Assembly (NCBI GenBank): GCA_049650095.1
Contig: JBARZM010000115.1
Coordinates: forward strand, 1-62,935
Length of the DNA stretch: 62,935 bases
Reading direction: 5' to 3'
From: Rubrobacteraceae bacterium
Lineage (GTDB): Bacteria > Actinomycetota > Rubrobacteria > Rubrobacterales > Rubrobacteraceae
Made by a program: the position numbers and the translations under genes. Of the stretch, positions 1-62,935 are shown piece after piece. The notes under the pieces are model-generated. The model ran no database searches, was not told the DNA's origin, and worked only from the letters and a program-made list of their open reading frames with translations. How positions within the stretch are numbered: the stretch's first letter is position 1; each line of letters starts with the position of its first letter.

Positions 1-1139
1 GCCCCGACCTCCAGCCGACCTTTCCCGGAGAACCCAAAGCGGTCCGCCACCTTCCCCGAGAGCAGCCCGGCGAGCTTCTCCAGCGGCAGCCCGCGACCAT
101 GAAACCCTTCGTCCAGCATGACGTTAAGCAGGGACTGACAGCCAGCTATACCACCCCAGGCCCGGAACATGTCGTCGCCGACCTTCATGTCCGGCGGACA
201 AGGCGAGTGGTCAGAGGTGACGAACTCGACGTTGTCCTCGTGAACATGCTCCCAGAGAGATTCGAGGTCCTCCTGCGGCCTCAGCGGTGGGGCGCACTTG
301 GCTACAGCCCCGAGCACCCCGGCGTCCTCCTCGGTCAGGACCAGGTAGTGGGCGCAGGTCTCGCAGGTTACGTCCACCCCCCGCTTTCGAGCGGCCGCCA
401 CCCGTGCAACGCCCCGGCCGGTGCTTACGTGGACTACGTGCAGTGAGCAGCCGGTTTCTTCGGCGAAGAGAATGGCCCGTTCGATCGCCTCAAGCTCCGC
501 GAATACCGGACGCGAATCCAGATAGTCGCGCATCGTGGTTCGGAGGGTTCCTACTCGCCGGCGTCCTAACTCATCCGTGATTTCTTTGTTCTCCGCGTGG
601 ACCAGAACCGGCAGCCCTAGCTCCGCCGCCTTCTCCATCCCCTCGTAGAGCGCGAGGTCGTCTGCGGGCTGGAAGTCTATGGTTCCGGTGGTGGACATAA
701 AAGCCTTGAAACCGGAAACGCCACGCTCAGCCAGTTCCTCCATATGCTCCAGGTTGCCGGGCACGAGTCCTCCGTAGAACGCGAAGTCCACCACCGAAGA
801 CGCTCGCGCGAGGGCGATCTTCTCGTCAAAGCTCTTGGCGTCGTTGGTCGGCGGGTATGCGTTTAGGGGCATCTCTACGAACGCCGTCATGCCGCCCGCC
901 GCAAGAGACCGGGAGCCGGTAGCGAAGCCTTCCCAGTGCGTGCGTCCGGGCTCGTTGAAGTGGACGTGGGCGTCTATTGCTCCCGGAAGGACGCGGAGGC
1001 CGCGGGCGTCTATCTCTTCGTCAGCCGGGCCTTCCAGTTCAGGCTCTATGGCGGCGATCTTTCCGTCCGAGACGGCGAGGTCGGCCTCACCGACCCCGAC
1101 TACGGCGCCGCCCCGGACGATCAGGTCGTAAGTGCTCAC
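1..1139 (-). CDS. allB: Allantoinase (cyclic amidohydrolase); 3' end cut by window edge
   Basis: Not in the ORF track because no stop lies in the window. Manual minus-strand translation starts at GTG 1139-1137, preceded by GGAGGAG. Product: VSTYDLIVRGG...LPGAIDAHVHFNEPGRTHWEGFATGSRSLAAGGMT...GFKAFM...LVHAEN...HVVHVS...SDHSP. These are metal-ligand motifs of the allantoinase/dihydropyrimidinase family. The frame stays open to nt 1 and the gene sits in urate-pathway context. Confidence 0.85.
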   Translation of the reverse strand, partial: MSTYDLIVRGGAVVGVGEADLAVSDGKIAAIEPELEGPADEEIDARGLRVLPGAIDAHVHFNEPGRTHWEGFATGSRSLAAGGMTAFVEMPLNAYPPTNDAKSFDEKIALARASSVVDFAFYGGLVPGNLEHMEELAERGVSGFKAFMSTTGTIDFQPADDLALYEGMEKAAELGLPVLVHAENKEITDELGRRRVGTLRTTMRDYLDSRPVFAELEAIERAILFAEETGCSLHVVHVSTGRGVARVAAARKRGVDVTCETCAHYLVLTEEDAGVLGAVAKCAPPLRPQEDLESLWEHVHEDNVEFVTSDHSPCPPDMKVGDDMFRAWGGIAGCQSLLNVMLDEGFHGRGLPLEKLAGLLSGKVADRFGFSGKGRLEVG

Positions 1140-1142
1140 GAG

Positions 1143-2624
1143 CTACTCCTCCTGCGATCCGGGCATTACGACTGTCCTTTGGCGTTTGGCTACGAACCAG
1201 TACACGGCCCCAGCGATGCCGGCCCCGATAAACCAGGAGAAAGGTGCGACGTCGCCGAAGAAGGGGACCAGCGCGAAGATCAGGGCGATGATCGAGGCGG
1301 GCACGAAGGCGTAGAGGGCGTCGGGGTTCCATCCCCGCTGGTACCAGTACGGTTCGTCGGGTCCCTCCCGGAAGAGCGCATGGACCTGTATGCGTCCCTT
1401 CTTCACCAGGTAGTAATCGACGACGATGACCCCGAAGATCGGGCCTAGCAGCGCTCCGAGGCCGCCCAGGAAGTAGTTGATGGCTACGGGGCTGTTGAAG
1501 ATGTACCAGGGCATCACCATGATGGCTAGGACGGCCGTGATCAGGCCGCCACGTTTGAAGTCTATGTATTTTGGGAACGCGTTGGCGAAGTCGTAGGAAG
1601 GCCCGACGAAGTTGGCGACTATGTTGATCCCGACCGTCGCGATTGCGAAAGTAAGCGCTCCTATCGCAAGGGCCAGCGTACTCGGGATCTCTCCGACGAG
1701 CTCCACCGGGTCCGTTATCGCCTCTCCGAACACGGAGATGGACCCCGCGGTGGTGATGACGACGACCGCGGAGAACAGCATGAAGTTGACCGGCAGACCC
1801 CAGAAATTGCCCTTGCGGACCATGCTTGCTGAAGGAGCCCACCGCGAGAAGTCGCAGAAGTTGAGCATCAGGGTGGAGAAGTAGTTCACGACCAGCGCCG
1901 CCGCCGTGAAGAACACGAAGATCGTCTGTCCGGCGGAGAGGTCGCGGGAGCCGAGGTTGAAGCTCATGTCGGAGCCGGCCTCGTACCAGATCCAGGCGGC
2001 CAGGGCGAACATGGCAACGTAGATCGCCGGTCCCGACCAGTCCACCAGCGTGCGGATGGAGTCCATGCCGTTGCGCAGCACGAGCAACTGGACGCCCCAC
2101 ATCCCGAGGAAGCAGATCCAACCCAAAGTCGAGAGCCCGATGATCGAGTTCCCGGTGAGCGGTTCGAGTCCCGGAAACATCTCCAACAGGAGTATGAGCA
2201 CCGCCACGGAGGCCAGCCACGTCTGAATGCCGTACCAGAAGGTGGCGATGACGGCCCGGATCAGGGCCGGAAGGTTCGCCCCGAAGACGCCGAAGCTGAT
2301 CCTGGTGAGCACCGGATACGGTACGCCTTGCTGCTGCCCCGCGACGCTGACGAGGTTCATAAAGAAGTAGACAACCGTTATGCCGACCATCAGCGCCAGA
2401 AAGACCTGCCATCCGGTAAGCCCCAGAAAGAACAACCCCGCCGCGAACGTGTAGCCGCCGATGCTGTGAACGTCGGCCATCCACGTGGCGAAGAGGCTGT
2501 AGGTAGTCCAGCCGCGCTCCTCGTCTTTGAGCGGCCGGAGGTCCTCATTGTAGAGTCGGTCGCTGTACTTCGAGATCTCCTGCTGATACGTTTTTGTTTG
2601 CTCGGTCCTGGTTTGTTCGGCCAT
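1143..2624 (-). CDS. NCS1-family permease (allantoin/hydantoin/nucleobase type)
   Basis: 493-aa polytopic membrane ORF. The N-terminal NEDLRPLKDEERGWTTYSLFATWMADVHSIGGY segment is typical of NCS1 (PucI/Mhp1-like) transporters. It is tightly packed between allantoinase and allantoate amidohydrolase. Confidence 0.85.
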   Translation of the reverse strand: MAEQTRTEQTKTYQQEISKYSDRLYNEDLRPLKDEERGWTTYSLFATWMADVHSIGGYTFAAGLFFLGLTGWQVFLALMVGITVVYFFMNLVSVAGQQQGVPYPVLTRISFGVFGANLPALIRAVIATFWYGIQTWLASVAVLILLLEMFPGLEPLTGNSIIGLSTLGWICFLGMWGVQLLVLRNGMDSIRTLVDWSGPAIYVAMFALAAWIWYEAGSDMSFNLGSRDLSAGQTIFVFFTAAALVVNYFSTLMLNFCDFSRWAPSASMVRKGNFWGLPVNFMLFSAVVVITTAGSISVFGEAITDPVELVGEIPSTLALAIGALTFAIATVGINIVANFVGPSYDFANAFPKYIDFKRGGLITAVLAIMVMPWYIFNSPVAINYFLGGLGALLGPIFGVIVVDYYLVKKGRIQVHALFREGPDEPYWYQRGWNPDALYAFVPASIIALIFALVPFFGDVAPFSWFIGAGIAGAVYWFVAKRQRTVVMPGSQEE

Positions 2625-2627
2625 TGC

Positions 2628-3917
2628 TTACTTCCTTTCCGGCTTGCTCGTCGGCTCCAAGCTCGCCTTCTCATCCGTCGGGACATTGCTTTCCGTGCCG
2701 GACTCCGCCATTAGCTCCAGAAAGCGTCCCATCACCTCTACAGCCACGCCCACATCCTCCTTGCCGACCGATTCGGCGGGGTTGTGGCTTATGCCCTCCT
2801 CGCAGCGGACAAACAGCATGGACACCGGGGTGAGCGCCGCCATCTGGGCCGCGTCGTGCCCGGCTCCGCTCGGCAGTTGGTGTACGGTCGTTCCCGTCCC
2901 CTCTACCGCCTGTCCGAGCAGACCGCTGAGTTTTGGGTCCATCTGCACCGCGGGGGTCTCCTGGCGTACCTGCCAGTGGGACCCGCAGCCGCGCGAGGAA
3001 GCTATAGTCTCTGCCCGCTCTGCGAAGTGGTCGCGCAGGCGCTCGCGTACCGCGTCGTCCTGGTGGCGAAGGTCGAGGCTGAGGTGGGCTTCACCGGGGA
3101 TGACGTTGCTCGCTCCGGGTAAGGCAGTGATCTCACCCACCGTCGCCACAGCCCCCGGCTCTATCTTGCAGGCGGTCTCAACCTCCAGCACGAACTCCGC
3201 CGCGGCGCAGAGGGCATCTCTTCTCGCCTGCATCGGCACGGTGCCGGCGTGTCCCGCCTTGCCGGTGAAGCCCGCCCGGATGCGGCTCTGACCGTTGATC
3301 GCGGTCACCACGCCCACCGGGAGATCCAGCGCCTCCAGCACCGGCCCCTGCTCTATGTGGACCTCACAATAACCGAGCAGGTCGTCTCTTCCGCGCCCAT
3401 TTTCTCCCAGTGCGTCGGGATCTCCACCGAAGTCCCTAACGGCGTCCCAGAGGTTGGTGTCGTTCGGGTCTTCGAGCTTCAGTCGCGCCCGGTCGAAGGC
3501 TCCAGCGTACACGGAGCTGCCCAAGAAAGTCGTGCCGAAGCGCAGGCCCTCCTCGTCGGCAAAGGCGACGACCTCGATGGAGAAGGGAAGTTTTTCGTCC
3601 CGGTCGTGGAGTCGTTGGACGCAGGCGAGGACGACCATGACGCCCAGGATCCCGTCGTACTTTCCGGCGTCCCGGACGGTGTCGAGGTGGGAACCGAGGA
3701 CGAGGGTCTTCTCCCCCTCTCCTTCGTAGCGGCCGATGAGGTTCTTTATGGCGTCCTGGCGGACGGTCATTCCGGCGTCCCGCATCCAGCCAGAGACGAT
3801 CTTGTTGACTTCCCGCATCGCCTGGGAGCCGAAGGAGCGGGTGAGGGCGTCGCCGTCCTCGCTGATGTTGCCGAGCAGGTCACACCGCTCCATCACGATG
3901 GTTGATGGATCTTTCAC
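2628..3917 (-). CDS. allC: Allantoate amidohydrolase / N-carbamoyl-amino-acid hydrolase (M20 Zn-hydrolase family)
   Basis: 429 aa with LVLGSHLDTVRDAGKYDGILGV and FADEEG motifs of M20 amidohydrolases. GTG 3917 overlaps the upstream stop (TAGTG); ATG 3893 is an alternative start. Sits in pathway context. Confidence 0.8.
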   Translation of the reverse strand: MKDPSTIVMERCDLLGNISEDGDALTRSFGSQAMREVNKIVSGWMRDAGMTVRQDAIKNLIGRYEGEGEKTLVLGSHLDTVRDAGKYDGILGVMVVLACVQRLHDRDEKLPFSIEVVAFADEEGLRFGTTFLGSSVYAGAFDRARLKLEDPNDTNLWDAVRDFGGDPDALGENGRGRDDLLGYCEVHIEQGPVLEALDLPVGVVTAINGQSRIRAGFTGKAGHAGTVPMQARRDALCAAAEFVLEVETACKIEPGAVATVGEITALPGASNVIPGEAHLSLDLRHQDDAVRERLRDHFAERAETIASSRGCGSHWQVRQETPAVQMDPKLSGLLGQAVEGTGTTVHQLPSGAGHDAAQMAALTPVSMLFVRCEEGISHNPAESVGKEDVGVAVEVMGRFLELMAESGTESNVPTDEKASLEPTSKPERK

Positions 3918-5422
3918 TAGAGGTCCTCCCTGGCTATGGCGTCTTCGGGGATGTCCTCGGTCTTCTCGCGGGTAAAACCCTTCTCGGAGTGGTAGACCCA
4001 GTTGAGACCCAGGCTGGTCGCCAGGTACTGGTCGTCGTGGCCGGACTCGATCTCGACCTGCTTGTAGCGGGGCAGGATCCAGAACCTCATCAACCCATAG
4101 TAAACGGCGAAGGCGATCGGGAACCCGAGGATGAACGCGATGTTGAGCCAGATGAGCGAGATGATCGCCGCTGTGAACCAGGCGATCACACCGGCCGGGT
4201 TTATCCCGTGCCAGTACCTAAACTGCCCGTCCGTCCGGTAGAGGTCCGGCACGTTGAGCCGACGCTTCCTGAAGACGTAGTAGTCGCAGACCATGATGCC
4301 GCCGATGGCCCCGATAAACCCACCGTAATAGCTGAGGAACGCGAAGAGGTTCTCCAGCAACGCCCACGGCGCAAGCGCCGTTCCGACAACCCCGGCGAGC
4401 ACCACCGCCCACGGATAGCTGAGACGGGGTGCTGCGGCGTTGACGAACGCGAGCGCCGCCGGGATGGCGTTCGCCGCCATGTTCGTCGACCACTGGGCGA
4501 GTATCACCATGATCAAAAGTACCACCAGAACAATACCGGTCCCCTGACCCTGAATAACCTCGACCGGGTTCCAGTTGCCGGTCACGATAAACGACACGGC
4601 CCCGATAAAAGCGATGAGCGCCTGCACCGTCGGAAGCGTAAGGAACTGGGCGACCAACACGTTGCGGTTGCGGCGGAAAAAGTTCCGCGTGGGCTCGGCC
4701 CGCACGAAGCGGGTTATGTTCGGAATGTCCACCGAAAGCGCCGACCAGACCGCCATGTTCGCGGCGAAGAGGGCTATGAGGGGGAGCGGCGCACCATCTC
4801 CGGCGAACGTCCAGATGTTGGTTCCTCCGGCCTCGGCGACGCCCGCGAGGTTGAAGTACATCCAGATCGCGATGGCGAGTATCGCCGGGGCGGCGATGGA
4901 GGCCAGCCGCTCGACGGCCCGCATACCGAGTGCGACGTTCGCCACCTGCACGATCATGAAGAGCGCGTACCACAGCGGCCAGAAGGCGAACCCGGTAAGG
5001 AACTCGACGATCCCGTTTATCGCGAGGGCTCCGAGGTAAGTCTGTATCCCGAACCAGGCCGCGGCGACGATTCCACGAGAAACCGCGGGAAGATGTGTAC
5101 CGATGGTCCCGAACGGCGCCCGCAGAAATACCGCGAACGACAGACCATGCTCGGTACCGATGTCCGCCGTAGCCGTCATGAGTATCGACAGGGTGGCGGT
5201 AGCGAAGAAGACGATTGCGAGGACCGTGGGGACGGTGTAGCCGGCCTCCACGCCGTTTGCACCGTACTGGAACGTCACGATGACGACGGCCAGCCCGATC
5301 CAGATGTAGTTGAAACCCCAGAACGTCAGCGCCCGCTGGTTCAGCCACGTCGGCAGGATAGACTCCTCGAGGAGACGGCCTCCTATAGCCGGTCTTTCTT
5401 CCCTTACTTCTGTCTGATCCAT
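3917..5422 (-). CDS. Second NCS1-family permease (purine/allantoin/cytosine type)
   Basis: 501-aa polytopic ORF with NCS1-like N-terminus (LNQRALTFWGFNYIWIGLAVVIVTFQYG). First gene of the NCS1-allC-NCS1-allB operon, downstream of an AT-rich promoter gap (5423-5568). Confidence 0.85.
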   Translation of the reverse strand: MDQTEVREERPAIGGRLLEESILPTWLNQRALTFWGFNYIWIGLAVVIVTFQYGANGVEAGYTVPTVLAIVFFATATLSILMTATADIGTEHGLSFAVFLRAPFGTIGTHLPAVSRGIVAAAWFGIQTYLGALAINGIVEFLTGFAFWPLWYALFMIVQVANVALGMRAVERLASIAAPAILAIAIWMYFNLAGVAEAGGTNIWTFAGDGAPLPLIALFAANMAVWSALSVDIPNITRFVRAEPTRNFFRRNRNVLVAQFLTLPTVQALIAFIGAVSFIVTGNWNPVEVIQGQGTGIVLVVLLIMVILAQWSTNMAANAIPAALAFVNAAAPRLSYPWAVVLAGVVGTALAPWALLENLFAFLSYYGGFIGAIGGIMVCDYYVFRKRRLNVPDLYRTDGQFRYWHGINPAGVIAWFTAAIISLIWLNIAFILGFPIAFAVYYGLMRFWILPRYKQVEIESGHDDQYLATSLGLNWVYHSEKGFTREKTEDIPEDAIAREDL

Positions 5423-5568
5423 GCCGGTCCTCCTTGTGCCGGATGCTTCTTTCCCTTTAGTGCCAGTATCCTAGTAACAAGAGGAACCCGAAATCTATGT
5501 ACGAGCGATTAAATATTTTTCGTTTCTTTTGTCTCTCTGTACAAATACAGCGCGGCCGGGTCCCTCTC

Positions 5569-5913
5569 TCAACTCCCCCGGTAGGTACTGTAAGACCAGG
5601 GTGAGGCGAGTAGCGGCACATGGTAGTGCGAATCGGGATTGGAGATGCCGAACCGGATCGGCACCTGGTCGAGGAACGGTGGGTCCCCATCTTCTCCGAA
5701 ATACTCCCCGACAGAGAAGACGATCTCGTACTCTCCCACCTCGAACTCGGCCTCCGTGAGGAGAGGCTCGTCGGTCCTACCGTCGTCGTTGGTGCGGACG
5801 GTCTTGATGGAGTGGCGCTCACCGGCCTCGAAGCGGGCGAGCTCTATCTCCATCCCGGCGGCGGGTTTGCCGTGGGCGGTGTCCAGGACGTGGGTAGTCA
5901 GGAAGCCGGACAT
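5569..5913 (-). CDS. uraH: 5-hydroxyisourate hydrolase (transthyretin-like)
   Basis: 114 aa. N-terminal [16 protein letters not shown] and C-terminal [18 protein letters not shown] are the HIU-hydrolase signature. Confidence 0.9.
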
Positions 5914-5917
5914 GAGG

Positions 5918-6793
5918 TTAGCCTTGCCTCTCTACCCAGCCCTCGATGTGGCCGTATGGGTCCTGGGTGGCGTGGTAAATTTCCCTGTCGTTCTCGATGC
6001 CGAAACGTTCCAGATCGAAGCCGATGTAGTGTACGTTGGGGAACGAGAACCAGATCCTCTCTACTTCGGGGAACCTTTTCAAGACCGCCTCGCCCATCCG
6101 GTACAGGGTGTTCTGCATCGAGGGGCTGTAATGGTCGGTGAAGGTCGTAAAGATCCGGTCCATCACCCCGCGCCAGGTCTCGTTAAAGTCTACGTTCTCC
6201 AAATCGTTAGTGTTGTACTCCCACTTGGAGGTAACGATGGTGGAGAGTATGCGGTCGCTCGTCTCCGGCAGGGTGGTGAACTGTTCGCGCAGAAAGCCTT
6301 CCCATCCGGAGTTTGTCGTCTTCAGTATGTGGACGTCGCCTATTCCGGCCTCCACTTTACGCCCGCCACCCTCGTCGCCCCAAACCTTTGTCCTGTGCTG
6401 GCCGCGACCCCGGACGAAGGAGTGCTCGTGGGGCTGGCCGTCAGCCTCCATCCGGCTCCACTGGGCTTGGTGGATCTCGACCCAGCAGCTCGTGACGGTC
6501 GGGCCGGCCTCTAGAAAGTGGTCCACCAGCGCCAGGCCGAAGTTTTCGATGGAGTCCGTGAGCTTATCCTTCGCCAGCGCGTTGACCGTGTTACGCATCG
6601 TGTCCGTCGCCAGGAGGCCGGTATTATCGCCTTTTGTGTGGGCGGCCTCGAAGTCGCCTTCCAGCGCGACCCGCACGTCGAGGTCCCAGACCTCGTGGCG
6701 CTCCGTATCGCGGTTTACCTTGAGCACACGGACCTCGGTCTTGCCGTAGTTGTTCTGTCCGAGGACGATCTTTGCGTCTGTGGTCTCCGTCAT
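5918..6793 (-). CDS. uox: Urate oxidase (cofactor-independent uricase)
   Basis: 291 aa with uricase-like N-terminus ([19 protein letters not shown]) and tandem T-fold-like organisation. Flanked by uraH and uraD. Confidence 0.85.
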
Positions 6794-7332
6794 TTTCTTT
6801 CTCCTTCCTCTATGGCTTCGCCCAACCTGTACCGTGCTATCTTGTTTATCTCTTCCAGGGCACGGTCTATCTCTTTCTCGGGGGAGTTCTCCAGCCGAAG
6901 CCCGGCGCCCTCCAGTATCGTTTCTTTTGTGTGTTCCCGGACGGCGAAGATCATGGGTATTCCGAACTTTTCTTTGTAGGCGTCGTTTAACTTCACGAAG
7001 GTCTCGTACTCCCCAGACGAGAGCCGATCGAGGCCCACTGAGGACTGCTCGCGGGTTGACTCCGGGGTGAGGGCGCCGGCCAGCGCCGCCTTCCCGGCGA
7101 GATCCGGGTGGGCTTTTATGAGCGCGAGCTGGTGCTCGTGTGAAGCCTCCCTAAGCACCCGCTCGAAAGCGCCGTGCATCCCGGCAAGACTTTTGAAAGG
7201 CCGCTGCTCGGAGGCTCCTTCAGATACCCAGGGGGAATGCTCGTAGAGAGGGCCGAACTTCTCTACGAACTCCTCCCGGCTCAGGTCGTTTACCTCGTCT
7301 AGTGTGATCTTCTGCGGCATCCTGCTCCTCAT
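6790..7332 (-). CDS. uraD: OHCU decarboxylase (2-oxo-4-hydroxy-4-carboxy-5-ureidoimidazoline decarboxylase)
   Basis: 180 aa with LIKAHPDLAG, ESTREQSSVGL and IFAVREHTK motifs of OHCU decarboxylases. Overlaps the uricase start by 4 nt. Confidence 0.85.
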   Translation of the reverse strand: MRSRMPQKITLDEVNDLSREEFVEKFGPLYEHSPWVSEGASEQRPFKSLAGMHGAFERVLREASHEHQLALIKAHPDLAGKAALAGALTPESTREQSSVGLDRLSSGEYETFVKLNDAYKEKFGIPMIFAVREHTKETILEGAGLRLENSPEKEIDRALEEINKIARYRLGEAIEEGERK

Positions 7333-7365
7333 CCAGTCCGGTTCTCGCGCCGGAAAAACTCTCGT

Positions 7366-9279
7366 TCAGATCCTCGCTCCAACAAAGGATTCCTCCACCA
7401 TATCCTGCAGGCGATAGTTGGCTATCTTTACCACCTCTACGATGGAGATCAGGGTCTCCTGCTCCCTACTGTGCTTCAATCGGGACTCGGCATCCTCCAA
7501 AAGCGTCTCTTTGGTGTGATCCCGGATGGCGGTCACCAGCGGGAACCCGAATTTCTCCCTGTAAGCTTCGTTCATCTGCTGGAACGCCTCGTCTTCCTCG
7601 GCTGAGAGACCCGTAAGGCCAACCGACCGGCGTTCCCAGACGGAGAGCGAAGAGAGACTCCCCCTGGCGGTCGCACTTTTGCTGAGTGGCGTGTAGGAGC
7701 GCAACAGTTCTACCTGGTGTTCTTCCGGGGCATCGTAGACGACGGTCTGGAAGGCGTGGCGCAGGTCGTGGATGCTGGAAAATGGGTGTTCGGAGTCGTA
7801 GGCATCCTCCGGCACCCAGCGGGTACCCTGGAACAGCGGGGCGAACTTCTCCGCGAACGCCTCGCGGCCCAGACGGTTTGCGTCCATGACGGTCAGCTTG
7901 TCCTCCACCCCGGCGATGTTCTCGCCGTAGTCGCCCACGTCCTGTTCCGTTTCTCCTCCCAAGACGTTGAAGAGGATGTTCAGGAGGATGGCGGCCACGG
8001 CGGCGGCGGTGATGCCGCTGTCGAACACGAGCCGCACGGCCTCGGGGAACTGTTCGTAGAACTCCGGGACCGTGGCGGGGATCACTCCGAGGGCCACGGC
8101 GACGGCAACGATAATGAGGTTCCGGTTGAGTGTGAGATCCACCTTAGAGAGCGTCTGGACGCCGGCCGCCGCGACGGAGCCGAACAGAACCAGGCCCGCG
8201 CCGCCCAGCACGGGCAACGGTATAGAGGCCACCAATCCGGCGACCTTGGGGAAGACGCCCATCAGGATTAGGATGAGCCCGGCAGCCGCCACCACGAAGC
8301 GGCTCTTGATGCCGGTAAAGCGCACGAGCCCGACGTTCTGGGCAAATGCGGAGAACGGGAAAGTGTTAAACACCGCGCCGAGGGCGGTGGAGATGCCATC
8401 CGCCCGCAGTCCTTTGGCTACGACATCGGAGTCTACGGGCTTTTCGGTGATCTCCCCAATAGCCAGGATGTCGGCGGTGGTTTCGGTCATGATGATCAGC
8501 ATAACGAGCGTCATGGATATTATCGGGACAAGGGCGAAGACCGGCGCCCCAAAGTTGAAGGGCAGCGTGATGCCGACCCACCCCGCGTCCCCGACCCTGG
8601 CGAAGTCGGCCATCGCGAATATCGCCGCGAAGGCGGTACCGATGACGAGCCCGAGCAGAATAGCGACCCGGCTCAGGAAACCGCCGAGAATGCCCCCGGT
8701 GAACCGGGTGATGAGCAAGACTATGAGCAGCGTAAGGAATGCCAGTCCTATATTGGACGGGCTACCAAAATCCGGGGCGTCCGGGACACCGCCGGCGGCC
8801 CATCGTATCGCCACCGGCATAAGCGAAACACCGATTATGGCTATGATGGTGCCGGTAACAACCGGTGGAAAAAAGCGCAACAGCTTGCCGAAAAACGGCG
8901 CGGCCAGCACGGTCAGGAGACCGGCAACGATGACAGATCCATAAATCCCCTGTATCCCGTACTCGCCGCCGATAATGATCATCGGCGTCACGGCGGCGAA
9001 CGAGGTGCCCTGTACTATTGGCAGCTTCGCCCCGAACTTCCAGACTCCGACGGCTTGTATCAGGGTAGCAACTCCGCACATAAAAAAGCTGGCGTTGATG
9101 ATGTAGACGATCTGATCCGGCGGCAGATCAAGGGCCGTCGCCACGATGAGCGGCACCGCGATGATCCCCGCATACATCGTCATCACATGCTGCAACCCGA
9201 AGGCCGCCATGCGTCCCGCCGGCAGTACCTCGTCTACGGGATGGGTTGTTTGCCCTTCCCGGCTACGCTCCTCCGACAT
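7366..9279 (-). CDS. NCS2 (xanthine/uric acid) permease fused to a C-terminal OHCU-decarboxylase-like domain
   Basis: The ORF-track ORF runs 7366..9330. The third ATG (9279) follows GAAGGAG at good spacing. The N-terminal ~470 aa is NCS2-like (FGLQHVMTMYAGIIAVPLIV, FAQNVGLV). The last ~175 aa (nt ~7369-7899) align residue-by-residue with the neighbouring uraD product. Confidence 0.85.
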   Translation of the reverse strand: MSEERSREGQTTHPVDEVLPAGRMAAFGLQHVMTMYAGIIAVPLIVATALDLPPDQIVYIINASFFMCGVATLIQAVGVWKFGAKLPIVQGTSFAAVTPMIIIGGEYGIQGIYGSVIVAGLLTVLAAPFFGKLLRFFPPVVTGTIIAIIGVSLMPVAIRWAAGGVPDAPDFGSPSNIGLAFLTLLIVLLITRFTGGILGGFLSRVAILLGLVIGTAFAAIFAMADFARVGDAGWVGITLPFNFGAPVFALVPIISMTLVMLIIMTETTADILAIGEITEKPVDSDVVAKGLRADGISTALGAVFNTFPFSAFAQNVGLVRFTGIKSRFVVAAAGLILILMGVFPKVAGLVASIPLPVLGGAGLVLFGSVAAAGVQTLSKVDLTLNRNLIIVAVAVALGVIPATVPEFYEQFPEAVRLVFDSGITAAAVAAILLNILFNVLGGETEQDVGDYGENIAGVEDKLTVMDANRLGREAFAEKFAPLFQGTRWVPEDAYDSEHPFSSIHDLRHAFQTVVYDAPEEHQVELLRSYTPLSKSATARGSLSSLSVWERRSVGLTGLSAEEDEAFQQMNEAYREKFGFPLVTAIRDHTKETLLEDAESRLKHSREQETLISIVEVVKIANYRLQDMVEESFVGARI

Positions 9280-9489
9280 ATTTTCTCCTTCCCCAGACAT
9301 GAGGCCTGATCTTCTACCTCTGCCGTCCATCTTAGTTACGCCGGGATCAGGATATCTATGTACCGGTGATTAAAGTTTTCTCAAGCCTTTTGTGTTTTTG
9401 GATAAAGTTATGCTGTAAGCAGAAGCGAGTCTTCGAGACTTACTAGAGGATAAAGGAGTAAAGGAAATAATATGCTGAGCGTTCTACCT

Positions 9490-10398
9490 TTATCCAACTA
9501 CCTCAACAGCCTGCATGAAGGCCACACCTCTATGGTTTTCGATAAGTTTGATAATAGGAGTAGCCGAAAGAGTTTGAATGCAAGCGTGGTGAACTGTAAG
9601 TACCGCGTCCTGAAAATCGTTGTTTTCCTCAAGCCGCGCGACCTTGATTCCCAGCTCTGAGGCGCGCTCTAACGAAATATGCCTGTCGTGAGTGAGCGTT
9701 AGTTCATGGCTGCCCAGTTCTTCCACGATCTGTGCAGCCTTGTCATCTGCACCGTAATCTTCCGCGAACATGCCCGAGATGAGATTATCTTTGACCATCT
9801 GCGAAGACCAATCTATAGCCTTCTGCGCCTCACCGATCAAGGTAGGATTGTACTTGGCAATAATAGGCTGCCATACAGGTATCCTTGTTTGGTCTTCCCG
9901 GATTTCGTCGGCCGCTCGATTGAACTCTTCAATGATGCCGTGTGCCGGCAAGCCGAAGATTTGGGGATCGACAGGACCTAGACTAGACTGCGCGCCCATA
10001 ACGACTTCTTTGCACGCCAAAGCGACCATCGTCCCAGCCGACATGGCAAGTTGCGGTACGATAGCGCGCATATCGTTACCAAACATCTTGCGCAGATAGT
10101 CTATAAGAGACTCAGTGGCAGCGGTTGCCCCTCCAGGTGTATGCAGCAGTAAGTCTAGTCCTTTGGAGCGATCGAGTTCGTGGATGGTGGCCATAAACCC
10201 GTTCTTGTCGTTGTCATTTAGTTCGAAACCTGTGACGCCTTGATTAAGTAGATCACTTTTCTGAAGCCAAGCTGAATAGTAGACGATGACATTGCGGCCT
10301 GTGAGTTCCTGAAGTTGCTGAAGATACTTACGCCTTGTTAGGTCGTAAACGCTTCCAGCAGTTCTAACTTCGTCAAGAAGCTGATTCCAGTTGGGCAT
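9490..10398 (-). CDS. SDH-family Clp-fold serine protease (ClpP/SppA-like, cytoplasmic)
   Basis: 302 aa. GLDLLLHTPGGATAATESLIDYLR and QLAMSAGTMVALACKEVVMG motifs are typical of the serine dehydrogenase proteinase (PF01972-like) family. No signal peptide or TM segment. Confidence 0.75.
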   Translation of the reverse strand: MPNWNQLLDEVRTAGSVYDLTRRKYLQQLQELTGRNVIVYYSAWLQKSDLLNQGVTGFELNDNDKNGFMATIHELDRSKGLDLLLHTPGGATAATESLIDYLRKMFGNDMRAIVPQLAMSAGTMVALACKEVVMGAQSSLGPVDPQIFGLPAHGIIEEFNRAADEIREDQTRIPVWQPIIAKYNPTLIGEAQKAIDWSSQMVKDNLISGMFAEDYGADDKAAQIVEELGSHELTLTHDRHISLERASELGIKVARLEENNDFQDAVLTVHHACIQTLSATPIIKLIENHRGVAFMQAVEVVG

Positions 10399-10643
10399 TA
10401 AGCGGTGGGTGCCGCCTTGGTGCTGTTAGACAACCGTGTTATGTATCGAACCTTTTGGTTGTCCGCAGACTTTCTGACGATCTCTTGGCGCAAGGCGACA
10501 TCGCGCTTTTCTTGGGTATCTAAGTCCAGCTCTTCAAATATGCTGACCACTTCGGGTTCAGAGAATTTCGGCCTTCTTGTCTGCATTTGCTCCACGTCCG
10601 TTCCCCTTTCGTCCCTATCCCCAGCCACACCCTTGATATTCAA
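10398..10643 (-). CDS. Small hypothetical protein, translationally coupled to the protease
   Basis: 81 aa from TTG 10643, or 62 aa from ATG 10586. Its stop TAA shares 1 nt with the protease ATG (TAATG). Same AT-rich composition. No recognisable domain. Confidence 0.45.
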   Translation of the reverse strand: MNIKGVAGDRDERGTDVEQMQTRRPKFSEPEVVSIFEELDLDTQEKRDVALRQEIVRKSADNQKVRYITRLSNSTKAAPTA

Positions 10644-10788
10644 GTGTCAACTATCTACTCTCTGTTCCTATTATAGGCTGATTTGTCTTGACATGGGTTA
10701 AGCTTTATTAATATTTGTTGGCAGATTATGTAGGTCTTCCGCTCAATTTGCTCATGCCACTCCAAAGTCCACCTTACCTTTTACACCC

Positions 10789-11064
10789 TCAGAACCTGTC
10801 GACGTCCGCCTCGGTCTCTACTTTTACCTCAACGGCTTTGGCCCCGGCTTCAAGGGCGGCCTCTGTGACCTTCATCGTCGCCTGCAGCACCTCATCACGA
10901 CCGCCGGAGAGCATCATGGTCTCTGGGCCGGCCTCGCGGGCCAGCCCAGAGGCACCGGCAGTCTCTTTCGCAGCCCCGATCTGCTCCCGTGGCGGCTTCT
11001 CGGCCCGGTCCGAAGTCACGACCTTCAGCTCCGCGCTGACCGGCGCCCGCTCGTAGCCGGGCAT
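10789..11064 (-). CDS. Hypothetical 91-aa protein coupled to the xanthine dehydrogenase large subunit
   Basis: Its ATG overlaps the stop of the Mo-subunit gene (TAATG). Host-like GC. Ala/Glu-rich with no recognisable motif. Confidence 0.5.
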   Translation of the reverse strand: MPGYERAPVSAELKVVTSDRAEKPPREQIGAAKETAGASGLAREAGPETMMLSGGRDEVLQATMKVTEAALEAGAKAVEVKVETEADVDRF

Positions 11065-13442
11065 TAGTACTCCTTCCTCTCATCCAGACGACCGATCTCC
11101 GCGTATCCGGCGCTGCCGGGCTGGGGCGGCTCATCGGGCGGCTTCTCGGAGATGCCCGCGATCTGCTCGGGCTTCACCGGGACCCGCGTAAGCTCTCTTC
11201 CGGTGGCGTCGCGCAGCGCGGCGACGATAGCCGGGGTAGAGGCGATCGTCGGAGGTTCGCCGACGCCTTTGAGTCCGTAGGGGGCTTCGGGGTCAGCCAG
11301 TTCCAGGATTTCCATCTTGACCGACGGCATGTCGAGGATGGTGGGTATGAGGTAGTCGGTAAAAGACGCGTTCTGGACCTTGCCTTCTTTTATCTGGATC
11401 TCCTCCATCAATGCGAGGCCGAGTCCCTGGGCGATGCCGCCCTCGATCTGGCCCTCTAAAGCCTGCGGGTTCATGACCTTCCCCACGTCCTGGGCCGTGG
11501 CGATTTCCACCACCCGCACGAGCCCGAGCTCCGTATCCACCTCCACCACGGCCCGATGGGCGGCGAAGGCGAACTGTAGATGGGCCTCGCCCTGCCCTTT
11601 GTCGTCCAGCGGGTGCGTCTCTTTGTGGTGGAACTCGACCGTTTCCTCGATTTCCTCGCCATCCAGAAGATCGGCCAGCGCGACCACCGTCCGGCCGTCC
11701 GAGGCGACACCTCCCCCTTCTATTGAGAGGCCGGCTGGATCTTCCCCAAACTCGTCCTCGACGAGCGCGAACACCCGTTCACGGACCGCCTCGCAGGCCA
11801 TCTTCACCGCGCCGCCAGTCATGTAAGTCTGCCGGGAGGCGGAGGTGGAACCTGCTGAGCCAACGCGGGTGTCCGCCGGAAGCACGGCGACCTTCTCGAC
11901 GCCGAGCTCGGTACGGGCGATCTGGGCCTGCACCATTACGCCACCCTGCCCCACTTCCGCCGCTGCGGTGTGAACCGCCACGAGCGGCTCGCCATCGCTG
12001 ATCGAGAGCCTGACCCTGGCGGTGGAGTAATCGTCGAAGCCCGCCGAGAAACCGATGTTCTTGAAACCCACCGCATACCCGACGCCCCGCGCCACGCCCT
12101 CGCCGTGCGTCACGTTCGAGACACCACCCGGCAACTCGCGCAGGTCCCGGCCCACCAGCTCTTTCTCCTCCGGAAGAGGCATGGCCTTTACGCGCTCCAG
12201 GATCTCCGCTACCGGGGCCGGGTACGGCACTTCCTGGCCGAACGGGAACCGGTCGCCGGGCTTTATGGCGTTCTTCACGCGAAGCTCGACCGGGTCCATG
12301 TCGAGCTCCCGCGCCAGCTTGTCCATCTGGGACTCGTGGGCGAAACAGGCCTGGACGGCGCCGAAGCCGCGCATCGCGCCGCAGGGTGGGTTGTTCGTGT
12401 AGAGCATGTGGCTCACGATCTCCGCGTTCGGGACGTCGTAAGGACCACAGGCGAAGGTCGCCGCGTTCAGGCACACGGCGTTTGAGCTGGAGGCGTAGGC
12501 GCCGCCGTCAAAAACGAGCCGCGCCTTGACGTAGACGAGTTTTCCGTCCTTCGTGGCGCCGTGTTCGTAGCCCATCTTCGCCGGGTGACGGTGGACGTGG
12601 CCGAAGAAGGATTCCTCGCGGTTGTAGGACATCTTTACGGGGCGTTCGGTTTTCAGGGCGAGCATGCAGGCGTGGATCTGCATGGAGAGGTCTTCGCGCC
12701 CGCCAAAGGCCCCGCCGACGCCCGAAAGCTCCAGCCGGACCTGTTCCGGCCCAAGCCCGAGGCTCTCGGCGATCTGGTCCTGGTCTATGTGTAGCCACTG
12801 GGTCGAGATGTAGAGGTCAACCCCGCCCTCACCGTCCGGTATCGCGAGCCCGGACTCCGGTCCGAGGAAAGCCTGATCCTGCATCCCGATCTCGTACTCT
12901 CCTGTTACCGCAACATCCGCCGCGGCGCTGCCCGCGTCTCCGTGCTCTATCCGGATCTGCCGGAGCACGTTGCCGGAGAGGTGCAGTTGCGGCGCGTCCT
13001 CCCGCATCGCCGCTTCGGCGTCCGCGAGTGTATCGAAGACTTCGTACTCCACAGAGATTCTCTCCAGCGCCCTCCGGGCCGTCTCCGGGTGATCCGCGGC
13101 TACGATAGCAACCGGCTCACCCTGATAGCGCACCTTTTCCCAGGCGAGCACGGGCTGGTCGGGGATCTCCATCCCATAGACTTTGCGCCCCGGTACGTCC
13201 TCGTGCGTCAGGACGGCGTACACCCCGGGCATGTCTTCGGCCTCCGAAGTATCTATGGACCGGATCTCCGCGTGCGGGTGTGGGCTGCGGAGCGTTGCGC
13301 CCCACAACCTTCCGTCCATATAAAGGTCCGAAGAGTACTCGAACTCTCCCTTGACCTTCGGGGCGCCGTCCGGTCGAACCGTACTCTCGCCGACCCTGCC
13401 GGGTATCGTGGGCGTCTTGGGACTTTCGCGGGTCGCGGGCAT
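11064..13442 (-). CDS. Xanthine dehydrogenase, molybdopterin-binding large subunit
   Basis: The track ORF extends to 13793, but that part overlaps the Fe-S subunit gene. Internal ATG 13442 gives 792 aa starting MPATRES. Aldehyde oxidase/XDH a/b-hammerhead and MoCo-binding regions are present (GVGGAFGGRED, NPPCGAMRGFG, GVGEPP). Confidence 0.9.
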   Translation of the reverse strand: MPATRESPKTPTIPGRVGESTVRPDGAPKVKGEFEYSSDLYMDGRLWGATLRSPHPHAEIRSIDTSEAEDMPGVYAVLTHEDVPGRKVYGMEIPDQPVLAWEKVRYQGEPVAIVAADHPETARRALERISVEYEVFDTLADAEAAMREDAPQLHLSGNVLRQIRIEHGDAGSAAADVAVTGEYEIGMQDQAFLGPESGLAIPDGEGGVDLYISTQWLHIDQDQIAESLGLGPEQVRLELSGVGGAFGGREDLSMQIHACMLALKTERPVKMSYNREESFFGHVHRHPAKMGYEHGATKDGKLVYVKARLVFDGGAYASSSNAVCLNAATFACGPYDVPNAEIVSHMLYTNNPPCGAMRGFGAVQACFAHESQMDKLARELDMDPVELRVKNAIKPGDRFPFGQEVPYPAPVAEILERVKAMPLPEEKELVGRDLRELPGGVSNVTHGEGVARGVGYAVGFKNIGFSAGFDDYSTARVRLSISDGEPLVAVHTAAAEVGQGGVMVQAQIARTELGVEKVAVLPADTRVGSAGSTSASRQTYMTGGAVKMACEAVRERVFALVEDEFGEDPAGLSIEGGGVASDGRTVVALADLLDGEEIEETVEFHHKETHPLDDKGQGEAHLQFAFAAHRAVVEVDTELGLVRVVEIATAQDVGKVMNPQALEGQIEGGIAQGLGLALMEEIQIKEGKVQNASFTDYLIPTILDMPSVKMEILELADPEAPYGLKGVGEPPTIASTPAIVAALRDATGRELTRVPVKPEQIAGISEKPPDEPPQPGSAGYAEIGRLDERKEY

Positions 13443-13456
13443 CGCCGCCCGGCCCG

Positions 13457-13924
13457 TCACGCGCCCATCTTCCCGGCGGCGAGGTGAACGGCGTCCAGGA
13501 TCTTCTCGTAACCCGTGCAACGGCAGAGGTTGCCGGCCAACGCCTCCCTTATCTCCGCGTCCGTCGGCGCCGGGATACGTTCCAGCAAATCGTGGGCGGC
13601 TACGACGAGCCCCGGAGTGCAGAACCCGCACTGTACAGCCCCCGCTTCGACAAAGGCCTCCTGCACGGGATGCAGCCCGTCGTTCTCCGCGATGCCCTCG
13701 ACCGTAACGACCTCTCGCCCCTCCGCCTGTCCCGCGAGCACCAGACAAGAACACACGAGCGTACCGTCCAGGTACACCGAGCAGGAGCCGCACTCACCCT
13801 GCTCGCAGGCGTTCTTGGAGCCCGGCAGACTGAGCCGCTCGCGCAGCACGTACAGCAGGCTCTCTCCTTCCCACACGTCGTCCACCTCGCGCGCCTCGCC
13901 GTTCACGTCGAACTCCAGTCGCAT
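13457..13924 (-). CDS. Xanthine dehydrogenase [2Fe-2S] small subunit
   Basis: 155 aa with CEQGECGSCSV and CGFCTPG...CRCTGY cysteine motifs of the (2Fe-2S)-binding subunit. Confidence 0.9.
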   Translation of the reverse strand: MRLEFDVNGEAREVDDVWEGESLLYVLRERLSLPGSKNACEQGECGSCSVYLDGTLVCSCLVLAGQAEGREVVTVEGIAENDGLHPVQEAFVEAGAVQCGFCTPGLVVAAHDLLERIPAPTDAEIREALAGNLCRCTGYEKILDAVHLAAGKMGA

Positions 13925-14818
13925 CTACCCACCTTCCCGATACTCATTCCAGGCCCAGCGTAAGGTACGCCGGGCCAACACGCCAACCGCGTGCCGCCGG
14001 TACTCTCCACTACCCCGGAGATCGTCTATGGGCCGGGCCGCCGCCGCTACCAGTTCTCCGAAACGTCCTAGCGCCGCCTCGTCCAACGCCTCGCGCGAAC
14101 CCCACAACCTGTATTCTTCCAGCAAGCTCCGGATAAACTCTTCGGCCTCGTAAGCCCGGATGGGCGTCGGCCCGGCCGACCCTATACACGCGCACACCTC
14201 CCCCTTCTCCGGATGGAGGGCGAGACCGAGGGAGCAGACGGCTATGACCATCGCGTTGCGCGTTCCGATCTTGGCGTACTGCTGCGGACCGTCCGCCTCC
14301 GGGATGTAGAAGGCGGAGATTACCTCTTCAGGCTTCGTCGCGGTCTTTTTCGGCGCCTTTATAAACTCGGAAACCGGCACGCGGCGCGTCCCTCCGACAG
14401 ATGCGAGTTCCACCTCCGCGCCGGAGACGTAAAGCGGCGGCAGGGCGTCGCCGGCGGGAGAGGCGGTGCCGAGGTTCCCCCCGATGGTGCCGCGGTTTCG
14501 GATCTGGGGAGATCCCACCGTCCGGGAGGCGATGGCGAGCCCCGGCAGCCGGTCCGCCATCTCCCGTATGACCTGTGTATACGTGACCCCGGCCCCGATC
14601 CGCAATCGACCGTTCTCCGTCCCCCACTCCTGTAGCTCCGGCACGCGCGTCAGGTCGAGGATCGTTTCGGGGCGGCGGCGGTCGAAGTTCAACTCCACCA
14701 TCAGATCCGTGCCCCCGGAGATCGGCCTGGCTTCCGGATGCGCGGCTTTCGCTTCCAGGGCTTCTTGCCAGGTTGTGGGTTGCAGGAACTCTATCCTTCC
14801 CCCTTTCACGTGAAACAT
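13925..14818 (-). CDS. Xanthine dehydrogenase FAD-binding subunit
   Basis: ATG 14818 (MFHVKGG) is chosen over the longer track ORF. Carries a CO dehydrogenase flavoprotein-type FAD domain (ISGGTDLMVELN, RNRGTIGGNL). Abuts the Fe-S subunit start. Confidence 0.85.
   Translation of the reverse strand: MFHVKGGRIEFLQPTTWQEALEAKAAHPEARPISGGTDLMVELNFDRRRPETILDLTRVPELQEWGTENGRLRIGAGVTYTQVIREMADRLPGLAIASRTVGSPQIRNRGTIGGNLGTASPAGDALPPLYVSGAEVELASVGGTRRVPVSEFIKAPKKTATKPEEVISAFYIPEADGPQQYAKIGTRNAMVIAVCSLGLALHPEKGEVCACIGSAGPTPIRAYEAEEFIRSLLEEYRLWGSREALDEAALGRFGELVAAAARPIDDLRGSGEYRRHAVGVLARRTLRWAWNEYREGG
14802..14817. promoter_or_regulatory. parS-like site (CCTTTCACGTGAAACA, 14/16 to consensus TGTTTCACGTGAAACA)
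   Basis: Direct sequence match. Overlaps the start codon of the XDH FAD subunit, 13 kb from parAB. Confidence 0.4.
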
Positions 14819-14990
14819 CGCTCCAGTGAGAAGGTCCGGCCAGGTGATAGCCCGCGGGCGCGCCTTCTCTCTCCCGGTTTGTCGGACGCTATCGCGCCCC
14901 CGTACCCAGCATACTATCCCTACGGCAATCTGGCGGTCAACGTATGCCTGTACAAACCTTGCCACACTCTAGTGCGAATGTCGCCGTGTT

Positions 14991-17423
14991 CTAACCCACC
15001 ACGACGTTCACCAGCCTTCCCGGAACGTAGATGCTCTTGCGGACCTGCTTTCCTTCGAGGTGCGGCAGGATCTTCCCGCTGGCGAGCGCCAACTCTTTCG
15101 CATCGTCTTCGGAGATGTCCGCCGGGGCTTCGATGCGGTCGCGGACTTTGCCGTTGACCTGGATTATGAGCGTTATTTCTTCTTCTGCGATGAGCGATTC
15201 GTCGTAGCCGGGCCACGCCTGCTCGTGGACGGAGTAAGGCTCTCCCAGGGCGGCCCACATCTCTTCGGCGTGATGCGGGGCGAGTGGGGCGAGCAGCAGG
15301 GCGAAGGTGCGGAGCGCGTCGCCCCACGCCGCTTCTTCCGCCTCGTCGCGCACGGCGAGCAGGTAGTTGGTGTGCTCCATGAGCCCCGCGATGGCCGTAT
15401 TGAACCGGAACGCCGCGAGGTCTTCGGTCACCTTTTTCGTCGTGCGGGCCGTGCGGCGGGGAAGCTCGGCGGGGTCGGCGTCCGCGCCGGTGGCGTCGCC
15501 GTCCCCGGTTAGGGTGAGCGCCCGGCGCAGGAAACGGGCCACGCCCTCAATGCCGCGTCCGTCCCAGGGGCCGCCCTGGTCCCACGGCCCGATAAACATC
15601 AGGAAGCATCGCAGCGCGTCGGAGCCGTAGCGCTCTACGAGATCCTGCGGGTTCACGACGTTGCCCCGACTCTTGCTCATCTTCTCCGCGTCCTCGCCCA
15701 GGATGATGCCCTGGTTGAAGAGCTTCAACATCGGCTCGTCGAAGTCCACGAGCCCGAGGTCGCGCATTACCTTCGTGAAGAAGCGCGTGTACAGGAGGTG
15801 CATCACCGCGTGCTCGATGCCGCCGGTATATTGGTCCACGGGCAACCACTTCGCCCCGCGCTCCGGATCAAATGGCCCCTCGTCGTAGTGCGGGCTCAGA
15901 TACCGGTACTGGTACCACGACGAATCCATGAACGTGTCCATCGTGTCGGTCTCGCGCTCCGCCGGGCCCCCGCAGATGGGACAGGTCGTGTTGCGGAAAC
16001 CTTCGTGCAGCTTGAGCGGGGACTCGCCGGTCGGGGTGAACTCGGCGTCCTCGGGGAGCAGGACGGGCAGGTCTTCCTCCGGGACGGGGACGGGGCCGTG
16101 TTCGGGGCAGTAGATTATGGGGATCGGTGTCCCCCAGTACCGCTGGCGGCTGATGAGCCAGTCCCGCAGCCGGTACGTCACCGTGGACTCGCCGGCGTTC
16201 TTCTCTTCGAGCGCCTCGGTCATGCGCTTTTTGGCTTCCTCTATCTCCAGGCCGTCGAGGAAGCCGGAGTTTATGGCCGGGCCTTCGCCGACATAGGCCT
16301 CGCCGTCAAAGTCTTCGGGGGGCTGTACGGTTCGGATTATTGGCAGGTCGTATTTGGCGGCGAAGTCCCAGTCGCGCTGGTCCTGGCCGGGGACCGCCAT
16401 GATCGCGCCGGTCCCGTAACCCATGAGCACGTAATCAGCTATGTAGATCGGGATCCTCTGCTCGTTCGCCGGGTTGATCGCGTACGCCCCGGTGAACACG
16501 CCGGTCTTCTCGCGGGTGACGTCCGTCCGGTCGATCTCGGTCATGCGACCGGCCTTCTCGACGTACTCGCCCACCGCTTCCGCTTGCTCCGGAGTCGTGA
16601 TCTCCCCGACTGCCGGATGCTCGGGGCTCATCACGAAGAACGTCGCCCCGAAGAGCGTGTCCGGGCGGGTCGTGAATACTTCCAGGGGGCCGTAACCGGG
16701 GACTTCGAAGACTATTTCGGCGCCTTCGGAGCGCCCGATCCAATTGGTCTGAAGCGTCTTTACGCGCTCGGGCCAGTCTATCTTCGAGAAGTCCAGAAGC
16801 TCTTCGGCGTAGTCCGTGATCCTGAAGAGCCACTGCGCGAGGTTCTTTTTTACGACCGGCGTCCCGCACCGCTCACAGACCCGATCCGGGCCGACTACCT
16901 GCTCCCGGGCGAGCGTCGTATTGTCTTTCGGACACCAGTCCACCGGCGCTTCTTTGCGGTACGCCAGTCCTTTTTCGAGGAACTTGAGGAAGAACCACTG
17001 GTTCCAGCGGTAGTATTCCGGCGTGCAGGTGACTACTTCCGAGGAGCGGTCGAACATCGCGCCCATCTGCCCCAGTTGCCCGCGCATGTTCTCGATATTC
17101 GACATGGTCCACTTGTATGGGTGTATGCCCCGGTTGATGGCCGCGTTCTCCGCCGGAAGCCCGAAAGCGTCGAAGCCTATCGGAAAAAAGACCCGGTACC
17201 CGCTCATCCGCATAAACCGCGCATGAGTGTCCGAGGGCGTCATCGCGTACCAGTGCCCGACGTGCAGATCCCCACTCGGGTACGGCAGCATCGTGAGCGC
17301 GTAGTGTTTCGGCTTATCGGGGTCCTCGTCGGTCTTGTAGAGACCAGTCTCAGACCACCGCTCTTGCCAGCGATGCTCCAGGGCCGTGGGATCATAGGTT
17401 TTCTTACGTTGCGTCTCGCTCAC
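14991..17423 (-). CDS. leuS: Leucyl-tRNA synthetase
   Basis: GTG 17423 follows GAAGGAG; the track ORF carries an implausible 80-aa N-terminal extension. HIGH-type (PYPSGDLHVGH) and KMSKS motifs are present. 810 aa. Confidence 0.93.
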   Translation of the reverse strand: MSETQRKKTYDPTALEHRWQERWSETGLYKTDEDPDKPKHYALTMLPYPSGDLHVGHWYAMTPSDTHARFMRMSGYRVFFPIGFDAFGLPAENAAINRGIHPYKWTMSNIENMRGQLGQMGAMFDRSSEVVTCTPEYYRWNQWFFLKFLEKGLAYRKEAPVDWCPKDNTTLAREQVVGPDRVCERCGTPVVKKNLAQWLFRITDYAEELLDFSKIDWPERVKTLQTNWIGRSEGAEIVFEVPGYGPLEVFTTRPDTLFGATFFVMSPEHPAVGEITTPEQAEAVGEYVEKAGRMTEIDRTDVTREKTGVFTGAYAINPANEQRIPIYIADYVLMGYGTGAIMAVPGQDQRDWDFAAKYDLPIIRTVQPPEDFDGEAYVGEGPAINSGFLDGLEIEEAKKRMTEALEEKNAGESTVTYRLRDWLISRQRYWGTPIPIIYCPEHGPVPVPEEDLPVLLPEDAEFTPTGESPLKLHEGFRNTTCPICGGPAERETDTMDTFMDSSWYQYRYLSPHYDEGPFDPERGAKWLPVDQYTGGIEHAVMHLLYTRFFTKVMRDLGLVDFDEPMLKLFNQGIILGEDAEKMSKSRGNVVNPQDLVERYGSDALRCFLMFIGPWDQGGPWDGRGIEGVARFLRRALTLTGDGDATGADADPAELPRRTARTTKKVTEDLAAFRFNTAIAGLMEHTNYLLAVRDEAEEAAWGDALRTFALLLAPLAPHHAEEMWAALGEPYSVHEQAWPGYDESLIAEEEITLIIQVNGKVRDRIEAPADISEDDAKELALASGKILPHLEGKQVRKSIYVPGRLVNVVVG

Positions 17424-17780
17424 GAGAGGCTCCTTCTCGGGTGTGATGTTGGGTGTTTCGGAATCGGTAATAAGGCGCGGGACTCTATAGTCGTGCGGTA
17501 GCCAAGCAAGCTGTATAGACCCCGGCGTACATGCGCCTAATATAGCATCGCGGCCTCTATTTATGAAGAAGCCGCCGCCCGGAGATGTTCCGCCGGACGG
17601 ACAGATCGTTGACCAGGACCCCGGGGCCGGCGAGATACACGCCCGGCGCCCGAAAAGCGTCACCTAATCCCGCAACGCCGCGCCCGCCGAAGAAGAGCAG
17701 AGGCTAGCAGGGGCTAGCACCGTCTAACATCCTGACCGTGGAGATCCAAATTCTCGGGCTCGCAAGCACCCCAAGCGCGT

Positions 17781-19424
17781 TCATGCTCCCGCGCTTCTCT
17801 CCGCGACCTTCGCGCCGCCGGTCTCGTCGGCGCTCTTTACGAACAGCCGGTCGAGGTACATCTTCAGTCCAACGATGTTCCCGGCCTCGCCCCGGTAGGC
17901 GACGTGGCCGTCGGGCCGGATGAGGTACAGGCTCGAAGTTTTCGCCCCATAGCTTCTGTGGAGTTTCCGGTTGCCGGTAGTCACCGGATGTACGTTCACG
18001 GTTACCTCGTAACGATTGAGCAGACCTTCGATCTCTTCCCGGGCCGCGGCCAACCTGTCAGGGTCCGGCTTTTCGCCCTCGAAGATGAGCAGGTGGTGGT
18101 CCGGGCCCCGGAGAGAGTCGAAGACGCTCTTGCCAGCGTCCGGTCTGGCCTCGAAGAATCCGTAGGGCGCGCGCTCTCCGGCCTTTGGTCCTTTCTTTAC
18201 CGGGCCGGACTGGTCGACGGCCGGGCTTTCGCGGTACTCCGTCCAGAGCTGGGAGACGAACCAGAAGGCCCACCTCCTAAGTACCGGCACCTGCGACACG
18301 ACCCGGAAGAGTGGGGGAGCCACGAACACCTTGAGCCGCTGGGCCAATGGATTGGTCGTATCTCCCACCAGAGAGAAGCCCCGGTCGGAGCCGCCCAGGA
18401 TAGCGCAGGCGAACGGCATGCGCTCGGCTTCGTAGGAGTCGAGTAGCGGTTCGCGGGCCTCGCCTTTTACGAGGAGCGCCAGCTTCCATCCCAGGTTGTA
18501 AGCGTCGCCGATGCCGGTGTTCATCCCCTGGCCTCCGGCGGGAGAGTGGATGTGGGCGGCATCACCCGCGAGAAATACGCGCCCGACCCGGAACCGCTCG
18601 GTCATCCGGCGGTGGGTACGGTAGATGCTGCCCCAGTGTAAGGCGGTGATCCTGGTCCGCAGGCCGCTATGCTCGTCGAGGGTGCGCTGAACATCCTCGG
18701 CCGTGATCTCCTCTTTGCCCTCCAAGTCCCCGGTCACGTTCCCTATAAGCCGGAACCGCCGGTCGCCGGGCATCGGAAACAACCCGTAGAAGCTCGCGGG
18801 CGTGAAGTCTATGTACACCCGATGGTCTCCCAATTCCCCCTCCATCTCCAGGTCGGCCAGAAACAAGGTCTGCTCGTAGGTGTCGCCCTCGAATTCCAAG
18901 CCCAACGAATGTCGTACCGGGCTGCTCGCCCCGTCCGCACCGACTACCCACTCCGCCTCGATAACCTCTTCCTCGCCACCGGGGCGCCGGACGGTAGCCC
19001 GAACACCGTCGGAGGTTTGGGAGAGATCCAGTAACTCCGTGTTCCACTCGACCCGACCACCGGCCTCTTCGAGACCCCGTATAAGCAGCCTCTCGGTCCT
19101 ATGCTGCTCGTAGATCAGGGCCATCGGATAGGGCGTACGCTGCTCCTGACCATCCTCGAAGAAGGAAAGTTCTCCGACACTCTTTCCTTCTCTGAGAAGT
19201 TCTGCGGCGCCCATCCTTTGCCCGTCTTCGACCGCCCGGTTGGCCAACCCGAGCTTGTCGAGAAGCTCCAGAATCTTGGCGTGTACCACGAGTGCCCGCG
19301 ATTCTTCCGTCGGGCCATCCGTCTTGTCCAGGATCTCGAAGTCCACCCCGCTTTGGGCCAGCACGTTCGCCATCGTGAGGCCCGTTGGTCCCGCTCCGAC
19401 GATTAGCACGTCCGTATTGGGCAT
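17781..19424 (-). CDS. FAD-dependent aromatic-ring monooxygenase (PheA/TfdB-like, C-terminal thioredoxin-like domain)
   Basis: 547 aa with the N-terminal dinucleotide fold VLIVGAGPTGLTMANVL, the GDAAHIHSPAGGQGMNTG motif and a long C-terminal extension. Confidence 0.85.
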   Translation of the reverse strand: MPNTDVLIVGAGPTGLTMANVLAQSGVDFEILDKTDGPTEESRALVVHAKILELLDKLGLANRAVEDGQRMGAAELLREGKSVGELSFFEDGQEQRTPYPMALIYEQHRTERLLIRGLEEAGGRVEWNTELLDLSQTSDGVRATVRRPGGEEEVIEAEWVVGADGASSPVRHSLGLEFEGDTYEQTLFLADLEMEGELGDHRVYIDFTPASFYGLFPMPGDRRFRLIGNVTGDLEGKEEITAEDVQRTLDEHSGLRTRITALHWGSIYRTHRRMTERFRVGRVFLAGDAAHIHSPAGGQGMNTGIGDAYNLGWKLALLVKGEAREPLLDSYEAERMPFACAILGGSDRGFSLVGDTTNPLAQRLKVFVAPPLFRVVSQVPVLRRWAFWFVSQLWTEYRESPAVDQSGPVKKGPKAGERAPYGFFEARPDAGKSVFDSLRGPDHHLLIFEGEKPDPDRLAAAREEIEGLLNRYEVTVNVHPVTTGNRKLHRSYGAKTSSLYLIRPDGHVAYRGEAGNIVGLKMYLDRLFVKSADETGGAKVAERSAGA

Positions 19425-19448
19425 CTTTTTCTCCTTTCCGCATCTCTC

Positions 19449-20099
19449 TTACGAAATTGCCTTCACATACAGATCTACTATCTCCTCGATCTTCTCTTTC
19501 GTGGGTGGTCGAGGGTCGCTGCCGGGGCGGAACAAGCCGTCAACCAGGGCGTAGCTGAGTAGCGGCCCCATGAACATCCGGATCATGACTTCCGGATCGC
19601 CCTCGACCGCCACACCGTGGTGCTGCGAACGTTGGATCATGGCGGTCCCTTCCCGGATGCCCCGCTCGGGGACCGTGGAACGGAAGATTTCACTGAGCTT
19701 CGGAAAACGATGCGAGTCGGCGATGATCGTACGCAGCAACGCCAGGTAGTCCGGGGCCATCATGGTGAGCATGAGCTTCTCGGCCAGCCCGACGAGCGTC
19801 GCCCGCAACTCTTCTCGACTCTTCGGGTCTATCCGTCGGGCCGCCTCGAGCAACTGCGTCTGCGGGTTCTCGACCGTGAGCTCCCGCAACACGTCCTCGA
19901 AGAGTTCTTCCTTACTCGGATAGTAGGCATACAGGGTCCGCTTGGAGACCCCAGCTTCCCGGGCTATCACGTCCGTGCTCGTGGCCGCGAAGCCCTCGCG
20001 CAAAAACACCACCTTCGCGCCGGAGAGGATCTGACCCCGCTTTGCCAAAGCCCTCGAATTCCACCCGTCGGATTTAGTAGCCAGAACCAGCCTCCTCAA
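19449..20099 (-). CDS. TetR-family transcriptional regulator
   Basis: HTH region FAATSTDVIAREAGVSKRTLYAYYPSKEELF. The exact start is uncertain because the TTG at 20099 lies inside a GAGGAGG. Confidence 0.85.
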   Translation of the reverse strand: MRRLVLATKSDGWNSRALAKRGQILSGAKVVFLREGFAATSTDVIAREAGVSKRTLYAYYPSKEELFEDVLRELTVENPQTQLLEAARRIDPKSREELRATLVGLAEKLMLTMMAPDYLALLRTIIADSHRFPKLSEIFRSTVPERGIREGTAMIQRSQHHGVAVEGDPEVMIRMFMGPLLSYALVDGLFRPGSDPRPPTKEKIEEIVDLYVKAIS

Positions 20100-20106
20100 G
20101 TAAACT

Positions 20107-20120
20107 AAACAGTACCGTTT
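20107..20120. promoter_or_regulatory. Imperfect palindrome AAACAGTACCGTTT, candidate TetR operator
   Basis: 12/14 self-complementary, located 8 nt upstream of the TetR ORF in an AT-rich gap. Confidence 0.3.
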
Positions 20121-20173
20121 TATTATTACCTGATGTTCCGTTTATGTCAAGGGGGTTCTTTTTTGGAATGGTT

Positions 20174-20872
20174 TTAGGCTAGAGAGAAAGCAAGTATGGC
20201 TGCGACGAGGGTGCAGGATACGTTGGTTAGTTCGTTGCCGATTTTGGGGATGAGGGCGCCGATCAGGCTATCGAATATCGTCCCTAGAAATGCCGCCGCC
20301 GCGACCAGGATCGCGGGGGCGGGGCTTTGGACTAGTCCGACGACGAACCCCAGATAGGCGGTTGATCCGGCAGCTAAGAGCCCGGCGAGGGTGCCCGGCA
20401 ACGAGATGGCGCCGTCCGTACCGGGGTGCGCTTTCGCGAGGGTGGTTATGAGGCGCGGCGCGGCGCTGAAGAGTTGCCCAACCTCGGACTCGGCGGTATC
20501 GGCGAAGGCGGCGCCCAAGGATGCCACGAAGGCGGCGGCGAAGGCTTCCGGGTACGGCGTGAGTGCGGCGAGCAGGGCGCAGAGCAGGGGCACGCCTCCG
20601 TTGGCCAGGGCGTTCTTCGCGCCGCGCCGCCCTCCCCCGCCTTCCGCCGTTCCGGAGCTTTCTTTGCGCCGGTAGCCTACTCTCGTCAGGAATGAGCCAC
20701 CAACAACGAAAAGGGCCAGGACGCTAAAGCCTTGCCAGCCGATGGACAGGTAGATCGGGGCGGCGATACCAAACCCTCCCAAGGCCCCTCCCCGGCCGAC
20801 CATGCCGAGCGCGTAGGCCAGGGCAGCGAATCCCGCCGGAACTACAAGACCAAGCACAACGTTCAAGATCAA
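20174..20872 (-). CDS. DUF92/TMEM19-family integral membrane protein
   Basis: 232-aa Gly/Ala-rich polytopic protein with a central RRKESSGTAEGGGGRRGAKNALANG loop typical of DUF92. Confidence 0.7.
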   Translation of the reverse strand: MILNVVLGLVVPAGFAALAYALGMVGRGGALGGFGIAAPIYLSIGWQGFSVLALFVVGGSFLTRVGYRRKESSGTAEGGGGRRGAKNALANGGVPLLCALLAALTPYPEAFAAAFVASLGAAFADTAESEVGQLFSAAPRLITTLAKAHPGTDGAISLPGTLAGLLAAGSTAYLGFVVGLVQSPAPAILVAAAAFLGTIFDSLIGALIPKIGNELTNVSCTLVAAILAFSLA

Positions 20873-21315
20873 CTACCCGGAGAAGCCGCCTGGAGCTTCC
20901 GGAGCCGGTCAAGGAGCCGGGCCGTATAGGCTTCACCTTCCGTCTTCGGGGCGGCTGGTACTAGCGCCGGCAGTACGTTTCCGGCCCTTACGCCGGCATC
21001 GGTCAGCGCACCGATTCCCTGGTAGAGGAGAGCGCCGGAGAGCGGGCTGGGCCTCTCGGGGACCGCGACGACCATGCCGCAAAGGCGCGAGCTTCCGGTG
21101 GCCTTCATCCCGATGTCTTCCACGGCCTCCGGACGGTCTTGGCCGATCACGAACACGTGCGCCAGGGAGTCTTCGAGCCCTCCCGGCCCCCCGGGCTCGC
21201 CCAGGCTTTTCCAAAGGGCGATAGTCTTGTCGTAGCCGGTCCCGAGCGCCGCCCGGGATATGCCGGACCAGAGGTCCCCGGCGACCCGTCGGGCCAGCGG
21301 ACTCTCGTAGTCCAC
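20869..21315 (-). CDS. Hypothetical protein
   Basis: 148 aa. 4-nt overlap with the downstream DUF92 gene suggests a real operon member. No recognised motif. Confidence 0.5.
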   Translation of the reverse strand: MDYESPLARRVAGDLWSGISRAALGTGYDKTIALWKSLGEPGGPGGLEDSLAHVFVIGQDRPEAVEDIGMKATGSSRLCGMVVAVPERPSPLSGALLYQGIGALTDAGVRAGNVLPALVPAAPKTEGEAYTARLLDRLRKLQAASPGS

Positions 21316-21366
21316 GAATATTCCTACCCGGGCTTCCGGAGTATGTTGGACGCCGCCCCCGCCCCT

Positions 21367-21714
21367 CTAACCTTCGCCGGAGGTTTCCCCAGCGGCGCGC
21401 TTCTCCAGCCGTTTGGAGAAAACGTCTATCTCTTTTACGGTCTGGAGGTCGCCGTTCTCCTGGGCGATGCCGCGTCCCTTCTCGAAGACCCGGCGCGCCT
21501 CGTTATCCTCGCGCATCTCGAATAGGGTGCGCCCCAGGGTTCTGTAGGCGACCGAATAGTCCGGCTTTTTCTCTACGGCCCGCTCCAGGTGCTCCCGGGC
21601 CTCCGGGTAGTTCTGTTCTTTGAACAACTCCGCGCCGAGAGAGTACAGGATCATCGGGTTGTCCGGGTTTTTCTCCAACAAATTACGGAACATTCCGGAG
21701 CGGGAAGCTTCCAA
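21367..21714 (-). CDS. TPR-repeat protein
   Basis: 115 aa with tandem 34-residue TPR-like repeats (ILYSLGAELFKEQNYPEAREHLERAVEKKPDYSVAYRTLG...). Confidence 0.7.
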   Translation of the reverse strand: MEASRSGMFRNLLEKNPDNPMILYSLGAELFKEQNYPEAREHLERAVEKKPDYSVAYRTLGRTLFEMREDNEARRVFEKGRGIAQENGDLQTVKEIDVFSKRLEKRAAGETSGEG

Positions 21715-21786
21715 GACCTAATCCCCTAGCGACGCGGGCCACGACGAATCCTTTTTAGCACGAAACGGTGGTCCCTGTTAAAACGT

Positions 21787-22131
21787 TTGGTTGTGGATGA
21801 GAATCGTTTGGACGAAAAGCGGCTTCTGGAAGCCCTCGCGTCGTCGCCGGAGTTGGAACCTTTCCGGAAGTTGGTGATGCCGCTCGTGGAATACGACCGG
21901 GAACGCGGCAGCGGCCTGATCAGGACCCTATCAGTCTATTTCGAGGCTGGCGCGAACGCCAGCGAGGCCGCCGACCGGCTTTTCCTGCACCGCAACAGCC
22001 TGCTTTACCGTCTGGAGCGCATCCAAACCCTCACTGGGTTAGACTTGAGAAAGCCCGAACCCATGCTGACCCTGCAGCTCGGGTTACTAGCTTTGAAGAG
22101 AGGAGCAAAGGATGAAACTAAGCACCCGTAA
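21787..22131 (+). CDS. PucR-family C-terminal HTH domain protein (sensor domains absent)
   Basis: 114 aa from a TTG start. TLSVYFEAGANASEAADRLFLHRNSLLYRLERIQTLTGLDL is the PucR C-terminal HTH signature. Only 72 nt of upstream spacer, so there is no room for the usual N-terminal domains. Confidence 0.65.
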   Translation: MVVDENRLDEKRLLEALASSPELEPFRKLVMPLVEYDRERGSGLIRTLSVYFEAGANASEAADRLFLHRNSLLYRLERIQTLTGLDLRKPEPMLTLQLGLLALKRGAKDETKHP

Positions 22132-22330
22132 CCGGCTTCCGGGGACTATCACCGAGATCGTGAAAGGCGAGGCCGCGGCGAAGGTGACGCTCCAGGTCGG
22201 CGACAACCACGTCGTCTCCCTGATAACCCGTGAAAGCGCCGACGAGATGGGTCTCGAGGTCGGACAACAGGCCAGCGCCCTGGTAAAGGCCACCGACGTA
22301 ATGGTCCTGACCGATGACGGCCTGGCCTAG
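22112..22330 (+). CDS. mop: Molybdenum-pterin/molybdate-binding Mop (TOBE) protein
   Basis: 72 aa. STRNRLPGTITEIVKGEAAAKVTLQVG...ALVKATDVMV matches the single-TOBE Mop family. Confidence 0.8.
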   Translation: MKLSTRNRLPGTITEIVKGEAAAKVTLQVGDNHVVSLITRESADEMGLEVGQQASALVKATDVMVLTDDGLA

Positions 22331-22348
22331 ATTCCGTAGCAGGAGATA

Positions 22349-23206
22349 TTACCCGGCCAGCTCCGCCGCTTTTCGGGTCAGGTACCGCGCGGTCAGGATG
22401 ACGGCGAAAGCGAAGCCCAACACCATTACGGAGAGGGCCACGGCGGCGTCGAAGTCGTTCTCCAAGGCCGAGTAAATCGCCAACGGCATGGTCTGCGTCA
22501 CTCCCTGTAGGTTGCCGGCGACTATGAGCGTACCGCCGAACTCCCCCAAAGCCCGCGCCCAGGCCGTCACCGCGCCGGCCATCAGGGCGGGGAACGCCAA
22601 CGGGACCGTGACCTTGAAAAAGACCATCCTTCGCCCCGCACCGTCTACCTGGGCGGCTTCTTCGACAACCCGGTCCACCCGGCCGAAACCCACGGCCGCT
22701 TGCCGCACGTAGAAGTGCGAGGCAACGAAAACCTGGGCCAAAACAACCGCCGCGGTCGTAAAGGTCAGCGTGACGCCAAACGCCTGCAGATATTGCCCCA
22801 GAAGCCCGAAACGGCCGAAGGCCAGCAGCAAAGCTATCCCCGCGGCCGATGGCGGCAGGACAGCGGGGATGTCGATCAACGTCTCCAGGATCCTCTTTCC
22901 CGGAAACTCGAAGCGGGCCAGCGCGTAGGCCGCGGGGGTCCCCAAAACGAGCACCACAACCATCGTCGCCCCGGTCGTTTTGGCGCTCAGGATCAGGGCT
23001 TCCACGGCCACCGGAGAAGCCATGGCCCGCCAGGACGCGCTACTTACCATCCAGACGACCAGGCTTAGCAGCGGAAGGCTTATGAACCCGGCGAGCAAGG
23101 ACAACGCGGCTACCGCGAGGCCCGAGGACAACAAGTCGTCCGCCCGAAGCCTCGAAAAGCGCCGGAGGCCGGCCTCCTTTGCGGCCCTATCCGCGCCGCC
23201 GATCAT
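22349..23206 (-). CDS. modB: Molybdate ABC transporter permease
   Basis: ATG 23206 overlaps the modA stop (ATGA). EAA-type loop EEAAQVDGAGRRMVFFKVTVPLA. 285 aa. Confidence 0.85.
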   Translation of the reverse strand: MIGGADRAAKEAGLRRFSRLRADDLLSSGLAVAALSLLAGFISLPLLSLVVWMVSSASWRAMASPVAVEALILSAKTTGATMVVVLVLGTPAAYALARFEFPGKRILETLIDIPAVLPPSAAGIALLLAFGRFGLLGQYLQAFGVTLTFTTAAVVLAQVFVASHFYVRQAAVGFGRVDRVVEEAAQVDGAGRRMVFFKVTVPLAFPALMAGAVTAWARALGEFGGTLIVAGNLQGVTQTMPLAIYSALENDFDAAVALSVMVLGFAFAVILTARYLTRKAAELAG

Positions 23207-24033
23207 GCCGGCTCGAAGCCCCACTTCCGCAAAACCCGCTGTCCTTCCTCGCTTAGCACGAACCGGGTCCACTCTCTCGCCAACGAGGGGTTCTCAGAGC
23301 TTTTTAGGGTGGCTATCGGGTAGGTGGCGACCACGTTTAGGCCTTCCGGTATCTCGACGACCTTTACGCGGTCCTTTATGTCAGGCGTCACGTCGCTGGC
23401 GTACCCGAAGGTGGCGTCGGCCTCCCCCAAGGCTACCCGGTTGACGGCCACCCGTACGTCGGCCTCCCGCGAGACCAGGTTGGAGACGACTTTCTTCTCG
23501 AAGTCGCTTCCGTAGCGGGCGTTTGCCTTGTCCAGTATCTTCCCGGCGTACTCGGCGGCTGGCACGCCGTCTTGGGCCAGAACGAACTTTACCCCGGGCT
23601 TGGACAGGTCTCTAAAGTCTTCGATGCCCGCCGGGTTTCTCTCGGGGACTATTACAACCTCCCGGTTGCGGGCGAAAGTCTTGGCGTTCCCGTCCACCAC
23701 GCCGTTCTCGATAGCGGCATCCATCTTGGCCGGGTCCGCCGAGGCGAACACGTCGGCCGGCGCGCCTTGCAGTATCTGGTTTAGCGCGACCGGGCTACCG
23801 GCGAAGCTGGCGCGCACCTCGACGCCCGGGTTCTCTTTCTCGAAGGCCTCTGCCAGCTCCCCGAACGCGTCGGTGAGCGAGGAAGCCGCGAAAACGTTGA
23901 GCGTGCCGCCTTCTCCACCGGCTCCCTCTTCCTGCCCTCCCGATGACGTTCCCGAAGCCGCCCCGCAACCCGTCAGAAGTCCGCCGACCAAGACTAGTAC
24001 CAGAAACGCGCGTAGCCGTGGAACTCTTCTCAT
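23203..24033 (-). CDS. modA: Molybdate-binding periplasmic lipoprotein
   Basis: Signal peptide plus lipobox LLTGC. ModA-like LNVFAASSLTDAF and YPIA motifs. Confidence 0.88.
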   Translation of the reverse strand: MRRVPRLRAFLVLVLVGGLLTGCGAASGTSSGGQEEGAGGEGGTLNVFAASSLTDAFGELAEAFEKENPGVEVRASFAGSPVALNQILQGAPADVFASADPAKMDAAIENGVVDGNAKTFARNREVVIVPERNPAGIEDFRDLSKPGVKFVLAQDGVPAAEYAGKILDKANARYGSDFEKKVVSNLVSREADVRVAVNRVALGEADATFGYASDVTPDIKDRVKVVEIPEGLNVVATYPIATLKSSENPSLAREWTRFVLSEEGQRVLRKWGFEPA

Positions 24034-24143
24034 CGCCGTCTCTCTCGGTAGCCTACACGGGTTACGGGAGGCTCATGCTAGATGAGGTACGGTTTTCTTT
24101 CTTCGTGCAACCTGCACGAATCCAGCCGAGAGTTCACCGGAGG
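24034..24143 (-). promoter_or_regulatory. Structured 5' leader of modA (candidate Moco-type riboswitch, unverified)
   Basis: A 7-bp long-range helix (24042-24048 with 24126-24132) encloses two hairpins (24104-24109/24113-24118 and 24072-24076/24082-24086). Confidence 0.3.
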
Positions 24144-25349
24144 TTAGGAGTAGGGTCCGGTCCTATCGTCGTCCGCCAGCCGCCGATAGCCTTCCGCCAC
24201 GCCGAGGACCTTCTTTACATACCAGTCTGCGTGGTTGTAGGAAAAGAGCGCGGCGTACCAGTCTTTCGGGGCGCCACCGGTCTTCAGGTATCGGGCCGCA
24301 GCCGGGATAGCGTCCCTCGGGTCCATTACGTTCGCCACGCCATCGCCGTTGCCGTCCACGCCGGAAGTCTTCCAGGTCGAGGGCATGAACTGCATCGGCC
24401 CCATCGCCCCGGCGCTCGACGGCCCCATGTTCTCCCCGTGATCCGACTCAACCTTGCCGACCGCCGCGAGTATGTACCAGTCCTTGCCGAACCCGTATTT
24501 CTCGGCAGATTTCTTATAAAGCTTTTTGTACCGCTTTTTGGAGATGGGTTTCACCGGCCGCGCGACGATGTCTTCGCGGGCGATCCTCAACTCACTCCGA
24601 CGCTGTACGCTCGGCCCCCCGTTGGCCGGCTTTGCGCGTAGAATGCGGGCCCGCTCCGCGCCCTGTAGCGCCTGTATCCGGGAGTCCGTCCGTACCCTAT
24701 CGTCCCGAACGCGGGATACCGCCGTTTCCAGCTTTTCTTCCCGCTGGCGCAACGCTTCGTTTCGCCGCCGCTCTTCCCTGACGGAGCTATCGTAGGCGGT
24801 CTTTTTCTCCGATACCTGAAGCACGGTGTTCTTTAACTTCCGCTGGGAATCCTGATACTCCCCCAAACTCAACCGCCCGTCGGAGAGAACCCTGGCTATG
24901 CGCCCATCAGCCAGGTCCCCCACGTCTCCATCTTTGCCCAAGACGATTCCAATCACCGAGGTCATGCCTTCGAGATTCCGTCCCTTGTACGCGGCGGTCG
25001 CCTGCTCTTCGTAGAGGCTCCTGGATCTCTCGAAGTTTTTCCGGGTTCCGGCGAGTTGCCCCTCGAGCGCTCGGGCTTGTCCTTCCAACTCCTGGCTCCG
25101 AACCTGGGCGGCATTCGCCTGAGTCTGGGCCTCTTGAAGCGACGACCCGACCGCGGATATCTCCTCCAGCCCCTGGGCCAGAGCGGCATCCTGCTCCGTG
25201 GATTGGGCCTCGAGGGCCAGGATCTTCGCGCCCGGCCCCGTCGTCTCTTGCGTCTGGGCGCCGGCGACTCCCGCAAACAGAACCGTCATTAAAAGTACGA
25301 TAAACCCACTGCAGACCTTCACCCAAACCTCCACATTACCGGAAAACAC
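24144..25349 (-). CDS. Secreted coiled-coil protein with C-terminal lytic transglycosylase (SLT-like) domain
   Basis: N-terminal signal/TM segment, ~250 aa of heptad-rich sequence, then ILAAVGKVESDHG...GAMGPMQFMPSTW...ALFSYNH, an SLT catalytic-Glu-type motif. Confidence 0.75.
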   Translation of the reverse strand: MFSGNVEVWVKVCSGFIVLLMTVLFAGVAGAQTQETTGPGAKILALEAQSTEQDAALAQGLEEISAVGSSLQEAQTQANAAQVRSQELEGQARALEGQLAGTRKNFERSRSLYEEQATAAYKGRNLEGMTSVIGIVLGKDGDVGDLADGRIARVLSDGRLSLGEYQDSQRKLKNTVLQVSEKKTAYDSSVREERRRNEALRQREEKLETAVSRVRDDRVRTDSRIQALQGAERARILRAKPANGGPSVQRRSELRIAREDIVARPVKPISKKRYKKLYKKSAEKYGFGKDWYILAAVGKVESDHGENMGPSSAGAMGPMQFMPSTWKTSGVDGNGDGVANVMDPRDAIPAAARYLKTGGAPKDWYAALFSYNHADWYVKKVLGVAEGYRRLADDDRTGPYS

Positions 25350-25438
25350 TCCCCAAGAAACCTTCCCTGGATCAACTCGTAGTCAAAGTATATACGAGGT
25401 ACTGTCGCTAGAGCTTTTCTCTTGCTTGTTTTGTTTCT

Positions 25439-26311
25439 TTATCCCTTGGTATCTTCGCCGCGCGTGAGCAGCTCCACGAGGGATTCCAGCTCTTCCCTCT
25501 CTCTGAACCTGATTTCCAGCTTGCCGCCTCTCCGGGAGGCACTGACTTTGACCGGTAATGAGACGGCGTCCTGGATCGCCCTTGAAGCCTGGCTATATTC
25601 TTCGGGCGCTGTTTTTGGTTTTGGCTCGCCGTCGCGTCCCGACTTCGGTTGGGCCGTCGCTTGTTCCCGGACTAGCTCCTCGGTTCTACGCACCGAAAGC
25701 TTCTCGGACCTTACCCTCGCGGCCAATTGGGTCATCTGCTCTTTGTCTCGAAGGCCCAAAAGCGCCCGGGCGTGGCCTTCGGTCAGACCACCTTCCAAAA
25801 GCATTTTTCTGATTCCGGATGGCAGATGCGCGAGGCGGAGCGTGTTCGTCACCGCCGTCCGGCTCTTTCCGAGCCTGCTCGCGAGCGCTTCTTTCGTTAT
25901 CCCGAAGCTTTCCATGAGGGCCTGGTACGCTGCCGCGGTCTCCAGTGGGTTCAGGTCTTCCCGCTGCAGGTTCTCGACCAGCGCCAGCTCCATGGACTCG
26001 TTGTCGGCGGCCTGCCGGATCAGTACCGGAACCCGATCCAGGCCCGCCTCTTTCGCGGCCCGTAGCCGGCGTTCCCCGGCGATAAGCTCGAATCCATTTT
26101 CCGTCGAACGCACCACGAGCGGCTGGAGGATTCCGACCTCGCGGATTGACGCGGCCAACTCCCGGATACCGGCCTCCGGGAAGGTGCTCCGAGGCTGGTG
26201 CGTGTTTGGCTGGATCGCCGTGGCGGGTATCTCCTCGAATTTCAGCCCCCCCACGCTCTCTCCGGTCGCTATAAGGGCTGATAGCCCCCTACCCAAACCC
26301 CTTCTACCCAC
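25439..26311 (-). CDS. parB: Chromosome partitioning protein ParB (Spo0J)
   Basis: GTG 26311 gives an N-terminal GRRGLGRGLSALI. Also has the ParB box LIAGERRLRAAKEAGL and an HTH. The track ORF's 23-aa extension overlaps parA. Confidence 0.9.
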   Translation of the reverse strand: MGRRGLGRGLSALIATGESVGGLKFEEIPATAIQPNTHQPRSTFPEAGIRELAASIREVGILQPLVVRSTENGFELIAGERRLRAAKEAGLDRVPVLIRQAADNESMELALVENLQREDLNPLETAAAYQALMESFGITKEALASRLGKSRTAVTNTLRLAHLPSGIRKMLLEGGLTEGHARALLGLRDKEQMTQLAARVRSEKLSVRRTEELVREQATAQPKSGRDGEPKPKTAPEEYSQASRAIQDAVSLPVKVSASRRGGKLEIRFREREELESLVELLTRGEDTKG

Positions 26312-27074
26312 GTTCCAACACCTCTTCAGCAACCGCCGCATAGGCTGCGGCCCCGCTACTTTTCGGCGCGTACAACGCAACCGGCATCCCGTAGCTAGGC
26401 GCCTCGCTCAGCCGAACGTTGCGTGGTATCAGGGTGTGGAACACTTGCTCACCGAAGAAGGACTTGACCTCCTGGGCGACCTGGTGCGCGAGGTTTGTCC
26501 GGGGATCGAACATTGTCAGCAGAACCCCGCCTACCCGAAGATCCGGGTTCAACTCTTCCCGAACCATTCTTATGCTCCGCATTAGCTGGGTCAAGCCTTC
26601 CAGCGCATAGTACTCGCACTGTATCGGTATGAGCACCTCGTCGGCCGCCGTTAGAGCGTTGAGCGTCAAAAGATCCAAGGATGGCGGGCAATCCAAGAGG
26701 ATCCGATCGTAAAGGCCTCGAGGCATTTTCTGCAAGGTCTTCTTCAGCTTGTATTCCCTGGCTAGAGAGGACACAAGCTCCACTTCGGCCCCGACGAGGT
26801 TTATCGTGGCCGGCGCCACGTGAAGGCCTTCGATGCCGGTTTTTACCGCCACCTCTTCTAGCGGTTTGCCTTCTAGCAGGACATCGTACATGCACCCGGA
26901 GGACGAGTCTTCCACGCCTAGTCCGCTGGTCGCATTGGCCTGGGGGTCCATATCTACTACAAGGACTTTTTCGTTTTTTTCCGCCAGAAATGCCGCCAGG
27001 TTGATCGCAGTGGTGCTTTTGCCTACACCACCCTTTTGGTTCACTATGGCTACTACAGTCCTCACCGCCGGCAT
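26304..27074 (-). CDS. parA: Chromosome partitioning ATPase ParA (Soj)
   Basis: Deviant Walker A VNQKGGVGKSTT. 256 aa. Upstream of parB. Confidence 0.92.
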   Translation of the reverse strand: MPAVRTVVAIVNQKGGVGKSTTAINLAAFLAEKNEKVLVVDMDPQANATSGLGVEDSSSGCMYDVLLEGKPLEEVAVKTGIEGLHVAPATINLVGAEVELVSSLAREYKLKKTLQKMPRGLYDRILLDCPPSLDLLTLNALTAADEVLIPIQCEYYALEGLTQLMRSIRMVREELNPDLRVGGVLLTMFDPRTNLAHQVAQEVKSFFGEQVFHTLIPRNVRLSEAPSYGMPVALYAPKSSGAAAYAAVAEEVLERG

Positions 27075-27092
27075 ATTACCATGCCCGTGCCG

Positions 27093-27902
27093 TCACTTCT
27101 TCTCCACACCCAAGGGGGTTTTCCCCGGCACTCCGGTGATTCTAGGGTATTTCGCGGGCGTCTTCGAGAGCTTGCGCACTACCACTAACCTGCGCTTTTT
27201 AGGCGGCACGCCCGAAACGAAAGGTATCTCGACGACTTCTTGGATCTTTGCCCCCAGCTTTTTGGCGGCCCGGCTGCCCGCCGATAGTTCCGTGGGAGCC
27301 AGGTCCGCTTTCATGCAGATAACGCTTCCGCCAAGCTTTACGAGCGGGACACAGTATTCGAGTATGACGTCCAACTTCGAGACCGCCCTAACCGTCGCCG
27401 CGTCGTATACACCCCTGTGGGCCACATCCCGGCCGACGTTTTCTACGCGAGCATTCACGACCTCGATACCGTCGAGATCCAACCTCTCGACGACCTGGCG
27501 CAGAAATACCGCCTTCTTCCCCGTTGCTTCGACAAGGGCAACTTTCATCGGATCTCCCAGGATTTTGATCGGCACCCCCGGCAACCCACCTCCACTTCCA
27601 ACATCAACCAGACTCTCAGCCCGCCGCAGAGGACCATAAGCAAAGCAACTCAAAGAATCGAGAACGTGTTCCAGGAGTATCGCGTCAATATCTTTGACGC
27701 CTATAACATTGGCCTTCTCGTAGCCCGAAAGCTCCCGGGCATAAGCCAGGAGCATCTCCCCCTGGACGCCAGAAACCTCGACTCCCCACGCCTCTGATTG
27801 TCTGAAGAACAGATCCAAGGCCGCGCCAGAGGGATGTTTCACGTGAAACGCCCCGGCGGACAGAAACAAGAATGTGCGTCGACGACAAAAGTTTGCGCGC
27901 AC
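27093..27902 (-). CDS. rsmG: 16S rRNA m7G527 methyltransferase RsmG (GidB)
   Basis: SAM motif LVDVGSGGGLPGVP and the conserved position next to parA. Start uncertain: GTG 27902 or GTG 27842, the latter inside parS. Confidence 0.85.
   Translation of the reverse strand: MRANFCRRRTFLFLSAGAFHVKHPSGAALDLFFRQSEAWGVEVSGVQGEMLLAYARELSGYEKANVIGVKDIDAILLEHVLDSLSCFAYGPLRRAESLVDVGSGGGLPGVPIKILGDPMKVALVEATGKKAVFLRQVVERLDLDGIEVVNARVENVGRDVAHRGVYDAATVRAVSKLDVILEYCVPLVKLGGSVICMKADLAPTELSAGSRAAKKLGAKIQEVVEIPFVSGVPPKKRRLVVVRKLSKTPAKYPRITGVPGKTPLGVEKK
27835..27850. promoter_or_regulatory. parS site TGTTTCACGTGAAACG (15/16 to consensus)
   Basis: Direct match to the ParB-binding palindrome. Lies in the 5' part of the rsmG ORF, where it encodes FHVKH. 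Confidence 0.8.
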
Positions 27903-27926
27903 CTACTTTTGTCGTCCGGACGTGTT

Positions 27927-27942
27927 CGTTTCACGTGAAACG
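27927..27942. promoter_or_regulatory. parS site CGTTTCACGTGAAACG (14/16, perfect palindrome)
   Basis: Direct match, in the jag-rsmG intergenic gap. Confidence 0.8.
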
Positions 27943-27950
27943 CTACGGTT

Positions 27951-28739
27951 TCATTGGGCGGGAGAAATGTTCACCCGGCGATTGTCCCCCGTTCCGGCGC
28001 TGACAGTGGAAACACTTGGGTTCTCTCTGAGGTAAGTGTGGATAACCCGGCGTTCGGAAGAACCCATCGGGGGCAGTTCGATGGTCCGGCCTTCGCGGGT
28101 CGCCCGCCGGGCCATCCGGTGTGCCATACCCTGTACGGCTTCTATGCGACGCTGCCGGTAACCTTCGGAATCTACGACGATTCTCTTGACGAAATCCTGG
28201 TCTCTGTAAGCAGAAACGTTAACGAGAAGTTGGAGAGCATCTATGGTCTCTCCCTTTTGCCCGATAAAAAGTCCCGTCTCCGCAGTAGATACGTCGACTG
28301 CGATATACTCGCCAACATCGTAAACTTCCACCCGGGCTTTGAAGCCCATGCCTTCTACGGCTTCGACGGTAAACTTCTCTATCTCCGCAAGCAAACCTTC
28401 AGGAGCTTCGGGCGTGATCTCCGTGCTTTCCGGTTCTTTTTCAATATTTTCTACCGGTTCCGGCTCGTGTTCGGAAGATAGTTCCGTCCGTTCTATAGCC
28501 TGTTCCTCGTCTTCCCCTTCTTCGGCGGCGTCGATTTCAGGTATTGCCGGCTCGTCTTCGGCGGGGGCACTGGGGGTCACGGACACCCGGGCGTCCCGGG
28601 CGCCGATCCCGAGGAACCCGGGACTGCCTTCATCGAGGATCTCGTAGGTTATCTGCTCTGGAGGAACGCCCAGCCTTGCGGATGCTTTGGCCAGAGCATC
28701 ATCTACCGTTGAAGCGTTGAACTCTTGCGCCTGGGTCAT
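27951..28739 (-). CDS. jag: Jag/KhpB-type RNA-binding protein (Jag_N, KH, R3H)
   Basis: 262 aa with N-terminal VDDALAKASARLGV, an acidic linker, and C-terminal KH/R3H (ELPPMGSSERRVIHTYL). Conserved position after yidC. Confidence 0.85.
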   Translation of the reverse strand: MTQAQEFNASTVDDALAKASARLGVPPEQITYEILDEGSPGFLGIGARDARVSVTPSAPAEDEPAIPEIDAAEEGEDEEQAIERTELSSEHEPEPVENIEKEPESTEITPEAPEGLLAEIEKFTVEAVEGMGFKARVEVYDVGEYIAVDVSTAETGLFIGQKGETIDALQLLVNVSAYRDQDFVKRIVVDSEGYRQRRIEAVQGMAHRMARRATREGRTIELPPMGSSERRVIHTYLRENPSVSTVSAGTGDNRRVNISPAQ

Positions 28740-29605
28740 TTTTTCTTCTTTCTACGTTTCCTTTTGGCCACTTTCGCGGCCTGGGCAGCGCTTCCGTTTT
28801 TGTTTCCGGTCTCGTTGCCAGCCCCTGATGCTCGCGGCTCCGGACTATTGGCATTGCGAGACTTAGTGGTGGACCCGCCGTTTTTAGAGTTATCCTTGTC
28901 AGGCTGATCCGTGGGAGTTTTCTTTCCCGGGCCGTAGTTGTAGATCGTGTAGTTCTGAACTAGAGTTATGATGTTAGAGGTGATCCAGTAGACAAAAAGG
29001 CCCGCCGGGAAACTCCAAAGAAACACCGTTATACCTACAGGCATCAGCCGCATCAACCAGCGTTGCTGGGGCTCCATCGCTTTATTCGTGACCTCCATTG
29101 AGGCAAGCATCGTAACCGCTGAGAGGACCGGGAGTATGTAAAGAGGGTCTTGCACCGAAAGGTTCTGAAACCACAGTATCCCACCCGTCTGGAAGCTAGG
29201 GTACAACGCTTCCGCGCCTGCCACGCCACCTCCAAACTTCCGGATCACGTAGAAAATACCGATAATTATGGGCATCTGGATCAACAGCGGCAGGCAGCCC
29301 CCGAGGGGATTGACTTTGTTCTCCTGGAAAAGCTTCATCTGCTCTTCCTGTTGTTTTTGGCGATTGTCCTTGAACTTGGCCCGAATCTTATCCATCTCCG
29401 GACGGAGCTCCTGCATGGCCCGCATGCTGCGTACTTGCCTCACGGTAAGGGGAAAAAGCAACGTGCGGATTATCAGCGTGAGCAGTACTATCGACAGCCA
29501 CCACGGAAGGCCCAGGTTCTGATGGAAGTACAACATAACAGAGCCCAGGATATTGACGATGGGGGAGAAAAGGCTCTGGAAGAAGTTTGCGATCGCGTTA
29601 ATCAT
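28736..29605 (-). CDS. yidC: Membrane protein insertase YidC
   Basis: 289 aa with LTLIIRTLLFPLTVRQ, NPLGGCLPLLIQMPI and a Lys-rich C-terminal tail. Confidence 0.92.
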   Translation of the reverse strand: MINAIANFFQSLFSPIVNILGSVMLYFHQNLGLPWWLSIVLLTLIIRTLLFPLTVRQVRSMRAMQELRPEMDKIRAKFKDNRQKQQEEQMKLFQENKVNPLGGCLPLLIQMPIIIGIFYVIRKFGGGVAGAEALYPSFQTGGILWFQNLSVQDPLYILPVLSAVTMLASMEVTNKAMEPQQRWLMRLMPVGITVFLWSFPAGLFVYWITSNIITLVQNYTIYNYGPGKKTPTDQPDKDNSKNGGSTTKSRNANSPEPRASGAGNETGNKNGSAAQAAKVAKRKRRKKKK

Positions 29606-29615
29606 TGAATCCTCA

Positions 29616-29825
29616 TCATTTTACCGGGTCAAAACCGCCTTTCGAGTAAGGGTTGCAGCGTAGTATACGCCAAGTCCCCAAAAGCGCGCCTTTGAAGACA
29701 CCATACTTCTGTATAGCTTCGATCGTGTACTGAGAGCAAGTAGGATGAAACCTACAAGAAGGCGGGAACAAAGGCGATACAAACCGCTTGTAAGCCTTTA
29801 TAATTCGGATCGTTAGCCTCTTCAA
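29616..29825 (-). CDS. yidD: Membrane protein insertion efficiency factor YidD
   Basis: 69 aa with the [10 protein letters not shown] motif. Confidence 0.9.
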
Positions 29826-29853
29826 GAGCCCGCCAAAACCATATTGCGTTTCC

Positions 29854-30204
29854 TTACTTCGTGGCCCAGTCTCGCGCTTCGAACTTCTTCAATGCTCGTA
29901 GGAACTCCACCCGAAGCTCGTCGTAACTCGCTTCCGCCGAGGCGGGACGGGACGACACGACTATATCGATTTTCATATTGCCCGGCGCGGAGGCGCTGAA
30001 GATATCCTTGAGCCTGCGCCGAACCTTGTTGCGTACCACCGCGTTACCTACTTTTTTAGATACCGACAACCCCAACCTGGCCGTCTCCAATTCGTTCGGG
30101 AAGGCGTGAACAGAGAAGAGCTTGCCCCGATAAGCTGCGCCCTGTCGGTAAACTCTCTCAAACTCAGCAGAGTCCGTGAGTCGCGTGCGGCTACTGCCCG
30201 ACAA
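29854..30204 (-). CDS. rnpA: RNase P protein component
   Basis: 116 aa, basic, with the RNR-like motif [15 protein letters not shown] start 3 nt after the rpmH stop. Confidence 0.88.
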
Positions 30205-30207
30205 GGT

Positions 30208-30342
30208 TTAGACAGCCAGCTTCTTCCTGCCGCGACTTCTCCGGGCGTTCAAGACTCGGCGGCCACCGACTGTGCTCATACGCTTCCGGAAACCGTGCGT
30301 CTTTGCACGCTTGCGTTTGTTCGGCTGGTAAGTGCGCTTCAT
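30208..30342 (-). CDS. rpmH: 50S ribosomal protein L34
   Basis: Not in the track because it is under 60 aa. Manual translation gives [44 protein letters not shown], 44 aa plus TAA. Confidence 0.95.
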
Positions 30343-30605
30343 GATGCTCCTCTGTTACGTCTTTTATCTACCTGTTCAAAGCACCTTATTGTATCCGAGA
30401 GCATCCATGTCATCCAACGTCTCGACACGGGCAGCGGGACCGTACCCGGGAAACATTTCCGCCGCATCTCACAGAAAATACCTGCAAAGTAGCCACAATC
30501 TAAGCGATATTTCGTTCTAGAGCGGGTGGACGTCGCGCACTAAATAGGGTGCAAAATGCCTGGTCCGGCTTGCTAAGGCACGCCATACCGTCACTTTTCA
30601 ACAGT

Positions 30606-30638
30606 TTATCCACAGGCTGTGGATAGTTTTGTGGATAA
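30606..30638. promoter_or_regulatory. Cluster of three DnaA boxes (TTATCCACA 30606-30614; TGTGGATAG 30618-30626; TGTGGATAA 30630-30638)
   Basis: Direct matches to the consensus TTATCCACA, followed by AT-rich CTATATTAATGC. Lies upstream of the ORF that precedes dnaA. Confidence 0.75.
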
Positions 30639-30668
30639 CTATATTAATGCTCTGCAAATCGCCGCTTT

Positions 30669-31517
30669 TTGAGAGTCTGCTATAGCGTTAAGGCCCTTGT
30701 TACGCTAAATTCTGGGTCGGGGATGATCTACTCACAGCACATACAAGAGGGGTTCGAGGGGGCCGAGATCGGTGTTCGGATCGCCGTATATCCGAAGGAC
30801 GGGGGGCCGGAGGTGACCGAGGTTTCCGCCGCTGGGCCACGTACGGCGGCGGACAAATTCTCGAAGTTCGTGATGGACAAAGTAGGCGAGCTGGGGGGGA
30901 AAGTCCCCGGGTCTTCGGTGAGAGAAGTCGTCGAGAACCTCATACACGCGGAGTACAAAGGAGTAGTGATCTCCGTTCTAGAAAACGGCAACAGTGTGCG
31001 CGTCTCGGACAAAGGGCCGGGCATCGGCGACAAGGCGCGGGCCATGGAGTTTGGCTTCTCCGGCGCGGAACCCGGGACCTTGCGGAACATAAGGGGTGTC
31101 GGGGCCGGACTCGGCATTGCCCGCACGTCCGCGGAGAAGGTCGGGGGAACGGTCACCATAGAAGACAACATTGGTGGCGGAACCGTGGCAACCGTTGCCG
31201 TACCTGAAGCCGGCGCAGGGATACCGGTGGCGGCCGGGGCGCCGGAAGAGCCGTCCGCAAGACGGTATCCGGGCGGCGTGCCGCGCATGAACATCTCCGA
31301 GAGGCAGCAGAAAGTCCTCATAACGGTGCTTGAATGTGGGGAAGTCGGTCCCTCAACGGTGGCGGAGAGGTTGGAGATCAGCGTCAGCACGGCTTACAGG
31401 GACCTCTCGGTTCTAGAAGAACACGGCCTCGTCGCGACCGGTGAATCAGGTAAACGGTTGATCTCACCGCTCGGGCGGGATCTCGTAGAGGCCATCGTAA
31501 GCACGTGGGTAAAGTAG
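30669..31517 (+). CDS. GHKL (histidine-kinase-like) ATPase domain fused to a C-terminal winged-HTH; function unknown
   Basis: Likely start ATG 30723. N-box VVENLIHAE, G1 DKGPGIG, G2 GVGAGLGIA. No DHp or His phosphoacceptor and no TM segment. C-terminal ERQQKVLITVLECGEVGPSTVAERLEISVSTAYRDLSVLEEHGLV. Its stop is 3 nt before the dnaA GTG. Confidence 0.7.
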   Translation: MRVCYSVKALVTLNSGSGMIYSQHIQEGFEGAEIGVRIAVYPKDGGPEVTEVSAAGPRTAADKFSKFVMDKVGELGGKVPGSSVREVVENLIHAEYKGVVISVLENGNSVRVSDKGPGIGDKARAMEFGFSGAEPGTLRNIRGVGAGLGIARTSAEKVGGTVTIEDNIGGGTVATVAVPEAGAGIPVAAGAPEEPSARRYPGGVPRMNISERQQKVLITVLECGEVGPSTVAERLEISVSTAYRDLSVLEEHGLVATGESGKRLISPLGRDLVEAIVSTWVK

Positions 31518-31520
31518 CCC

Positions 31521-32870
31521 GTGGCGGGGAGGGCGGAAGAAGTCTGGTCTGAGGTGCTCGACCGGGTCTCCGAGCACATAAATACTCCTTCTTTCAAGGT
31601 CTGGTTCGAGGGCACGAGACCGGTCGATTTGTACGAGGAGCGGCTGGAGATTTCCGTTCCGAACTCCTTTGCCAAGGAGTACATAGAGAGCAAGTTCCGG
31701 TCTCTTCTGGAAGAGGCTCTAGGCTCCGTGATAGGCCGCCAGGACCCCAGACTGGTTGTCAGCATCGGCCGGGGACGGGGGGGAGAGGGCGGTAACGGCA
31801 GCGCTTCGGAGGCGGCCGAGTCGGTCTTGACGGCCAAGACTCCGCTTTCTTTCAAAGAAAAGTATTCGTTTGATTCTTTCGTTATCGGGGCGGGGAACAG
31901 GTTCGCCCACGCGGCCGCCCTGGCCGTGGCCGAGTCTCCCGGCGTCGTCTACAACCCGCTGTTCGTGTACGGGGGCGTAGGGCTAGGCAAGACCCACTTG
32001 CTGCGGGCCGTCGGGGCTTACGTCGGGGATCAAGACCCCACCATGGGGGTTCGTTACGTAACCTGCGAGCAGTTCACCAACGACTTCATAAACTCCATGC
32101 GGGACAACTCACCGCTCGGGTTTCAGAAACGCTACCGGGAGAACGATGTCCTTCTCGTAGACGACATACAGTTTCTTGAGAACAAAGTAGAGACCCAGGA
32201 AGCGTTCTTCCACACGTTCAACTCCCTGTACGAGGAGAACAAGCAGATCGTCATAGCCTCCGACCGGCACCCGAAATACATCCAGACCCTCGAAAATCGT
32301 CTGGTGAGCCGCTTTGAGTGGGGCCTGGTGACGGACATCCAACCTCCCGACCTCGAAACTCGCATAGCAATCCTGCGCAAAAAGGCTATCCTGGATAGCC
32401 TGGAGGTCGACGACGAAGTCTTGACGTTTATAGCTTCCAAAGTCTCGACCAACATCCGGGAGCTCGAAGGCGCCCTGGTGCGCATCCTGGCCTACTCTTC
32501 GCTCTACGGCCGCGCGCTGAGCGTGCCGCTGGCCGAGGAAGTGCTAAAAGACATCCTCCCCGACTCAGACTACCGGGAGATACCGGTCGAGCTCATCCAG
32601 CACGAAGTCTGCCGCTACTTCGGGGTCTCCAAGCAGGATTTGATCGGCGCCAGCCGTACCAAAGCCTTCGCATACCCGCGCCAGGTGGCGATGTACCTCT
32701 GCCGGGAGATGACCGACGAGTCCCTACCGAAGATAGGACGGGCTTTCGGGGGCCGGGACCACTCGACCGTCATGCACGCCAACAGCAAAATCTCCAAACT
32801 CATCAACAACGACCGCGACGCCTTCAACCAAATACACGAAATTACCTACCACGTAAAAAGCAAACGTTGA
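31521..32870 (+). CDS. dnaA: Chromosomal replication initiator DnaA
   Basis: 449 aa with Walker A GGVGLGKTHLL, the sensor and box VII regions, and C-terminal domain IV (DHSTVMHA). Confidence 0.95.
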   Translation: MAGRAEEVWSEVLDRVSEHINTPSFKVWFEGTRPVDLYEERLEISVPNSFAKEYIESKFRSLLEEALGSVIGRQDPRLVVSIGRGRGGEGGNGSASEAAESVLTAKTPLSFKEKYSFDSFVIGAGNRFAHAAALAVAESPGVVYNPLFVYGGVGLGKTHLLRAVGAYVGDQDPTMGVRYVTCEQFTNDFINSMRDNSPLGFQKRYRENDVLLVDDIQFLENKVETQEAFFHTFNSLYEENKQIVIASDRHPKYIQTLENRLVSRFEWGLVTDIQPPDLETRIAILRKKAILDSLEVDDEVLTFIASKVSTNIRELEGALVRILAYSSLYGRALSVPLAEEVLKDILPDSDYREIPVELIQHEVCRYFGVSKQDLIGASRTKAFAYPRQVAMYLCREMTDESLPKIGRAFGGRDHSTVMHANSKISKLINNDRDAFNQIHEITYHVKSKR

Positions 32871-32962
32871 CCCCAAAGCTCCAAATTTCGTGAATTACCC
32901 ACTTTACCCCTCCCCGGCAGGGTGGGTAGATTGTAACAAAAATAAGGCCTCCGAGACCGAAG

Positions 32963-33341
32963 TTATCCACAGCCTGTCCACAACCGCTCTTTTAGCTGTG
33001 GATAACCCACACTACTTTATCCACAGTTTTGCCGAGTTATCCACAATTTCTGTGGACAGGCACCCGAATCTGTGGACAAAAAAATTTGATCCGGTGCGTT
33101 TTGAAGGTCTATATAACTACTCAACGATACAGTCTGTGGATAAACCTGTGGATAAGAGGGGTAAAATCTGTGGATAAACCTGTGGATAGTTTTGTGGATA
33201 AACTTTACCTGTGGATAAACGGAGAGTTATCCACAATTTATCCACAGGTAATTCTTGGTTATCCACAATTTTGTCCACAGGGCGGTAGGGTAGTATTTGG
33301 CTTAAGTAAAAGCCGTTTGGTAGTTTATCCACATATCCACA
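32963..33341. other. oriC DnaA-box array (19 boxes, 13 perfect)
   Basis: TTATCCACA or its reverse complement starts at 32963, 32997, 33017, 33037, 33135, 33147, 33169, 33193, 33210, 33227, 33238, 33259 and 33325. One- or two-mismatch boxes start at 32974, 33051, 33071, 33181, 33271 and 33333. The array is in the dnaA-dnaN spacer. Confidence 0.9.
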
Positions 33342-33345
33342 GGCC

Positions 33346-33396
33346 TTATTATTATTATTATTCTAATAAATAGAATATTAGGTAGTACTAATAAGG
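33346..33396. other. AT-rich DNA unwinding element with (TTA)5 run
   Basis: TTATTATTATTATTATTCTAATAAATAGAATATTAGGTAGTACTAATAA lies directly after the last DnaA box and a GGCC spacer. It is by far the most AT-rich stretch of the window. Confidence 0.6.
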
Positions 33397-33412
33397 GAAG
33401 AAAGGAGTTGGT

Positions 33413-34558
33413 ATGAGGGCTGTTTGCAACATAGATATCTTTAGTAAAAAGCTCGCCCTGGTATCCCGGGGGGTGTCGGCCCGATCGGCCATTCAGTTGC
33501 TCGGTGGGATATTGCTCGAGGCGGACGGCGACTCTGTAAAGCTGTCGGCCACGGACATGGAGATCTCCGTCCAAACCTCTTCGCCGGCGGAGATCGAGGA
33601 AGAGGGACGGGTGGTCATTCCGGCCCGCATCTTTAATGACATCGTCCGGTCTTTGCCGAAGGGTCAGTTCACGTTGGAGCATGACACGTCGGCCGGAACG
33701 GTAAAACTCTCGGCGGGAGAGAACGAGTACACGATCCGGGCTTACGCCGCGGAGGACTTTCCGCAGCTGCCGCAGTTCGAGGAAGAGGCTTCCTTCACGA
33801 TGCTGGGGGACGTGCTGGTCGATACGGTCGAGAAGGTTTCGAAATCCTACTCGCGGGACGAGACGCGGCCGGTGTTGACGGGGATACTCATTAGCTTCGA
33901 GGAATCCCGGGTACGGATGGTGACGACGGACTCTTACCGGCTCTCCATCAAAGAGAGCGAGTTGGCGACGACGTTCGACGATTCTCGGGAGGCGATCGTG
34001 CCGGCCCGGGCGATGCAAGAGGTTGGCCGCATCTTCTCCGGGGCCGACGAAGATCAGATAGAGGTGGTGCTCTCCGAGAACCAGGCGCTGTTCAGGATCG
34101 GGGACGTGTTATTGGGCAGTCGTTTGATCGATGGCAACTTCCCGGAGTACAAGCGGCTCCTGCCGACGACGTTCGAGCGGGAGATCTCCGTGGACCGGGA
34201 GGAGTTGATGGGCACGCTTCGCCGGGTCAACCTGTTTGCCCAGCGTCAGACCCCGCCGGTTCCGGTCAGCCTCGCGTTCTCGAGCGGCGCGGTCGAAGTC
34301 ATCGTGCGTAACGGGGAGATCGGGGAGGCGCACGAGAAGCTGGCGGCCTCCAGCGAGGACGAGTTCCACATCTCGTTCAACCCGGGGTATTTGCTGGACG
34401 GCGTTTCGGCGGTCACCTCCGAGAACGTGGTCTTCAGGCTCAACGAGTCGCTCAAGCCCGGTTTGATCGTGCCCGCTTCGGAGGACGGGAACGGGGACGG
34501 CGGCGAGCCGGACTTCCTTTACCTGATCATGCCGATGCGAGACCCGTCCCAGAACTAG
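33413..34558 (+). CDS. dnaN: DNA polymerase III beta sliding clamp
   Basis: 381 aa with AAAGGAG 7 nt upstream. Three-domain clamp pattern and conserved position. Confidence 0.95.
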   Translation: MRAVCNIDIFSKKLALVSRGVSARSAIQLLGGILLEADGDSVKLSATDMEISVQTSSPAEIEEEGRVVIPARIFNDIVRSLPKGQFTLEHDTSAGTVKLSAGENEYTIRAYAAEDFPQLPQFEEEASFTMLGDVLVDTVEKVSKSYSRDETRPVLTGILISFEESRVRMVTTDSYRLSIKESELATTFDDSREAIVPARAMQEVGRIFSGADEDQIEVVLSENQALFRIGDVLLGSRLIDGNFPEYKRLLPTTFEREISVDREELMGTLRRVNLFAQRQTPPVPVSLAFSSGAVEVIVRNGEIGEAHEKLAASSEDEFHISFNPGYLLDGVSAVTSENVVFRLNESLKPGLIVPASEDGNGDGGEPDFLYLIMPMRDPSQN

Positions 34559-34563
34559 GACCG

Positions 34564-34758
34564 TTGGAGGTATCTCCCGGCACGACGCTCGGCCAGGCGC
34601 TGAAAGTTTCGGGTATCGCCGGAACCGGGGGTGAGGCGAAGGTGCGGATCCAATTCGGAGAAGTCCTGGTGAACGGCGAGGTCGAGGAGCGCCGCGGCCG
34701 GAAGCTCAAGGAGGGCGACGTGGTCGAGGTGGGGGACGAGCGCCTGGAGGTCCGCTAG
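34564..34758 (+). CDS. S4-domain RNA-binding protein (YaaA-like)
   Basis: 64 aa. GGEAKVRIQFGEVLVNGEVEERRGRKLKEGDVVEV is S4-like. Same dnaN-recF position as Bacillus yaaA. Confidence 0.75.
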   Translation: MEVSPGTTLGQALKVSGIAGTGGEAKVRIQFGEVLVNGEVEERRGRKLKEGDVVEVGDERLEVR

Positions 34759-35873
34759 TGTCTTACCTTCGGGCGATCCGGCTGGTCAACTTCCGAAATT
34801 ACGCCGACGAGACCGTCCTGTTTTCCCCGGGCCTGAACATCGTGGTCGGCGAGAACGCCCGGGGCAAGACCAACCTCCTCGAAGCCGTCTCGTTCGCCGT
34901 TGCCGGCTCCACGCCCCGAACCCCGAAGGAGAACGAAGTGGTCCGGTGGGACCAGGACTTCGCGCGGGTCGAGGCCCGGGTGGCCCGGGAAGAGGACGAA
35001 CGCAAAGTGGCGGTCGGTTACGCCCCGGGCCAGAAAAAGCGGCTTACCGTGGATGGTGCTTCGGCTACTTCCCTGGCGCACTACGCCGCCGGCGGCGCCG
35101 GGGTGCGGGTCATCAACTTCTTCCCGGACGATATCCGGATCGTGAAGGGCGCGCCCGCCGACCGGCGGGACTTCCTGGACCTTCTGCTCTCCTCGCTCCG
35201 GCCGTCTTACGCCCGGGCCGTCGGCGAGTACGCGAAAGCCGTCCAGCAGCGCAACCAGTTGCTCCGGCGTATCCGGGATGGATTCTCGTCCGAGAAAACA
35301 TTATCCACCTGGGACCGGAAGGTGATAGAGCTAGGCTCAAAAGTCCTGGAAGGCCGCGAGGCCGCCGTGGAACCCCTGGGAGAATACTTCAAAGACTCTC
35401 TAGGGGCCCTATACGGGCCGGAGAAGGCCGAGATCCGCTACTCCTATAGCACGCCCCCGGAAGACTACGCGGAGGCCCTTAGCGGGGCACGTCGGGCCGA
35501 CGTCGAGCGTGGAACCACGTCCGTCGGGCCCCACCGGGACGACTTCGCCGTGCTCCTCGGCGGGGTGAACCTCACGACCTTCGGGTCGCAGGGGCAGCAG
35601 CGGCTGGCGACGCTGGCGCTCAAGTTCGCGGCCCGGGACTACGTGCGGTGGGCGACGGGGGAAGACCCGATCCTGCTCTTTGACGACGTGATGAGCGAGC
35701 TCGACGGCCGCCGCCGGGAGTACCTCGCCGGCTACTTCCTGGAGAGTACCCAGGCGATCATCTCCACCACAAACCTCGAATACTTCGAGCCGGGTATCCT
35801 GGAACGGGCGCACACGACACGTATATCTAGTGGACCCGAACCAAACGCTACAACCCATGGTGTCGAAGGGTAG
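34758..35873 (+). CDS. recF: DNA replication and repair protein RecF
   Basis: Walker A GENARGKTNLLEA, signature FGSQGQQR, Walker B ILLFDDVMSELD. Confidence 0.92.
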   Translation: MSYLRAIRLVNFRNYADETVLFSPGLNIVVGENARGKTNLLEAVSFAVAGSTPRTPKENEVVRWDQDFARVEARVAREEDERKVAVGYAPGQKKRLTVDGASATSLAHYAAGGAGVRVINFFPDDIRIVKGAPADRRDFLDLLLSSLRPSYARAVGEYAKAVQQRNQLLRRIRDGFSSEKTLSTWDRKVIELGSKVLEGREAAVEPLGEYFKDSLGALYGPEKAEIRYSYSTPPEDYAEALSGARRADVERGTTSVGPHRDDFAVLLGGVNLTTFGSQGQQRLATLALKFAARDYVRWATGEDPILLFDDVMSELDGRRREYLAGYFLESTQAIISTTNLEYFEPGILERAHTTRISSGPEPNATTHGVEG

Positions 35874-35925
35874 CGTAAAGGCGTCGGAATGGCTTATTTA
35901 AGCGTCAAATCGGGAAATTTAAGCT

Positions 35926-35953
35926 TTGGAAACCGGCTGAGATATGTTACAAT
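35926..35953 (+). promoter_or_regulatory. Candidate sigma-70-type promoter of gyrB (TTGGAA-16 nt-TACAAT, TGT upstream of -10)
   Basis: Sequence match only. Confidence 0.35.
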
Positions 35954-35963
35954 CCTCGGGTGA

Positions 35964-41791
<5,828 letters not shown>

Positions 41792-41799
<8 letters not shown>

Positions 41800-42208
41800 C
41801 CACGTCTGCGACGGGGTCGTGGAATGCACGGCTTTGGTTCTGGCCGAAGGGTGTACGGAGCTGGAAGGCAAGCTAACGCTCTTCGGGATACTGGATGAGA
41901 TCCGGCCGTCCGGCGAAGATGATATCCCGTTCGTGGTCTACGCGAAGTTCGAGGGCTGCGAACACGCCGCCGACCGCGAGCGTCGGGTCCGGATACTCGT
42001 TAGCGACGAAGATGGTGAAGAGTTGATCGAGTCCGAAGAATATCCCGTCTGGCTCGACGGAACCGAAGATCCGGTGACGATCGTGGCGAACTTCGAGCTA
42101 CCGGAAGAACAAGAGAGTCGGGAGCAAATCATCTGGGTCGAGGCGGTCCTCGACGAGGAGACCCTGGCCCAAACGGCGGTCCGCCTACACGACCGATACA
42201 ATGTCTAG
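41792..42208 (+). CDS. Acidic hypothetical protein translationally coupled to gyrA
   Basis: ATG 41792 follows GGAGGAGGGA and overlaps the gyrA stop (ATGGATAA). 138 aa, Glu/Asp-rich, followed by a terminator. Confidence 0.55.
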
Positions 42209-42220
42209 ACCATACGAGAG

Positions 42221-42245
42221 GCCCGGGAGACCGGGCTTTTCTTCT
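42221..42245 (+). terminator. Rho-independent terminator
   Basis: GCCCGG-GAGA-CCGGGC stem-loop followed by TTTTCTTCT. Confidence 0.6.
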
Positions 42246-42259
42246 ACCTAAGGAAAACA

Positions 42260-43495
42260 ATGAACGAAGACCTAGCAATTTTCATCGACTGGGAGAATAT
42301 CTATATCTCAACGGTCACGGAGTACAAGTCCAAGCCGAACGTCTCTGCCATCCTGGAAAAGTCCCGGGAATACGGGCGTATCGTCTCCGCCACGGCTTAC
42401 GCTGACTGGACCGAAGGAGACTTCCGTCAGGCCCCGCCAACTCTATACTCGAACGGCATTACGCCAAAGTACATCTCCGCCCGGTACTTCCCGGGCGGCA
42501 AAGCCGCCAAGCGCCGCACGAACTCCATAGACGTGATGCTGGCGGTCGAGTGTTCGGACTTCCTCCACAAACACCCGCAGGTCGAAACCTACGTGCTCGT
42601 AACCGGTGACGGAGACTTTATCCCGCTGGTGAGTTTGCTGAGGAGCCAGGGGAAAAACGTCGTGGTGATCGGGGTTTCAGAGGCGACTTCGTACCACCTG
42701 ATCGAATCTGCCGACCACTTCATATCCTATGCTTCACTCCTCGAGGAGGAACGTTCGGCGAAGGCCCGCGACACGGAGCCGAAGAAGAAGGCCGCCGACC
42801 CGTATGAAGAGTTGGTAAGGGCTGTAAAGACCCTGAAAAGCGGCGGCAAGGCCCGCGTGCTAGGGCAGGTCAAGCAGCAGATGATCGTGCAGCTCGGCTC
42901 CTTCGACGAGCGTAAGCAAGGCTTCAAGAAGTTCAAGGATTTCGTCGTGGAGGCCGAACGCCGCAACCTGGTAAACACCGTGGACCAGGACCTGGAGCTT
43001 CAAGTCTATTTGCCCGACGAGAAGGTGCCCGAGCAGCCCGAGTCCGGGGACACGGCCGCAAACAAGCCGGAGGGAACGGCGGTTGTTGTCCCAGATATCG
43101 TCCCGGATGACGCACCGGGGGATGTGCCGGAGAATGCTTCGGACGCCGGTGAGGACCGGCCCGAGAAAAACGGCAACAAAAAAGGTCCCGACGAGAGCTT
43201 CGACGTGCTGGAAGACCTGACGCCCTACGAGCTAAGGACCGTGTGCCGGGCGGTCTCCGGGCTGCGGCAGCCGGCGACGTTCGTAGAGATATTTAGCAGC
43301 ATTCGGGAGTTGGACGAGCGGGGAGAGTTGGAGCTTTCCCGGGAGGAGATCGGCGAGGTTATAACGGCCATGATGGATTCTGAGTTCTTGAACCGGGTCC
43401 GGGCCAAACCCTACGAGCAAGCCCGCGCCGACATGACCTTCTACGCCCTCGATACGGACCGCAAAGAGGTCCAGAGCGCGTTGAACGGCTCCTAG
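42260..43495 (+). CDS. NYN-domain (LabA/DUF88-like) putative RNase with OST-HTH/LOTUS domain
   Basis: 411 aa with N-terminal AIFIDWENI...SIDVMLAVE...LVTGDGDFIPLV (NYN/PIN-like acidic residues). A central LOTUS-like region is LVRAVKTLKSGGKARVLGQVKQQMIVQLGSFDERKQGFKKFKDFV. Confidence 0.8.
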   Translation: MNEDLAIFIDWENIYISTVTEYKSKPNVSAILEKSREYGRIVSATAYADWTEGDFRQAPPTLYSNGITPKYISARYFPGGKAAKRRTNSIDVMLAVECSDFLHKHPQVETYVLVTGDGDFIPLVSLLRSQGKNVVVIGVSEATSYHLIESADHFISYASLLEEERSAKARDTEPKKKAADPYEELVRAVKTLKSGGKARVLGQVKQQMIVQLGSFDERKQGFKKFKDFVVEAERRNLVNTVDQDLELQVYLPDEKVPEQPESGDTAANKPEGTAVVVPDIVPDDAPGDVPENASDAGEDRPEKNGNKKGPDESFDVLEDLTPYELRTVCRAVSGLRQPATFVEIFSSIRELDERGELELSREEIGEVITAMMDSEFLNRVRAKPYEQARADMTFYALDTDRKEVQSALNGS

Positions 43496-43782
43496 TCAGC
43501 CAGCTTGTAGACCGTAAACACGGCCAACAAAAGGGCGGCGGCTATCTGAACCAGCGATATGGAGAGCGTCTGGATAATCTGTATAGCCGAGCCGCTTCGG
43601 AGCATCAGATGCACGGCCACGATGCCACCGAAACCCAGCGCGTACCAAGCCGCTGCTTTTACCCGGTAAGCCTCACTGCGCTCGCTCCAGATAACCGTCC
43701 CGATCAGGGCCGGGATGTAGAAGATCAGGATCAAAGGAACCAGCCGCATCAGCCCGACCGCAATATTTAGAAAAGTCTCCAT
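43492..43782 (-). CDS. Small membrane protein (3 predicted TM helices)
   Basis: 96 aa and hydrophobic. Convergent 4-nt overlap with the NYN gene. Confidence 0.5.
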   Translation of the reverse strand: METFLNIAVGLMRLVPLILIFYIPALIGTVIWSERSEAYRVKAAAWYALGFGGIVAVHLMLRSGSAIQIIQTLSISLVQIAAALLLAVFTVYKLAD

Positions 43783-43883
43783 AGACCAAGTCTACACCAA
43801 GGAAACAGGGGAAAAGCCCCGAGAAACTTGCCCGAAAGATACGTACGATAGTATACTTGTGATATTCAATAGAGGTGGTGATT

Positions 43884-44246
43884 ATGGGAATAAACCAGAG
43901 GGTCTCATTACGGAAGTTCATGGACGACATACGGCGCTGGGTCGAGGAAGGCCGGAGCGACGATTGGATCGCCAGCGCCCTCGGCACCAGTCCTTCTTCG
44001 GTGCAGTCGTTCCGTTCGCGCAACGCCATCTACCGCCGGGACCACGGGGCAACGTTGTACGATCCGCAGGAGTACGGTTCTTACGAAGGGGTGTTGGATC
44101 CGGCTCCGGGCGCGTGGTTTGATCCCTCTGTGGGGGACGACCCCCGGTGGCGGGAGCATTGGGCCGAGACCGGCCGGGTGGAGATGCGCCTCACCCCGAC
44201 GAAGATGGTCCTGATCCGCCGCGGCCGCACGAAGTCCCGGGGCTAA
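43884..44246 (+). CDS. Hypothetical protein with possible N-terminal HTH
   Basis: ATG 43884 lies 8 nt after AGAGG; the track ORF starts at GTG 43875. SDDWIASALGTSPSSVQSFRSRN is an HTH-like segment. Confidence 0.5.
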   Translation: MGINQRVSLRKFMDDIRRWVEEGRSDDWIASALGTSPSSVQSFRSRNAIYRRDHGATLYDPQEYGSYEGVLDPAPGAWFDPSVGDDPRWREHWAETGRVEMRLTPTKMVLIRRGRTKSRG

Positions 44247-44291
44247 AACTCAAACCGGCGCCCCACCGTAAGATACAATAAGACTGGTTGC

Positions 44292-44726
44292 GGGCCGTCC
44301 GACCCGCCGCTGCGCCGGAGTGACATCCGGCGTAGAGGAAAGTCCGGACTCGCACGGACCCGGTAGCCCGGGTCCCGAAGGCCGCTCGGGCCAACAACCC
44401 GAGGGACGGACGGGTGTAAGCCCTCCGTCACGTCAAGTGCAACAGAGAGCAGACCAGCCGATGGACCGGAGCTTTGCTATCGGTCACAGGTGATGGGTGA
44501 AAGGGTGGGGTAAGAGCCCACCGGCGGTATCCCGAGGCAAGCCTTAGGCTTTCCGGAGGGACCGGCCAGGTAAACTACCGGTGCGAGCAAGCCAAAGTGT
44601 CCCGGAGCCTCTCCGGAGGCCTCCGGGCGGGTAGGCGCAGCTTCGGCCCCGCAAGGGAGCCGAAGCCCGGGGAACAGCCCGGAGATGGATGGCGGGATAG
44701 ACAGGATCCGGCTTACAGGACGGCCC
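44292..44726 (+). ncRNA. rnpB: RNase P RNA, bacterial type A
   Basis: P1 pairs GGGCCGTCC with GGACGGCCC. P4 strands are GAGGAAAGTCCGGAC and ACAGGATCCGGCTTAC. Also has the GGGTGAAAGGGTGGGGTAAGAGCCCACC module. Ends are approximate to within 5 nt. Confidence 0.88.
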
Positions 44727-44855
44727 AAGCACCAAAAATCTCCAGCTTGCCACATTGGTTTTTGGAATGGATTCACAACAATTCTTCTTGCGATCCTCTA
44801 TACTTCGGCCTGCGAAAGAAGCCTTAAGTACATGCGTGCATAGAGGGAGCAGAAT

Positions 44856-45596
44856 TTGGCGAGTATAACTGCCGCAACCAAAAGGTTGCCCTGGTGGGTT
44901 GGACCGATAACCGTAACGGTCGTGTTAACGGCCTTTGGTATCTATTCGTTTTATGTGGCGATTTTTGCCCAGGACCCTCAGTACCAGGATTACCTGCTTT
45001 CACCGTTCTTCTCGCCGCAGGTGGGGTCGCCGTACGCTTGGCTCTCGCCGGCGGTCTTTGTTCTGTGGATACCGCTCGGGTTTCGGGCCACGTGTTACTA
45101 CTACCGCAAGGCGTACTACCGGGCCTTCTTCTGGGACCCGCCGGCGTGTGAGAGCCGGGCCCAGCAGCGGGAGCCCCGGAGCCCGGAGAACTACCAGGGT
45201 GAGCGGGCGCTCTTCGTGCTCAACAACGTCCACCGGTACTTCTTGTACGGTTCGATCTTCGTGGTGGCGTTTCTCTGGTATGAGGCGGTAATATCGTTCT
45301 TCCCCGGGGGCGGATTTGGCATCACCGTCGGAACGTTGGTCCTTGTAACGAACGTGGTTCTTCTCTCGTTCTACACGTTCTCGTGCCACTCCTTCCGGCA
45401 TTTGGTGGGGGGAAACAAAGACTGCTACTCGTGCGTAACGGGTGGAAACGCCCGGCGCAAGACTTTCAACGCGGTTAGCGTGCTAAACGGGCGGCACTCG
45501 CTCTGGGCCTGGCTCAGCCTCTTCGCGGTGCTGTTCGCCGACGTGTACATAAGGATGTTGATGGCGGGCTGGTTCACGGACCCGACGATACTGTAG
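44856..45596 (+). CDS. Succinate dehydrogenase membrane anchor subunit (actinobacterial Sdh1-type)
   Basis: 246 aa, ~5 TM helices, TTG start, immediately upstream of sdhA and sdhB. Contains a Cys/His cluster SCHSFRHLVGGNKDCYSC. Confidence 0.75.
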   Translation: MASITAATKRLPWWVGPITVTVVLTAFGIYSFYVAIFAQDPQYQDYLLSPFFSPQVGSPYAWLSPAVFVLWIPLGFRATCYYYRKAYYRAFFWDPPACESRAQQREPRSPENYQGERALFVLNNVHRYFLYGSIFVVAFLWYEAVISFFPGGGFGITVGTLVLVTNVVLLSFYTFSCHSFRHLVGGNKDCYSCVTGGNARRKTFNAVSVLNGRHSLWAWLSLFAVLFADVYIRMLMAGWFTDPTIL

Positions 45597-45616
45597 TGGT
45601 GGAGAGGTAGGTAACT

Positions 45617-47395
45617 GTGGAATCCAACGGACACGATGGACACACCGGGCGCAACGGCAGCCACGAGAACTACGAGGTACGCGAACACGACGTCCTGATC
45701 GTCGGCGCCGGCGGCGCGGGACTACGGGCGGCGATCTCCGCCGCCGAGCGCGGACTTTCGGTCGGCATCGTAACCAAGAGCCTGCTCGGCAAAGCCCACA
45801 CCGTCATGGCCGAGGGCGGCATAGCGGCGGCCGTCGGCAACGTGGACCCCGAAGACGGTTGGCAGACCCACTTCATGGACACCATGAAGAGCGGCAAATT
45901 CATAAACAACTGGCAGATGGTCGAGAAACACACCAAAGAAGCCCCGGAGAGGGTCATAGAGCTCGAGCAATGGGGCGCCCTCTTCAACCGGACGCCGGAA
46001 GGCAAAATCTCCCAGCGGCCCTTCGGCGGCCACACCTACCGGCGGTTGTGCCACATCGGCGACCGAACGGGCCTTGAGATGATCCGGACTCTGCAGGAGA
46101 AGGTTCTCTCCATCGACGCCGAAGTCTACATGGAGACGACCATCACCAAGCTCTTCAAAAAGGGCGACCGGGTCGTCGGCGCCCTTGCCTACACCCGCGA
46201 GAACGGCAAGTTCATCCACTTCAAGGCCAAAGCCGTCGTGATGGCGACCGGCGGATGGGGCAAAATATTCAAGGTCACCTCCAACTCCTGGGAGGGCACC
46301 GGCGACGGCGTGATACAGGCCTACGACGTCGGCGCCGAACTGGTTGACATGGAGATGATGCAGTTCCACCCGACCGGGATGGTCTGGCCTCCCGGGGTGC
46401 GCGGCCTGCTCGTGACCGAGGGCGTGCGCGGCGAGGGTGGGTTCCTCCGAAACTCCGAGGGCAATCGCTACATGGAAACCTACGACCCCGAAAAGATGGA
46501 GCTCTCGACCCGCGACGTGGTCGCCCGGGCGAACTACACCGAGGTGCAGGAGGGGCGTGGTTCGCCCCACGGCGGCGTCTTCCTGGACATCACGCATCTC
46601 GGCTACGACGGCATCATGAAAAAGCTGCCGACGATGCACGAGCAGTTCCTGAAGCTCGCCGACATAGACATTTCGAAAGAGGCGATGGAGGTCTTCCCGA
46701 CCGTCCACTACACGATGGGCGGCATAAAGATCGACCCGGAGACCGGCGTCAGCACCGTGCCGGGCCTCTTCGCGGCCGGCGAGGTCGCCGGCGGGCTGCA
46801 CGGGGCGAACCGTCTCGGAGGCAACTCCCTCTCCGACCTTCTGGTATTCGGGAAGCGGGCCGGGGACGGCGCGTCGGACTTCGTCGAGCAGAGCACCCAT
46901 TCTTCGGACATCGAAGACTCCGAGGTACAGACGGAGATACAGCGGGTGCTCCAGCCGCTGGAGCACGGGCGCGGTGAAGAGAGCCCGTACCTCATGCAGC
47001 AGGAGCTCCAGGAAGCCATGATGGAGCACGCCAACCTCATGCGCAACGAAGAGTCCCTCAAGGAGGGACTCGGCAAGATTTTGGCCCTCAAAGATCGGTT
47101 GGAGGGCGTGAACGTGCCGGGTTCGCGGCTCTTCAACCCTGGCTGGCACACGGCGCAGGACATCCGGTATCTGGTTCAGATCTCCGAGATCATACTTCGC
47201 ACCGCGCTGGAGCGGAAGGAGCGCCGGGGGGCCCAGTGGCGGCTCGACTTCGACGGGCCGGATGAGGAGCTCGGCAAACTCAACTTTATCGTCAAGAAAG
47301 ATTCCCAGGGAGAGGTCGGCATCGAAAAGCGGGAGATCACGCCGATGCCGGACCACCTAGCCCGGTTGTTCCAGAAAGAAGAGGCCAAGGTTTGA
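45617..47395 (+). CDS. sdhA: Succinate dehydrogenase/fumarate reductase flavoprotein subunit
   Basis: 592 aa with VLIVGAGGAGLRAA, the covalent-FAD region KAHTVMAEGG, and HPTG...RGEGG. Confidence 0.92.
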   Translation: MESNGHDGHTGRNGSHENYEVREHDVLIVGAGGAGLRAAISAAERGLSVGIVTKSLLGKAHTVMAEGGIAAAVGNVDPEDGWQTHFMDTMKSGKFINNWQMVEKHTKEAPERVIELEQWGALFNRTPEGKISQRPFGGHTYRRLCHIGDRTGLEMIRTLQEKVLSIDAEVYMETTITKLFKKGDRVVGALAYTRENGKFIHFKAKAVVMATGGWGKIFKVTSNSWEGTGDGVIQAYDVGAELVDMEMMQFHPTGMVWPPGVRGLLVTEGVRGEGGFLRNSEGNRYMETYDPEKMELSTRDVVARANYTEVQEGRGSPHGGVFLDITHLGYDGIMKKLPTMHEQFLKLADIDISKEAMEVFPTVHYTMGGIKIDPETGVSTVPGLFAAGEVAGGLHGANRLGGNSLSDLLVFGKRAGDGASDFVEQSTHSSDIEDSEVQTEIQRVLQPLEHGRGEESPYLMQQELQEAMMEHANLMRNEESLKEGLGKILALKDRLEGVNVPGSRLFNPGWHTAQDIRYLVQISEIILRTALERKERRGAQWRLDFDGPDEELGKLNFIVKKDSQGEVGIEKREITPMPDHLARLFQKEEAKV

Positions 47396-48228
47396 GCGAC
47401 AACGGCAACGGCAACAAGGGCAACGTCACCTCGATGGCGCACGCGCCGGTAAAAGACGAAGACCTGGGCCAGAGCGGCAAGACCGCGAAGCTCAAAATCT
47501 TTCGGGGCGACTCCGGCGGCGGCGAGTTGGTCGAGTACGAACTCGATCTGGTCGAAGGCATGGTAGTGCTCGATGCGGTGCTCGATATCCAGGCGCATCA
47601 GGCGCCGGACTTGGGTGTTCGTTGGAACTGCAAGGCCGCCCACTGTGGTTCGTGTAGCGCGGAGATCAACGGCAAACCCCGGCTTCTGTGCAAGACCCGC
47701 ATGGAAGAATACGAGGACCAGGAGATCCGGGTCCACCCGATGCAGGCTTTTCCGGTAATAAAGGACCTCGTATCCGACGTATCCTGGAACTACGAAACGT
47801 CTAGCTCCATCAAGCCGTTCCACAGCGAGCAGCAGGCGCCGTTCACGATGTACGAAGAGGACGTGGAGCGTCTCTACGAGCCAAAGAGTTGCATCGAGTG
47901 CTTTATGTGCCAGGACGTATGTCACGTGCTGCGCACCCACCACAAACACGCCGAGTTCGCCGGCCCGCGCTTCTTCGTGCGCAACCAGTGGCTAGAGATG
48001 CACCCGATGGACGACCAGACGCGGCTCAAAGACCTCAAAGAGGATCACGGCCTCGGCTACTGCAACATAACCAAGTGCTGCACCGAAGTCTGCCCGGCCG
48101 GCATCCACATCACCGACAACTCCATCATCCCGCTAAAAGAGCGCGTCGCCGACGAATACTACGACCCGGCCAAGTGGCTCATGCGGAAGATCCGGGGACG
48201 CCGGAACGGGAGCAGCAACGGCAATTAG
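47392..48228 (+). CDS. sdhB: Succinate dehydrogenase iron-sulfur subunit
   Basis: 278 aa with Cys clusters CKAAHCGSCS, CIECFMCQDVC and CTEVCP. Confidence 0.9.
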   Translation: MSDNGNGNKGNVTSMAHAPVKDEDLGQSGKTAKLKIFRGDSGGGELVEYELDLVEGMVVLDAVLDIQAHQAPDLGVRWNCKAAHCGSCSAEINGKPRLLCKTRMEEYEDQEIRVHPMQAFPVIKDLVSDVSWNYETSSSIKPFHSEQQAPFTMYEEDVERLYEPKSCIECFMCQDVCHVLRTHHKHAEFAGPRFFVRNQWLEMHPMDDQTRLKDLKEDHGLGYCNITKCCTEVCPAGIHITDNSIIPLKERVADEYYDPAKWLMRKIRGRRNGSSNGN

Positions 48229-48247
48229 GGGCTTTGAACACGGAGAG

Positions 48248-48320
48248 AGCGGACGACGGGCTTCGAACCCGCGACCTCCAGCTTGGGAAGCTGGCGCTCT
48301 ACCAACTGAGCTACGTCCGC
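48248..48320 (-). tRNA. tRNA-Gly (anticodon CCC)
   Basis: Minus strand GCGGACGTAGCTCAGTTGGTAGAGCGCCAGCTTCCCAAGCTGGAGGTCGCGGGTTCGAAGCCCGTCGTCCGCT folds as a cloverleaf. 7-bp acceptor, TTCGAAG T-loop, anticodon loop TTCCCAA. No encoded CCA. Confidence 0.9.
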
Positions 48321-48364
48321 GTGAAGAATAATTCTAGCACGCCGGACGTAGCTCCTTCACTACC

Positions 48365-48865
48365 TTGAACACTACCGACTATAACTTCTGCCCCCGCTGC
48401 GCCGGATGCCTTGAAGCTCGCACTCTCAAGGAGGACGAGCCGGAGCGGTTGGTTTGTGTCAACTGCGACTTCGTTTTCTACCTGGGACCAAAGTTGGTGG
48501 CGGGTGCGATTTTCGAGCTTGACGGTGGGATCTTCCTGGTGCAGCGGGACATCGAGCCTGGCTACGGGAAGTGGACTTTCCCCGGTGGTTTCGTTGAGCG
48601 GGGGGAGACCGCCGAAGCCGCCGCCGAACGGGAGGTTTTCGAAGAAGCCGGGTTGGAGATCAAGGCTACGAACATCGTCGGCCTTTATTCCTACGAAGGG
48701 CAAGTCCCGGTCATAGCGGTCTTCGGGGCGCGGGTAACAGGTGGCGAGCCGGAGGCGTTGGACGAGACGATGGACGTGCGGAGCTTTCCGCGGGATGAAC
48801 TTCCCTGGAGCGAGATGGCGTTTCCGAGCACCGAGCACGCGCTGAAGGATTACTTGAGGGCCTGA
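48365..48865 (+). CDS. NUDIX hydrolase with N-terminal zinc ribbon
   Basis: CPRC...CVNC ribbon. Nudix box GGFVERGETAEAAAEREVFEEAGL. Confidence 0.85.
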   Translation: MNTTDYNFCPRCAGCLEARTLKEDEPERLVCVNCDFVFYLGPKLVAGAIFELDGGIFLVQRDIEPGYGKWTFPGGFVERGETAEAAAEREVFEEAGLEIKATNIVGLYSYEGQVPVIAVFGARVTGGEPEALDETMDVRSFPRDELPWSEMAFPSTEHALKDYLRA

Positions 48866-48869
48866 TCTA

Positions 48870-50195
48870 TCAGGACTCCTCCGCTACTCTGGCGGGGGTG
48901 ACGAGTACTTTGTCCACTCTGTAACCGTCCATGTCGGCGACCTCGAAGGTCGTGCCTTCCCACACGAAACGGTCGGCGACGGCCGGCAGGCGTTTCAGGT
49001 ACGTCATGACGAAGCCCGCGAGGGTCTGGTAGCCGGCGGTACGCTCGTCAGGCAGCTCCTTTATGTCCAGCAGATCCTTGAACCTGTTTACCGGCATGGC
49101 CCCGTCCAGGAGCCAGGAGCCATCCTCCCGCTGTACCGCCTCCGAATCGCCGGCCGGCTCGTCCAGGGAAGGGAGCCCGCCCACCAGGGCTTCGAGCACG
49201 TCGTTCAGCGTTACCACGCCCTCAAGTTCGCCGTACTCGTCCGTTACGAACGCGATGTGCTGGCCGGTTTCCCGAAACGCCTCCAGGAGGCGGAAGGCAT
49301 ACATGTTTTCGGGAACGAACAAGGGTTTTTGCAGGTCTTTTTCAAGGTCCAGGCCGTCTTCGTCGAGGTGGCGGACCAACAGGTCTTTCGCCCGCACGAC
49401 GCCGACGATCTCGTCCAGCCGGCCCCGGCACACCGGGAACCGGGAGTAGACGCTCTCGCGCATCCGGCGCTGGTTCTCTTCGGGCGGGCTTTCGAGGTCC
49501 AGCCACGAGACCTCCGGTCGCGGGGTCATAAGGGCCGTTACGCGGAGGTCGCCGAGCTGGAATACCCGCTCCACTATATCCCGTTCGGTCTCCTCGAACA
49601 CCCCGGCCCGGGTACCCTGCTCGATAAGGATGCCGATCTCTGCTTCCGTAACCGGCCGCTCATCGCCGGGCCGCGCGCGCATGATGCGGAGCACCGCGTC
49701 GGTCGAGAAGCTCAGAAAGCCAACGGCCGGCGCGGCGAGCCGGGAGAGCCGGCGCATCGGACGGGCCACCGAGGAGGCTACCATCTCCGGGTTGCCGAGG
49801 GCCAGCCGCTTGGGCACGAGCTCGCCCAGGATGAGCGAGAGGTAAGCGATGACGACCACCACGACGCCGACGCTCACAGCCCCCGCGTAGGGTGCGAGTA
49901 TTGGGGCCTCCTCTATGACCTCCGACAGCGGCCCCGCGATGGTCGCGCCTCCAAAGGCCCCGGCCAGCACGCCGACCAGGGTGATGCCGATCTGGACCGT
50001 GGAGAGAAAGAGGTTCGGATCTTCCAAAAGGTCCAGGGCCGCCCGGGCGCGAAGGTTGCCGTCTTCGGCCATCTCCTGCAGCCGGGCGCTGCGCGCCGAG
50101 ATCAGGGCCGCCTCCGACATGGCGAATACCCCGTTGACTAGAACGAGCAGCAAGATAAACAAAGCCTCTATCGTTACGCCCAACGCACGCTCCAT
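48870..50195 (-). CDS. CNNM/HlyC-CorC family protein (DUF21-CBS pair-CorC_HlyC)
   Basis: 441 aa with N-terminal DUF21 TM helices (NGVFAMSEAALIS), a CBS pair and a C-terminal transporter-associated domain. Confidence 0.88.
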   Translation of the reverse strand: MERALGVTIEALFILLLVLVNGVFAMSEAALISARSARLQEMAEDGNLRARAALDLLEDPNLFLSTVQIGITLVGVLAGAFGGATIAGPLSEVIEEAPILAPYAGAVSVGVVVVVIAYLSLILGELVPKRLALGNPEMVASSVARPMRRLSRLAAPAVGFLSFSTDAVLRIMRARPGDERPVTEAEIGILIEQGTRAGVFEETERDIVERVFQLGDLRVTALMTPRPEVSWLDLESPPEENQRRMRESVYSRFPVCRGRLDEIVGVVRAKDLLVRHLDEDGLDLEKDLQKPLFVPENMYAFRLLEAFRETGQHIAFVTDEYGELEGVVTLNDVLEALVGGLPSLDEPAGDSEAVQREDGSWLLDGAMPVNRFKDLLDIKELPDERTAGYQTLAGFVMTYLKRLPAVADRFVWEGTTFEVADMDGYRVDKVLVTPARVAEES

Positions 50196-50264
50196 ATCTT
50201 CTAGAAGACATCACAAAGTCTACCGTAGGCAGCCGTTGGACAGACTAGAGTCTCTGGTGAACGG

Positions 50265-50816
50265 TTAGGCTGGGAAGACTTCCTCCACCGCTGCTACTAT
50301 CTCCGCCTCGTCCGCGAGCCGTCCGATACCAGGCTCCTCTTCGGAGGATGCCATGGCGCCCTTTGCCGGGCCGACGAACCGGTGTCCCCAGCTTTCGAGC
50401 GTCGCAACATTACGCTTTGTCGCGGGGTTGCCCCACATTTCCGGGTTCATGGCCGGGGCCCAGAAGACTTTCTTGGCGCCGGCGAGGATGGTGGCGGAGA
50501 TCAGGTCGTCCCCGAGTCCAATCGCCGCGCGGGCCATTGCGTCGGCGGTGGCGGGGGCTACGAGTACGAGGTCGGCCCAGCGGGCGAGGCTCACGTGTTC
50601 GACCCTGCCGGACTCTTTCCACCAGGTTTCGTTCGTGTGGACCCGGCCCCCGGCGGCTATCGCAAGGGTTTCTTCCGGAATAAAGCGGAAGGCGGCGTCT
50701 GTGGCGGCGGCCTTTACTTCGTAGCCGGCTTCCCGGAGGCGGCGGATCACGCCCGGCGCTTTGTAAGCCGCGATGCCGCCGGTTACTCCCACGAGTATTC
50801 TGAACGAATTGGTCAC
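50265..50816 (-). CDS. HFCD-family flavoprotein (phosphopantothenoylcysteine decarboxylase CoaC-like, stand-alone)
   Basis: 183 aa with ILVGVTGGIAAYKAP, VAPATADAMAR and PAMNPEMW motifs. Confidence 0.75.
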   Translation of the reverse strand: MTNSFRILVGVTGGIAAYKAPGVIRRLREAGYEVKAAATDAAFRFIPEETLAIAAGGRVHTNETWWKESGRVEHVSLARWADLVLVAPATADAMARAAIGLGDDLISATILAGAKKVFWAPAMNPEMWGNPATKRNVATLESWGHRFVGPAKGAMASSEEEPGIGRLADEAEIVAAVEEVFPA

Positions 50817-51075
50817 GGTGAGAGTTTATCTGACTTCCCGCCTCCGAACTAAAACTATTCGCAATGGCTCCACGGTGGGACGGGTAGATTCGGTGCCGGC
50901 GCCATGTTCACTCCTTCGTGCCCGATGCCCGGTGCGCGACGCCCTACCGATCCCGGCGCGTGGCGCGGTGAGGCGATCTGCGCCATAATGCCAGGCGAAG
51001 CTAGGCGAAGGAAGCGGCCAACGACGGCCGGGGAACAGCACCGGGGCACGGGAGCCCCTAGGGAGGCGGCGATAC

Positions 51076-52500
51076 ATGGCACAGACGGAACAGGCACCGC
51101 AGGAGACCCGGGACGACTACTATCTCGGCAGAGCCATCCACCTGGCCACGGTCGCCGCCCTCGGCGGCTTCCTGTTCGGCTTCGACACCGCGGTCATCAA
51201 CGGCGCCGTCGGGGCTATCGAGGGCGGCTTCGAGATCGGCGCCGGCCTGCTCGGCTTCGTCGTCTCTTCGGCGCTGCTCGGGTGCGTAGCCGGCGCCTAC
51301 CTGGCCGGGCGGCTGGCCGACCGGATCGGCCGGATCCGGGTCATGGTGCTGGCCGCTTCCCTGTTCCTGATCAGTGCGATCGGCTCGGGTTTGGCCTTCG
51401 GCCCCTGGGACCTGATCCTTTGGCGGGTGGTCGGTGGCCTGGGGGTTGGTGCTGCCTCGGTGATCGCACCGGCCTACATTGCCGAGATTTCCCCGGCCTC
51501 CATCCGCGGCCGGCTCGGCTCCCTGCAGCAGATGGCCATCGTCACCGGCATCTTCATCGCGCTGCTCTCCGACTACTTCCTGGCTACCGCGGCCGGCGGG
51601 GCGGCTGAGCCGCTGTGGGGACTGACCGCGTGGCGCTGGATGTTCATCGCCGAGGTGGTGCCCGCGCTGGCCTACGGCGTGCTGGCGCTAACCATCCCGG
51701 AGTCGCCCCGGTACCTGGTTGCCAACCACGACGAACGCACCGCGCGCGGCGTGCTGGGCAGCGTCATGAAGCACGGCATCGACAACCGGATGAAGGAGAT
51801 CAAGCGCACCCTCGCCATCGACCGGAGGGCATCGGTGGGCGACCTGGTCAAGCCCGGTGGCGGCAACCTGCTGCCCATCGTCTGGATCGGGATCGCGCTG
51901 TCGGTCTTCCAGCAGTTCGTCGGAATCAACGTGATCTTCTACTACTCCTCGACGCTGTGGCGGTCGGTGGGCTTCACCGAGCAAGACGCGCTGATCCAGA
52001 CCGTGATCACCTCGGTCACCAACATCGCGGTCACTATCGTCGCCATCCTGCTTATCGACAAGATCGGGCGGCGCCGGCTGCTGACTATTGGCTCCACCGG
52101 GATGGCCCTGACCCTGGGGGCGCTGGCCTGGATCTTCGCCACCGCACAGCAGGAGGCGAACGCCCAGGGCGTGCTGGAGCCGGTGCTGAGCGATAGCGCC
52201 GGGGTCGCCGCACTGATCAGCGCCAACCTGTTCGTGGTCTTCTTCGGCATGTCGTGGGGCCCGGGCGTGTGGGTGCTGCTGGGCGAGATGTTCAACAACC
52301 GGATCCGCAGCACAGCGCTCGGTGTCGCGGCCGCGGCCCAGTGGCTGGCCAACTTCGCCATCTCCACGACGTTCCCGTCGTTCGCCAACATCGGGCTGGG
52401 GTTCGCCTACGGCTTCTACACGACCTTCGCGGTCCTGTCGCTGTTGTTCGTGCTTAAGTTCGTTCCAGAGACCAAAGGCCGAGAGCTCGAGGACATGTAA
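51076..52500 (+). CDS. MFS sugar porter family transporter
   Basis: 474 aa with GRLADRIGRIRV, PESPRYL and PETKGRELEDM signatures. Visibly higher GC3 (CTG/GCC/ATC bias) than neighbouring genes. Confidence 0.9.
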   Translation: MAQTEQAPQETRDDYYLGRAIHLATVAALGGFLFGFDTAVINGAVGAIEGGFEIGAGLLGFVVSSALLGCVAGAYLAGRLADRIGRIRVMVLAASLFLISAIGSGLAFGPWDLILWRVVGGLGVGAASVIAPAYIAEISPASIRGRLGSLQQMAIVTGIFIALLSDYFLATAAGGAAEPLWGLTAWRWMFIAEVVPALAYGVLALTIPESPRYLVANHDERTARGVLGSVMKHGIDNRMKEIKRTLAIDRRASVGDLVKPGGGNLLPIVWIGIALSVFQQFVGINVIFYYSSTLWRSVGFTEQDALIQTVITSVTNIAVTIVAILLIDKIGRRRLLTIGSTGMALTLGALAWIFATAQQEANAQGVLEPVLSDSAGVAALISANLFVVFFGMSWGPGVWVLLGEMFNNRIRSTALGVAAAAQWLANFAISTTFPSFANIGLGFAYGFYTTFAVLSLLFVLKFVPETKGRELEDM

Positions 52501-52536
52501 GATCCCCAGCCACCGGGTCCGTGCTGGATCACACGT

Positions 52537-52560
52537 CCCCGGCCTTCGTGGCGGCCGGGG
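52537..52560 (+). terminator. GC-rich hairpin after the MFS gene (possible tail-less terminator)
   Basis: CCCCGGCC-TTCGTGGC-GGCCGGGG, an 8-bp stem with no U-tract. Confidence 0.3.
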
Positions 52561-52666
52561 AACCATTTGGTCGGCCCGTCGAGATACTTGGTCTCGTGCT
52601 GCAGGCGCCGGACCAGCAGACTCTCATCCCGCACCACCAGGTCGTTGCCCTCCAGGTCGGCGCCGA

Positions 52667-52720
52667 TCATCCGGGCGCTTTGTAGGCCGCGATGCCGCCG
52701 GTCACGCACACGAGGATCTT
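52667..52720 (-). pseudogene. Remnant of the 5' end of a second coaC/coaBC-like flavoprotein gene
   Basis: The minus strand encodes KILVCVTGGIAAYKAPG followed by TGA. ~82% nt identity over ~50 nt to 50752-50800, the N-terminus of the intact flavoprotein gene. No start codon and the frame is not continued. Confidence 0.45.
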
Positions 52721-52757
52721 CTGCCACGCCGGTAGTATATCCCGCTAAGATAGGAAC

Positions 52758-53558
52758 ATGGAAAACACGGGAAACATCGAAAAGACGCTGAAAGACAGGG
52801 TTGCCATAGTTACCGGGGCTTCGAGTGGTATCGGGAAAGCCACGGCCCGGGCTTTGGCGGCCCGGGGCGCGGCGGTCGTGCTCGCCGCGAGGGACGAGGA
52901 GAAGATTCGGGCTCTCGAAGTAGAGATCCTGGCCTCCGGCGGCCACGCGCTCGGGATAAAGACCGACGTTTCGGACCGGGGTTCGGTGGATGCATTGGTA
53001 GCCCGAACCATCGCCGAGTTCGGGCTTCTGGACGTGCTGGTCAACAACGCTGGAGTCGGGCTCTCCGGCCGCGTGGCGGAGTTGCGGGCGGAAGACTTGC
53101 GGGACGTCTTCGAGGTAAACGTGGTCGGGGCGCTCAACTGCATCCAGGCCGCGCTGCCGCACCTCGGTGCGGGGAGCAGGATCATCAACGTCTCCTCGGT
53201 CGTCGGGAAGCGCGCCATCCCGAAAGTCGGCGGCTACTGCGCCAGCAAGTTCGCCCTCAACGCCCTATCGGACGCGCTACGCGTCGAGACCGACCGGGAC
53301 ATCTCCGTAACCAGCGTCTACCCCGGCACGACCGAAACAGCCTTCCGGGACAACTCGCGGCGCACCAAAGACGAGCAGCGGGGCTGGCGTCCGCCGGGCG
53401 TGACCCCGGACAAGGTAGCCGAGAAGATTGCCGACGCCGCGGAGAACGGCGGCCGGGACGTGTACGTGAGGTTCTCCGACCGGCTCTTCGCGGCGGGAAC
53501 CACGCTGTTTCCTGGCTTGACGGACCGGGCGCTCCGGCTGCTGCTGGCTAGGAACTAA
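52758..53558 (+). CDS. Short-chain dehydrogenase/reductase (SDR)
   Basis: TGASSGIG cofactor motif, NNAG, and catalytic YCASK. Confidence 0.9.
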   Translation: MENTGNIEKTLKDRVAIVTGASSGIGKATARALAARGAAVVLAARDEEKIRALEVEILASGGHALGIKTDVSDRGSVDALVARTIAEFGLLDVLVNNAGVGLSGRVAELRAEDLRDVFEVNVVGALNCIQAALPHLGAGSRIINVSSVVGKRAIPKVGGYCASKFALNALSDALRVETDRDISVTSVYPGTTETAFRDNSRRTKDEQRGWRPPGVTPDKVAEKIADAAENGGRDVYVRFSDRLFAAGTTLFPGLTDRALRLLLARN

Positions 53559-53561
53559 ACG

Positions 53562-54188
53562 TTGGGCTTCGAGGATAGCGCCCTGACCCGTCTCCGCCGC
53601 TACCGGGAGGAGGCCGACCGTTCCCTGGCCCTTACGCGCGAGGCCGAAGACGCCGCCCGCCAGTTCTCGGAGAAATTTTTCGGCGGGCTGGAATACACGG
53701 CGGCTCTCGGTCGTCAGGCCGGCTTCGAGGTAGAGACCGCCTACACGAGAAACGTCTTCAACCTGCGGGCCGCAGCCGGTCCGGGCTCGGAGGCCGAAGT
53801 GACCTTTGGCCTACTGCGCGGCGCGGCCGCCGAAACTGACGAGGACCTGATGCACGAGGGCCTCAGCCACTACAGCCTCGACCCATCCGGGTACTCGGGC
53901 CGAATCCTCGGGTGGTCCGGGGCCGCCGGTGAGGAGGCCTGCCAGACATTCTCCGTCTACCGCGACGGGATTTGGAGGACCAAGGGGCTGTTCGTGACGC
54001 TCGCCCGGGGTAGGGTGGATGATCCGGATGAAGTCGTAAACGGCTTTTGCCTGCGGATACTCGGGCGTCTCATAGACTTGGCCGCGCTCACCGGCGGCGC
54101 GGGGTTGGGTTGGGCTTCGGAACCGTATACCCTGCCGGAGCTCCTGGACGGGAAGGAGTCTCCCAAAAACCTGCGGTTTCCCCGCTAG
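53562..54188 (+). CDS. Hypothetical protein
   Basis: 208 aa, TTG start 3 nt after the SDR stop. No recognised domain. Confidence 0.45.
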   Translation: MGFEDSALTRLRRYREEADRSLALTREAEDAARQFSEKFFGGLEYTAALGRQAGFEVETAYTRNVFNLRAAAGPGSEAEVTFGLLRGAAAETDEDLMHEGLSHYSLDPSGYSGRILGWSGAAGEEACQTFSVYRDGIWRTKGLFVTLARGRVDDPDEVVNGFCLRILGRLIDLAALTGGAGLGWASEPYTLPELLDGKESPKNLRFPR

Positions 54189-54520
54189 TTTCCTGGCTCC
54201 CGGGCGGTTTCTCCTACGGGCCGCACTACATATCCCCCCGGGGCGGGTTCTAGAAGACCGTGCCGGGACAGTTCGTCGAAAGCCGCGGATATATCCTGGT
54301 CTGACGAAGCCTTGAGGGTATTGCGGAGGTCGTGGCGGTTGATCTCCCCGGTCCCCAAAAACGAACAGAGGCCTGTATAGAGGACGCGGGCCGCCGGGGA
54401 GAGGCCCGGTACGGTCCACACCTCCGGTTCGTACCAGAACTCTCCGGCCCCGACGGCGTTCGGCGGACGGCCGCCCCGGGCGTCGCCGAGGAGCGTCACC
54501 TCCGGAAGTTCCTTCTGCAT
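54185..54520 (-). CDS. Hypothetical 111-aa protein coupled to the beta-CASP gene (possible wHTH)
   Basis: Its ATG overlaps the upstream stop (TGATG). The C-terminal ISAAFDELSRHGLLEPAPGGYVV segment resembles a winged-helix wing. Confidence 0.5.
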   Translation of the reverse strand: MQKELPEVTLLGDARGGRPPNAVGAGEFWYEPEVWTVPGLSPAARVLYTGLCSFLGTGEINRHDLRNTLKASSDQDISAAFDELSRHGLLEPAPGGYVVRPVGETAREPGN

Positions 54521-56994
54521 CAGAGAACGGTGCGGACCGTCTCGCCGACGGATGGGGTGTGAATCTTGTGGTTCGGGGACAGGCGGTAGGCCAGGTCGCT
54601 AATACGCCGTTTCGCGCCGTGGATCAGGATGATCTGGCGCGGCGAGAGCTTCTCGGTGATGCCGATCAACTCATCCTGGGTGCAGTGGGCGGCGAAGCTG
54701 ACCCGCTCTACGCGCCACTCTTCTTCCTCGCCCGAGGCCCGGTGCCCCGCACCATAGGAGGCCGCGGCGTTGGACGGCAGGATGACCGCGTTCTTCTCAC
54801 TCTTTTCCAAGCGGCGCCGGTAAAACGCCGATGCCCCGCCCTGCATCGTCACCGGCGAGGCGATAACGGCGCACGGGTTCGTAAGTATGCGCTCCCGGGC
54901 TCTATCGTCGTTTGAGACCGCCCGGATGTTCTCCGAGAAGAACACTTCCCGGGGGTCGCTCTGCTGGAGGTATGGTTTCATGTACCCGATCTGCTCCGCG
55001 TATAGCCGCTCGGAGGTGGTGACCACCGACCCGTCGACGTAGATAAAAACGTCTCTGTCCAGGCCGTACTCCTTGCCGTAGTGTTTGAGGCCGAGGATGA
55101 TCTCCTGCGCCTGGCCCAGCGCGTAAGTCGGTATGAGCACCGTACCTTCCCGCTCCAGGATGGTGTCGTTTATGGTCTCGACCATCTTCTTTACGGACAC
55201 GGAGAACGGCTCGAACTGCTGGCTGGCCAACGTAGCCTCCATGATGAGCAAGTCTATATCGCTCACGTCCGGTAGCTGGGCCGAGGGGATGGAGAAGTGG
55301 TCTTCCATGCAGATGTCTCCGGTGTGGAACACCTTCGTGGCCCTGTTCTCCATGAAGACGCTAGCCGCCCCGAGGATGTGCCCGCTCTCGGTGAGCGTAA
55401 CCCGGGCGCCGCCGATCTCGATCGGCCGCCCGAACGGAACGGGTACGAGCCTTTTGCCGACCTCGTGGATTGGGGCGCCGCCGGAGACCCCGCCGCCCAT
55501 TGCGGCATGATCGTTGAGCGCGGCGACGATGAGCCGGGCCGAAGGCGGCGTACAGTAGATAGGCAAGTCGGGCCGGTCCCGAACCAACAGCGGCAGCGCC
55601 CCGCAGTGATCCAGGTGCGCGTGCGTTATGACCGCCGCGTCCAGCGATTCCACGGCCTTGAAGTCCGGCGCTACCGGCCCCCGCCCGTCCGGTTTTATCC
55701 CGGCGTCCACGAGCACCCGGGTATCCCCGAAGTCCAGCAGGTGGCTGCTGCCGCCTACTTCGCCAGCCCCGCCGAGAGCCCGGAAAGAAAGCGTGGGCCG
55801 GGGCTTGAACTCTATTCTGTCTACCGGGACGGCCCCGGCGAAGTCACGCCCCGGGCTGGCTAAAGAAGGGTCCGGCTCTTCGGGCTCCTCTTTCGGGCTG
55901 CCGGACCCCCGAGGAGCCCGGGCGCCGGAAGAACGCGGCTCCCGCAGCCCGTCGTGGGCCGAGAGCACCTTGCTCATGAACTCCAGAAGTTGGGCCGTGC
56001 GGGCGGCGGAGTCCAGATTGTTGGGCAAGGCGGCGACCTCGTTCTTCACCGCCCGGACCAAAAGGTCTCCGAAACCCTTGTCGGTAAACCGGGCGCTCTC
56101 CAGGGCGTCCCGGATACGGTCCCGCTCCTCCGAGACCCGGCCGAGCTCTTCGTGCAAGCCCTCGACGCGCTCCGCCGCCGAGGAGTAGGCTTTCCGCTCT
56201 CCTTCGAGGGCCCGCTCGAGATGCGCCCCCCGCCGCTCTAGCTCCGCGATGCGGCCTTCTAGCCGGGTCCGTACCTCTACCACCGAGTTGGCCTCTTTCT
56301 CGGCCGCCTCTACCCGCGAGGAGGTCTCCCGCCGCTCGTCGGTCAGCACCCGGACTTCTTCGGCCAGGGCGGAGGCCCGTTCGTTGGCGATGCGGGACGA
56401 GAACGTCAACTGCTCGTTCTCTTTCTTCAGGTTGTTCAACTCTTCCTGAAGCTCCTGGGTTTTGGCGTCCTTGAAAGCCTGCTTTTCGGCCTTTTTGTTC
56501 TCCTCCAGCCACTTCTCAAGCAGGATCTCCACCGTCTCCGGTGCCGCCTCTTCTTCTCTTGTCAGGGCGGCCATGAGAAGACCTTCCGTGGAGTGGACCT
56601 CGCTCAACTCCTCCAGGTTCTCTCCGGACAGTTCCTCCAGCGCCTCGAAGCTCTCCGGGGGGATTTGTTCCTGAACCGCCGAGCGAAACGCCCCCCAGGC
56701 CGCCGTATCCTGCCTTATGCGGCGCGAGAGCCCCCGTAGCATTTGGGAACTTCCGCCAGACTTGCGGGTCAGGGCATCGGCCTGGATACCCCGGGGAAGA
56801 AGGATCTCATCCAGCCCCGGCACGCTCTTGCACAACTCCGCCAGGGCCCGCCGGGTGTCCAAACGCCCGAGACGTCGCTGCAATAGTTCCTCCGGTAACC
56901 CTTCCGGGGGTATTCTCCTGGAGGATGACGACGTTTCTTGGCCTACAACTGACCCTGCCTCAGTTTCTCCGTCTTTGGGTTTGGAATCTGACAT
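54520..56994 (-). CDS. Coiled-coil N-terminal region fused to a metallo-beta-lactamase/beta-CASP nuclease
   Basis: 824 aa with GGAG 6 nt upstream of the ATG. Residues ~150-330 are heptad-rich (EELNNLKKENEQL...RIAELERRGAHLERALE). The C-terminal half has VLVDAG, THAHLDHCG, ESGHILGAAS, HTGDI, IMEATL and ILIHGA motifs. Confidence 0.8.
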   Translation of the reverse strand: MSDSKPKDGETEAGSVVGQETSSSSRRIPPEGLPEELLQRRLGRLDTRRALAELCKSVPGLDEILLPRGIQADALTRKSGGSSQMLRGLSRRIRQDTAAWGAFRSAVQEQIPPESFEALEELSGENLEELSEVHSTEGLLMAALTREEEAAPETVEILLEKWLEENKKAEKQAFKDAKTQELQEELNNLKKENEQLTFSSRIANERASALAEEVRVLTDERRETSSRVEAAEKEANSVVEVRTRLEGRIAELERRGAHLERALEGERKAYSSAAERVEGLHEELGRVSEERDRIRDALESARFTDKGFGDLLVRAVKNEVAALPNNLDSAARTAQLLEFMSKVLSAHDGLREPRSSGARAPRGSGSPKEEPEEPDPSLASPGRDFAGAVPVDRIEFKPRPTLSFRALGGAGEVGGSSHLLDFGDTRVLVDAGIKPDGRGPVAPDFKAVESLDAAVITHAHLDHCGALPLLVRDRPDLPIYCTPPSARLIVAALNDHAAMGGGVSGGAPIHEVGKRLVPVPFGRPIEIGGARVTLTESGHILGAASVFMENRATKVFHTGDICMEDHFSIPSAQLPDVSDIDLLIMEATLASQQFEPFSVSVKKMVETINDTILEREGTVLIPTYALGQAQEIILGLKHYGKEYGLDRDVFIYVDGSVVTTSERLYAEQIGYMKPYLQQSDPREVFFSENIRAVSNDDRARERILTNPCAVIASPVTMQGGASAFYRRRLEKSEKNAVILPSNAAASYGAGHRASGEEEEWRVERVSFAAHCTQDELIGITEKLSPRQIILIHGAKRRISDLAYRLSPNHKIHTPSVGETVRTVL

Positions 56995-57115
56995 CGGGAC
57001 TCCTTCCGCGAATGCGAATGTTATTCTGGGTCTTCATACGCGAAAGATTTTATCATGGACACCCTGGCCCACCCCCGGGCTTTCGCCGGGGAGAGAGGTC
57101 GTATACACTCCCCAC

Positions 57116-57382
57116 ATGACCGATAAAACAAAGGAAAACCACGTGAAAATACGGGCGATCTCACCCGGTCGCTATCCCATACTGGTCCTCGAAACACCGT
57201 CTGACGGGCTACGAATAGCCTACTACGAGACCGGATATGCCCTGGGGCAGACCAAGCCCGCCGAGGAAGATTGGCTTCGGGACAACGCCATCGGCCGCCA
57301 CAGCTTTACAGCGGTCGAGCCTCCGGTGGAGATCCAGGAAGACGCTGTAGAGGACTACGTGCGGCGCGAGATACTCGGGTAG
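57116..57382 (+). CDS. Hypothetical small protein
   Basis: 88 aa from ATG 57116. Alternative GTG 57143 follows AAGGAAAA. No motif. Confidence 0.4.
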   Translation: MTDKTKENHVKIRAISPGRYPILVLETPSDGLRIAYYETGYALGQTKPAEEDWLRDNAIGRHSFTAVEPPVEIQEDAVEDYVRREILG

Positions 57383-57404
57383 TTAGTAACGAAGCGGAGT
57401 TTGT

Positions 57405-59438
57405 CTAGCCATCCCGGGCCTCTTGCTGGGCCTCTTGCCGGGCCTCGCGGGCTTTTTCCTGCGCTCTCTGCCGGGCTTCGCGGGCTTTTTCCCGCTGTCT
57501 TTGTTGGGCTTCGCGGGCCCTTTGCTGAGCCTCTCTGTTCTGCCCGGCCTCCGGGCCGGACCCATTTTGTCGGGGCGCCGGCTGTTGGACGCCGGGGTCC
57601 GGAGCAGGCTCGGGTGGTGGGCCGGCGCTGTAGTTGATGGTTACCTTCTGGGCCCACGGGTCCAGCATAGTTCCACCCGCCGGGTCCGTGGAGACCACCG
57701 TGCCCGCCGGCTCGTCGCTCTCGATCTCGACGGGGGTATAGGCGAAGCCCGCGTTCCAGACGTTCTGCTGGGCCGTGCCGATATCCTGGCCGGTAACGTC
57801 CGGTACGGGCAACTCCTCGACCCCGTCGCTAACCGTGATTCCCACCACGGAACCGGATTCCACGCTCTCGCCGGCGGTCGGACTTTGGGCTATTATGCCG
57901 CCTTCCGCGACTTCGTTGCTGTAGGCTGAGTCCTGGCCGCCGAGTTCCAGGCCGGCGTCTTCCAGCATCGCCGCCGCCTCATCCGGGGTGCTGCTGTAAA
58001 GGTCCGGGACTTGCACGAGCCCGGGGCCGGAGCCGACGGTGATCTCCACCGTAGACCCGACATCGGCCGTTGCTCCGCCCCCGGGACTCTGGCCCACGAC
58101 CTGGCCCGTCTGGGCCGCGGCGCCCTCGCCCTGCGTTACCGTAGTCTCGAAGCCGGCATCCGAGAGCGCCGCCTCGGCCTCCTGCTGGGGGCTCCCTTCC
58201 ACCGGGGGGATCTCGTTCTGTCCGCTGGCGACGGTCGCCCGGATCTCCGAGTTTTCCTCGGCTTGGCCGCCCGAAGGGTTCTGGCTGAGGATCGTGCTCT
58301 CCGGCTGCTCGCTATTTTCTTCGCCGCCGCGCACGACCTCGAAGTTGGTAACCTGGCTCCGCGCTTCCTCCAGGGTCATGCCGGTCAGGTCCGGGACCTG
58401 GGTCATGGCCCCGGGCTCGCCGCCCCGGAGCGCGCCGTACCCGGCCCAGGCGAGGCCGGCCAAAAGCACGAGCGCCAGAAGCGCGAGAAGCAAGGGCGCG
58501 AACCTCCGCGGCTTTTTGGGCCGGCTGGAGGCGCTTCTTGCACCCGCCCCTGCCGCACCGGCGGTCGCGACAGGGGCCATCCGCCGCGTCATCTGCCGCG
58601 TGGTGGCGCCCGAAGGCTCGAAACCTTTGCTCGCCCGCCCGAGGTCTTCTATGAGTTGTTCGGTGTCCTGGTAACGGTCTTCCGGGTTCCGGGCGAGCAT
58701 CTTCACCGTAATGTCGTTTATCCCCTGGGGGATCGAAGGGTCCAACTCTATCGGTTCCCTGACGTGGCCGTTGACGTGCTTCATCGCGATGCCGATGGGC
58801 GTGTCGGCGTCGTAGGGCAACTCCCCGGTCAGCATCTCGTACAGGACGATCCCCAGCGAGTAGATGTCGCTGGAGGGGCCTACCGGCTCGCCCATGGCCT
58901 GCTCCGGGGAGAGGTAGTGGGCCGTCCCCAGGATAGACCCGGTGCGGGTCATCGTGGAGGAGGACGCGGCGCGGGCTATGCCGAAGTCCGTAACCTTTAT
59001 GTCGCCGGACTCGGTTATGAGGATGTTGTGCGGCTTTATATCGCGGTGGATAACCCCGCTGTCGTGGGCGGCCTTCAGGGCCTCGGCGATCTGGAGCGCA
59101 ACGGCCGCCGCCGTGCGGGCCGGCAACGCCCCGCGCTTTACGATGCGGTCCTTGAGCGTGCCGCCGGAGAGGTACTCCATGGCGATGTAGTAGGTGCCGT
59201 CTTCGGACTCGCCCCGGTCGAATATGGAGACGATGTTCGGGTGGGAGAGGGCGGCGGCGCTCTGGGCTTCGCGCCGGAAACGCTCGACGAATTCTTCGTC
59301 GTCGGAGTAGCGGCTGCTCAGGACCTTCAGGGCCACGTCCCGGTCGAGCACGTCGTCGTGGGCCATGTAGACCTCGGCCATGCCACCCGAACCGAGCCTG
59401 TCGGAGAGCCGGTAACGGTTGTCCACGAGGTTCTGCAT
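57405..59438 (-). CDS. pknB: Ser/Thr protein kinase with four extracellular PASTA domains
   Basis: Kinase motifs GSGGMAEVY, HRDIKPHN, DFGIA and SPEQA. One TM helix, four PASTA repeats and a charged repetitive C-terminal tail. Confidence 0.92.
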   Translation of the reverse strand: MQNLVDNRYRLSDRLGSGGMAEVYMAHDDVLDRDVALKVLSSRYSDDEEFVERFRREAQSAAALSHPNIVSIFDRGESEDGTYYIAMEYLSGGTLKDRIVKRGALPARTAAAVALQIAEALKAAHDSGVIHRDIKPHNILITESGDIKVTDFGIARAASSSTMTRTGSILGTAHYLSPEQAMGEPVGPSSDIYSLGIVLYEMLTGELPYDADTPIGIAMKHVNGHVREPIELDPSIPQGINDITVKMLARNPEDRYQDTEQLIEDLGRASKGFEPSGATTRQMTRRMAPVATAGAAGAGARSASSRPKKPRRFAPLLLALLALVLLAGLAWAGYGALRGGEPGAMTQVPDLTGMTLEEARSQVTNFEVVRGGEENSEQPESTILSQNPSGGQAEENSEIRATVASGQNEIPPVEGSPQQEAEAALSDAGFETTVTQGEGAAAQTGQVVGQSPGGGATADVGSTVEITVGSGPGLVQVPDLYSSTPDEAAAMLEDAGLELGGQDSAYSNEVAEGGIIAQSPTAGESVESGSVVGITVSDGVEELPVPDVTGQDIGTAQQNVWNAGFAYTPVEIESDEPAGTVVSTDPAGGTMLDPWAQKVTINYSAGPPPEPAPDPGVQQPAPRQNGSGPEAGQNREAQQRAREAQQRQREKAREARQRAQEKAREARQEAQQEARDG
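57438..57536. repeat. Three imperfect ~33-nt tandem repeats inside the pknB 3' end
   Basis: CCGGGCCTCGCGGGCTTTTTCCTGCGCTCTCTG, CCGGGCTTCGCGGGCTTTTTCCCGCTGTCTTTG and TTGGGCTTCGCGGGCCCTTTGCTGAGCCTCTCTG. They encode EKAREARQ(R/E)AQ-type repeats. Confidence 0.7.
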
Positions 59439-59455
59439 ATCAGGCCATTATACCG

Positions 59456-60934
59456 TTAACCGCCCGGTTTCTTTACCGAAGAGGCCGTTTCTCCGGCCAG
59501 GTGGGCCCTAATTATGTTCGTGGCCACGGGGATGGCGGGGGTATCGGCGTTTCCTTCGGCGTCTAGCTCGGCGCCGTTCTCGATCATCACGGCCACCGCT
59601 ATATCCGGGTCGTCGGCGGGGGCGAAGGATATCCACCAGGAATGGGGGTCCCCAGAGGAGTTCTGGGCGGTGCCGGTCTTGCCGGCGACCTCGACGCCGG
59701 GGATTTGGGCCGCCGTCAGGTTTCCCTCGGTGACGACCTGGCGCATCATGCTGCTTAGCTCGCCCGCCGTGCCCTCCGGCAGCGCGCGGGTACGGACGCT
59801 GGACGCGCTCCTGTCGAGTATGACGCCGTCGGGAGAGCGGACCTCTTTCACGACCCGGGGCTGCATTATCTCGCCGCCGTTCGCGACCCCGGCGGCCACC
59901 AGCGCCATCTGGAAGACGTTCGAAAGGACCGGACCCTGGCCGAAAGCTACCTGGGCCGTGGTCCCGCTCGTCCACTCCGAGGGCGGCGCCCCGAGGTCGC
60001 TGGGAGACACGGGCAGCGGGAAGTCCTCGTAGCTGTCACCGTAACCGAAAGCCTGGGCCATGTCTGAAAGCCTCTGGGGGCCGAGTATCTCCACCCCGAT
60101 CTTGGCGAATATGGCGTTGATGGAGAAGACCAGGGACTGCGTGAACGTTACTTCGCCGTAGTCTCTGTTCCGGTAGTTGTTGACGGTGTATCCGGGCAGC
60201 TCGTAGGTGCCGGAATCGAAGAACTCGCGCGTCGGCTCCACGCCGTCCTCCAAAGCCGCGGCGGCGGTGATGACCTTGAATGTGGAGCCAGGTGCGTAGA
60301 GTCCCTGGGTCGCCCGGTTCAGGAGCGGTTGGTTCGGGTCGTTCTGTATCTCCTCGAACCGCTCGTCGATGTTATTCGGGTCGTAAGACGGGTAAGAGGC
60401 CAGGGCCAGGATCTCACCAGTCTTCGGGTTTAGGGCGACGGCGGAGCCCCGGCCCGTGTTGCTCGCGGCGATGCTGTCGTAGGCGACACGCTGGAGCTCG
60501 GGGTCGAGGGTCAGTTCGATGTTGTTGCCGGCCTCGGGGCCGCCGGTCATCTGGTTTATCAGCTCGTCCACGGTGGCCGGGTTGCCGGCGTTGCTGGAGA
60601 GGTTCGAGTTCTCGCCGGCCTCGATGCCGGTCTTGTCGTACTGGATGCTCCAGTAGCCAACTATGTTCGAGAACAGCGGCCCCTGGGGATAGACCCGGTC
60701 GTAGACGGTACCCGAGCCCGTCTCGCGCGGCTCGCTCTCCGCCAGCACCGTCTCGCCGTCGCCCGCCAGGATCATACCCCGCGGCGTCGAGACGTCTTGA
60801 CGGGCCTGGAGGTTGTTGGCGGGGTTGTTCGCCAGTGATTCCTGGGCATAGACCTGCCAGTAAGCCAGCACCCCGACCATGGCGACGAACCCCAGCGCGA
60901 AGAGGTAGAAAGTGCGCCGGACCGGGGCGTTCAA
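59456..60934 (-). CDS. pbpA: Class B penicillin-binding protein (transpeptidase)
   Basis: 492 aa with an N-terminal TM helix and STFK, SIN and KTGT motifs. Confidence 0.88.
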   Translation of the reverse strand: MNAPVRRTFYLFALGFVAMVGVLAYWQVYAQESLANNPANNLQARQDVSTPRGMILAGDGETVLAESEPRETGSGTVYDRVYPQGPLFSNIVGYWSIQYDKTGIEAGENSNLSSNAGNPATVDELINQMTGGPEAGNNIELTLDPELQRVAYDSIAASNTGRGSAVALNPKTGEILALASYPSYDPNNIDERFEEIQNDPNQPLLNRATQGLYAPGSTFKVITAAAALEDGVEPTREFFDSGTYELPGYTVNNYRNRDYGEVTFTQSLVFSINAIFAKIGVEILGPQRLSDMAQAFGYGDSYEDFPLPVSPSDLGAPPSEWTSGTTAQVAFGQGPVLSNVFQMALVAAGVANGGEIMQPRVVKEVRSPDGVILDRSASSVRTRALPEGTAGELSSMMRQVVTEGNLTAAQIPGVEVAGKTGTAQNSSGDPHSWWISFAPADDPDIAVAVMIENGAELDAEGNADTPAIPVATNIIRAHLAGETASSVKKPGG

Positions 60935-62235
60935 AGCGCCGCCTCCGGCTCGTAGTCCTCCGACTCCCGGCGCCCGGCGTTCTCGGAGACCACCAGGAGC
61001 AGGCCCGTCAGGATGAAGCTGCCGACGACCGAGGAGCCGCCGTAGGAGATAAACGGCAGGGTGATGCCGGTAAGCGGTATGGCCTTCATCACGCCCCCGA
61101 CTATAACGAGCGTCTGGAGGGCGAACATCGAGGTCAGGCCGTAGGCGAGGAGCTTCGAGGCGTCGTCGGAGGCGAGCATGGAAATTTTGATGCCCCGGTA
61201 GACGAAGATGAGGAACGCCAACAGCACGACCGTGCCCCCAAGCAACCCGAGTTCGCTGGCTACGGTCGAGAAGATGAAGTCCGTCTGGACTTCGGGGATG
61301 GTTTGGGAGAAACCTTCCCCGAGCCCGGTGCCCAGGATGCCGCCGTTAGAGATGTTGAAGAGGCTCTGGACGATTTGGTATCCGGCGCCGTTCGGGTCCT
61401 GCCACGGGTCGAGCCAGTTGTTTACCCGGATCTGGACGCGTCCGATCAGCAGGTACGCCAGGTAGGAACCGCCGGCGAAGAGCAGGCCGCCGAGGATCAA
61501 GTACGCGATCCGGCCCGTCGCCACGTACAGCATCAAAAGCGGGACGGCGAAGAAGAGCAAACTGCTCCCCAAATCTTTCTCGACGACCAAAATCCCCAGA
61601 GACAGCGCCCAAACCACGGCCACCGGCCCGAAGTATTTGAGCGACGGGAGTTGGATGCCGAGGAAGGACCGGCTGGTGGCCGCCATCACGGCGCGGGTGT
61701 CGGCCAGGTACCCGGCGAAAAAGAAGACCAGCGCGATGCGGGCGAACTCCGAAGGTTGGAAGTTGACCGGGCCTATGGCCACCCAGAGCCGGGCGCCGTT
61801 GACCTCGTACCCCAGGGGCGTGAAGGTCAGGGCTATGAGGGCCAGGCCGCCGAGGGCCAGGAGGTACTTGTATTCGAAGATGGAATGGTAGTTGCTGCGG
61901 AAAAACAACACGATGAAAAGCATCGCGGCGCTGCCGACCAGGATCCAGAGCGCCTGCGTCGTCGCCAGGTTCTCGACGCCCTCCACGTTGTAGGTGAGTC
62001 GGTAGATGGTGACCAGCCCGATCCCGGTCAGGAACGTTACCAGCGGTACGAGCAGCACGTCCGAGTGGGGCAACCACACCCGGATAAAGAGATATACACC
62101 GAACAAAACCCCGGCGTAGTAGGCTCCGTAGATGAGCGGCGGGCTCGTGGCTTCCTGGGCGAAGACCAGGGTGGCGAAACCCACGGTCGTCACCAGCAAG
62201 GCTAGTATCATCGGAACTGTAGCGCGCTGGGCCAC
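60931..62235 (-). CDS. rodA: SEDS-family peptidoglycan glycosyltransferase (FtsW/RodA)
   Basis: 434 aa and polytopic. LPEVQTDFIFS and ITLPFISYGGSS motifs. 4-nt overlap with pbpA. Confidence 0.9.
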   Translation of the reverse strand: MAQRATVPMILALLVTTVGFATLVFAQEATSPPLIYGAYYAGVLFGVYLFIRVWLPHSDVLLVPLVTFLTGIGLVTIYRLTYNVEGVENLATTQALWILVGSAAMLFIVLFFRSNYHSIFEYKYLLALGGLALIALTFTPLGYEVNGARLWVAIGPVNFQPSEFARIALVFFFAGYLADTRAVMAATSRSFLGIQLPSLKYFGPVAVVWALSLGILVVEKDLGSSLLFFAVPLLMLYVATGRIAYLILGGLLFAGGSYLAYLLIGRVQIRVNNWLDPWQDPNGAGYQIVQSLFNISNGGILGTGLGEGFSQTIPEVQTDFIFSTVASELGLLGGTVVLLAFLIFVYRGIKISMLASDDASKLLAYGLTSMFALQTLVIVGGVMKAIPLTGITLPFISYGGSSVVGSFILTGLLLVVSENAGRRESEDYEPEAAL

Positions 62236-62240
62236 TTCGG

Positions 62241-62935
62241 CTACCTTCTCAGATCCCGCAGAACGTCATTGACCTGGCTCTTGGTGTAGAGTTTTTGCTG
62301 TCCTATAGGCTCCCGGTACGGCCCCTTTACCTCGGAACGCTCGATGCCCGGCCGCCGCCATTCTTCGTTGAACTTGAAGCCTAGCACTTCGTAGGGTAAC
62401 CCCTGGTACGCCACTACCTCGCCACCCTCGAAGTCTAAAAAATACCGGCTGGAACCCCACAAGTAGACCGGCGTCAACGCCAAAAGGACGACCAACACGA
62501 CCGCCACGGCCCGCAAGAGACCGGTGATCGCCCGCCGGTAAACCCCTCCCCGCCGCCGCTTTTTGCGGGTCGTCTTGCGGCTCCGCCGGGCGGAAGATGG
62601 TGCCTCGCTGGCGGCGCCCCGGTTGCTTTCTCCAGACCGGTCTCTGGTCCGGGCACGGTCTCTGGTCCGGTCTCGGGGGGCGGTTTGGGTGGCGGTTCCC
62701 AGGCTTTCAGGGCGGCTTACGGCCTTCATCTCTTCGGTGCCGCCGGCCTTGCCCCTGGGTGATGAAGCGGGGCTGGGGGGACGGCGTTCTTCGCGCTTTT
62801 TCACGTCTACGAGCACGATGGTTATGTTGTCGGCCCCGCCGGCTTCGAGGGCTTCGGAGAGCAACTGCCGGGCCGGGCCTTCGGGGTTTTCGGAGGGCCC
62901 GGTGAGGATCTCCGCGATGCGGTCTTCCGGGACCA
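62241..62935 (-). CDS. pstP: PP2C Ser/Thr phosphatase (PstP-like), N-terminus outside window
   Basis: The frame is open to the window edge (manual check of 62865-62935). It contains the end of the PP2C domain (GGADNITIVLVDV), an Arg/Ser-rich linker, a TM helix and an extracellular tail. Conserved position upstream of rodA. Confidence 0.8.
   Translation of the reverse strand, partial: VPEDRIAEILTGPSENPEGPARQLLSEALEAGGADNITIVLVDVKKREERRPPSPASSPRGKAGGTEEMKAVSRPESLGTATQTAPRDRTRDRARTRDRSGESNRGAASEAPSSARRSRKTTRKKRRRGGVYRRAITGLLRAVAVVLVVLLALTPVYLWGSSRYFLDFEGGEVVAYQGLPYEVLGFKFNEEWRRPGIERSEVKGPYREPIGQQKLYTKSQVNDVLRDLRR

What the first reader, a model, noticed from the sequence alone, without database searches (positions are those of the whole stretch)
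7366..9279. Uric acid/xanthine permease fused to a degenerate OHCU-decarboxylase domain (catalytic-motif His replaced by Tyr)
- **Seen:** the C-terminal ~175 aa of the NCS2 permease (nt ~7369-7899) align colinearly with the stand-alone OHCU decarboxylase encoded 34 nt downstream.
- **Seen:** EEHQVELLRSYTPLSKS...SVWERRSVGL...VTAIRDHTKETLL in the fused copy matches HEHQLALIKAHPDLAGK...STREQSSVGL...IFAVREHTKETIL in the stand-alone copy.
- **Seen:** the Glu and Arg positions are kept. The His of the A-H-P-x-L motif is Tyr (codon 7693-7695).
- **Established:** that His is reported as important for catalysis in characterised OHCU decarboxylases.
- **Inference:** the domain may be a cytoplasmic ligand-sensing or enzyme-docking module on the transporter rather than an enzyme. 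It could gate uptake by a downstream pathway intermediate or form a transport metabolon.
Basis: partly seen in the sequence, partly recalled or inferred. Interest (0 to 1): 0.6.

Follow-up and report, generated by a model that had tools for sequence, protein, structure and literature searches.

The report
Purine permease with dead-enzyme tail domain
A xanthine/uric-acid uptake protein carries, on a flexible tether inside the cell, a well-conserved copy of the last enzyme of urate breakdown whose key catalytic histidine is always replaced. It is probably a sensor or scaffold rather than an enzyme, and databases name the whole protein as that enzyme.

Summary
One ORF (window 7366..9279, minus strand, 637 aa) joins a PbuX-type NCS2 permease to a complete OHCU-decarboxylase (UraD) fold. 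A disordered linker of about 20 residues connects them. A genuine stand-alone uraD follows 33 nt downstream.

- **Catalytic residues:** the proton-transfer His (zebrafish His67) is Tyr546. Two other enzyme-invariant residues are also changed: Glu to Gln501 and Gln to Arg567.
- **Not a local accident:** none of 150 permease-fused cluster representatives keeps His (146 Tyr, 4 Phe). All 112 His-position-scorable unfused representatives without a permease part that form the enzyme set have His.
- **One origin:** the fused domains form a single clade (SH-aLRT 100). It occurs in Rubrobacteraceae and at least two other actinobacterial families, with hundreds of metagenomic clusters.
- **Under selection:** dN/dS is about 0.08-0.3, and the domain evolves more slowly than the neighbouring real enzyme.
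- **Never alone:** all 25 genomes checked that carry the fusion also carry a separate UraD homologue. It is type 1 in Rubrobacteraceae and type 2 in the f7/f51 genomes whose sequences I read.

My best reading is a non-catalytic pseudoenzyme domain, most likely binding a metabolite and regulating uptake. This function is inferred, not shown. I found no paper on it in the searchable library. The scan had noted the same architecture once before, in another genome (e1-3003285).

The parts
7366..9279 (-). Fused gene: PbuX-type NCS2 permease plus a C-terminal UraD-like domain (637 aa, stop included). An in-frame ATG at 9330 lies upstream but lacks an SD, and homologues do not have the extension.
8062..9207 (-). 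Permease core (PF00860). It scores 526 bits on TIGR03173 pbuX (cut-off 414). The NAT signature QNVGLVRFTG is present.
7900..7956 (-). Acidic, poorly conserved linker of about 19 residues between the last TM helix and the soluble domain. Predicted disordered (pLDDT below 50).
   Evidence: (residues 442-460 of the 637-aa model)
7405..7878 (-). UraD / OHCU-decarboxylase-fold domain (PF09349, full length).
   Evidence: AF2 pLDDT 87, pTM 0.84; Foldseek 2o70 TM 0.83/0.93, prob 1.00
7693..7695 (-). Tyr546 codon, at the position of the catalytic proton-transfer His (zebrafish His67).
7828..7830 (-). Gln501 codon (LFQG). This position is Glu in 112 of 112 enzyme representatives and Gln in 150 of 150 fused representatives.
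7630..7635 (-). Glu566-Arg567, replacing the enzyme-invariant Glu-Gln pair (zebrafish Glu87-Gln88). The Gln is lost here; most other fused lineages have Asp-Gln.
7411..7413 (-). Arg640 codon, equivalent to zebrafish Arg161. It is retained in every fused copy that covers the position (147 of 147).
6790..7332 (-). Stand-alone uraD with intact AHPDLAG, EQ and Arg. A second ATG at 7320 has a better SD (GAGGAG).
5569..6793 (-). Uricase (5918..6793) and HIU hydrolase (5569..5913), directly downstream on the same strand.

Best explanation
The gene encodes a xanthine/urate:H+ symporter of the PbuX subfamily. Its cytoplasmic C-terminus carries, on a flexible tether of about 20 residues, a folded paralogue of OHCU decarboxylase that no longer performs the canonical reaction. 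In other words, it is a pseudoenzyme domain.

**Shown**
- The fold is intact.
- The stereospecific proton-donor His is replaced by an aromatic residue (Tyr, sometimes Phe) in the whole clade.
- The enzyme-invariant Glu of the FEHSPW motif is always Gln.
- Part of the ligand pocket persists: Ser563, the acidic residue 566, Arg640 and the FGFP motif.
- The domain is under strong purifying selection.
- A separate UraD is present in every genome checked that has the fusion.

**Inferred**
- The retained pocket still binds a planar purine or ureide of the pathway, such as urate/xanthine, OHCU or allantoin. The Tyr/Phe would stack on the ring.
- Occupancy would be relayed to the transporter to throttle uptake when downstream intermediates accumulate.
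- It may also help to hold the transporter dimer together.
- This would be functionally analogous to the C-terminal STAS domain of the SulP/SLC26 transporters, which share the same 7+7 fold (fold relationship from general knowledge, not tested here).
For: **Architecture and fold**
- Searches give the domain architecture, the confident fold and the disordered tether.

**Loss of the catalytic His**
- 17 of 17 fused Rubrobacteraceae copies have Tyr. 32 of 33 unfused copies have His.
- In the 1.84-billion-protein library, all 13 top-150 hits that truly contain a permease part have Tyr or Phe, and 112 hits without a permease part have His.
- Among 150 fused representatives at 90% clustering: Tyr 146, Phe 4, His 0; Glu31 to Gln 150 of 150; Ser 149 of 150; Arg 147 of 147.
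- A review states that the conserved His mediates stereospecific proton transfer, and that a conserved Gln destabilises the carboxylate (PMC13751858).
- Phe cannot donate a proton, so the aromatic ring rather than the hydroxyl is what is conserved.

**One origin**
- One clade with SH-aLRT 100 holds 46 of 49 Tyr/Phe-type rows and every true fusion.

**Selection**
- dN/dS for the closest pair is 0.039 for the permease, 0.076 for the fused domain and 0.186 for the stand-alone uraD. Other pairs give 0.1-0.37.

**Redundancy with a real enzyme**
- 25 of 25 fusion-bearing genomes also carry a separate UraD homologue: 15 in f1, 9 in f7, and G252.
- The His was read directly in the Rubrobacteraceae copies fetched and in G201, G120, G188 and G252.
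Against: - No activity, binding or transport measurement exists.
- Tyr can act as a general acid in other enzymes, so residual or altered catalysis is not excluded in the Tyr-bearing majority.
- The pocket residues were assigned by alignment to solved structures, not by inspecting coordinates.
- The full-length AF2 model gives no confident placement of the domain against the permease (pTM 0.61), so no relay path is visible.
- dS is near or beyond saturation for all but the closest pair.
Confidence: 0.6

Rival explanations
1. The fused domain is still an OHCU decarboxylase, or catalyses a closely related reaction, using Tyr as the proton donor. It would give a membrane-anchored second copy close to where urate enters, forming a true transport-metabolism fusion.
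For: - The domain scores above the curated cut-off of the equivalog-domain model TIGR03164 (129 versus 96 bits).
- Ser, the acidic residue and Arg161-equivalent are retained.
- The strong purifying selection is also what an enzyme would show.
Against: - His is absent in 150 of 150 fused representatives and present in all 112 enzyme representatives.
- Phe replaces Tyr in several lineages.
- The enzyme-invariant Glu31 is always Gln, and the Gln88-equivalent is Arg in this protein.
- A separate UraD is present in 25 of 25 genomes with the fusion, which would make a second enzyme redundant.
Confidence: 0.17
2. The domain is a docking site. It recruits the stand-alone UraD by pseudo-homodimerisation, and perhaps also uricase and HIUase, to the transporter. 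This would form a membrane-associated uricolytic metabolon that limits release of unstable HIU and OHCU.
For: - The fusion and uraD are adjacent and on the same strand in every locus examined.
- OHCU decarboxylase domains associate as dimers in crystals and in allantoin synthase (PMC2834698; PMC13751858).
- One metagenomic fragment (P0045) has the Tyr-type domain in frame with a type-2 UraD.
Against: The partner UraD belongs to two distant subfamilies in different lineages: AHPDLAG type in Rubrobacteraceae and AHPRIGE type in f7 and G252. The fused domain stays the same type throughout, which is hard to reconcile with a conserved paralogue-pairing interface.
Confidence: 0.13
3. The domain is purely structural. 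It would homodimerise under the NCS2 dimer and stabilise it, or aid folding and insertion, with no ligand sensing.
For: - NCS2 transporters work as dimers (general knowledge), and UraD folds dimerise.
- There is a fused-clade-specific set of conserved residues outside the catalytic positions, for example Arg524, Glu541, the RE/DHTKET stretch and the KIAN helix.
Against: - It does not explain why exactly the two residues that are invariant in the enzymes (His, Glu31) are the ones replaced in concert, while Ser, the acidic residue and Arg of the pocket stay.
- Most NCS2 permeases, including those of many Rubrobacteraceae, do without such a domain.
Confidence: 0.08
4. The fusion is an artefact (frameshift or misassembly) or a decaying relic of a duplicated uraD.
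For: Remnants of the 3' end of the fused domain, with stop codons and no permease, lie upstream of uraD in G040 and G053. The gene can therefore be lost.
Against: - The same open frame occurs in dozens of independent genomes and hundreds of metagenomic clusters.
- dN/dS is well below 1, and dN is lower than that of the real enzyme.
Confidence: 0.02

Closest known systems
OHCU decarboxylase / UraD (PF09349; zebrafish Urad PDB 2o70; Klebsiella HpxQ 3o7h-k; Arabidopsis 2q37)
   Same: - Same all-alpha fold (TM 0.83/0.93 to 2o70).
- Full-length HMM match.
- Ser, Glu87 and Arg161 equivalents are retained.
- It belongs to the same pathway gene cluster.
   Different: - His67 is Tyr, Glu23 is Gln and Gln88 is Arg.
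- It is tethered to a membrane transporter.
- It forms its own clade, separate from the enzymes.
Other natural UraD fusions: PucL (UraD-uricase), allantoin synthase (UraD-HIUase, PDB 5z5m), PuuE-UraD
   Same: A UraD domain is fused to another protein of purine catabolism. P0035 and G005 in this data set are UraD-uricase fusions.
   Different: - Those fusions keep the catalytic His (RAHPDLA in P0035; AHPDLAG in G005) and join two enzymes.
- Here the partner is a transporter and the His is gone.
PbuX / XanQ / UacT-type bacterial NCS2 (NAT) xanthine-uric acid permeases
   Same: - 526 bits on TIGR03173.
- NAT signature motif present, and a multi-helix membrane core in the AF2 model.
- It is the only strong PF00860 hit in the genome.
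   Different: Characterised members end shortly after the last TM helix (general knowledge). This one has a 180-residue folded cytoplasmic domain.
STAS domains of SulP/SLC26 transporters, and SulP-carbonic anhydrase fusions
   Same: - A C-terminal cytoplasmic soluble domain on a transporter of the same 7+7 inverted-repeat, dimeric, elevator-type fold superfamily.
- STAS domains are proposed to have regulatory or partner-binding roles.
- This comparison rests on general knowledge and was not tested here.
   Different: - The fold is unrelated, and no STAS appears among the Foldseek hits.
- This is an analogy of architecture only, not membership.
Catalytically dead paralogues used as regulators (for example HisZ with HisG, or the trypanosome AdoMetDC prozyme)
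   Same: A paralogue of a pathway enzyme that has lost catalytic residues yet is kept under selection next to the active enzyme.
   Different: Those act by binding the active enzyme. Here the dead paralogue is fused to the pathway's uptake transporter, and binding to the enzyme is doubtful.

Membership tests
NCS2/NAT permease, PbuX (xanthine permease) subfamily | Match to PF00860 and to TIGR03173 above the curated cut-offs | tested here: met
   PF00860 E 4e-102. TIGR03173 scores 526 bits against a cut-off of 414.
NCS2/NAT permease, PbuX (xanthine permease) subfamily | NAT signature motif [Q/E/P]-N-x-G-x-x-x-x-T-[R/K/G] (motif definition from memory) | tested here: met
   QNVGLVRFTG is present in the translation. 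The N, G and T positions are invariant in 17 fused homologues.
NCS2/NAT permease, PbuX (xanthine permease) subfamily | Transport of xanthine and/or urate | not testable with these tools
   Only context supports it: the gene sits between xanthine dehydrogenase and uraD-uricase-HIUase.
OHCU decarboxylase (UraD, EC 4.1.1.97) | PF09349 / TIGR03164 match and the all-alpha UraD fold | tested here: met
OHCU decarboxylase (UraD, EC 4.1.1.97) | Catalytic proton-transfer His (zebrafish His67, A-H-P-x-L motif) | tested here: not met
   Tyr546 here. None of 150 fused representatives has His, against all 112 enzyme representatives. The role of the His is taken from PMC13751858.
OHCU decarboxylase (UraD, EC 4.1.1.97) | Conserved Glu-Gln pair (zebrafish Glu87-Gln88) | tested here: not met
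   Glu566 is kept but the Gln is Arg567. Among fused representatives the pair is DQ in 123, ER in 19, DR in 5, DH in 2 and EQ in 1.
OHCU decarboxylase (UraD, EC 4.1.1.97) | Invariant Glu of the F-E-H-S-P-W motif (zebrafish Glu23) | tested here: not met
   Gln501 here, and Gln in 150 of 150 fused representatives. It is Glu in 112 of 112 enzyme representatives.
OHCU decarboxylase (UraD, EC 4.1.1.97) | Conserved C-terminal Arg (zebrafish Arg161) | tested here: met
   Arg640 here. Arg in 147 of 147 fused representatives that cover the position.
OHCU decarboxylase (UraD, EC 4.1.1.97) | Decarboxylation of OHCU to (S)-allantoin | not testable with these tools
   Needs an enzyme assay.
Pseudoenzyme domain | Homologous fold, loss of catalytic residues, and retention under purifying selection | tested here: met
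   Fold. Residue loss. dN/dS 0.08-0.37.
Pseudoenzyme domain | Demonstrated lack of the ancestral activity | not testable with these tools
   Needs an enzyme assay.
STAS-type transporter regulatory domain | STAS (SpoIIAA-like) fold | tested here: not met
   All Foldseek hits with E up to 0.001 are OHCU decarboxylases, and there is no STAS Pfam hit. This is an analogy only.

The most novel reading that the evidence does not exclude
A dead copy of the pathway's last enzyme has been wired onto the pathway's entry transporter as an allosteric sensor. Cytoplasmic OHCU, allantoin or urate would bind the former active site, now with an aromatic in place of His, and directly gate an elevator-type NCS2 permease. 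This would be a one-polypeptide end-to-start feedback loop, and the first regulatory soluble domain described for the NCS2/NAT family.
Probability: 0.3. Interest if true: 0.75.

Novelty: new variant of a known kind. Interest (0 to 1): 0.55.

Why it matters
- **Annotation:** hundreds of database entries for this architecture are named either 'OHCU decarboxylase' or 'uric acid transporter'. The first name is probably wrong for the protein as a whole, because the domain passes the NCBIfam equivalog-domain cut-off while lacking the catalytic His.
- **Biology:** this would be a clean natural example of an enzyme paralogue recruited as a non-catalytic module on a transporter. For the NCS2/NAT family, no cytoplasmic regulatory domain turned up in the literature I could search.
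- **Testability:** the hypothesis is easy to test, because the domain is small, soluble and predicted with confidence. Homologues also exist in Gordonia and Rhodococcus, which are more tractable than Rubrobacter.
- **Mechanism:** the concerted His-to-Tyr and Glu-to-Gln switch points to two positions worth probing in studies of the cofactor-free decarboxylase itself.

Tried and rejected
- **Complex prediction:** I submitted the fused domain (A2) against the stand-alone UraD (A4). The tool returned 'no answer' (score 0.00, mark 0.32). This is neither support nor evidence against binding.
- **Full-length AF2 model:** both parts fold and the linker is disordered. A pTM of 0.61 gives no usable information on docking of the domain to the permease.
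- **Primary literature:** attempts to read the structural papers failed (Cendron 2007; French and Ealick 2010, PMC2975168) because they are not held. The catalytic roles are therefore taken from the 2026 review. My recalled numbering His67/Glu87/Arg161 was checked against the 2o70 sequence.
- **Searches for prior descriptions of the fusion:** none found. This covers only the open-access library.
- **Rfam scan of 5000-15500:** no purine riboswitch or other known RNA.
- **Long open frames rejected as fusions:** the 648- and 652-aa frames holding a His-type UraD in G010 and G013, and the 993-aa frame in G438. Their upstream parts are Arg-rich out-of-frame readings of high-GC DNA or lack a permease match.
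- **P0178:** my phmmer screen flagged it as permease-bearing, but Pfam shows only PF09349.
- **Unpublished genomes:** G045 contributes one His-type stand-alone row, and G044 contributes partial matches. No conclusion depends on them.
Full report
**What is there**

The minus-strand ORF 7366..9330 is open. The ATG at 9279 is preceded by GGAGA. It gives 637 aa, the length of the closest homologues (632-638 aa), so I take it as the start. Residue numbers below count from the ATG at 9330; subtract 17 for the 637-aa form.

- Pfam finds PF00860 (Xan_ur_permease, residues 42-423, E 4e-102).
- Pfam also finds a full-length PF09349 (OHCU_decarbox, residues 485-642, E 7e-35).
- NCBIfam places the permease in the PbuX xanthine-permease subfamily (TIGR03173, 526 bits, cut-off 414). 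The tail scores above the cut-off of the UraD equivalog-domain model (TIGR03164, 129 versus 96 bits).
- The tail is 43% identical over 171 residues to the product of the next gene, 6790..7332 (E 2e-43). That gene is a canonical stand-alone UraD.
- The surrounding genes, all on the minus strand, are xanthine dehydrogenase, a low-GC island with an SDH-type protease, the fused permease, uraD, uricase, HIU hydrolase, an NCS1 permease, an M20 amidohydrolase, a second NCS1 permease and an amidohydrolase.
- The fused gene is the only strong PF00860 match in this 3.1-Mb assembly.

**Fold and tether**

- An AF2 model of the tail alone is confident (pLDDT 87, pTM 0.84).
- It superposes on zebrafish OHCU decarboxylase 2o70 with TM 0.83/0.93. 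All 14 significant Foldseek hits are OHCU decarboxylases or allantoin synthase.
- In the full-length model, both parts fold. Residues 442-460 of the 637-aa form, between the last TM helix and the domain, have pLDDT below 50. The alignment is poorly conserved there.
- This indicates a flexible tether of about 20 residues.
- NCS2 C-termini are cytoplasmic (established topology of the family), so the domain sits in the cytoplasm, where the uricolytic enzymes act.

**Catalytic residues**

Counting along the HMMER alignment to 2o70 gives these equivalences:

| Zebrafish residue | Motif | Stand-alone UraD here | Fused domain here |
|---|---|---|---|
| His67 | C-H-P-D-L | His75 | Tyr546 |
| Glu87-Gln88 | E-Q | Glu95-Gln96 | Glu566-Arg567 |
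| Arg161 | | Arg169 | Arg640 |
| Glu23 | F-E-H-S-P-W | Glu31 | Gln501 |

A 2026 review states that the conserved His mediates the stereospecific proton transfer that yields (S)-allantoin. It also states that a conserved Gln destabilises the scissile carboxylate (PMC13751858).

It understates the change, because two more enzyme-invariant residues are also replaced.

**This is a clade-wide rule, not a local mutation**

*Rubrobacteria sample.* The genome is a member of Rubrobacteraceae: the nearest named homologues are Rubrobacter radiotolerans and R. aplysinae. I searched 101 genomes of the class, counting the window's own.
- 15 of them carry 17 permease-UraD fusions, of two subtypes. One subtype has a roughly 25-residue insertion after the motif.
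- All 17 fusions have Tyr.
- 32 of 33 unfused copies have His. The exception, G075, sits next to a frameshifted uricase.

*Phylum sample of 401 genomes.*
- Fusions also appear in family f7 and in G252 of family f51.
- A search of 17 f7 genomes found fusions in 9.
- Named relatives come from Solirubrobacterales, Propionibacteriaceae, Rhodococcus and Gordonia.

*Global 1.84-billion-protein representative library.*
- Every top-150 hit that truly includes a permease part has Tyr or Phe.
- All 112 His-bearing hits lack a permease part.

*150 permease-fused cluster representatives (90% identity).*

| Position | Residue counts |
|---|---|
| His67 equivalent | Tyr 146, Phe 4, His 0 |
| Glu23 equivalent | Gln 150 of 150 |
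| Acidic-Gln pair | DQ 123, ER 19, DR 5, DH 2, EQ 1 |
| Pocket Ser | 149 of 150 |
| Arg161 equivalent | 147 of 147 |

At E up to 1e-20 there are 496 such clusters for the f7 type alone.

*Phylogeny.* A maximum-likelihood tree of 197 UraD domains puts 46 of the 49 Tyr/Phe-type rows, and all true fusions, in one clade with SH-aLRT 100. This implies a single fusion event with the substitutions at its base.

*The decisive pair of positions.* Comparing the two sets column by column, His67 and Glu23 are the only positions that are 100% invariant in the enzymes and replaced in 97-100% of fused domains.

**The domain is functional**

For the closest orthologue pair (G000/G017):

| Region | dN/dS | dN |
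|---|---|---|
| Permease part | 0.039 | |
| Fused domain | 0.076 | 0.061 |
| Neighbouring stand-alone uraD | 0.186 | 0.134 |

More distant pairs give 0.1-0.37 for the domain, although dS is saturating there. The domain is therefore more constrained than the real enzyme. 'Degenerate' is the wrong word for it.

The gene can nevertheless be lost. G040 and G053 keep only a 3' remnant of the domain, with a stop codon in G040 and no permease, directly upstream of uraD.

**It never replaces the enzyme**

- All 25 genomes in which I found the fusion also have a separate UraD homologue: 15 in Rubrobacteraceae, 9 in f7, and G252. It is usually immediately downstream or within 1.5 kb.
- The partner is type 1 (AHPDLAG) in Rubrobacteraceae.
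- In the f7 genomes I read (G201, G120, G188) and in G252, the partner is the distant type 2 (AHPRIGE).
- The earlier scan note e1-3003285 describes the same arrangement in yet another genome.
- A redundant second enzyme is an unlikely reading of this pattern.
- A docking role based on paralogue pairing is also weakened, because the partner changes family while the fused domain does not.

**Mechanism I commit to**

I read this as a non-catalytic UraD-fold domain, at about 0.6 probability. Within that, the most likely sub-mechanism is a metabolite-binding module. It would report cytoplasmic levels of a pathway purine or ureide to the transporter and may also help the NCS2 dimer.

The reasoning is as follows:
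- The residues removed are those for chemistry (the proton donor and its invariant acidic neighbour).
- The residues that shape the pocket are retained: Ser, the acidic residue, Arg and the FGFP motif.
- The interchange of Tyr with Phe says the aromatic ring is what matters. That fits stacking on a planar ligand.
- From memory, and not checked here, UraD pockets bind purine analogues: guanine in the zebrafish structures and allopurinol in Klebsiella.

Ligand identity, any gating and the absence of activity are all inferences.

**Rivals**

| Reading | Probability |
|---|---|
| Residual or altered catalysis with Tyr as the acid | about 0.17 |
| Enzyme docking / metabolon | about 0.13 |
| Purely structural dimerisation | about 0.08 |
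| Artefact or relic | about 0.02, effectively refuted |

**Comparison with what is known**

- By HMM and fold it is a member of the UraD superfamily. It fails three residue-level tests for the enzyme, so I do not file it as an OHCU decarboxylase.
- Known UraD fusions (with uricase, HIUase or PuuE) join two enzymes and keep the His.
- The architectural analogue is the STAS domain of SulP/SLC26 transporters. The fold is unrelated.
- I found no paper describing the permease-UraD fusion in the searchable library. The sequences are in public databases under automatic names only.
- I therefore rate it a new variant of a known kind: a pseudoenzyme domain on a transporter.

**Caveats**

- The complex prediction gave no verdict.
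- The primary structural papers could not be read.
- Genome samples are samples, so 'not found' applies only to those searched.
- Two unpublished genomes (G044, G045) contribute only incidental rows.

Noticed in passing
window 9340-10785: A lower-GC stretch (about 0.46-0.53, against about 0.60 in the flanks) lies between the xanthine dehydrogenase genes and the fused permease. It encodes a ClpP-like SDH-type serine protease (PF01972, E 8.5e-26). It looks like an insertion that splits the purine cluster.
   Followed up: partly
L041 (G040:C1, about 622942-623130) and L042 (G053:C2, about 100615-100750): Directly upstream of the stand-alone uraD lie 60-90-residue remnants of the 3' end of the fused domain (64-79% identical). 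The G040 remnant has a stop codon, and no permease part is present in the 7-8 kb fetched. This marks deletion of the fused gene in these lineages.
   Followed up: partly
L024 (G075:C13): This is the only unfused UraD in the Rubrobacteraceae sample with Tyr instead of His (NYPDLAG, and EH instead of EQ). It is followed by a uricase that drifts in and out of frame. It is either a decaying cluster or indel errors in the assembly.
   Followed up: no
L059, L060, L061 (family f7) and L062 (G252): In these other actinobacterial lineages the active enzyme next to the fusion is the type-2 UraD (AHPRIGE), not type 1. In f7 an amidohydrolase gene (PF01979) sits between the fusion and uraD.
   Followed up: partly
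P0045 (metagenomic fragment, 287 aa): A Tyr-type fused-clade domain continues in the same frame into a type-2 UraD (ARHPRIGD). It is either a read-through gene call or a natural permease / dead UraD / live UraD triple fusion.
   Followed up: no
window 7320-7332: The stand-alone uraD has two in-frame ATGs. The second (7320) has the better Shine-Dalgarno (GAGGAG, 5 nt upstream), so the annotated N-terminus may be 4 residues too long.
   Followed up: no
G006 and G057 (L033/L044, L034/L047): Two Rubrobacteraceae genomes carry both subtypes of the fusion, one with and one without the roughly 25-residue insertion after the Tyr motif. The subtypes are therefore paralogous lineages, not allelic variants.
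   Followed up: partly

Follow-up and report, generated by a model that had tools for sequence, protein, structure and literature searches.

Background

The regulators of DnaA known so far, among them Hda, SeqA, YabA, SirA, Soj and HobA, are lineage-specific, and to our knowledge the control of DnaA outside a few model bacteria is largely unknown. Among the described systems, Soj/ParA of Bacillus subtilis and AdpA of Streptomyces are nucleotide-dependent DNA-binding regulators of DnaA or oriC, and the oriC of B. subtilis is bipartite, with dnaA flanked by two clusters of DnaA boxes. We know of no case in which initiation control has been linked to the GHKL ATP-binding fold, which histidine kinases, the PDK/BCK kinases and SpoIIAB use for phosphate transfer.

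Here we analyze the origin region in a 62,935-nucleotide stretch of a Rubrobacteraceae genome (contig JBARZM010000115.1; hereafter the window). Like the B. subtilis oriC it has DnaA-box clusters upstream and downstream of dnaA and a divergent rpmH upstream, but it differs in holding an additional conserved gene, here termed X, between the upstream cluster and dnaA, the clusters bracketing the X-dnaA pair on both sides (Table 1). DnaA boxes, when up to one mismatch is allowed, number 31 in the window, where 4.35 would be expected, and the GC skew changes sign at ~29-31 kb. X is a strong candidate for a controller of the start of replication because it is a conserved, ATP-binding and probably DNA-binding gene lying directly before dnaA in at least three phyla. 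On balance, and with limited assurance, we favor the reading that it is both the promoter-proximal cistron of a dnaA operon controlled through DnaA boxes and an ATP-dependent regulator acting at the origin.

Table 1. Features of the rpmH-X-dnaA-dnaN locus, in window coordinates
Feature	Position	Strand	Basis
rpmH (ribosomal protein L34), divergent neighbour, 44 aa	30208..30342	-	ORF; same in relatives
Distal composite motif GAAAA-N3-CTGCAAA-N7-TTT; candidate operator or bent-DNA element	30482..30488	+	spacer conservation
DnaA-box triplet, 12-nt spacing	30606..30638	mixed	fixed in 48/48 spacers
DnaA box 1, perfect	30606-30614	+	
DnaA box 2, one mismatch	30618-30626	-	
DnaA box 3, perfect	30630-30638	-	
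Proximal composite motif TTAAT-N3-CTGCAAA-N7-TTT, immediately 3' of the DnaA boxes	30652..30658	+	invariant core at -71
Conserved block GCTATAGCG, at about -35 relative to the putative -10; putative role	30679..30687	+	48-spacer alignment
Putative -10 hexamer TAAATT, 11 nt before the X ATG	30706..30711	+	conservation pattern
Gene X (264-aa GHKL-ATPase/winged-helix protein), including stop	30723..31517	+	ORF list, Pfam, homologues
N-terminal strand-strand-helix extension and Bergerat-fold ATP-binding domain, residues 16-162	30768..31208	+	HATPase_c, invariant residues, Foldseek, PDB profile search
N box, E68-A76	30924-30950	+	ATP-site box of X
G1 box, D96-G100	31008-31022	+	ATP-site box of X
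G2 box, G125-G131	31095-31115	+	ATP-site box of X
Variable, predicted-disordered linker, residues 163-188	31209..31286	+	pLDDT <50 for residues 166-186
C-terminal winged helix-turn-helix, residues 189-264	31287..31514	+	TrmB, HTH_IclR, invariant residues
Stop-start junction TAG-ccc-GTG, proposed termination-reinitiation site	31515..31523	+	gap 0-5 nt in 55 relatives; dnaA without SD
dnaA (449 aa), second cistron, GTG start	31521..32870	+	Bac_DnaA 231 bits, DnaA_N, Bac_DnaA_C
Main cluster of DnaA boxes (oriC) in the dnaA-dnaN interval, 20 boxes with no more than one mismatch	32963..33341		
dnaN	33413..34558	+	downstream also in related loci

X is a genuine and ancient gene

The ORF containing X spans 849 nt from a TTG at 30669, and the initial annotation, which placed it between rpmH and dnaA, had preferred the ATG at 30723 as its start. 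The homologue alignments agree with this choice: they begin at residue 1 of the 264-aa product, and the DnaA boxes keep a constant spacing from this ATG, within 1-2 nt, with indels of 1-2 nt upstream of it. Spurious long ORFs are common in GC-rich DNA, and several overlap the X region, which might raise the suspicion of a chance ORF, a pseudogene or a recent insertion. We consider such a non-functional origin practically dismissed by the dN/dS of 0.05-0.18, which signifies strong purifying selection, by two Pfam domains above their curated cut-offs, by a confident fold prediction, and by the thousands of homologues recovered in sequence database searches, which retain the synteny. Derivation from a mobile element was likewise rejected: the plasmid relatives amounted to one generic kinase-domain match, the viral contigs gave none, and no defence-system ATPase was matched. 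X is a genuine, ancient gene, and a search of the window found no second copy of it.

A GHKL ATP-binding domain joined to a winged helix

Pfam searches with X recovered the HATPase_c domain (PF02518; 47.9 bits, cut-off 26.4) over residues 66-162 and, over residues 189-248, the TrmB winged helix (34.5 bits, cut-off 25.6), along with HTH_IclR (26.1 bits, cut-off 22). The AlphaFold2 model agrees with both assignments when built from a diverse alignment of 79 sequences (pLDDT 80.7; a Rubrobacter-only alignment gave a poor 64.7); it displays a strand-strand-helix unit, a Bergerat fold, a disordered linker and a winged helix of three helices and a beta wing (residues 193-263). X is predicted to be soluble and to lack a TM segment, as its highest 19-residue Kyte-Doolittle hydropathy is only 1.33. 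Pfam searches detected no HisKA/DHp or HATPase_c_2 match at E-values up to 1, and in the model the ATP-binding domain is preceded by the strand-strand-helix unit, with no helical hairpin. These results bear out the initial annotation of X as an ATPase of the histidine-kinase type with N, G1 and G2 boxes, devoid of DHp and TM regions.

The boxes hold residues that are invariant across phyla, namely N72, D96, G98, G100, G125, G127 and G129, and E68, four residues before N72, is conserved in at least 90% of the sequences. The resulting motif I (E68-V-V-E-N72-L-I-H-A) has the arrangement of the GHKL clamps, with a catalytic glutamate four residues before the Mg-binding asparagine, and weak MutL matches fall exactly upon it (NCBIfam, residues 62-105, E = 0.0016; also MutL chains in the PDB). 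On the combined strength of profiles, model and conservation, an intact Mg-ATP site and a GHKL plus winged-helix make-up can be regarded as established for the predicted protein.

In the winged helix S222 and R226 of the recognition helix and R245 of the wing are invariant across phyla. The initial annotation was correct in proposing a winged HTH, but its MarR/DeoR label calls for a small correction (MarR, E = 0.16; DeoR, E = 2e-4), as the domain scores best as TrmB/IclR/ArsR-like. It also matches TIGR01884 cas_HTH (E = 2.5e-7) and the PADLOC CasR profile (E = 1.3e-6). Pfam recovered no TrmB_C sugar-binding domain, IclR effector domain or MarR dimer helices, the partner domain in X being the GHKL ATPase. 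Linker length differs among family members, and the longer relatives contain just longer linkers, a search for additional domains or Rosetta-stone fusions having found none. The profiles, the fold and the invariant residues all agree with the earlier prediction that X is probably an ATP-binding, DNA-binding protein.

The catalytic domains of histidine kinases (HK853, KinB) and the mitochondrial PDK/BCK kinases share with X a Bergerat fold with N, G1, F-like and G2 boxes; X, in contrast, lacks the DHp/HisKA, sensor and TM regions and carries the strand-strand-helix extension and the winged helix. The SpoIIAB/RsbW anti-sigma kinases resemble X in being GHKL proteins without a DHp domain and in the glutamate four residues before the Mg-binding asparagine, and JGI pipelines name some members of the X family 'anti-sigma regulatory factor'; however, they are single-domain proteins of ~140 aa, whereas X has 264 aa, no HATPase_c_2 match and an extra, predicted DNA-binding domain. 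MutL, GyrB, Hsp90 and MORC share the Glu/Asn of motif I, but X has no transducer domain: neither Pfam nor the model reveals a second domain supplying a gamma-phosphate lysine, and the disordered linker and winged helix come straight after the Bergerat fold. The Csa3/CasR and TrmB-type regulators combine a ligand- or nucleotide-sensing domain with a closely similar winged helix that follows it; there, however, the sensing domain is a CARF or sugar-binding domain and the genomic context is different. No anti-phage defence GHKL protein (e.g. paraMORC) was matched over the ATPase, the PADLOC matches being confined to the winged helix. Among solved structures, Foldseek aligned just one across both halves (GHKL-like and winged helix), DIP2311 of Corynebacterium diphtheriae (PDB: 3lmm); at ~555 residues this protein is twice as long as X, has a further N-terminal domain and shows 13-15% identity. 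YabA, SirA, Soj, Hda, DiaA, HobA, SeqA, DnaD and CtrA/MtrA were all absent from the matches of X in Pfam, NCBIfam and the PDB.

The relatives of the ATPase domain raise the possibility that X is a DNA-tethered protein kinase, which would phosphorylate DnaA, another initiation or replisome protein, or itself, with the winged helix only positioning it at the origin. The nearest neighbors are all kinases: a profile search of the PDB recovered KinB (PDB: 3d36) with E = 1.8e-8, Foldseek placed X next to HK853-type catalytic domains, CpxA and the PDK/BCK kinases, and BCKDK and CheA are also among the closest relatives. The lid motif GF(S/T)(T/G)A is similar to the 'hFTTA' motif of the BCK kinase, and the transducer domain missing from X is needed for hydrolysis by GHKL ATPases of the MutL and GyrB-like type. 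A fixed ratio to DnaA, as might follow from the gene arrangement discussed below, would also fit an enzyme and its substrate or a stoichiometric pair. Against this, X has no DHp domain, and no His, Ser or Thr that could serve as acceptor is conserved in its linker or N-terminal region, where only Y23 and P29 are invariant; the E68-x3-N72-x2-H-A motif aligns with the MutL type, being found in hydrolysing ATPases too; and we know of no description of DnaA phosphorylation by such a kinase. Moreover, no response regulator adjoins X, which in all loci has rpmH/rnpA and dnaA/dnaN as its neighbors, and no STAS anti-anti-sigma or sigma gene occurs in the conserved neighborhood. We therefore regard the kinase reading as rather unlikely.

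X accompanies dnaA across phyla

Beyond Rubrobacter, X is found in the Coriobacteriia (many of whose members live in the human gut), the Armatimonadota and the Limnochordia/Bacillota with 33-48% identity, thus spanning at least three phyla. dnaA lies directly downstream of X in all 55 informative Rubrobacteraceae loci, and directly after it on the same strand in 79/79 informative metagenome loci, which had been selected by similarity to X alone, and in each of nine individually examined loci from Armatimonadota, Coriobacteriia and other lineages. On the upstream side rpmH is present in 50 Rubrobacteraceae loci, and among 71 distant loci 69 have a divergent rpmH or rnpA there. Every full-length member examined in this synteny survey is linked to dnaA; the sole paralogue found elsewhere is built differently, carrying an XRE domain in addition, and lies beside a phage-like neighbor. 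X is also about as conserved as DnaA, with a mean pairwise identity of 0.54 for both proteins in a diverse set, and their pairwise identities correlate (r = 0.87 overall; r = 0.82 in the diverse set).

These patterns bear on the reading of X as an ordinary transcription factor with a regulon unrelated to replication, its place beside dnaA being a frozen accident or a matter of gene dosage or growth-rate-linked expression. The domains are generic enough for this, a sensor-type nucleotide-binding domain with a winged helix being common to many one-component regulators, the winged helix resembles those of Csa3/CasR, and motif searches of the spacer and oriC identified no origin-specific DNA target. 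We nevertheless give this reading little credence, given that adjacency, strand and short gap are kept in all of more than 140 loci across this range of phyla and identities, that divergence of X tracks that of DnaA, and that the only copy away from dnaA is the XRE-containing paralogue. No description of X was found in the full-text literature, Pfam, NCBIfam, PHROGs or PADLOC, in line with the initial annotation, which knew of no described factor of such architecture at dnaA; with no curated family or published account found, X is apparently undescribed.

The X-dnaA junction

The X stop codon (31515-31517) and the dnaA GTG (31521) are 3 nt apart, exactly as initially annotated, and the gap is 0-5 nt in the window and in all 55 Rubrobacteraceae loci holding both genes. 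The anti-Shine-Dalgarno (SD) duplex energy at dnaA (-4.0 kcal/mol) is close to the background mean (-3.8), upholding the earlier impression that dnaA lacks a convincing SD; X itself (-5.0 vs -3.8) has none, while the energies at dnaN (-12.4), recF (-10.5) and rpmH (-8.5 kcal/mol) signify an SD. A scan of 30200-33450 revealed neither a terminator nor a sigma-70-type site in the X-dnaA interval, and a consensus sigma-70 promoter was found neither within X nor ahead of it. A dnaA promoter embedded in the 3' end of X was considered and rejected, as the synonymous-site entropy is flat along X (0.55-0.78), with no dip. From these features we infer that dnaA is co-transcribed with and translationally coupled to X, in keeping with its initial designation as a second cistron. 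The gap stays short in 77 distant loci (median 25 nt, maximum 109); tight translational coupling would nevertheless not be universal, because many loci outside the Rubrobacteraceae have gaps of 30-100 nt, some with an SD before dnaA.

DnaA boxes and conserved motifs upstream of X

We then compared 48 full-length rpmH-X spacers, comprising those of 47 Rubrobacteraceae loci and the window. The initial annotation had reported three consensus DnaA boxes; their positions were correct, though one of them carries a mismatch. They recur in every spacer at -117, -105 and -93 relative to the X ATG, with shifts of at most 2 nt, and in the distant loci the density of DnaA boxes is 7.0 per kb in the rpmH-X spacer but 0.16 per kb in coding sequence, a 44-fold enrichment. 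Both observations argue for the proposed control of the operon by DnaA.

The putative -10 varies across loci (TAAATT, TACATT, AATAAT, TAGATT) with A2 and T6 constant. It was assigned from conservation only, since the sigma-70 scan found no consensus promoter, and its position would imply a very short (~4-5 nt) or absent X leader; its 11-nt distance from the ATG exceeds what is usual for strictly leaderless mRNAs. Candidate leader elements were not retained: the RNA structure of 30640-30740 is no stabler than shuffled sequence (z = +0.95), an apparent TAGCG/CGCTA inverted repeat lacks compensatory changes across the 48 loci, and Rfam gave no match in the locus.

The CTGCAAA composite motif occurs in two non-palindromic copies of the same orientation in 46/48 spacers, mostly 157-160 nt apart on either side of the DnaA-box triplet, and in all 48 the proximal core lies at position -71 relative to the X ATG, give or take 1 nt. 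The motif is restricted to the Rubrobacteraceae, as is the conservation of GCTATAGCG, and it is absent from the dnaA-dnaN origin region, the Rubrobacter-specific motifs not recurring in oriC. A search for a cross-lineage target of the winged helix was unsuccessful: only DnaA-box variants are universal among the spacers, with CCTGC[AG] scattered in distant loci, and beyond DnaA boxes no motif is common to them though the recognition helix is invariant across phyla.

The paired motifs suggest a further reading, in which X is an ATP-gated bridge or clamp whose GHKL dimerisation would join winged helices at separate sites, such as the CTGCAAA pair ~159 nt apart, looping or compacting the origin or aiding its positioning with ParAB. 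The conserved pairing of this motif around the triplet, the MutL/GyrB-type E-x3-N motif, the extension preceding the Bergerat fold, the long flexible linker and the presence of parA and parB a few kb upstream are all in favor of this reading. We still hold it to be quite improbable: X has no transducer domain, its structural neighbors are kinases and not clamps, and the candidate sites are confined to the Rubrobacteraceae despite the invariant recognition helix.

A proposed role in replication initiation

Returning to X as the leading cistron of a DnaA-box-controlled operon and a regulator at the origin, transcription would begin just 3' of the DnaA-box triplet, from the putative -10, yielding a nearly leaderless mRNA from which X would be translated first. 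Lacking a ribosome-binding site of its own and starting 3 nt past the X stop, dnaA would be translated mainly by termination-reinitiation of ribosomes that have just finished X, and the two proteins might thereby be produced in a fixed ratio under the control of the DnaA boxes. X itself would be a one-component ATP switch consisting of the GHKL domain with its complete Mg-ATP site, the flexible linker and the winged helix. ATP binding or turnover might alter its association state, and the winged helix might engage DNA in the origin region, between the two DnaA-box clusters, where X could tune the access of DnaA to its boxes, the activity of the operon promoter, or both. Both such ATP-dependent binding of DNA and any influence on initiation or dnaA expression are inferred here; the proximity of the GHKL domain to protein kinases and not to ATP-driven clamps or switches counts against the ATP-switch reading. 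The proposed logic, in which nucleotide state sets DNA binding near the origin and modulates DnaA, is that of Soj/ParA and AdpA, although these have unrelated folds (a Walker ATPase and an AraC-family protein, respectively) and neither leads the dnaA operon.

More tentatively, X might represent a new class of initiation factor, a GHKL ATP switch or kinase that in Rubrobacteria, Coriobacteriia, Armatimonadota and Limnochordia is translated together with DnaA as its obligate partner and acts directly on DnaA or origin DNA, licensing or restraining initiation. An action of X on DnaA or the origin would amount to a new regulatory principle for initiation. It would also make DnaA synthesis in X-bearing organisms dependent on the translation of another gene, and the new class would place a second nucleotide-sensing protein beside DnaA-ATP in the core initiation machinery of these lineages. 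Direct tests of this hypothesis are within reach, since X is carried by a species in culture, Rubrobacter marinus, and the protein is small and predicted to be soluble. In the window protein the winged helix is acidic (pI 5.0), which leaves room for a protein-binding instead of a DNA-binding role.

The gene between rpmH and dnaA

The window is a chromosomal origin region: its gene order runs parA, rsmG, jag, yidC, yidD, rnpA, rpmH, then X, dnaA, dnaN, a gene for an S4 domain, recF and gyrB, the GC skew switches sign at about 29-31 kb, and DnaA boxes with at most one mismatch number 31 against 4.35 expected, 20 of them between dnaA and dnaN and 3 immediately upstream of X. The initial annotation had described a reading frame filling the space between rpmH and dnaA, and this frame, here termed X, proves to be a gene. 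Homologue alignments begin at the methionine encoded by ATG 30723, which we assign as the start, and its distance from the three upstream DnaA boxes is constant within 1-2 nt across 48 related rpmH-X spacers (47 Rubrobacteraceae loci and the window), indels of 1-2 nt being present between boxes and ATG; therefore, the X product is 264 residues in length.

Pairwise comparison with seven relatives gave dN/dS values of 0.05-0.18 (dS saturated), and more than 1,181 relatives of X were recovered from a protein database clustered at 90%, the best 120 of which are full-length and 70-85% identical. Pairwise identities of X and DnaA are correlated (r = 0.87 over 112 loci; 0.82 in the non-Rubrobacter set), and in a diverse set the two are about equally conserved (mean identity 0.54 for each), which fits a long vertical co-inheritance under strong constraint. 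The probability that X is a spurious reading frame is very small.

Table. Coordinates of X, its flanking elements and other features
Feature	Position	Strand or orientation	Remarks
rnpA		divergent	upstream of X, beyond rpmH
rpmH	30208-30342	divergent	upstream of X
Composite motif, CTGCAAA copy	30482-30488
Three DnaA boxes	30606-30638		just 5' of X
Composite motif, CTGCAAA copy	30652-30658
X-containing ORF	30669 (TTG)-31517	+	ORF call; X itself 30723-31517
Conserved block GCTATAGCG	30679-30687		spacer conservation
Putative -10 hexamer	30706-30711		TAAATT; 11 nt ahead of X ATG
X stop TAG	31515-31517	+
dnaA start GTG	31521	+	3 nt past X TAG
oriC box cluster	32963-33341		between dnaA and dnaN; dense
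dnaN	starts 33413		downstream of dnaA
Small S4-domain gene	34564-34758	+	between dnaN and recF
gyrB	35988-39272	+	1,094 aa
RNase P RNA	44291-44731	+	bacterial class A
tRNA	48248-48320	-
XRE-paralogue locus	L147:139-1182 and L147:1466-2239		also L148

Domain architecture of X

Selection constrains X, whose ATP site is intact and whose winged helix is invariant. The histidine-kinase-like ATPase and C-terminal winged helix-turn-helix (HTH) initially proposed were both recovered above the curated Pfam cut-offs, as HATPase_c at residues 66-162 (47.9 bits) and a TrmB-type winged helix at residues 189-248 (34.5 bits); the same search matched no HisKA/DHp domain, and no membrane segment was found in X (maximum hydropathy 1.33), in keeping with the reported lack of both. 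Searches of NCBIfam found no specific family for X; the matches to kinase, MutL and Csa3-HTH models all fell below threshold. An AlphaFold2 model built on a 79-sequence multi-phylum alignment (pLDDT 80.7) places strands at 16-22 and 30-36, a helix at 39-56, a Bergerat fold at 63-159, a disordered linker at 166-186 and a three-helix winged helix at 193-263. Foldseek identified histidine-kinase catalytic domains and PDK/BCK kinases as neighbors of the ATP domain, and 3lmm (DIP2311) as the sole match spanning both halves of X. A sequence profile search of PDB agreed, recovering KinB (1.8e-8), BCK kinase, HK853 and CheA; MutL aligned over motif I alone.

Across phyla the invariant residues comprise N72, H75 and A76 of the N box, D96, G98 and G100 of G1, and G125, G127 and G129 of G2, together with, in the winged helix, R194, S222 and R226 (the latter two in the recognition helix) and R245 of the wing; E68, four residues ahead of N72, is retained in at least 90% of sequences. 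ATP binding and the contacts of the winged helix, whatever these are, must therefore be under selection, a reading to be taken alongside the acidic character (pI 5.0) of the winged helix in the X of the window. With kinase-type domains as its relatives, X might be a kinase that is tethered to DNA and acts on DnaA or some other protein, but both an acceptor motif and a partner are absent and we consider this unlikely.

Linkage to dnaA across phyla

A pattern scan with one genome per species recovered 56 loci, all from Rubrobacteraceae, Rubrobacterales or unclassified Actinomycetota MAGs, plus Rubrobacter marinus, with the order rnpA<- rpmH<- X-> dnaA-> dnaN wherever the flanks are present; R. 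marinus strain SCSIO 52915 has the gene. In an exhaustive HMMER search covering 1.84 billion cluster representatives, 114 clusters scored below E = 1e-30 and 430 below 1e-10, full-length relatives being present at 33-47% identity. The labels given to family members by their sources are Armatimonadota, Coriobacteriia, Coriobacteriales, Coriobacteriaceae, Anaerosomatales, Limnochordia, Bacillota and Actinomycetota. All nine contigs looked up for such relatives show divergent rpmH/rnpA followed by X, dnaA and dnaN, usually with recF, dciA and gyrB next. A metagenome scan whose only seeds were X-family peptides confirmed 472 stretches, and 80 of these were retained: dnaA lies directly 3' of X on the same strand in 79/79 loci whose downstream flank is 400 nt or longer, and rpmH or rnpA is divergent 5' of X in 69 of the 71 whose upstream flank is 1,200 nt or longer. 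Over 77 distinct distant loci, X and dnaA are separated by an estimated median of 25 nt and by no more than 109 nt; in a few distant loci (L120, L121, L125, L100 and L111) the X frame continues beyond its expected stop and reaches or overruns the dnaA start (estimated gaps -55 to -1446 nt), probably reflecting frame or assembly errors, or else long overlaps or real fusions. X is always the gene ahead of dnaA, downstream of DnaA boxes, and so strict a linkage speaks against an unrelated transcription factor merely parked there, an explanation that we find improbable.

In distant loci the rpmH-X spacers have 7.0 DnaA boxes per kb, versus 0.16 per kb in coding DNA. Outside Rubrobacteraceae the median upstream spacer is 687 nt with 5 boxes and the median dnaA-dnaN spacer 271 nt with 2, boxes being more numerous upstream of X in 50 of 55 loci. 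Thus, with boxes on both flanks, X-dnaA is embedded between two DnaA-box clusters. The Bacillus subtilis origin likewise has two flanking clusters, but these enclose dnaA alone. The richer half of this apparently bipartite origin varies by lineage, being dnaA-dnaN in the window and upstream of X in most non-Rubrobacter relatives.

The spacer, the junction and a possible role

The three boxes noted just 5' of the frame hold fixed positions, -117 (+), -105 (-) and -93 (-) from the X ATG, in all 48 spacers. A composite motif, [GAAAA or TTAAT]-N3-CTGCAAA-N7-TTT, is present in two copies in 46 of these 48 loci, in the same orientation and mostly 157-160 nt apart, one either side of the box triplet; it was not found in other phyla, and neither CTGCAAA nor GCTATAGC was found again in the dnaA-dnaN origin. 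That X is an ATP-gated bridge joining the two CTGCAAA sites seems to us very doubtful. The hexamer ahead of X is elsewhere TACATT, AATAAT or TAGATT, and the constancy of A2 and T6 is a probable -10 signature. An invariant GGGG directly precedes the ATG, and no unusual RNA structure was found in the X leader. Since X lacks a Shine-Dalgarno (SD) site, and the putative -10 lies close to the ATG, the mRNA of the operon may have almost no leader.

The reported 3-nt spacing between X and dnaA recurs throughout the related Rubrobacteraceae, where the gap is 0-5 nt, mostly 2-3 (55/55 loci with both genes). Anti-SD pairing energies of dnaA (-4.0 kcal/mol, agreeing with the earlier remark that it has no convincing SD) and X (-5.0) are at background level (-3.8 +/- 2.8), beside clear sites at dnaN (-12.4), recF (-10.5) and rpmH (-8.5). 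No terminator-like or sigma-70-like site was found between X and dnaA in the window. Synonymous-site variation is flat along X (0.55-0.78), and therefore no conserved element is concealed in its 3' end. The pattern is that expected of co-transcription with termination-reinitiation, which we infer rather than regard as proven, and the junction and missing SDs are compatible with translational coupling in the Rubrobacteraceae lineage.

The reading that we favor, with modest assurance, is that X is an ATP-dependent switch which would engage origin-region DNA and tune DnaA action or operon transcription; X and DnaA would come in a fixed ratio from one near-leaderless mRNA controlled by DnaA boxes. 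The initial observation of the gene is confirmed, and its interpretation as a regulator co-expressed with dnaA is supported as far as computation goes. In pairing a sensing domain with a winged helix, X resembles the one-component regulators Csa3/CasR and TrmB, and its proposed logic can be likened to that of Soj/ParA and AdpA, which act at oriC.

Relatives and novelty

Some paralogues have an added XRE HTH. In P0123 (347 aa, with 60% identity to X) it stands N-terminal to the GHKL ATPase and winged helix, and on a 2.5-kb contig the P0123 gene adjoins a phage-like gene (phrog_21138, Holliday-junction-resolvase PHROGs), not dnaA. P0225, P0243 and P0246 combine XRE with a winged helix that shares 74-77% identity with the one in X, and lack the GHKL domain. 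These proteins look like mobile-element derivatives and may target the same DNA or partner as X; searches of viral contigs and plasmids recovered no relatives.

X falls outside every family tested: it lacks the DHp and response-regulator associations of histidine kinases, the HATPase_c_2 and STAS features of anti-sigma kinases, the transducer domain of MutL/GyrB/MORC clamps and the effector domains of TrmB, IclR and MarR, and matches no known DnaA regulator. Members bear only generic names in their sources ('ATP-binding protein', 'ArsR family regulator', 'anti-sigma regulatory factor'). Full-text searches over 8.3 million papers and preprints found no description of the gene, and the papers checked name Rubrobacter as a taxon only; because subscription-only papers lie outside this scope, the term 'undescribed' is provisional. 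X apparently represents an undescribed gene family that spans phyla and is tied to dnaA.

Among the other features of the window, an AT-rich stretch follows the oriC boxes ahead of dnaN. The small S4-domain gene (S4_2, 78.5 bits) also occurs at L057, an Armatimonadota locus, and at L065. GyrB owes its length to an intein at residues 464-890 (Pfam Intein_splicing, 73.8 bits), whose insertion adjoins the Toprim domain. The RNase P RNA (106.6 bits, just over the gathering score of 100) lies about 14 kb from rnpA.
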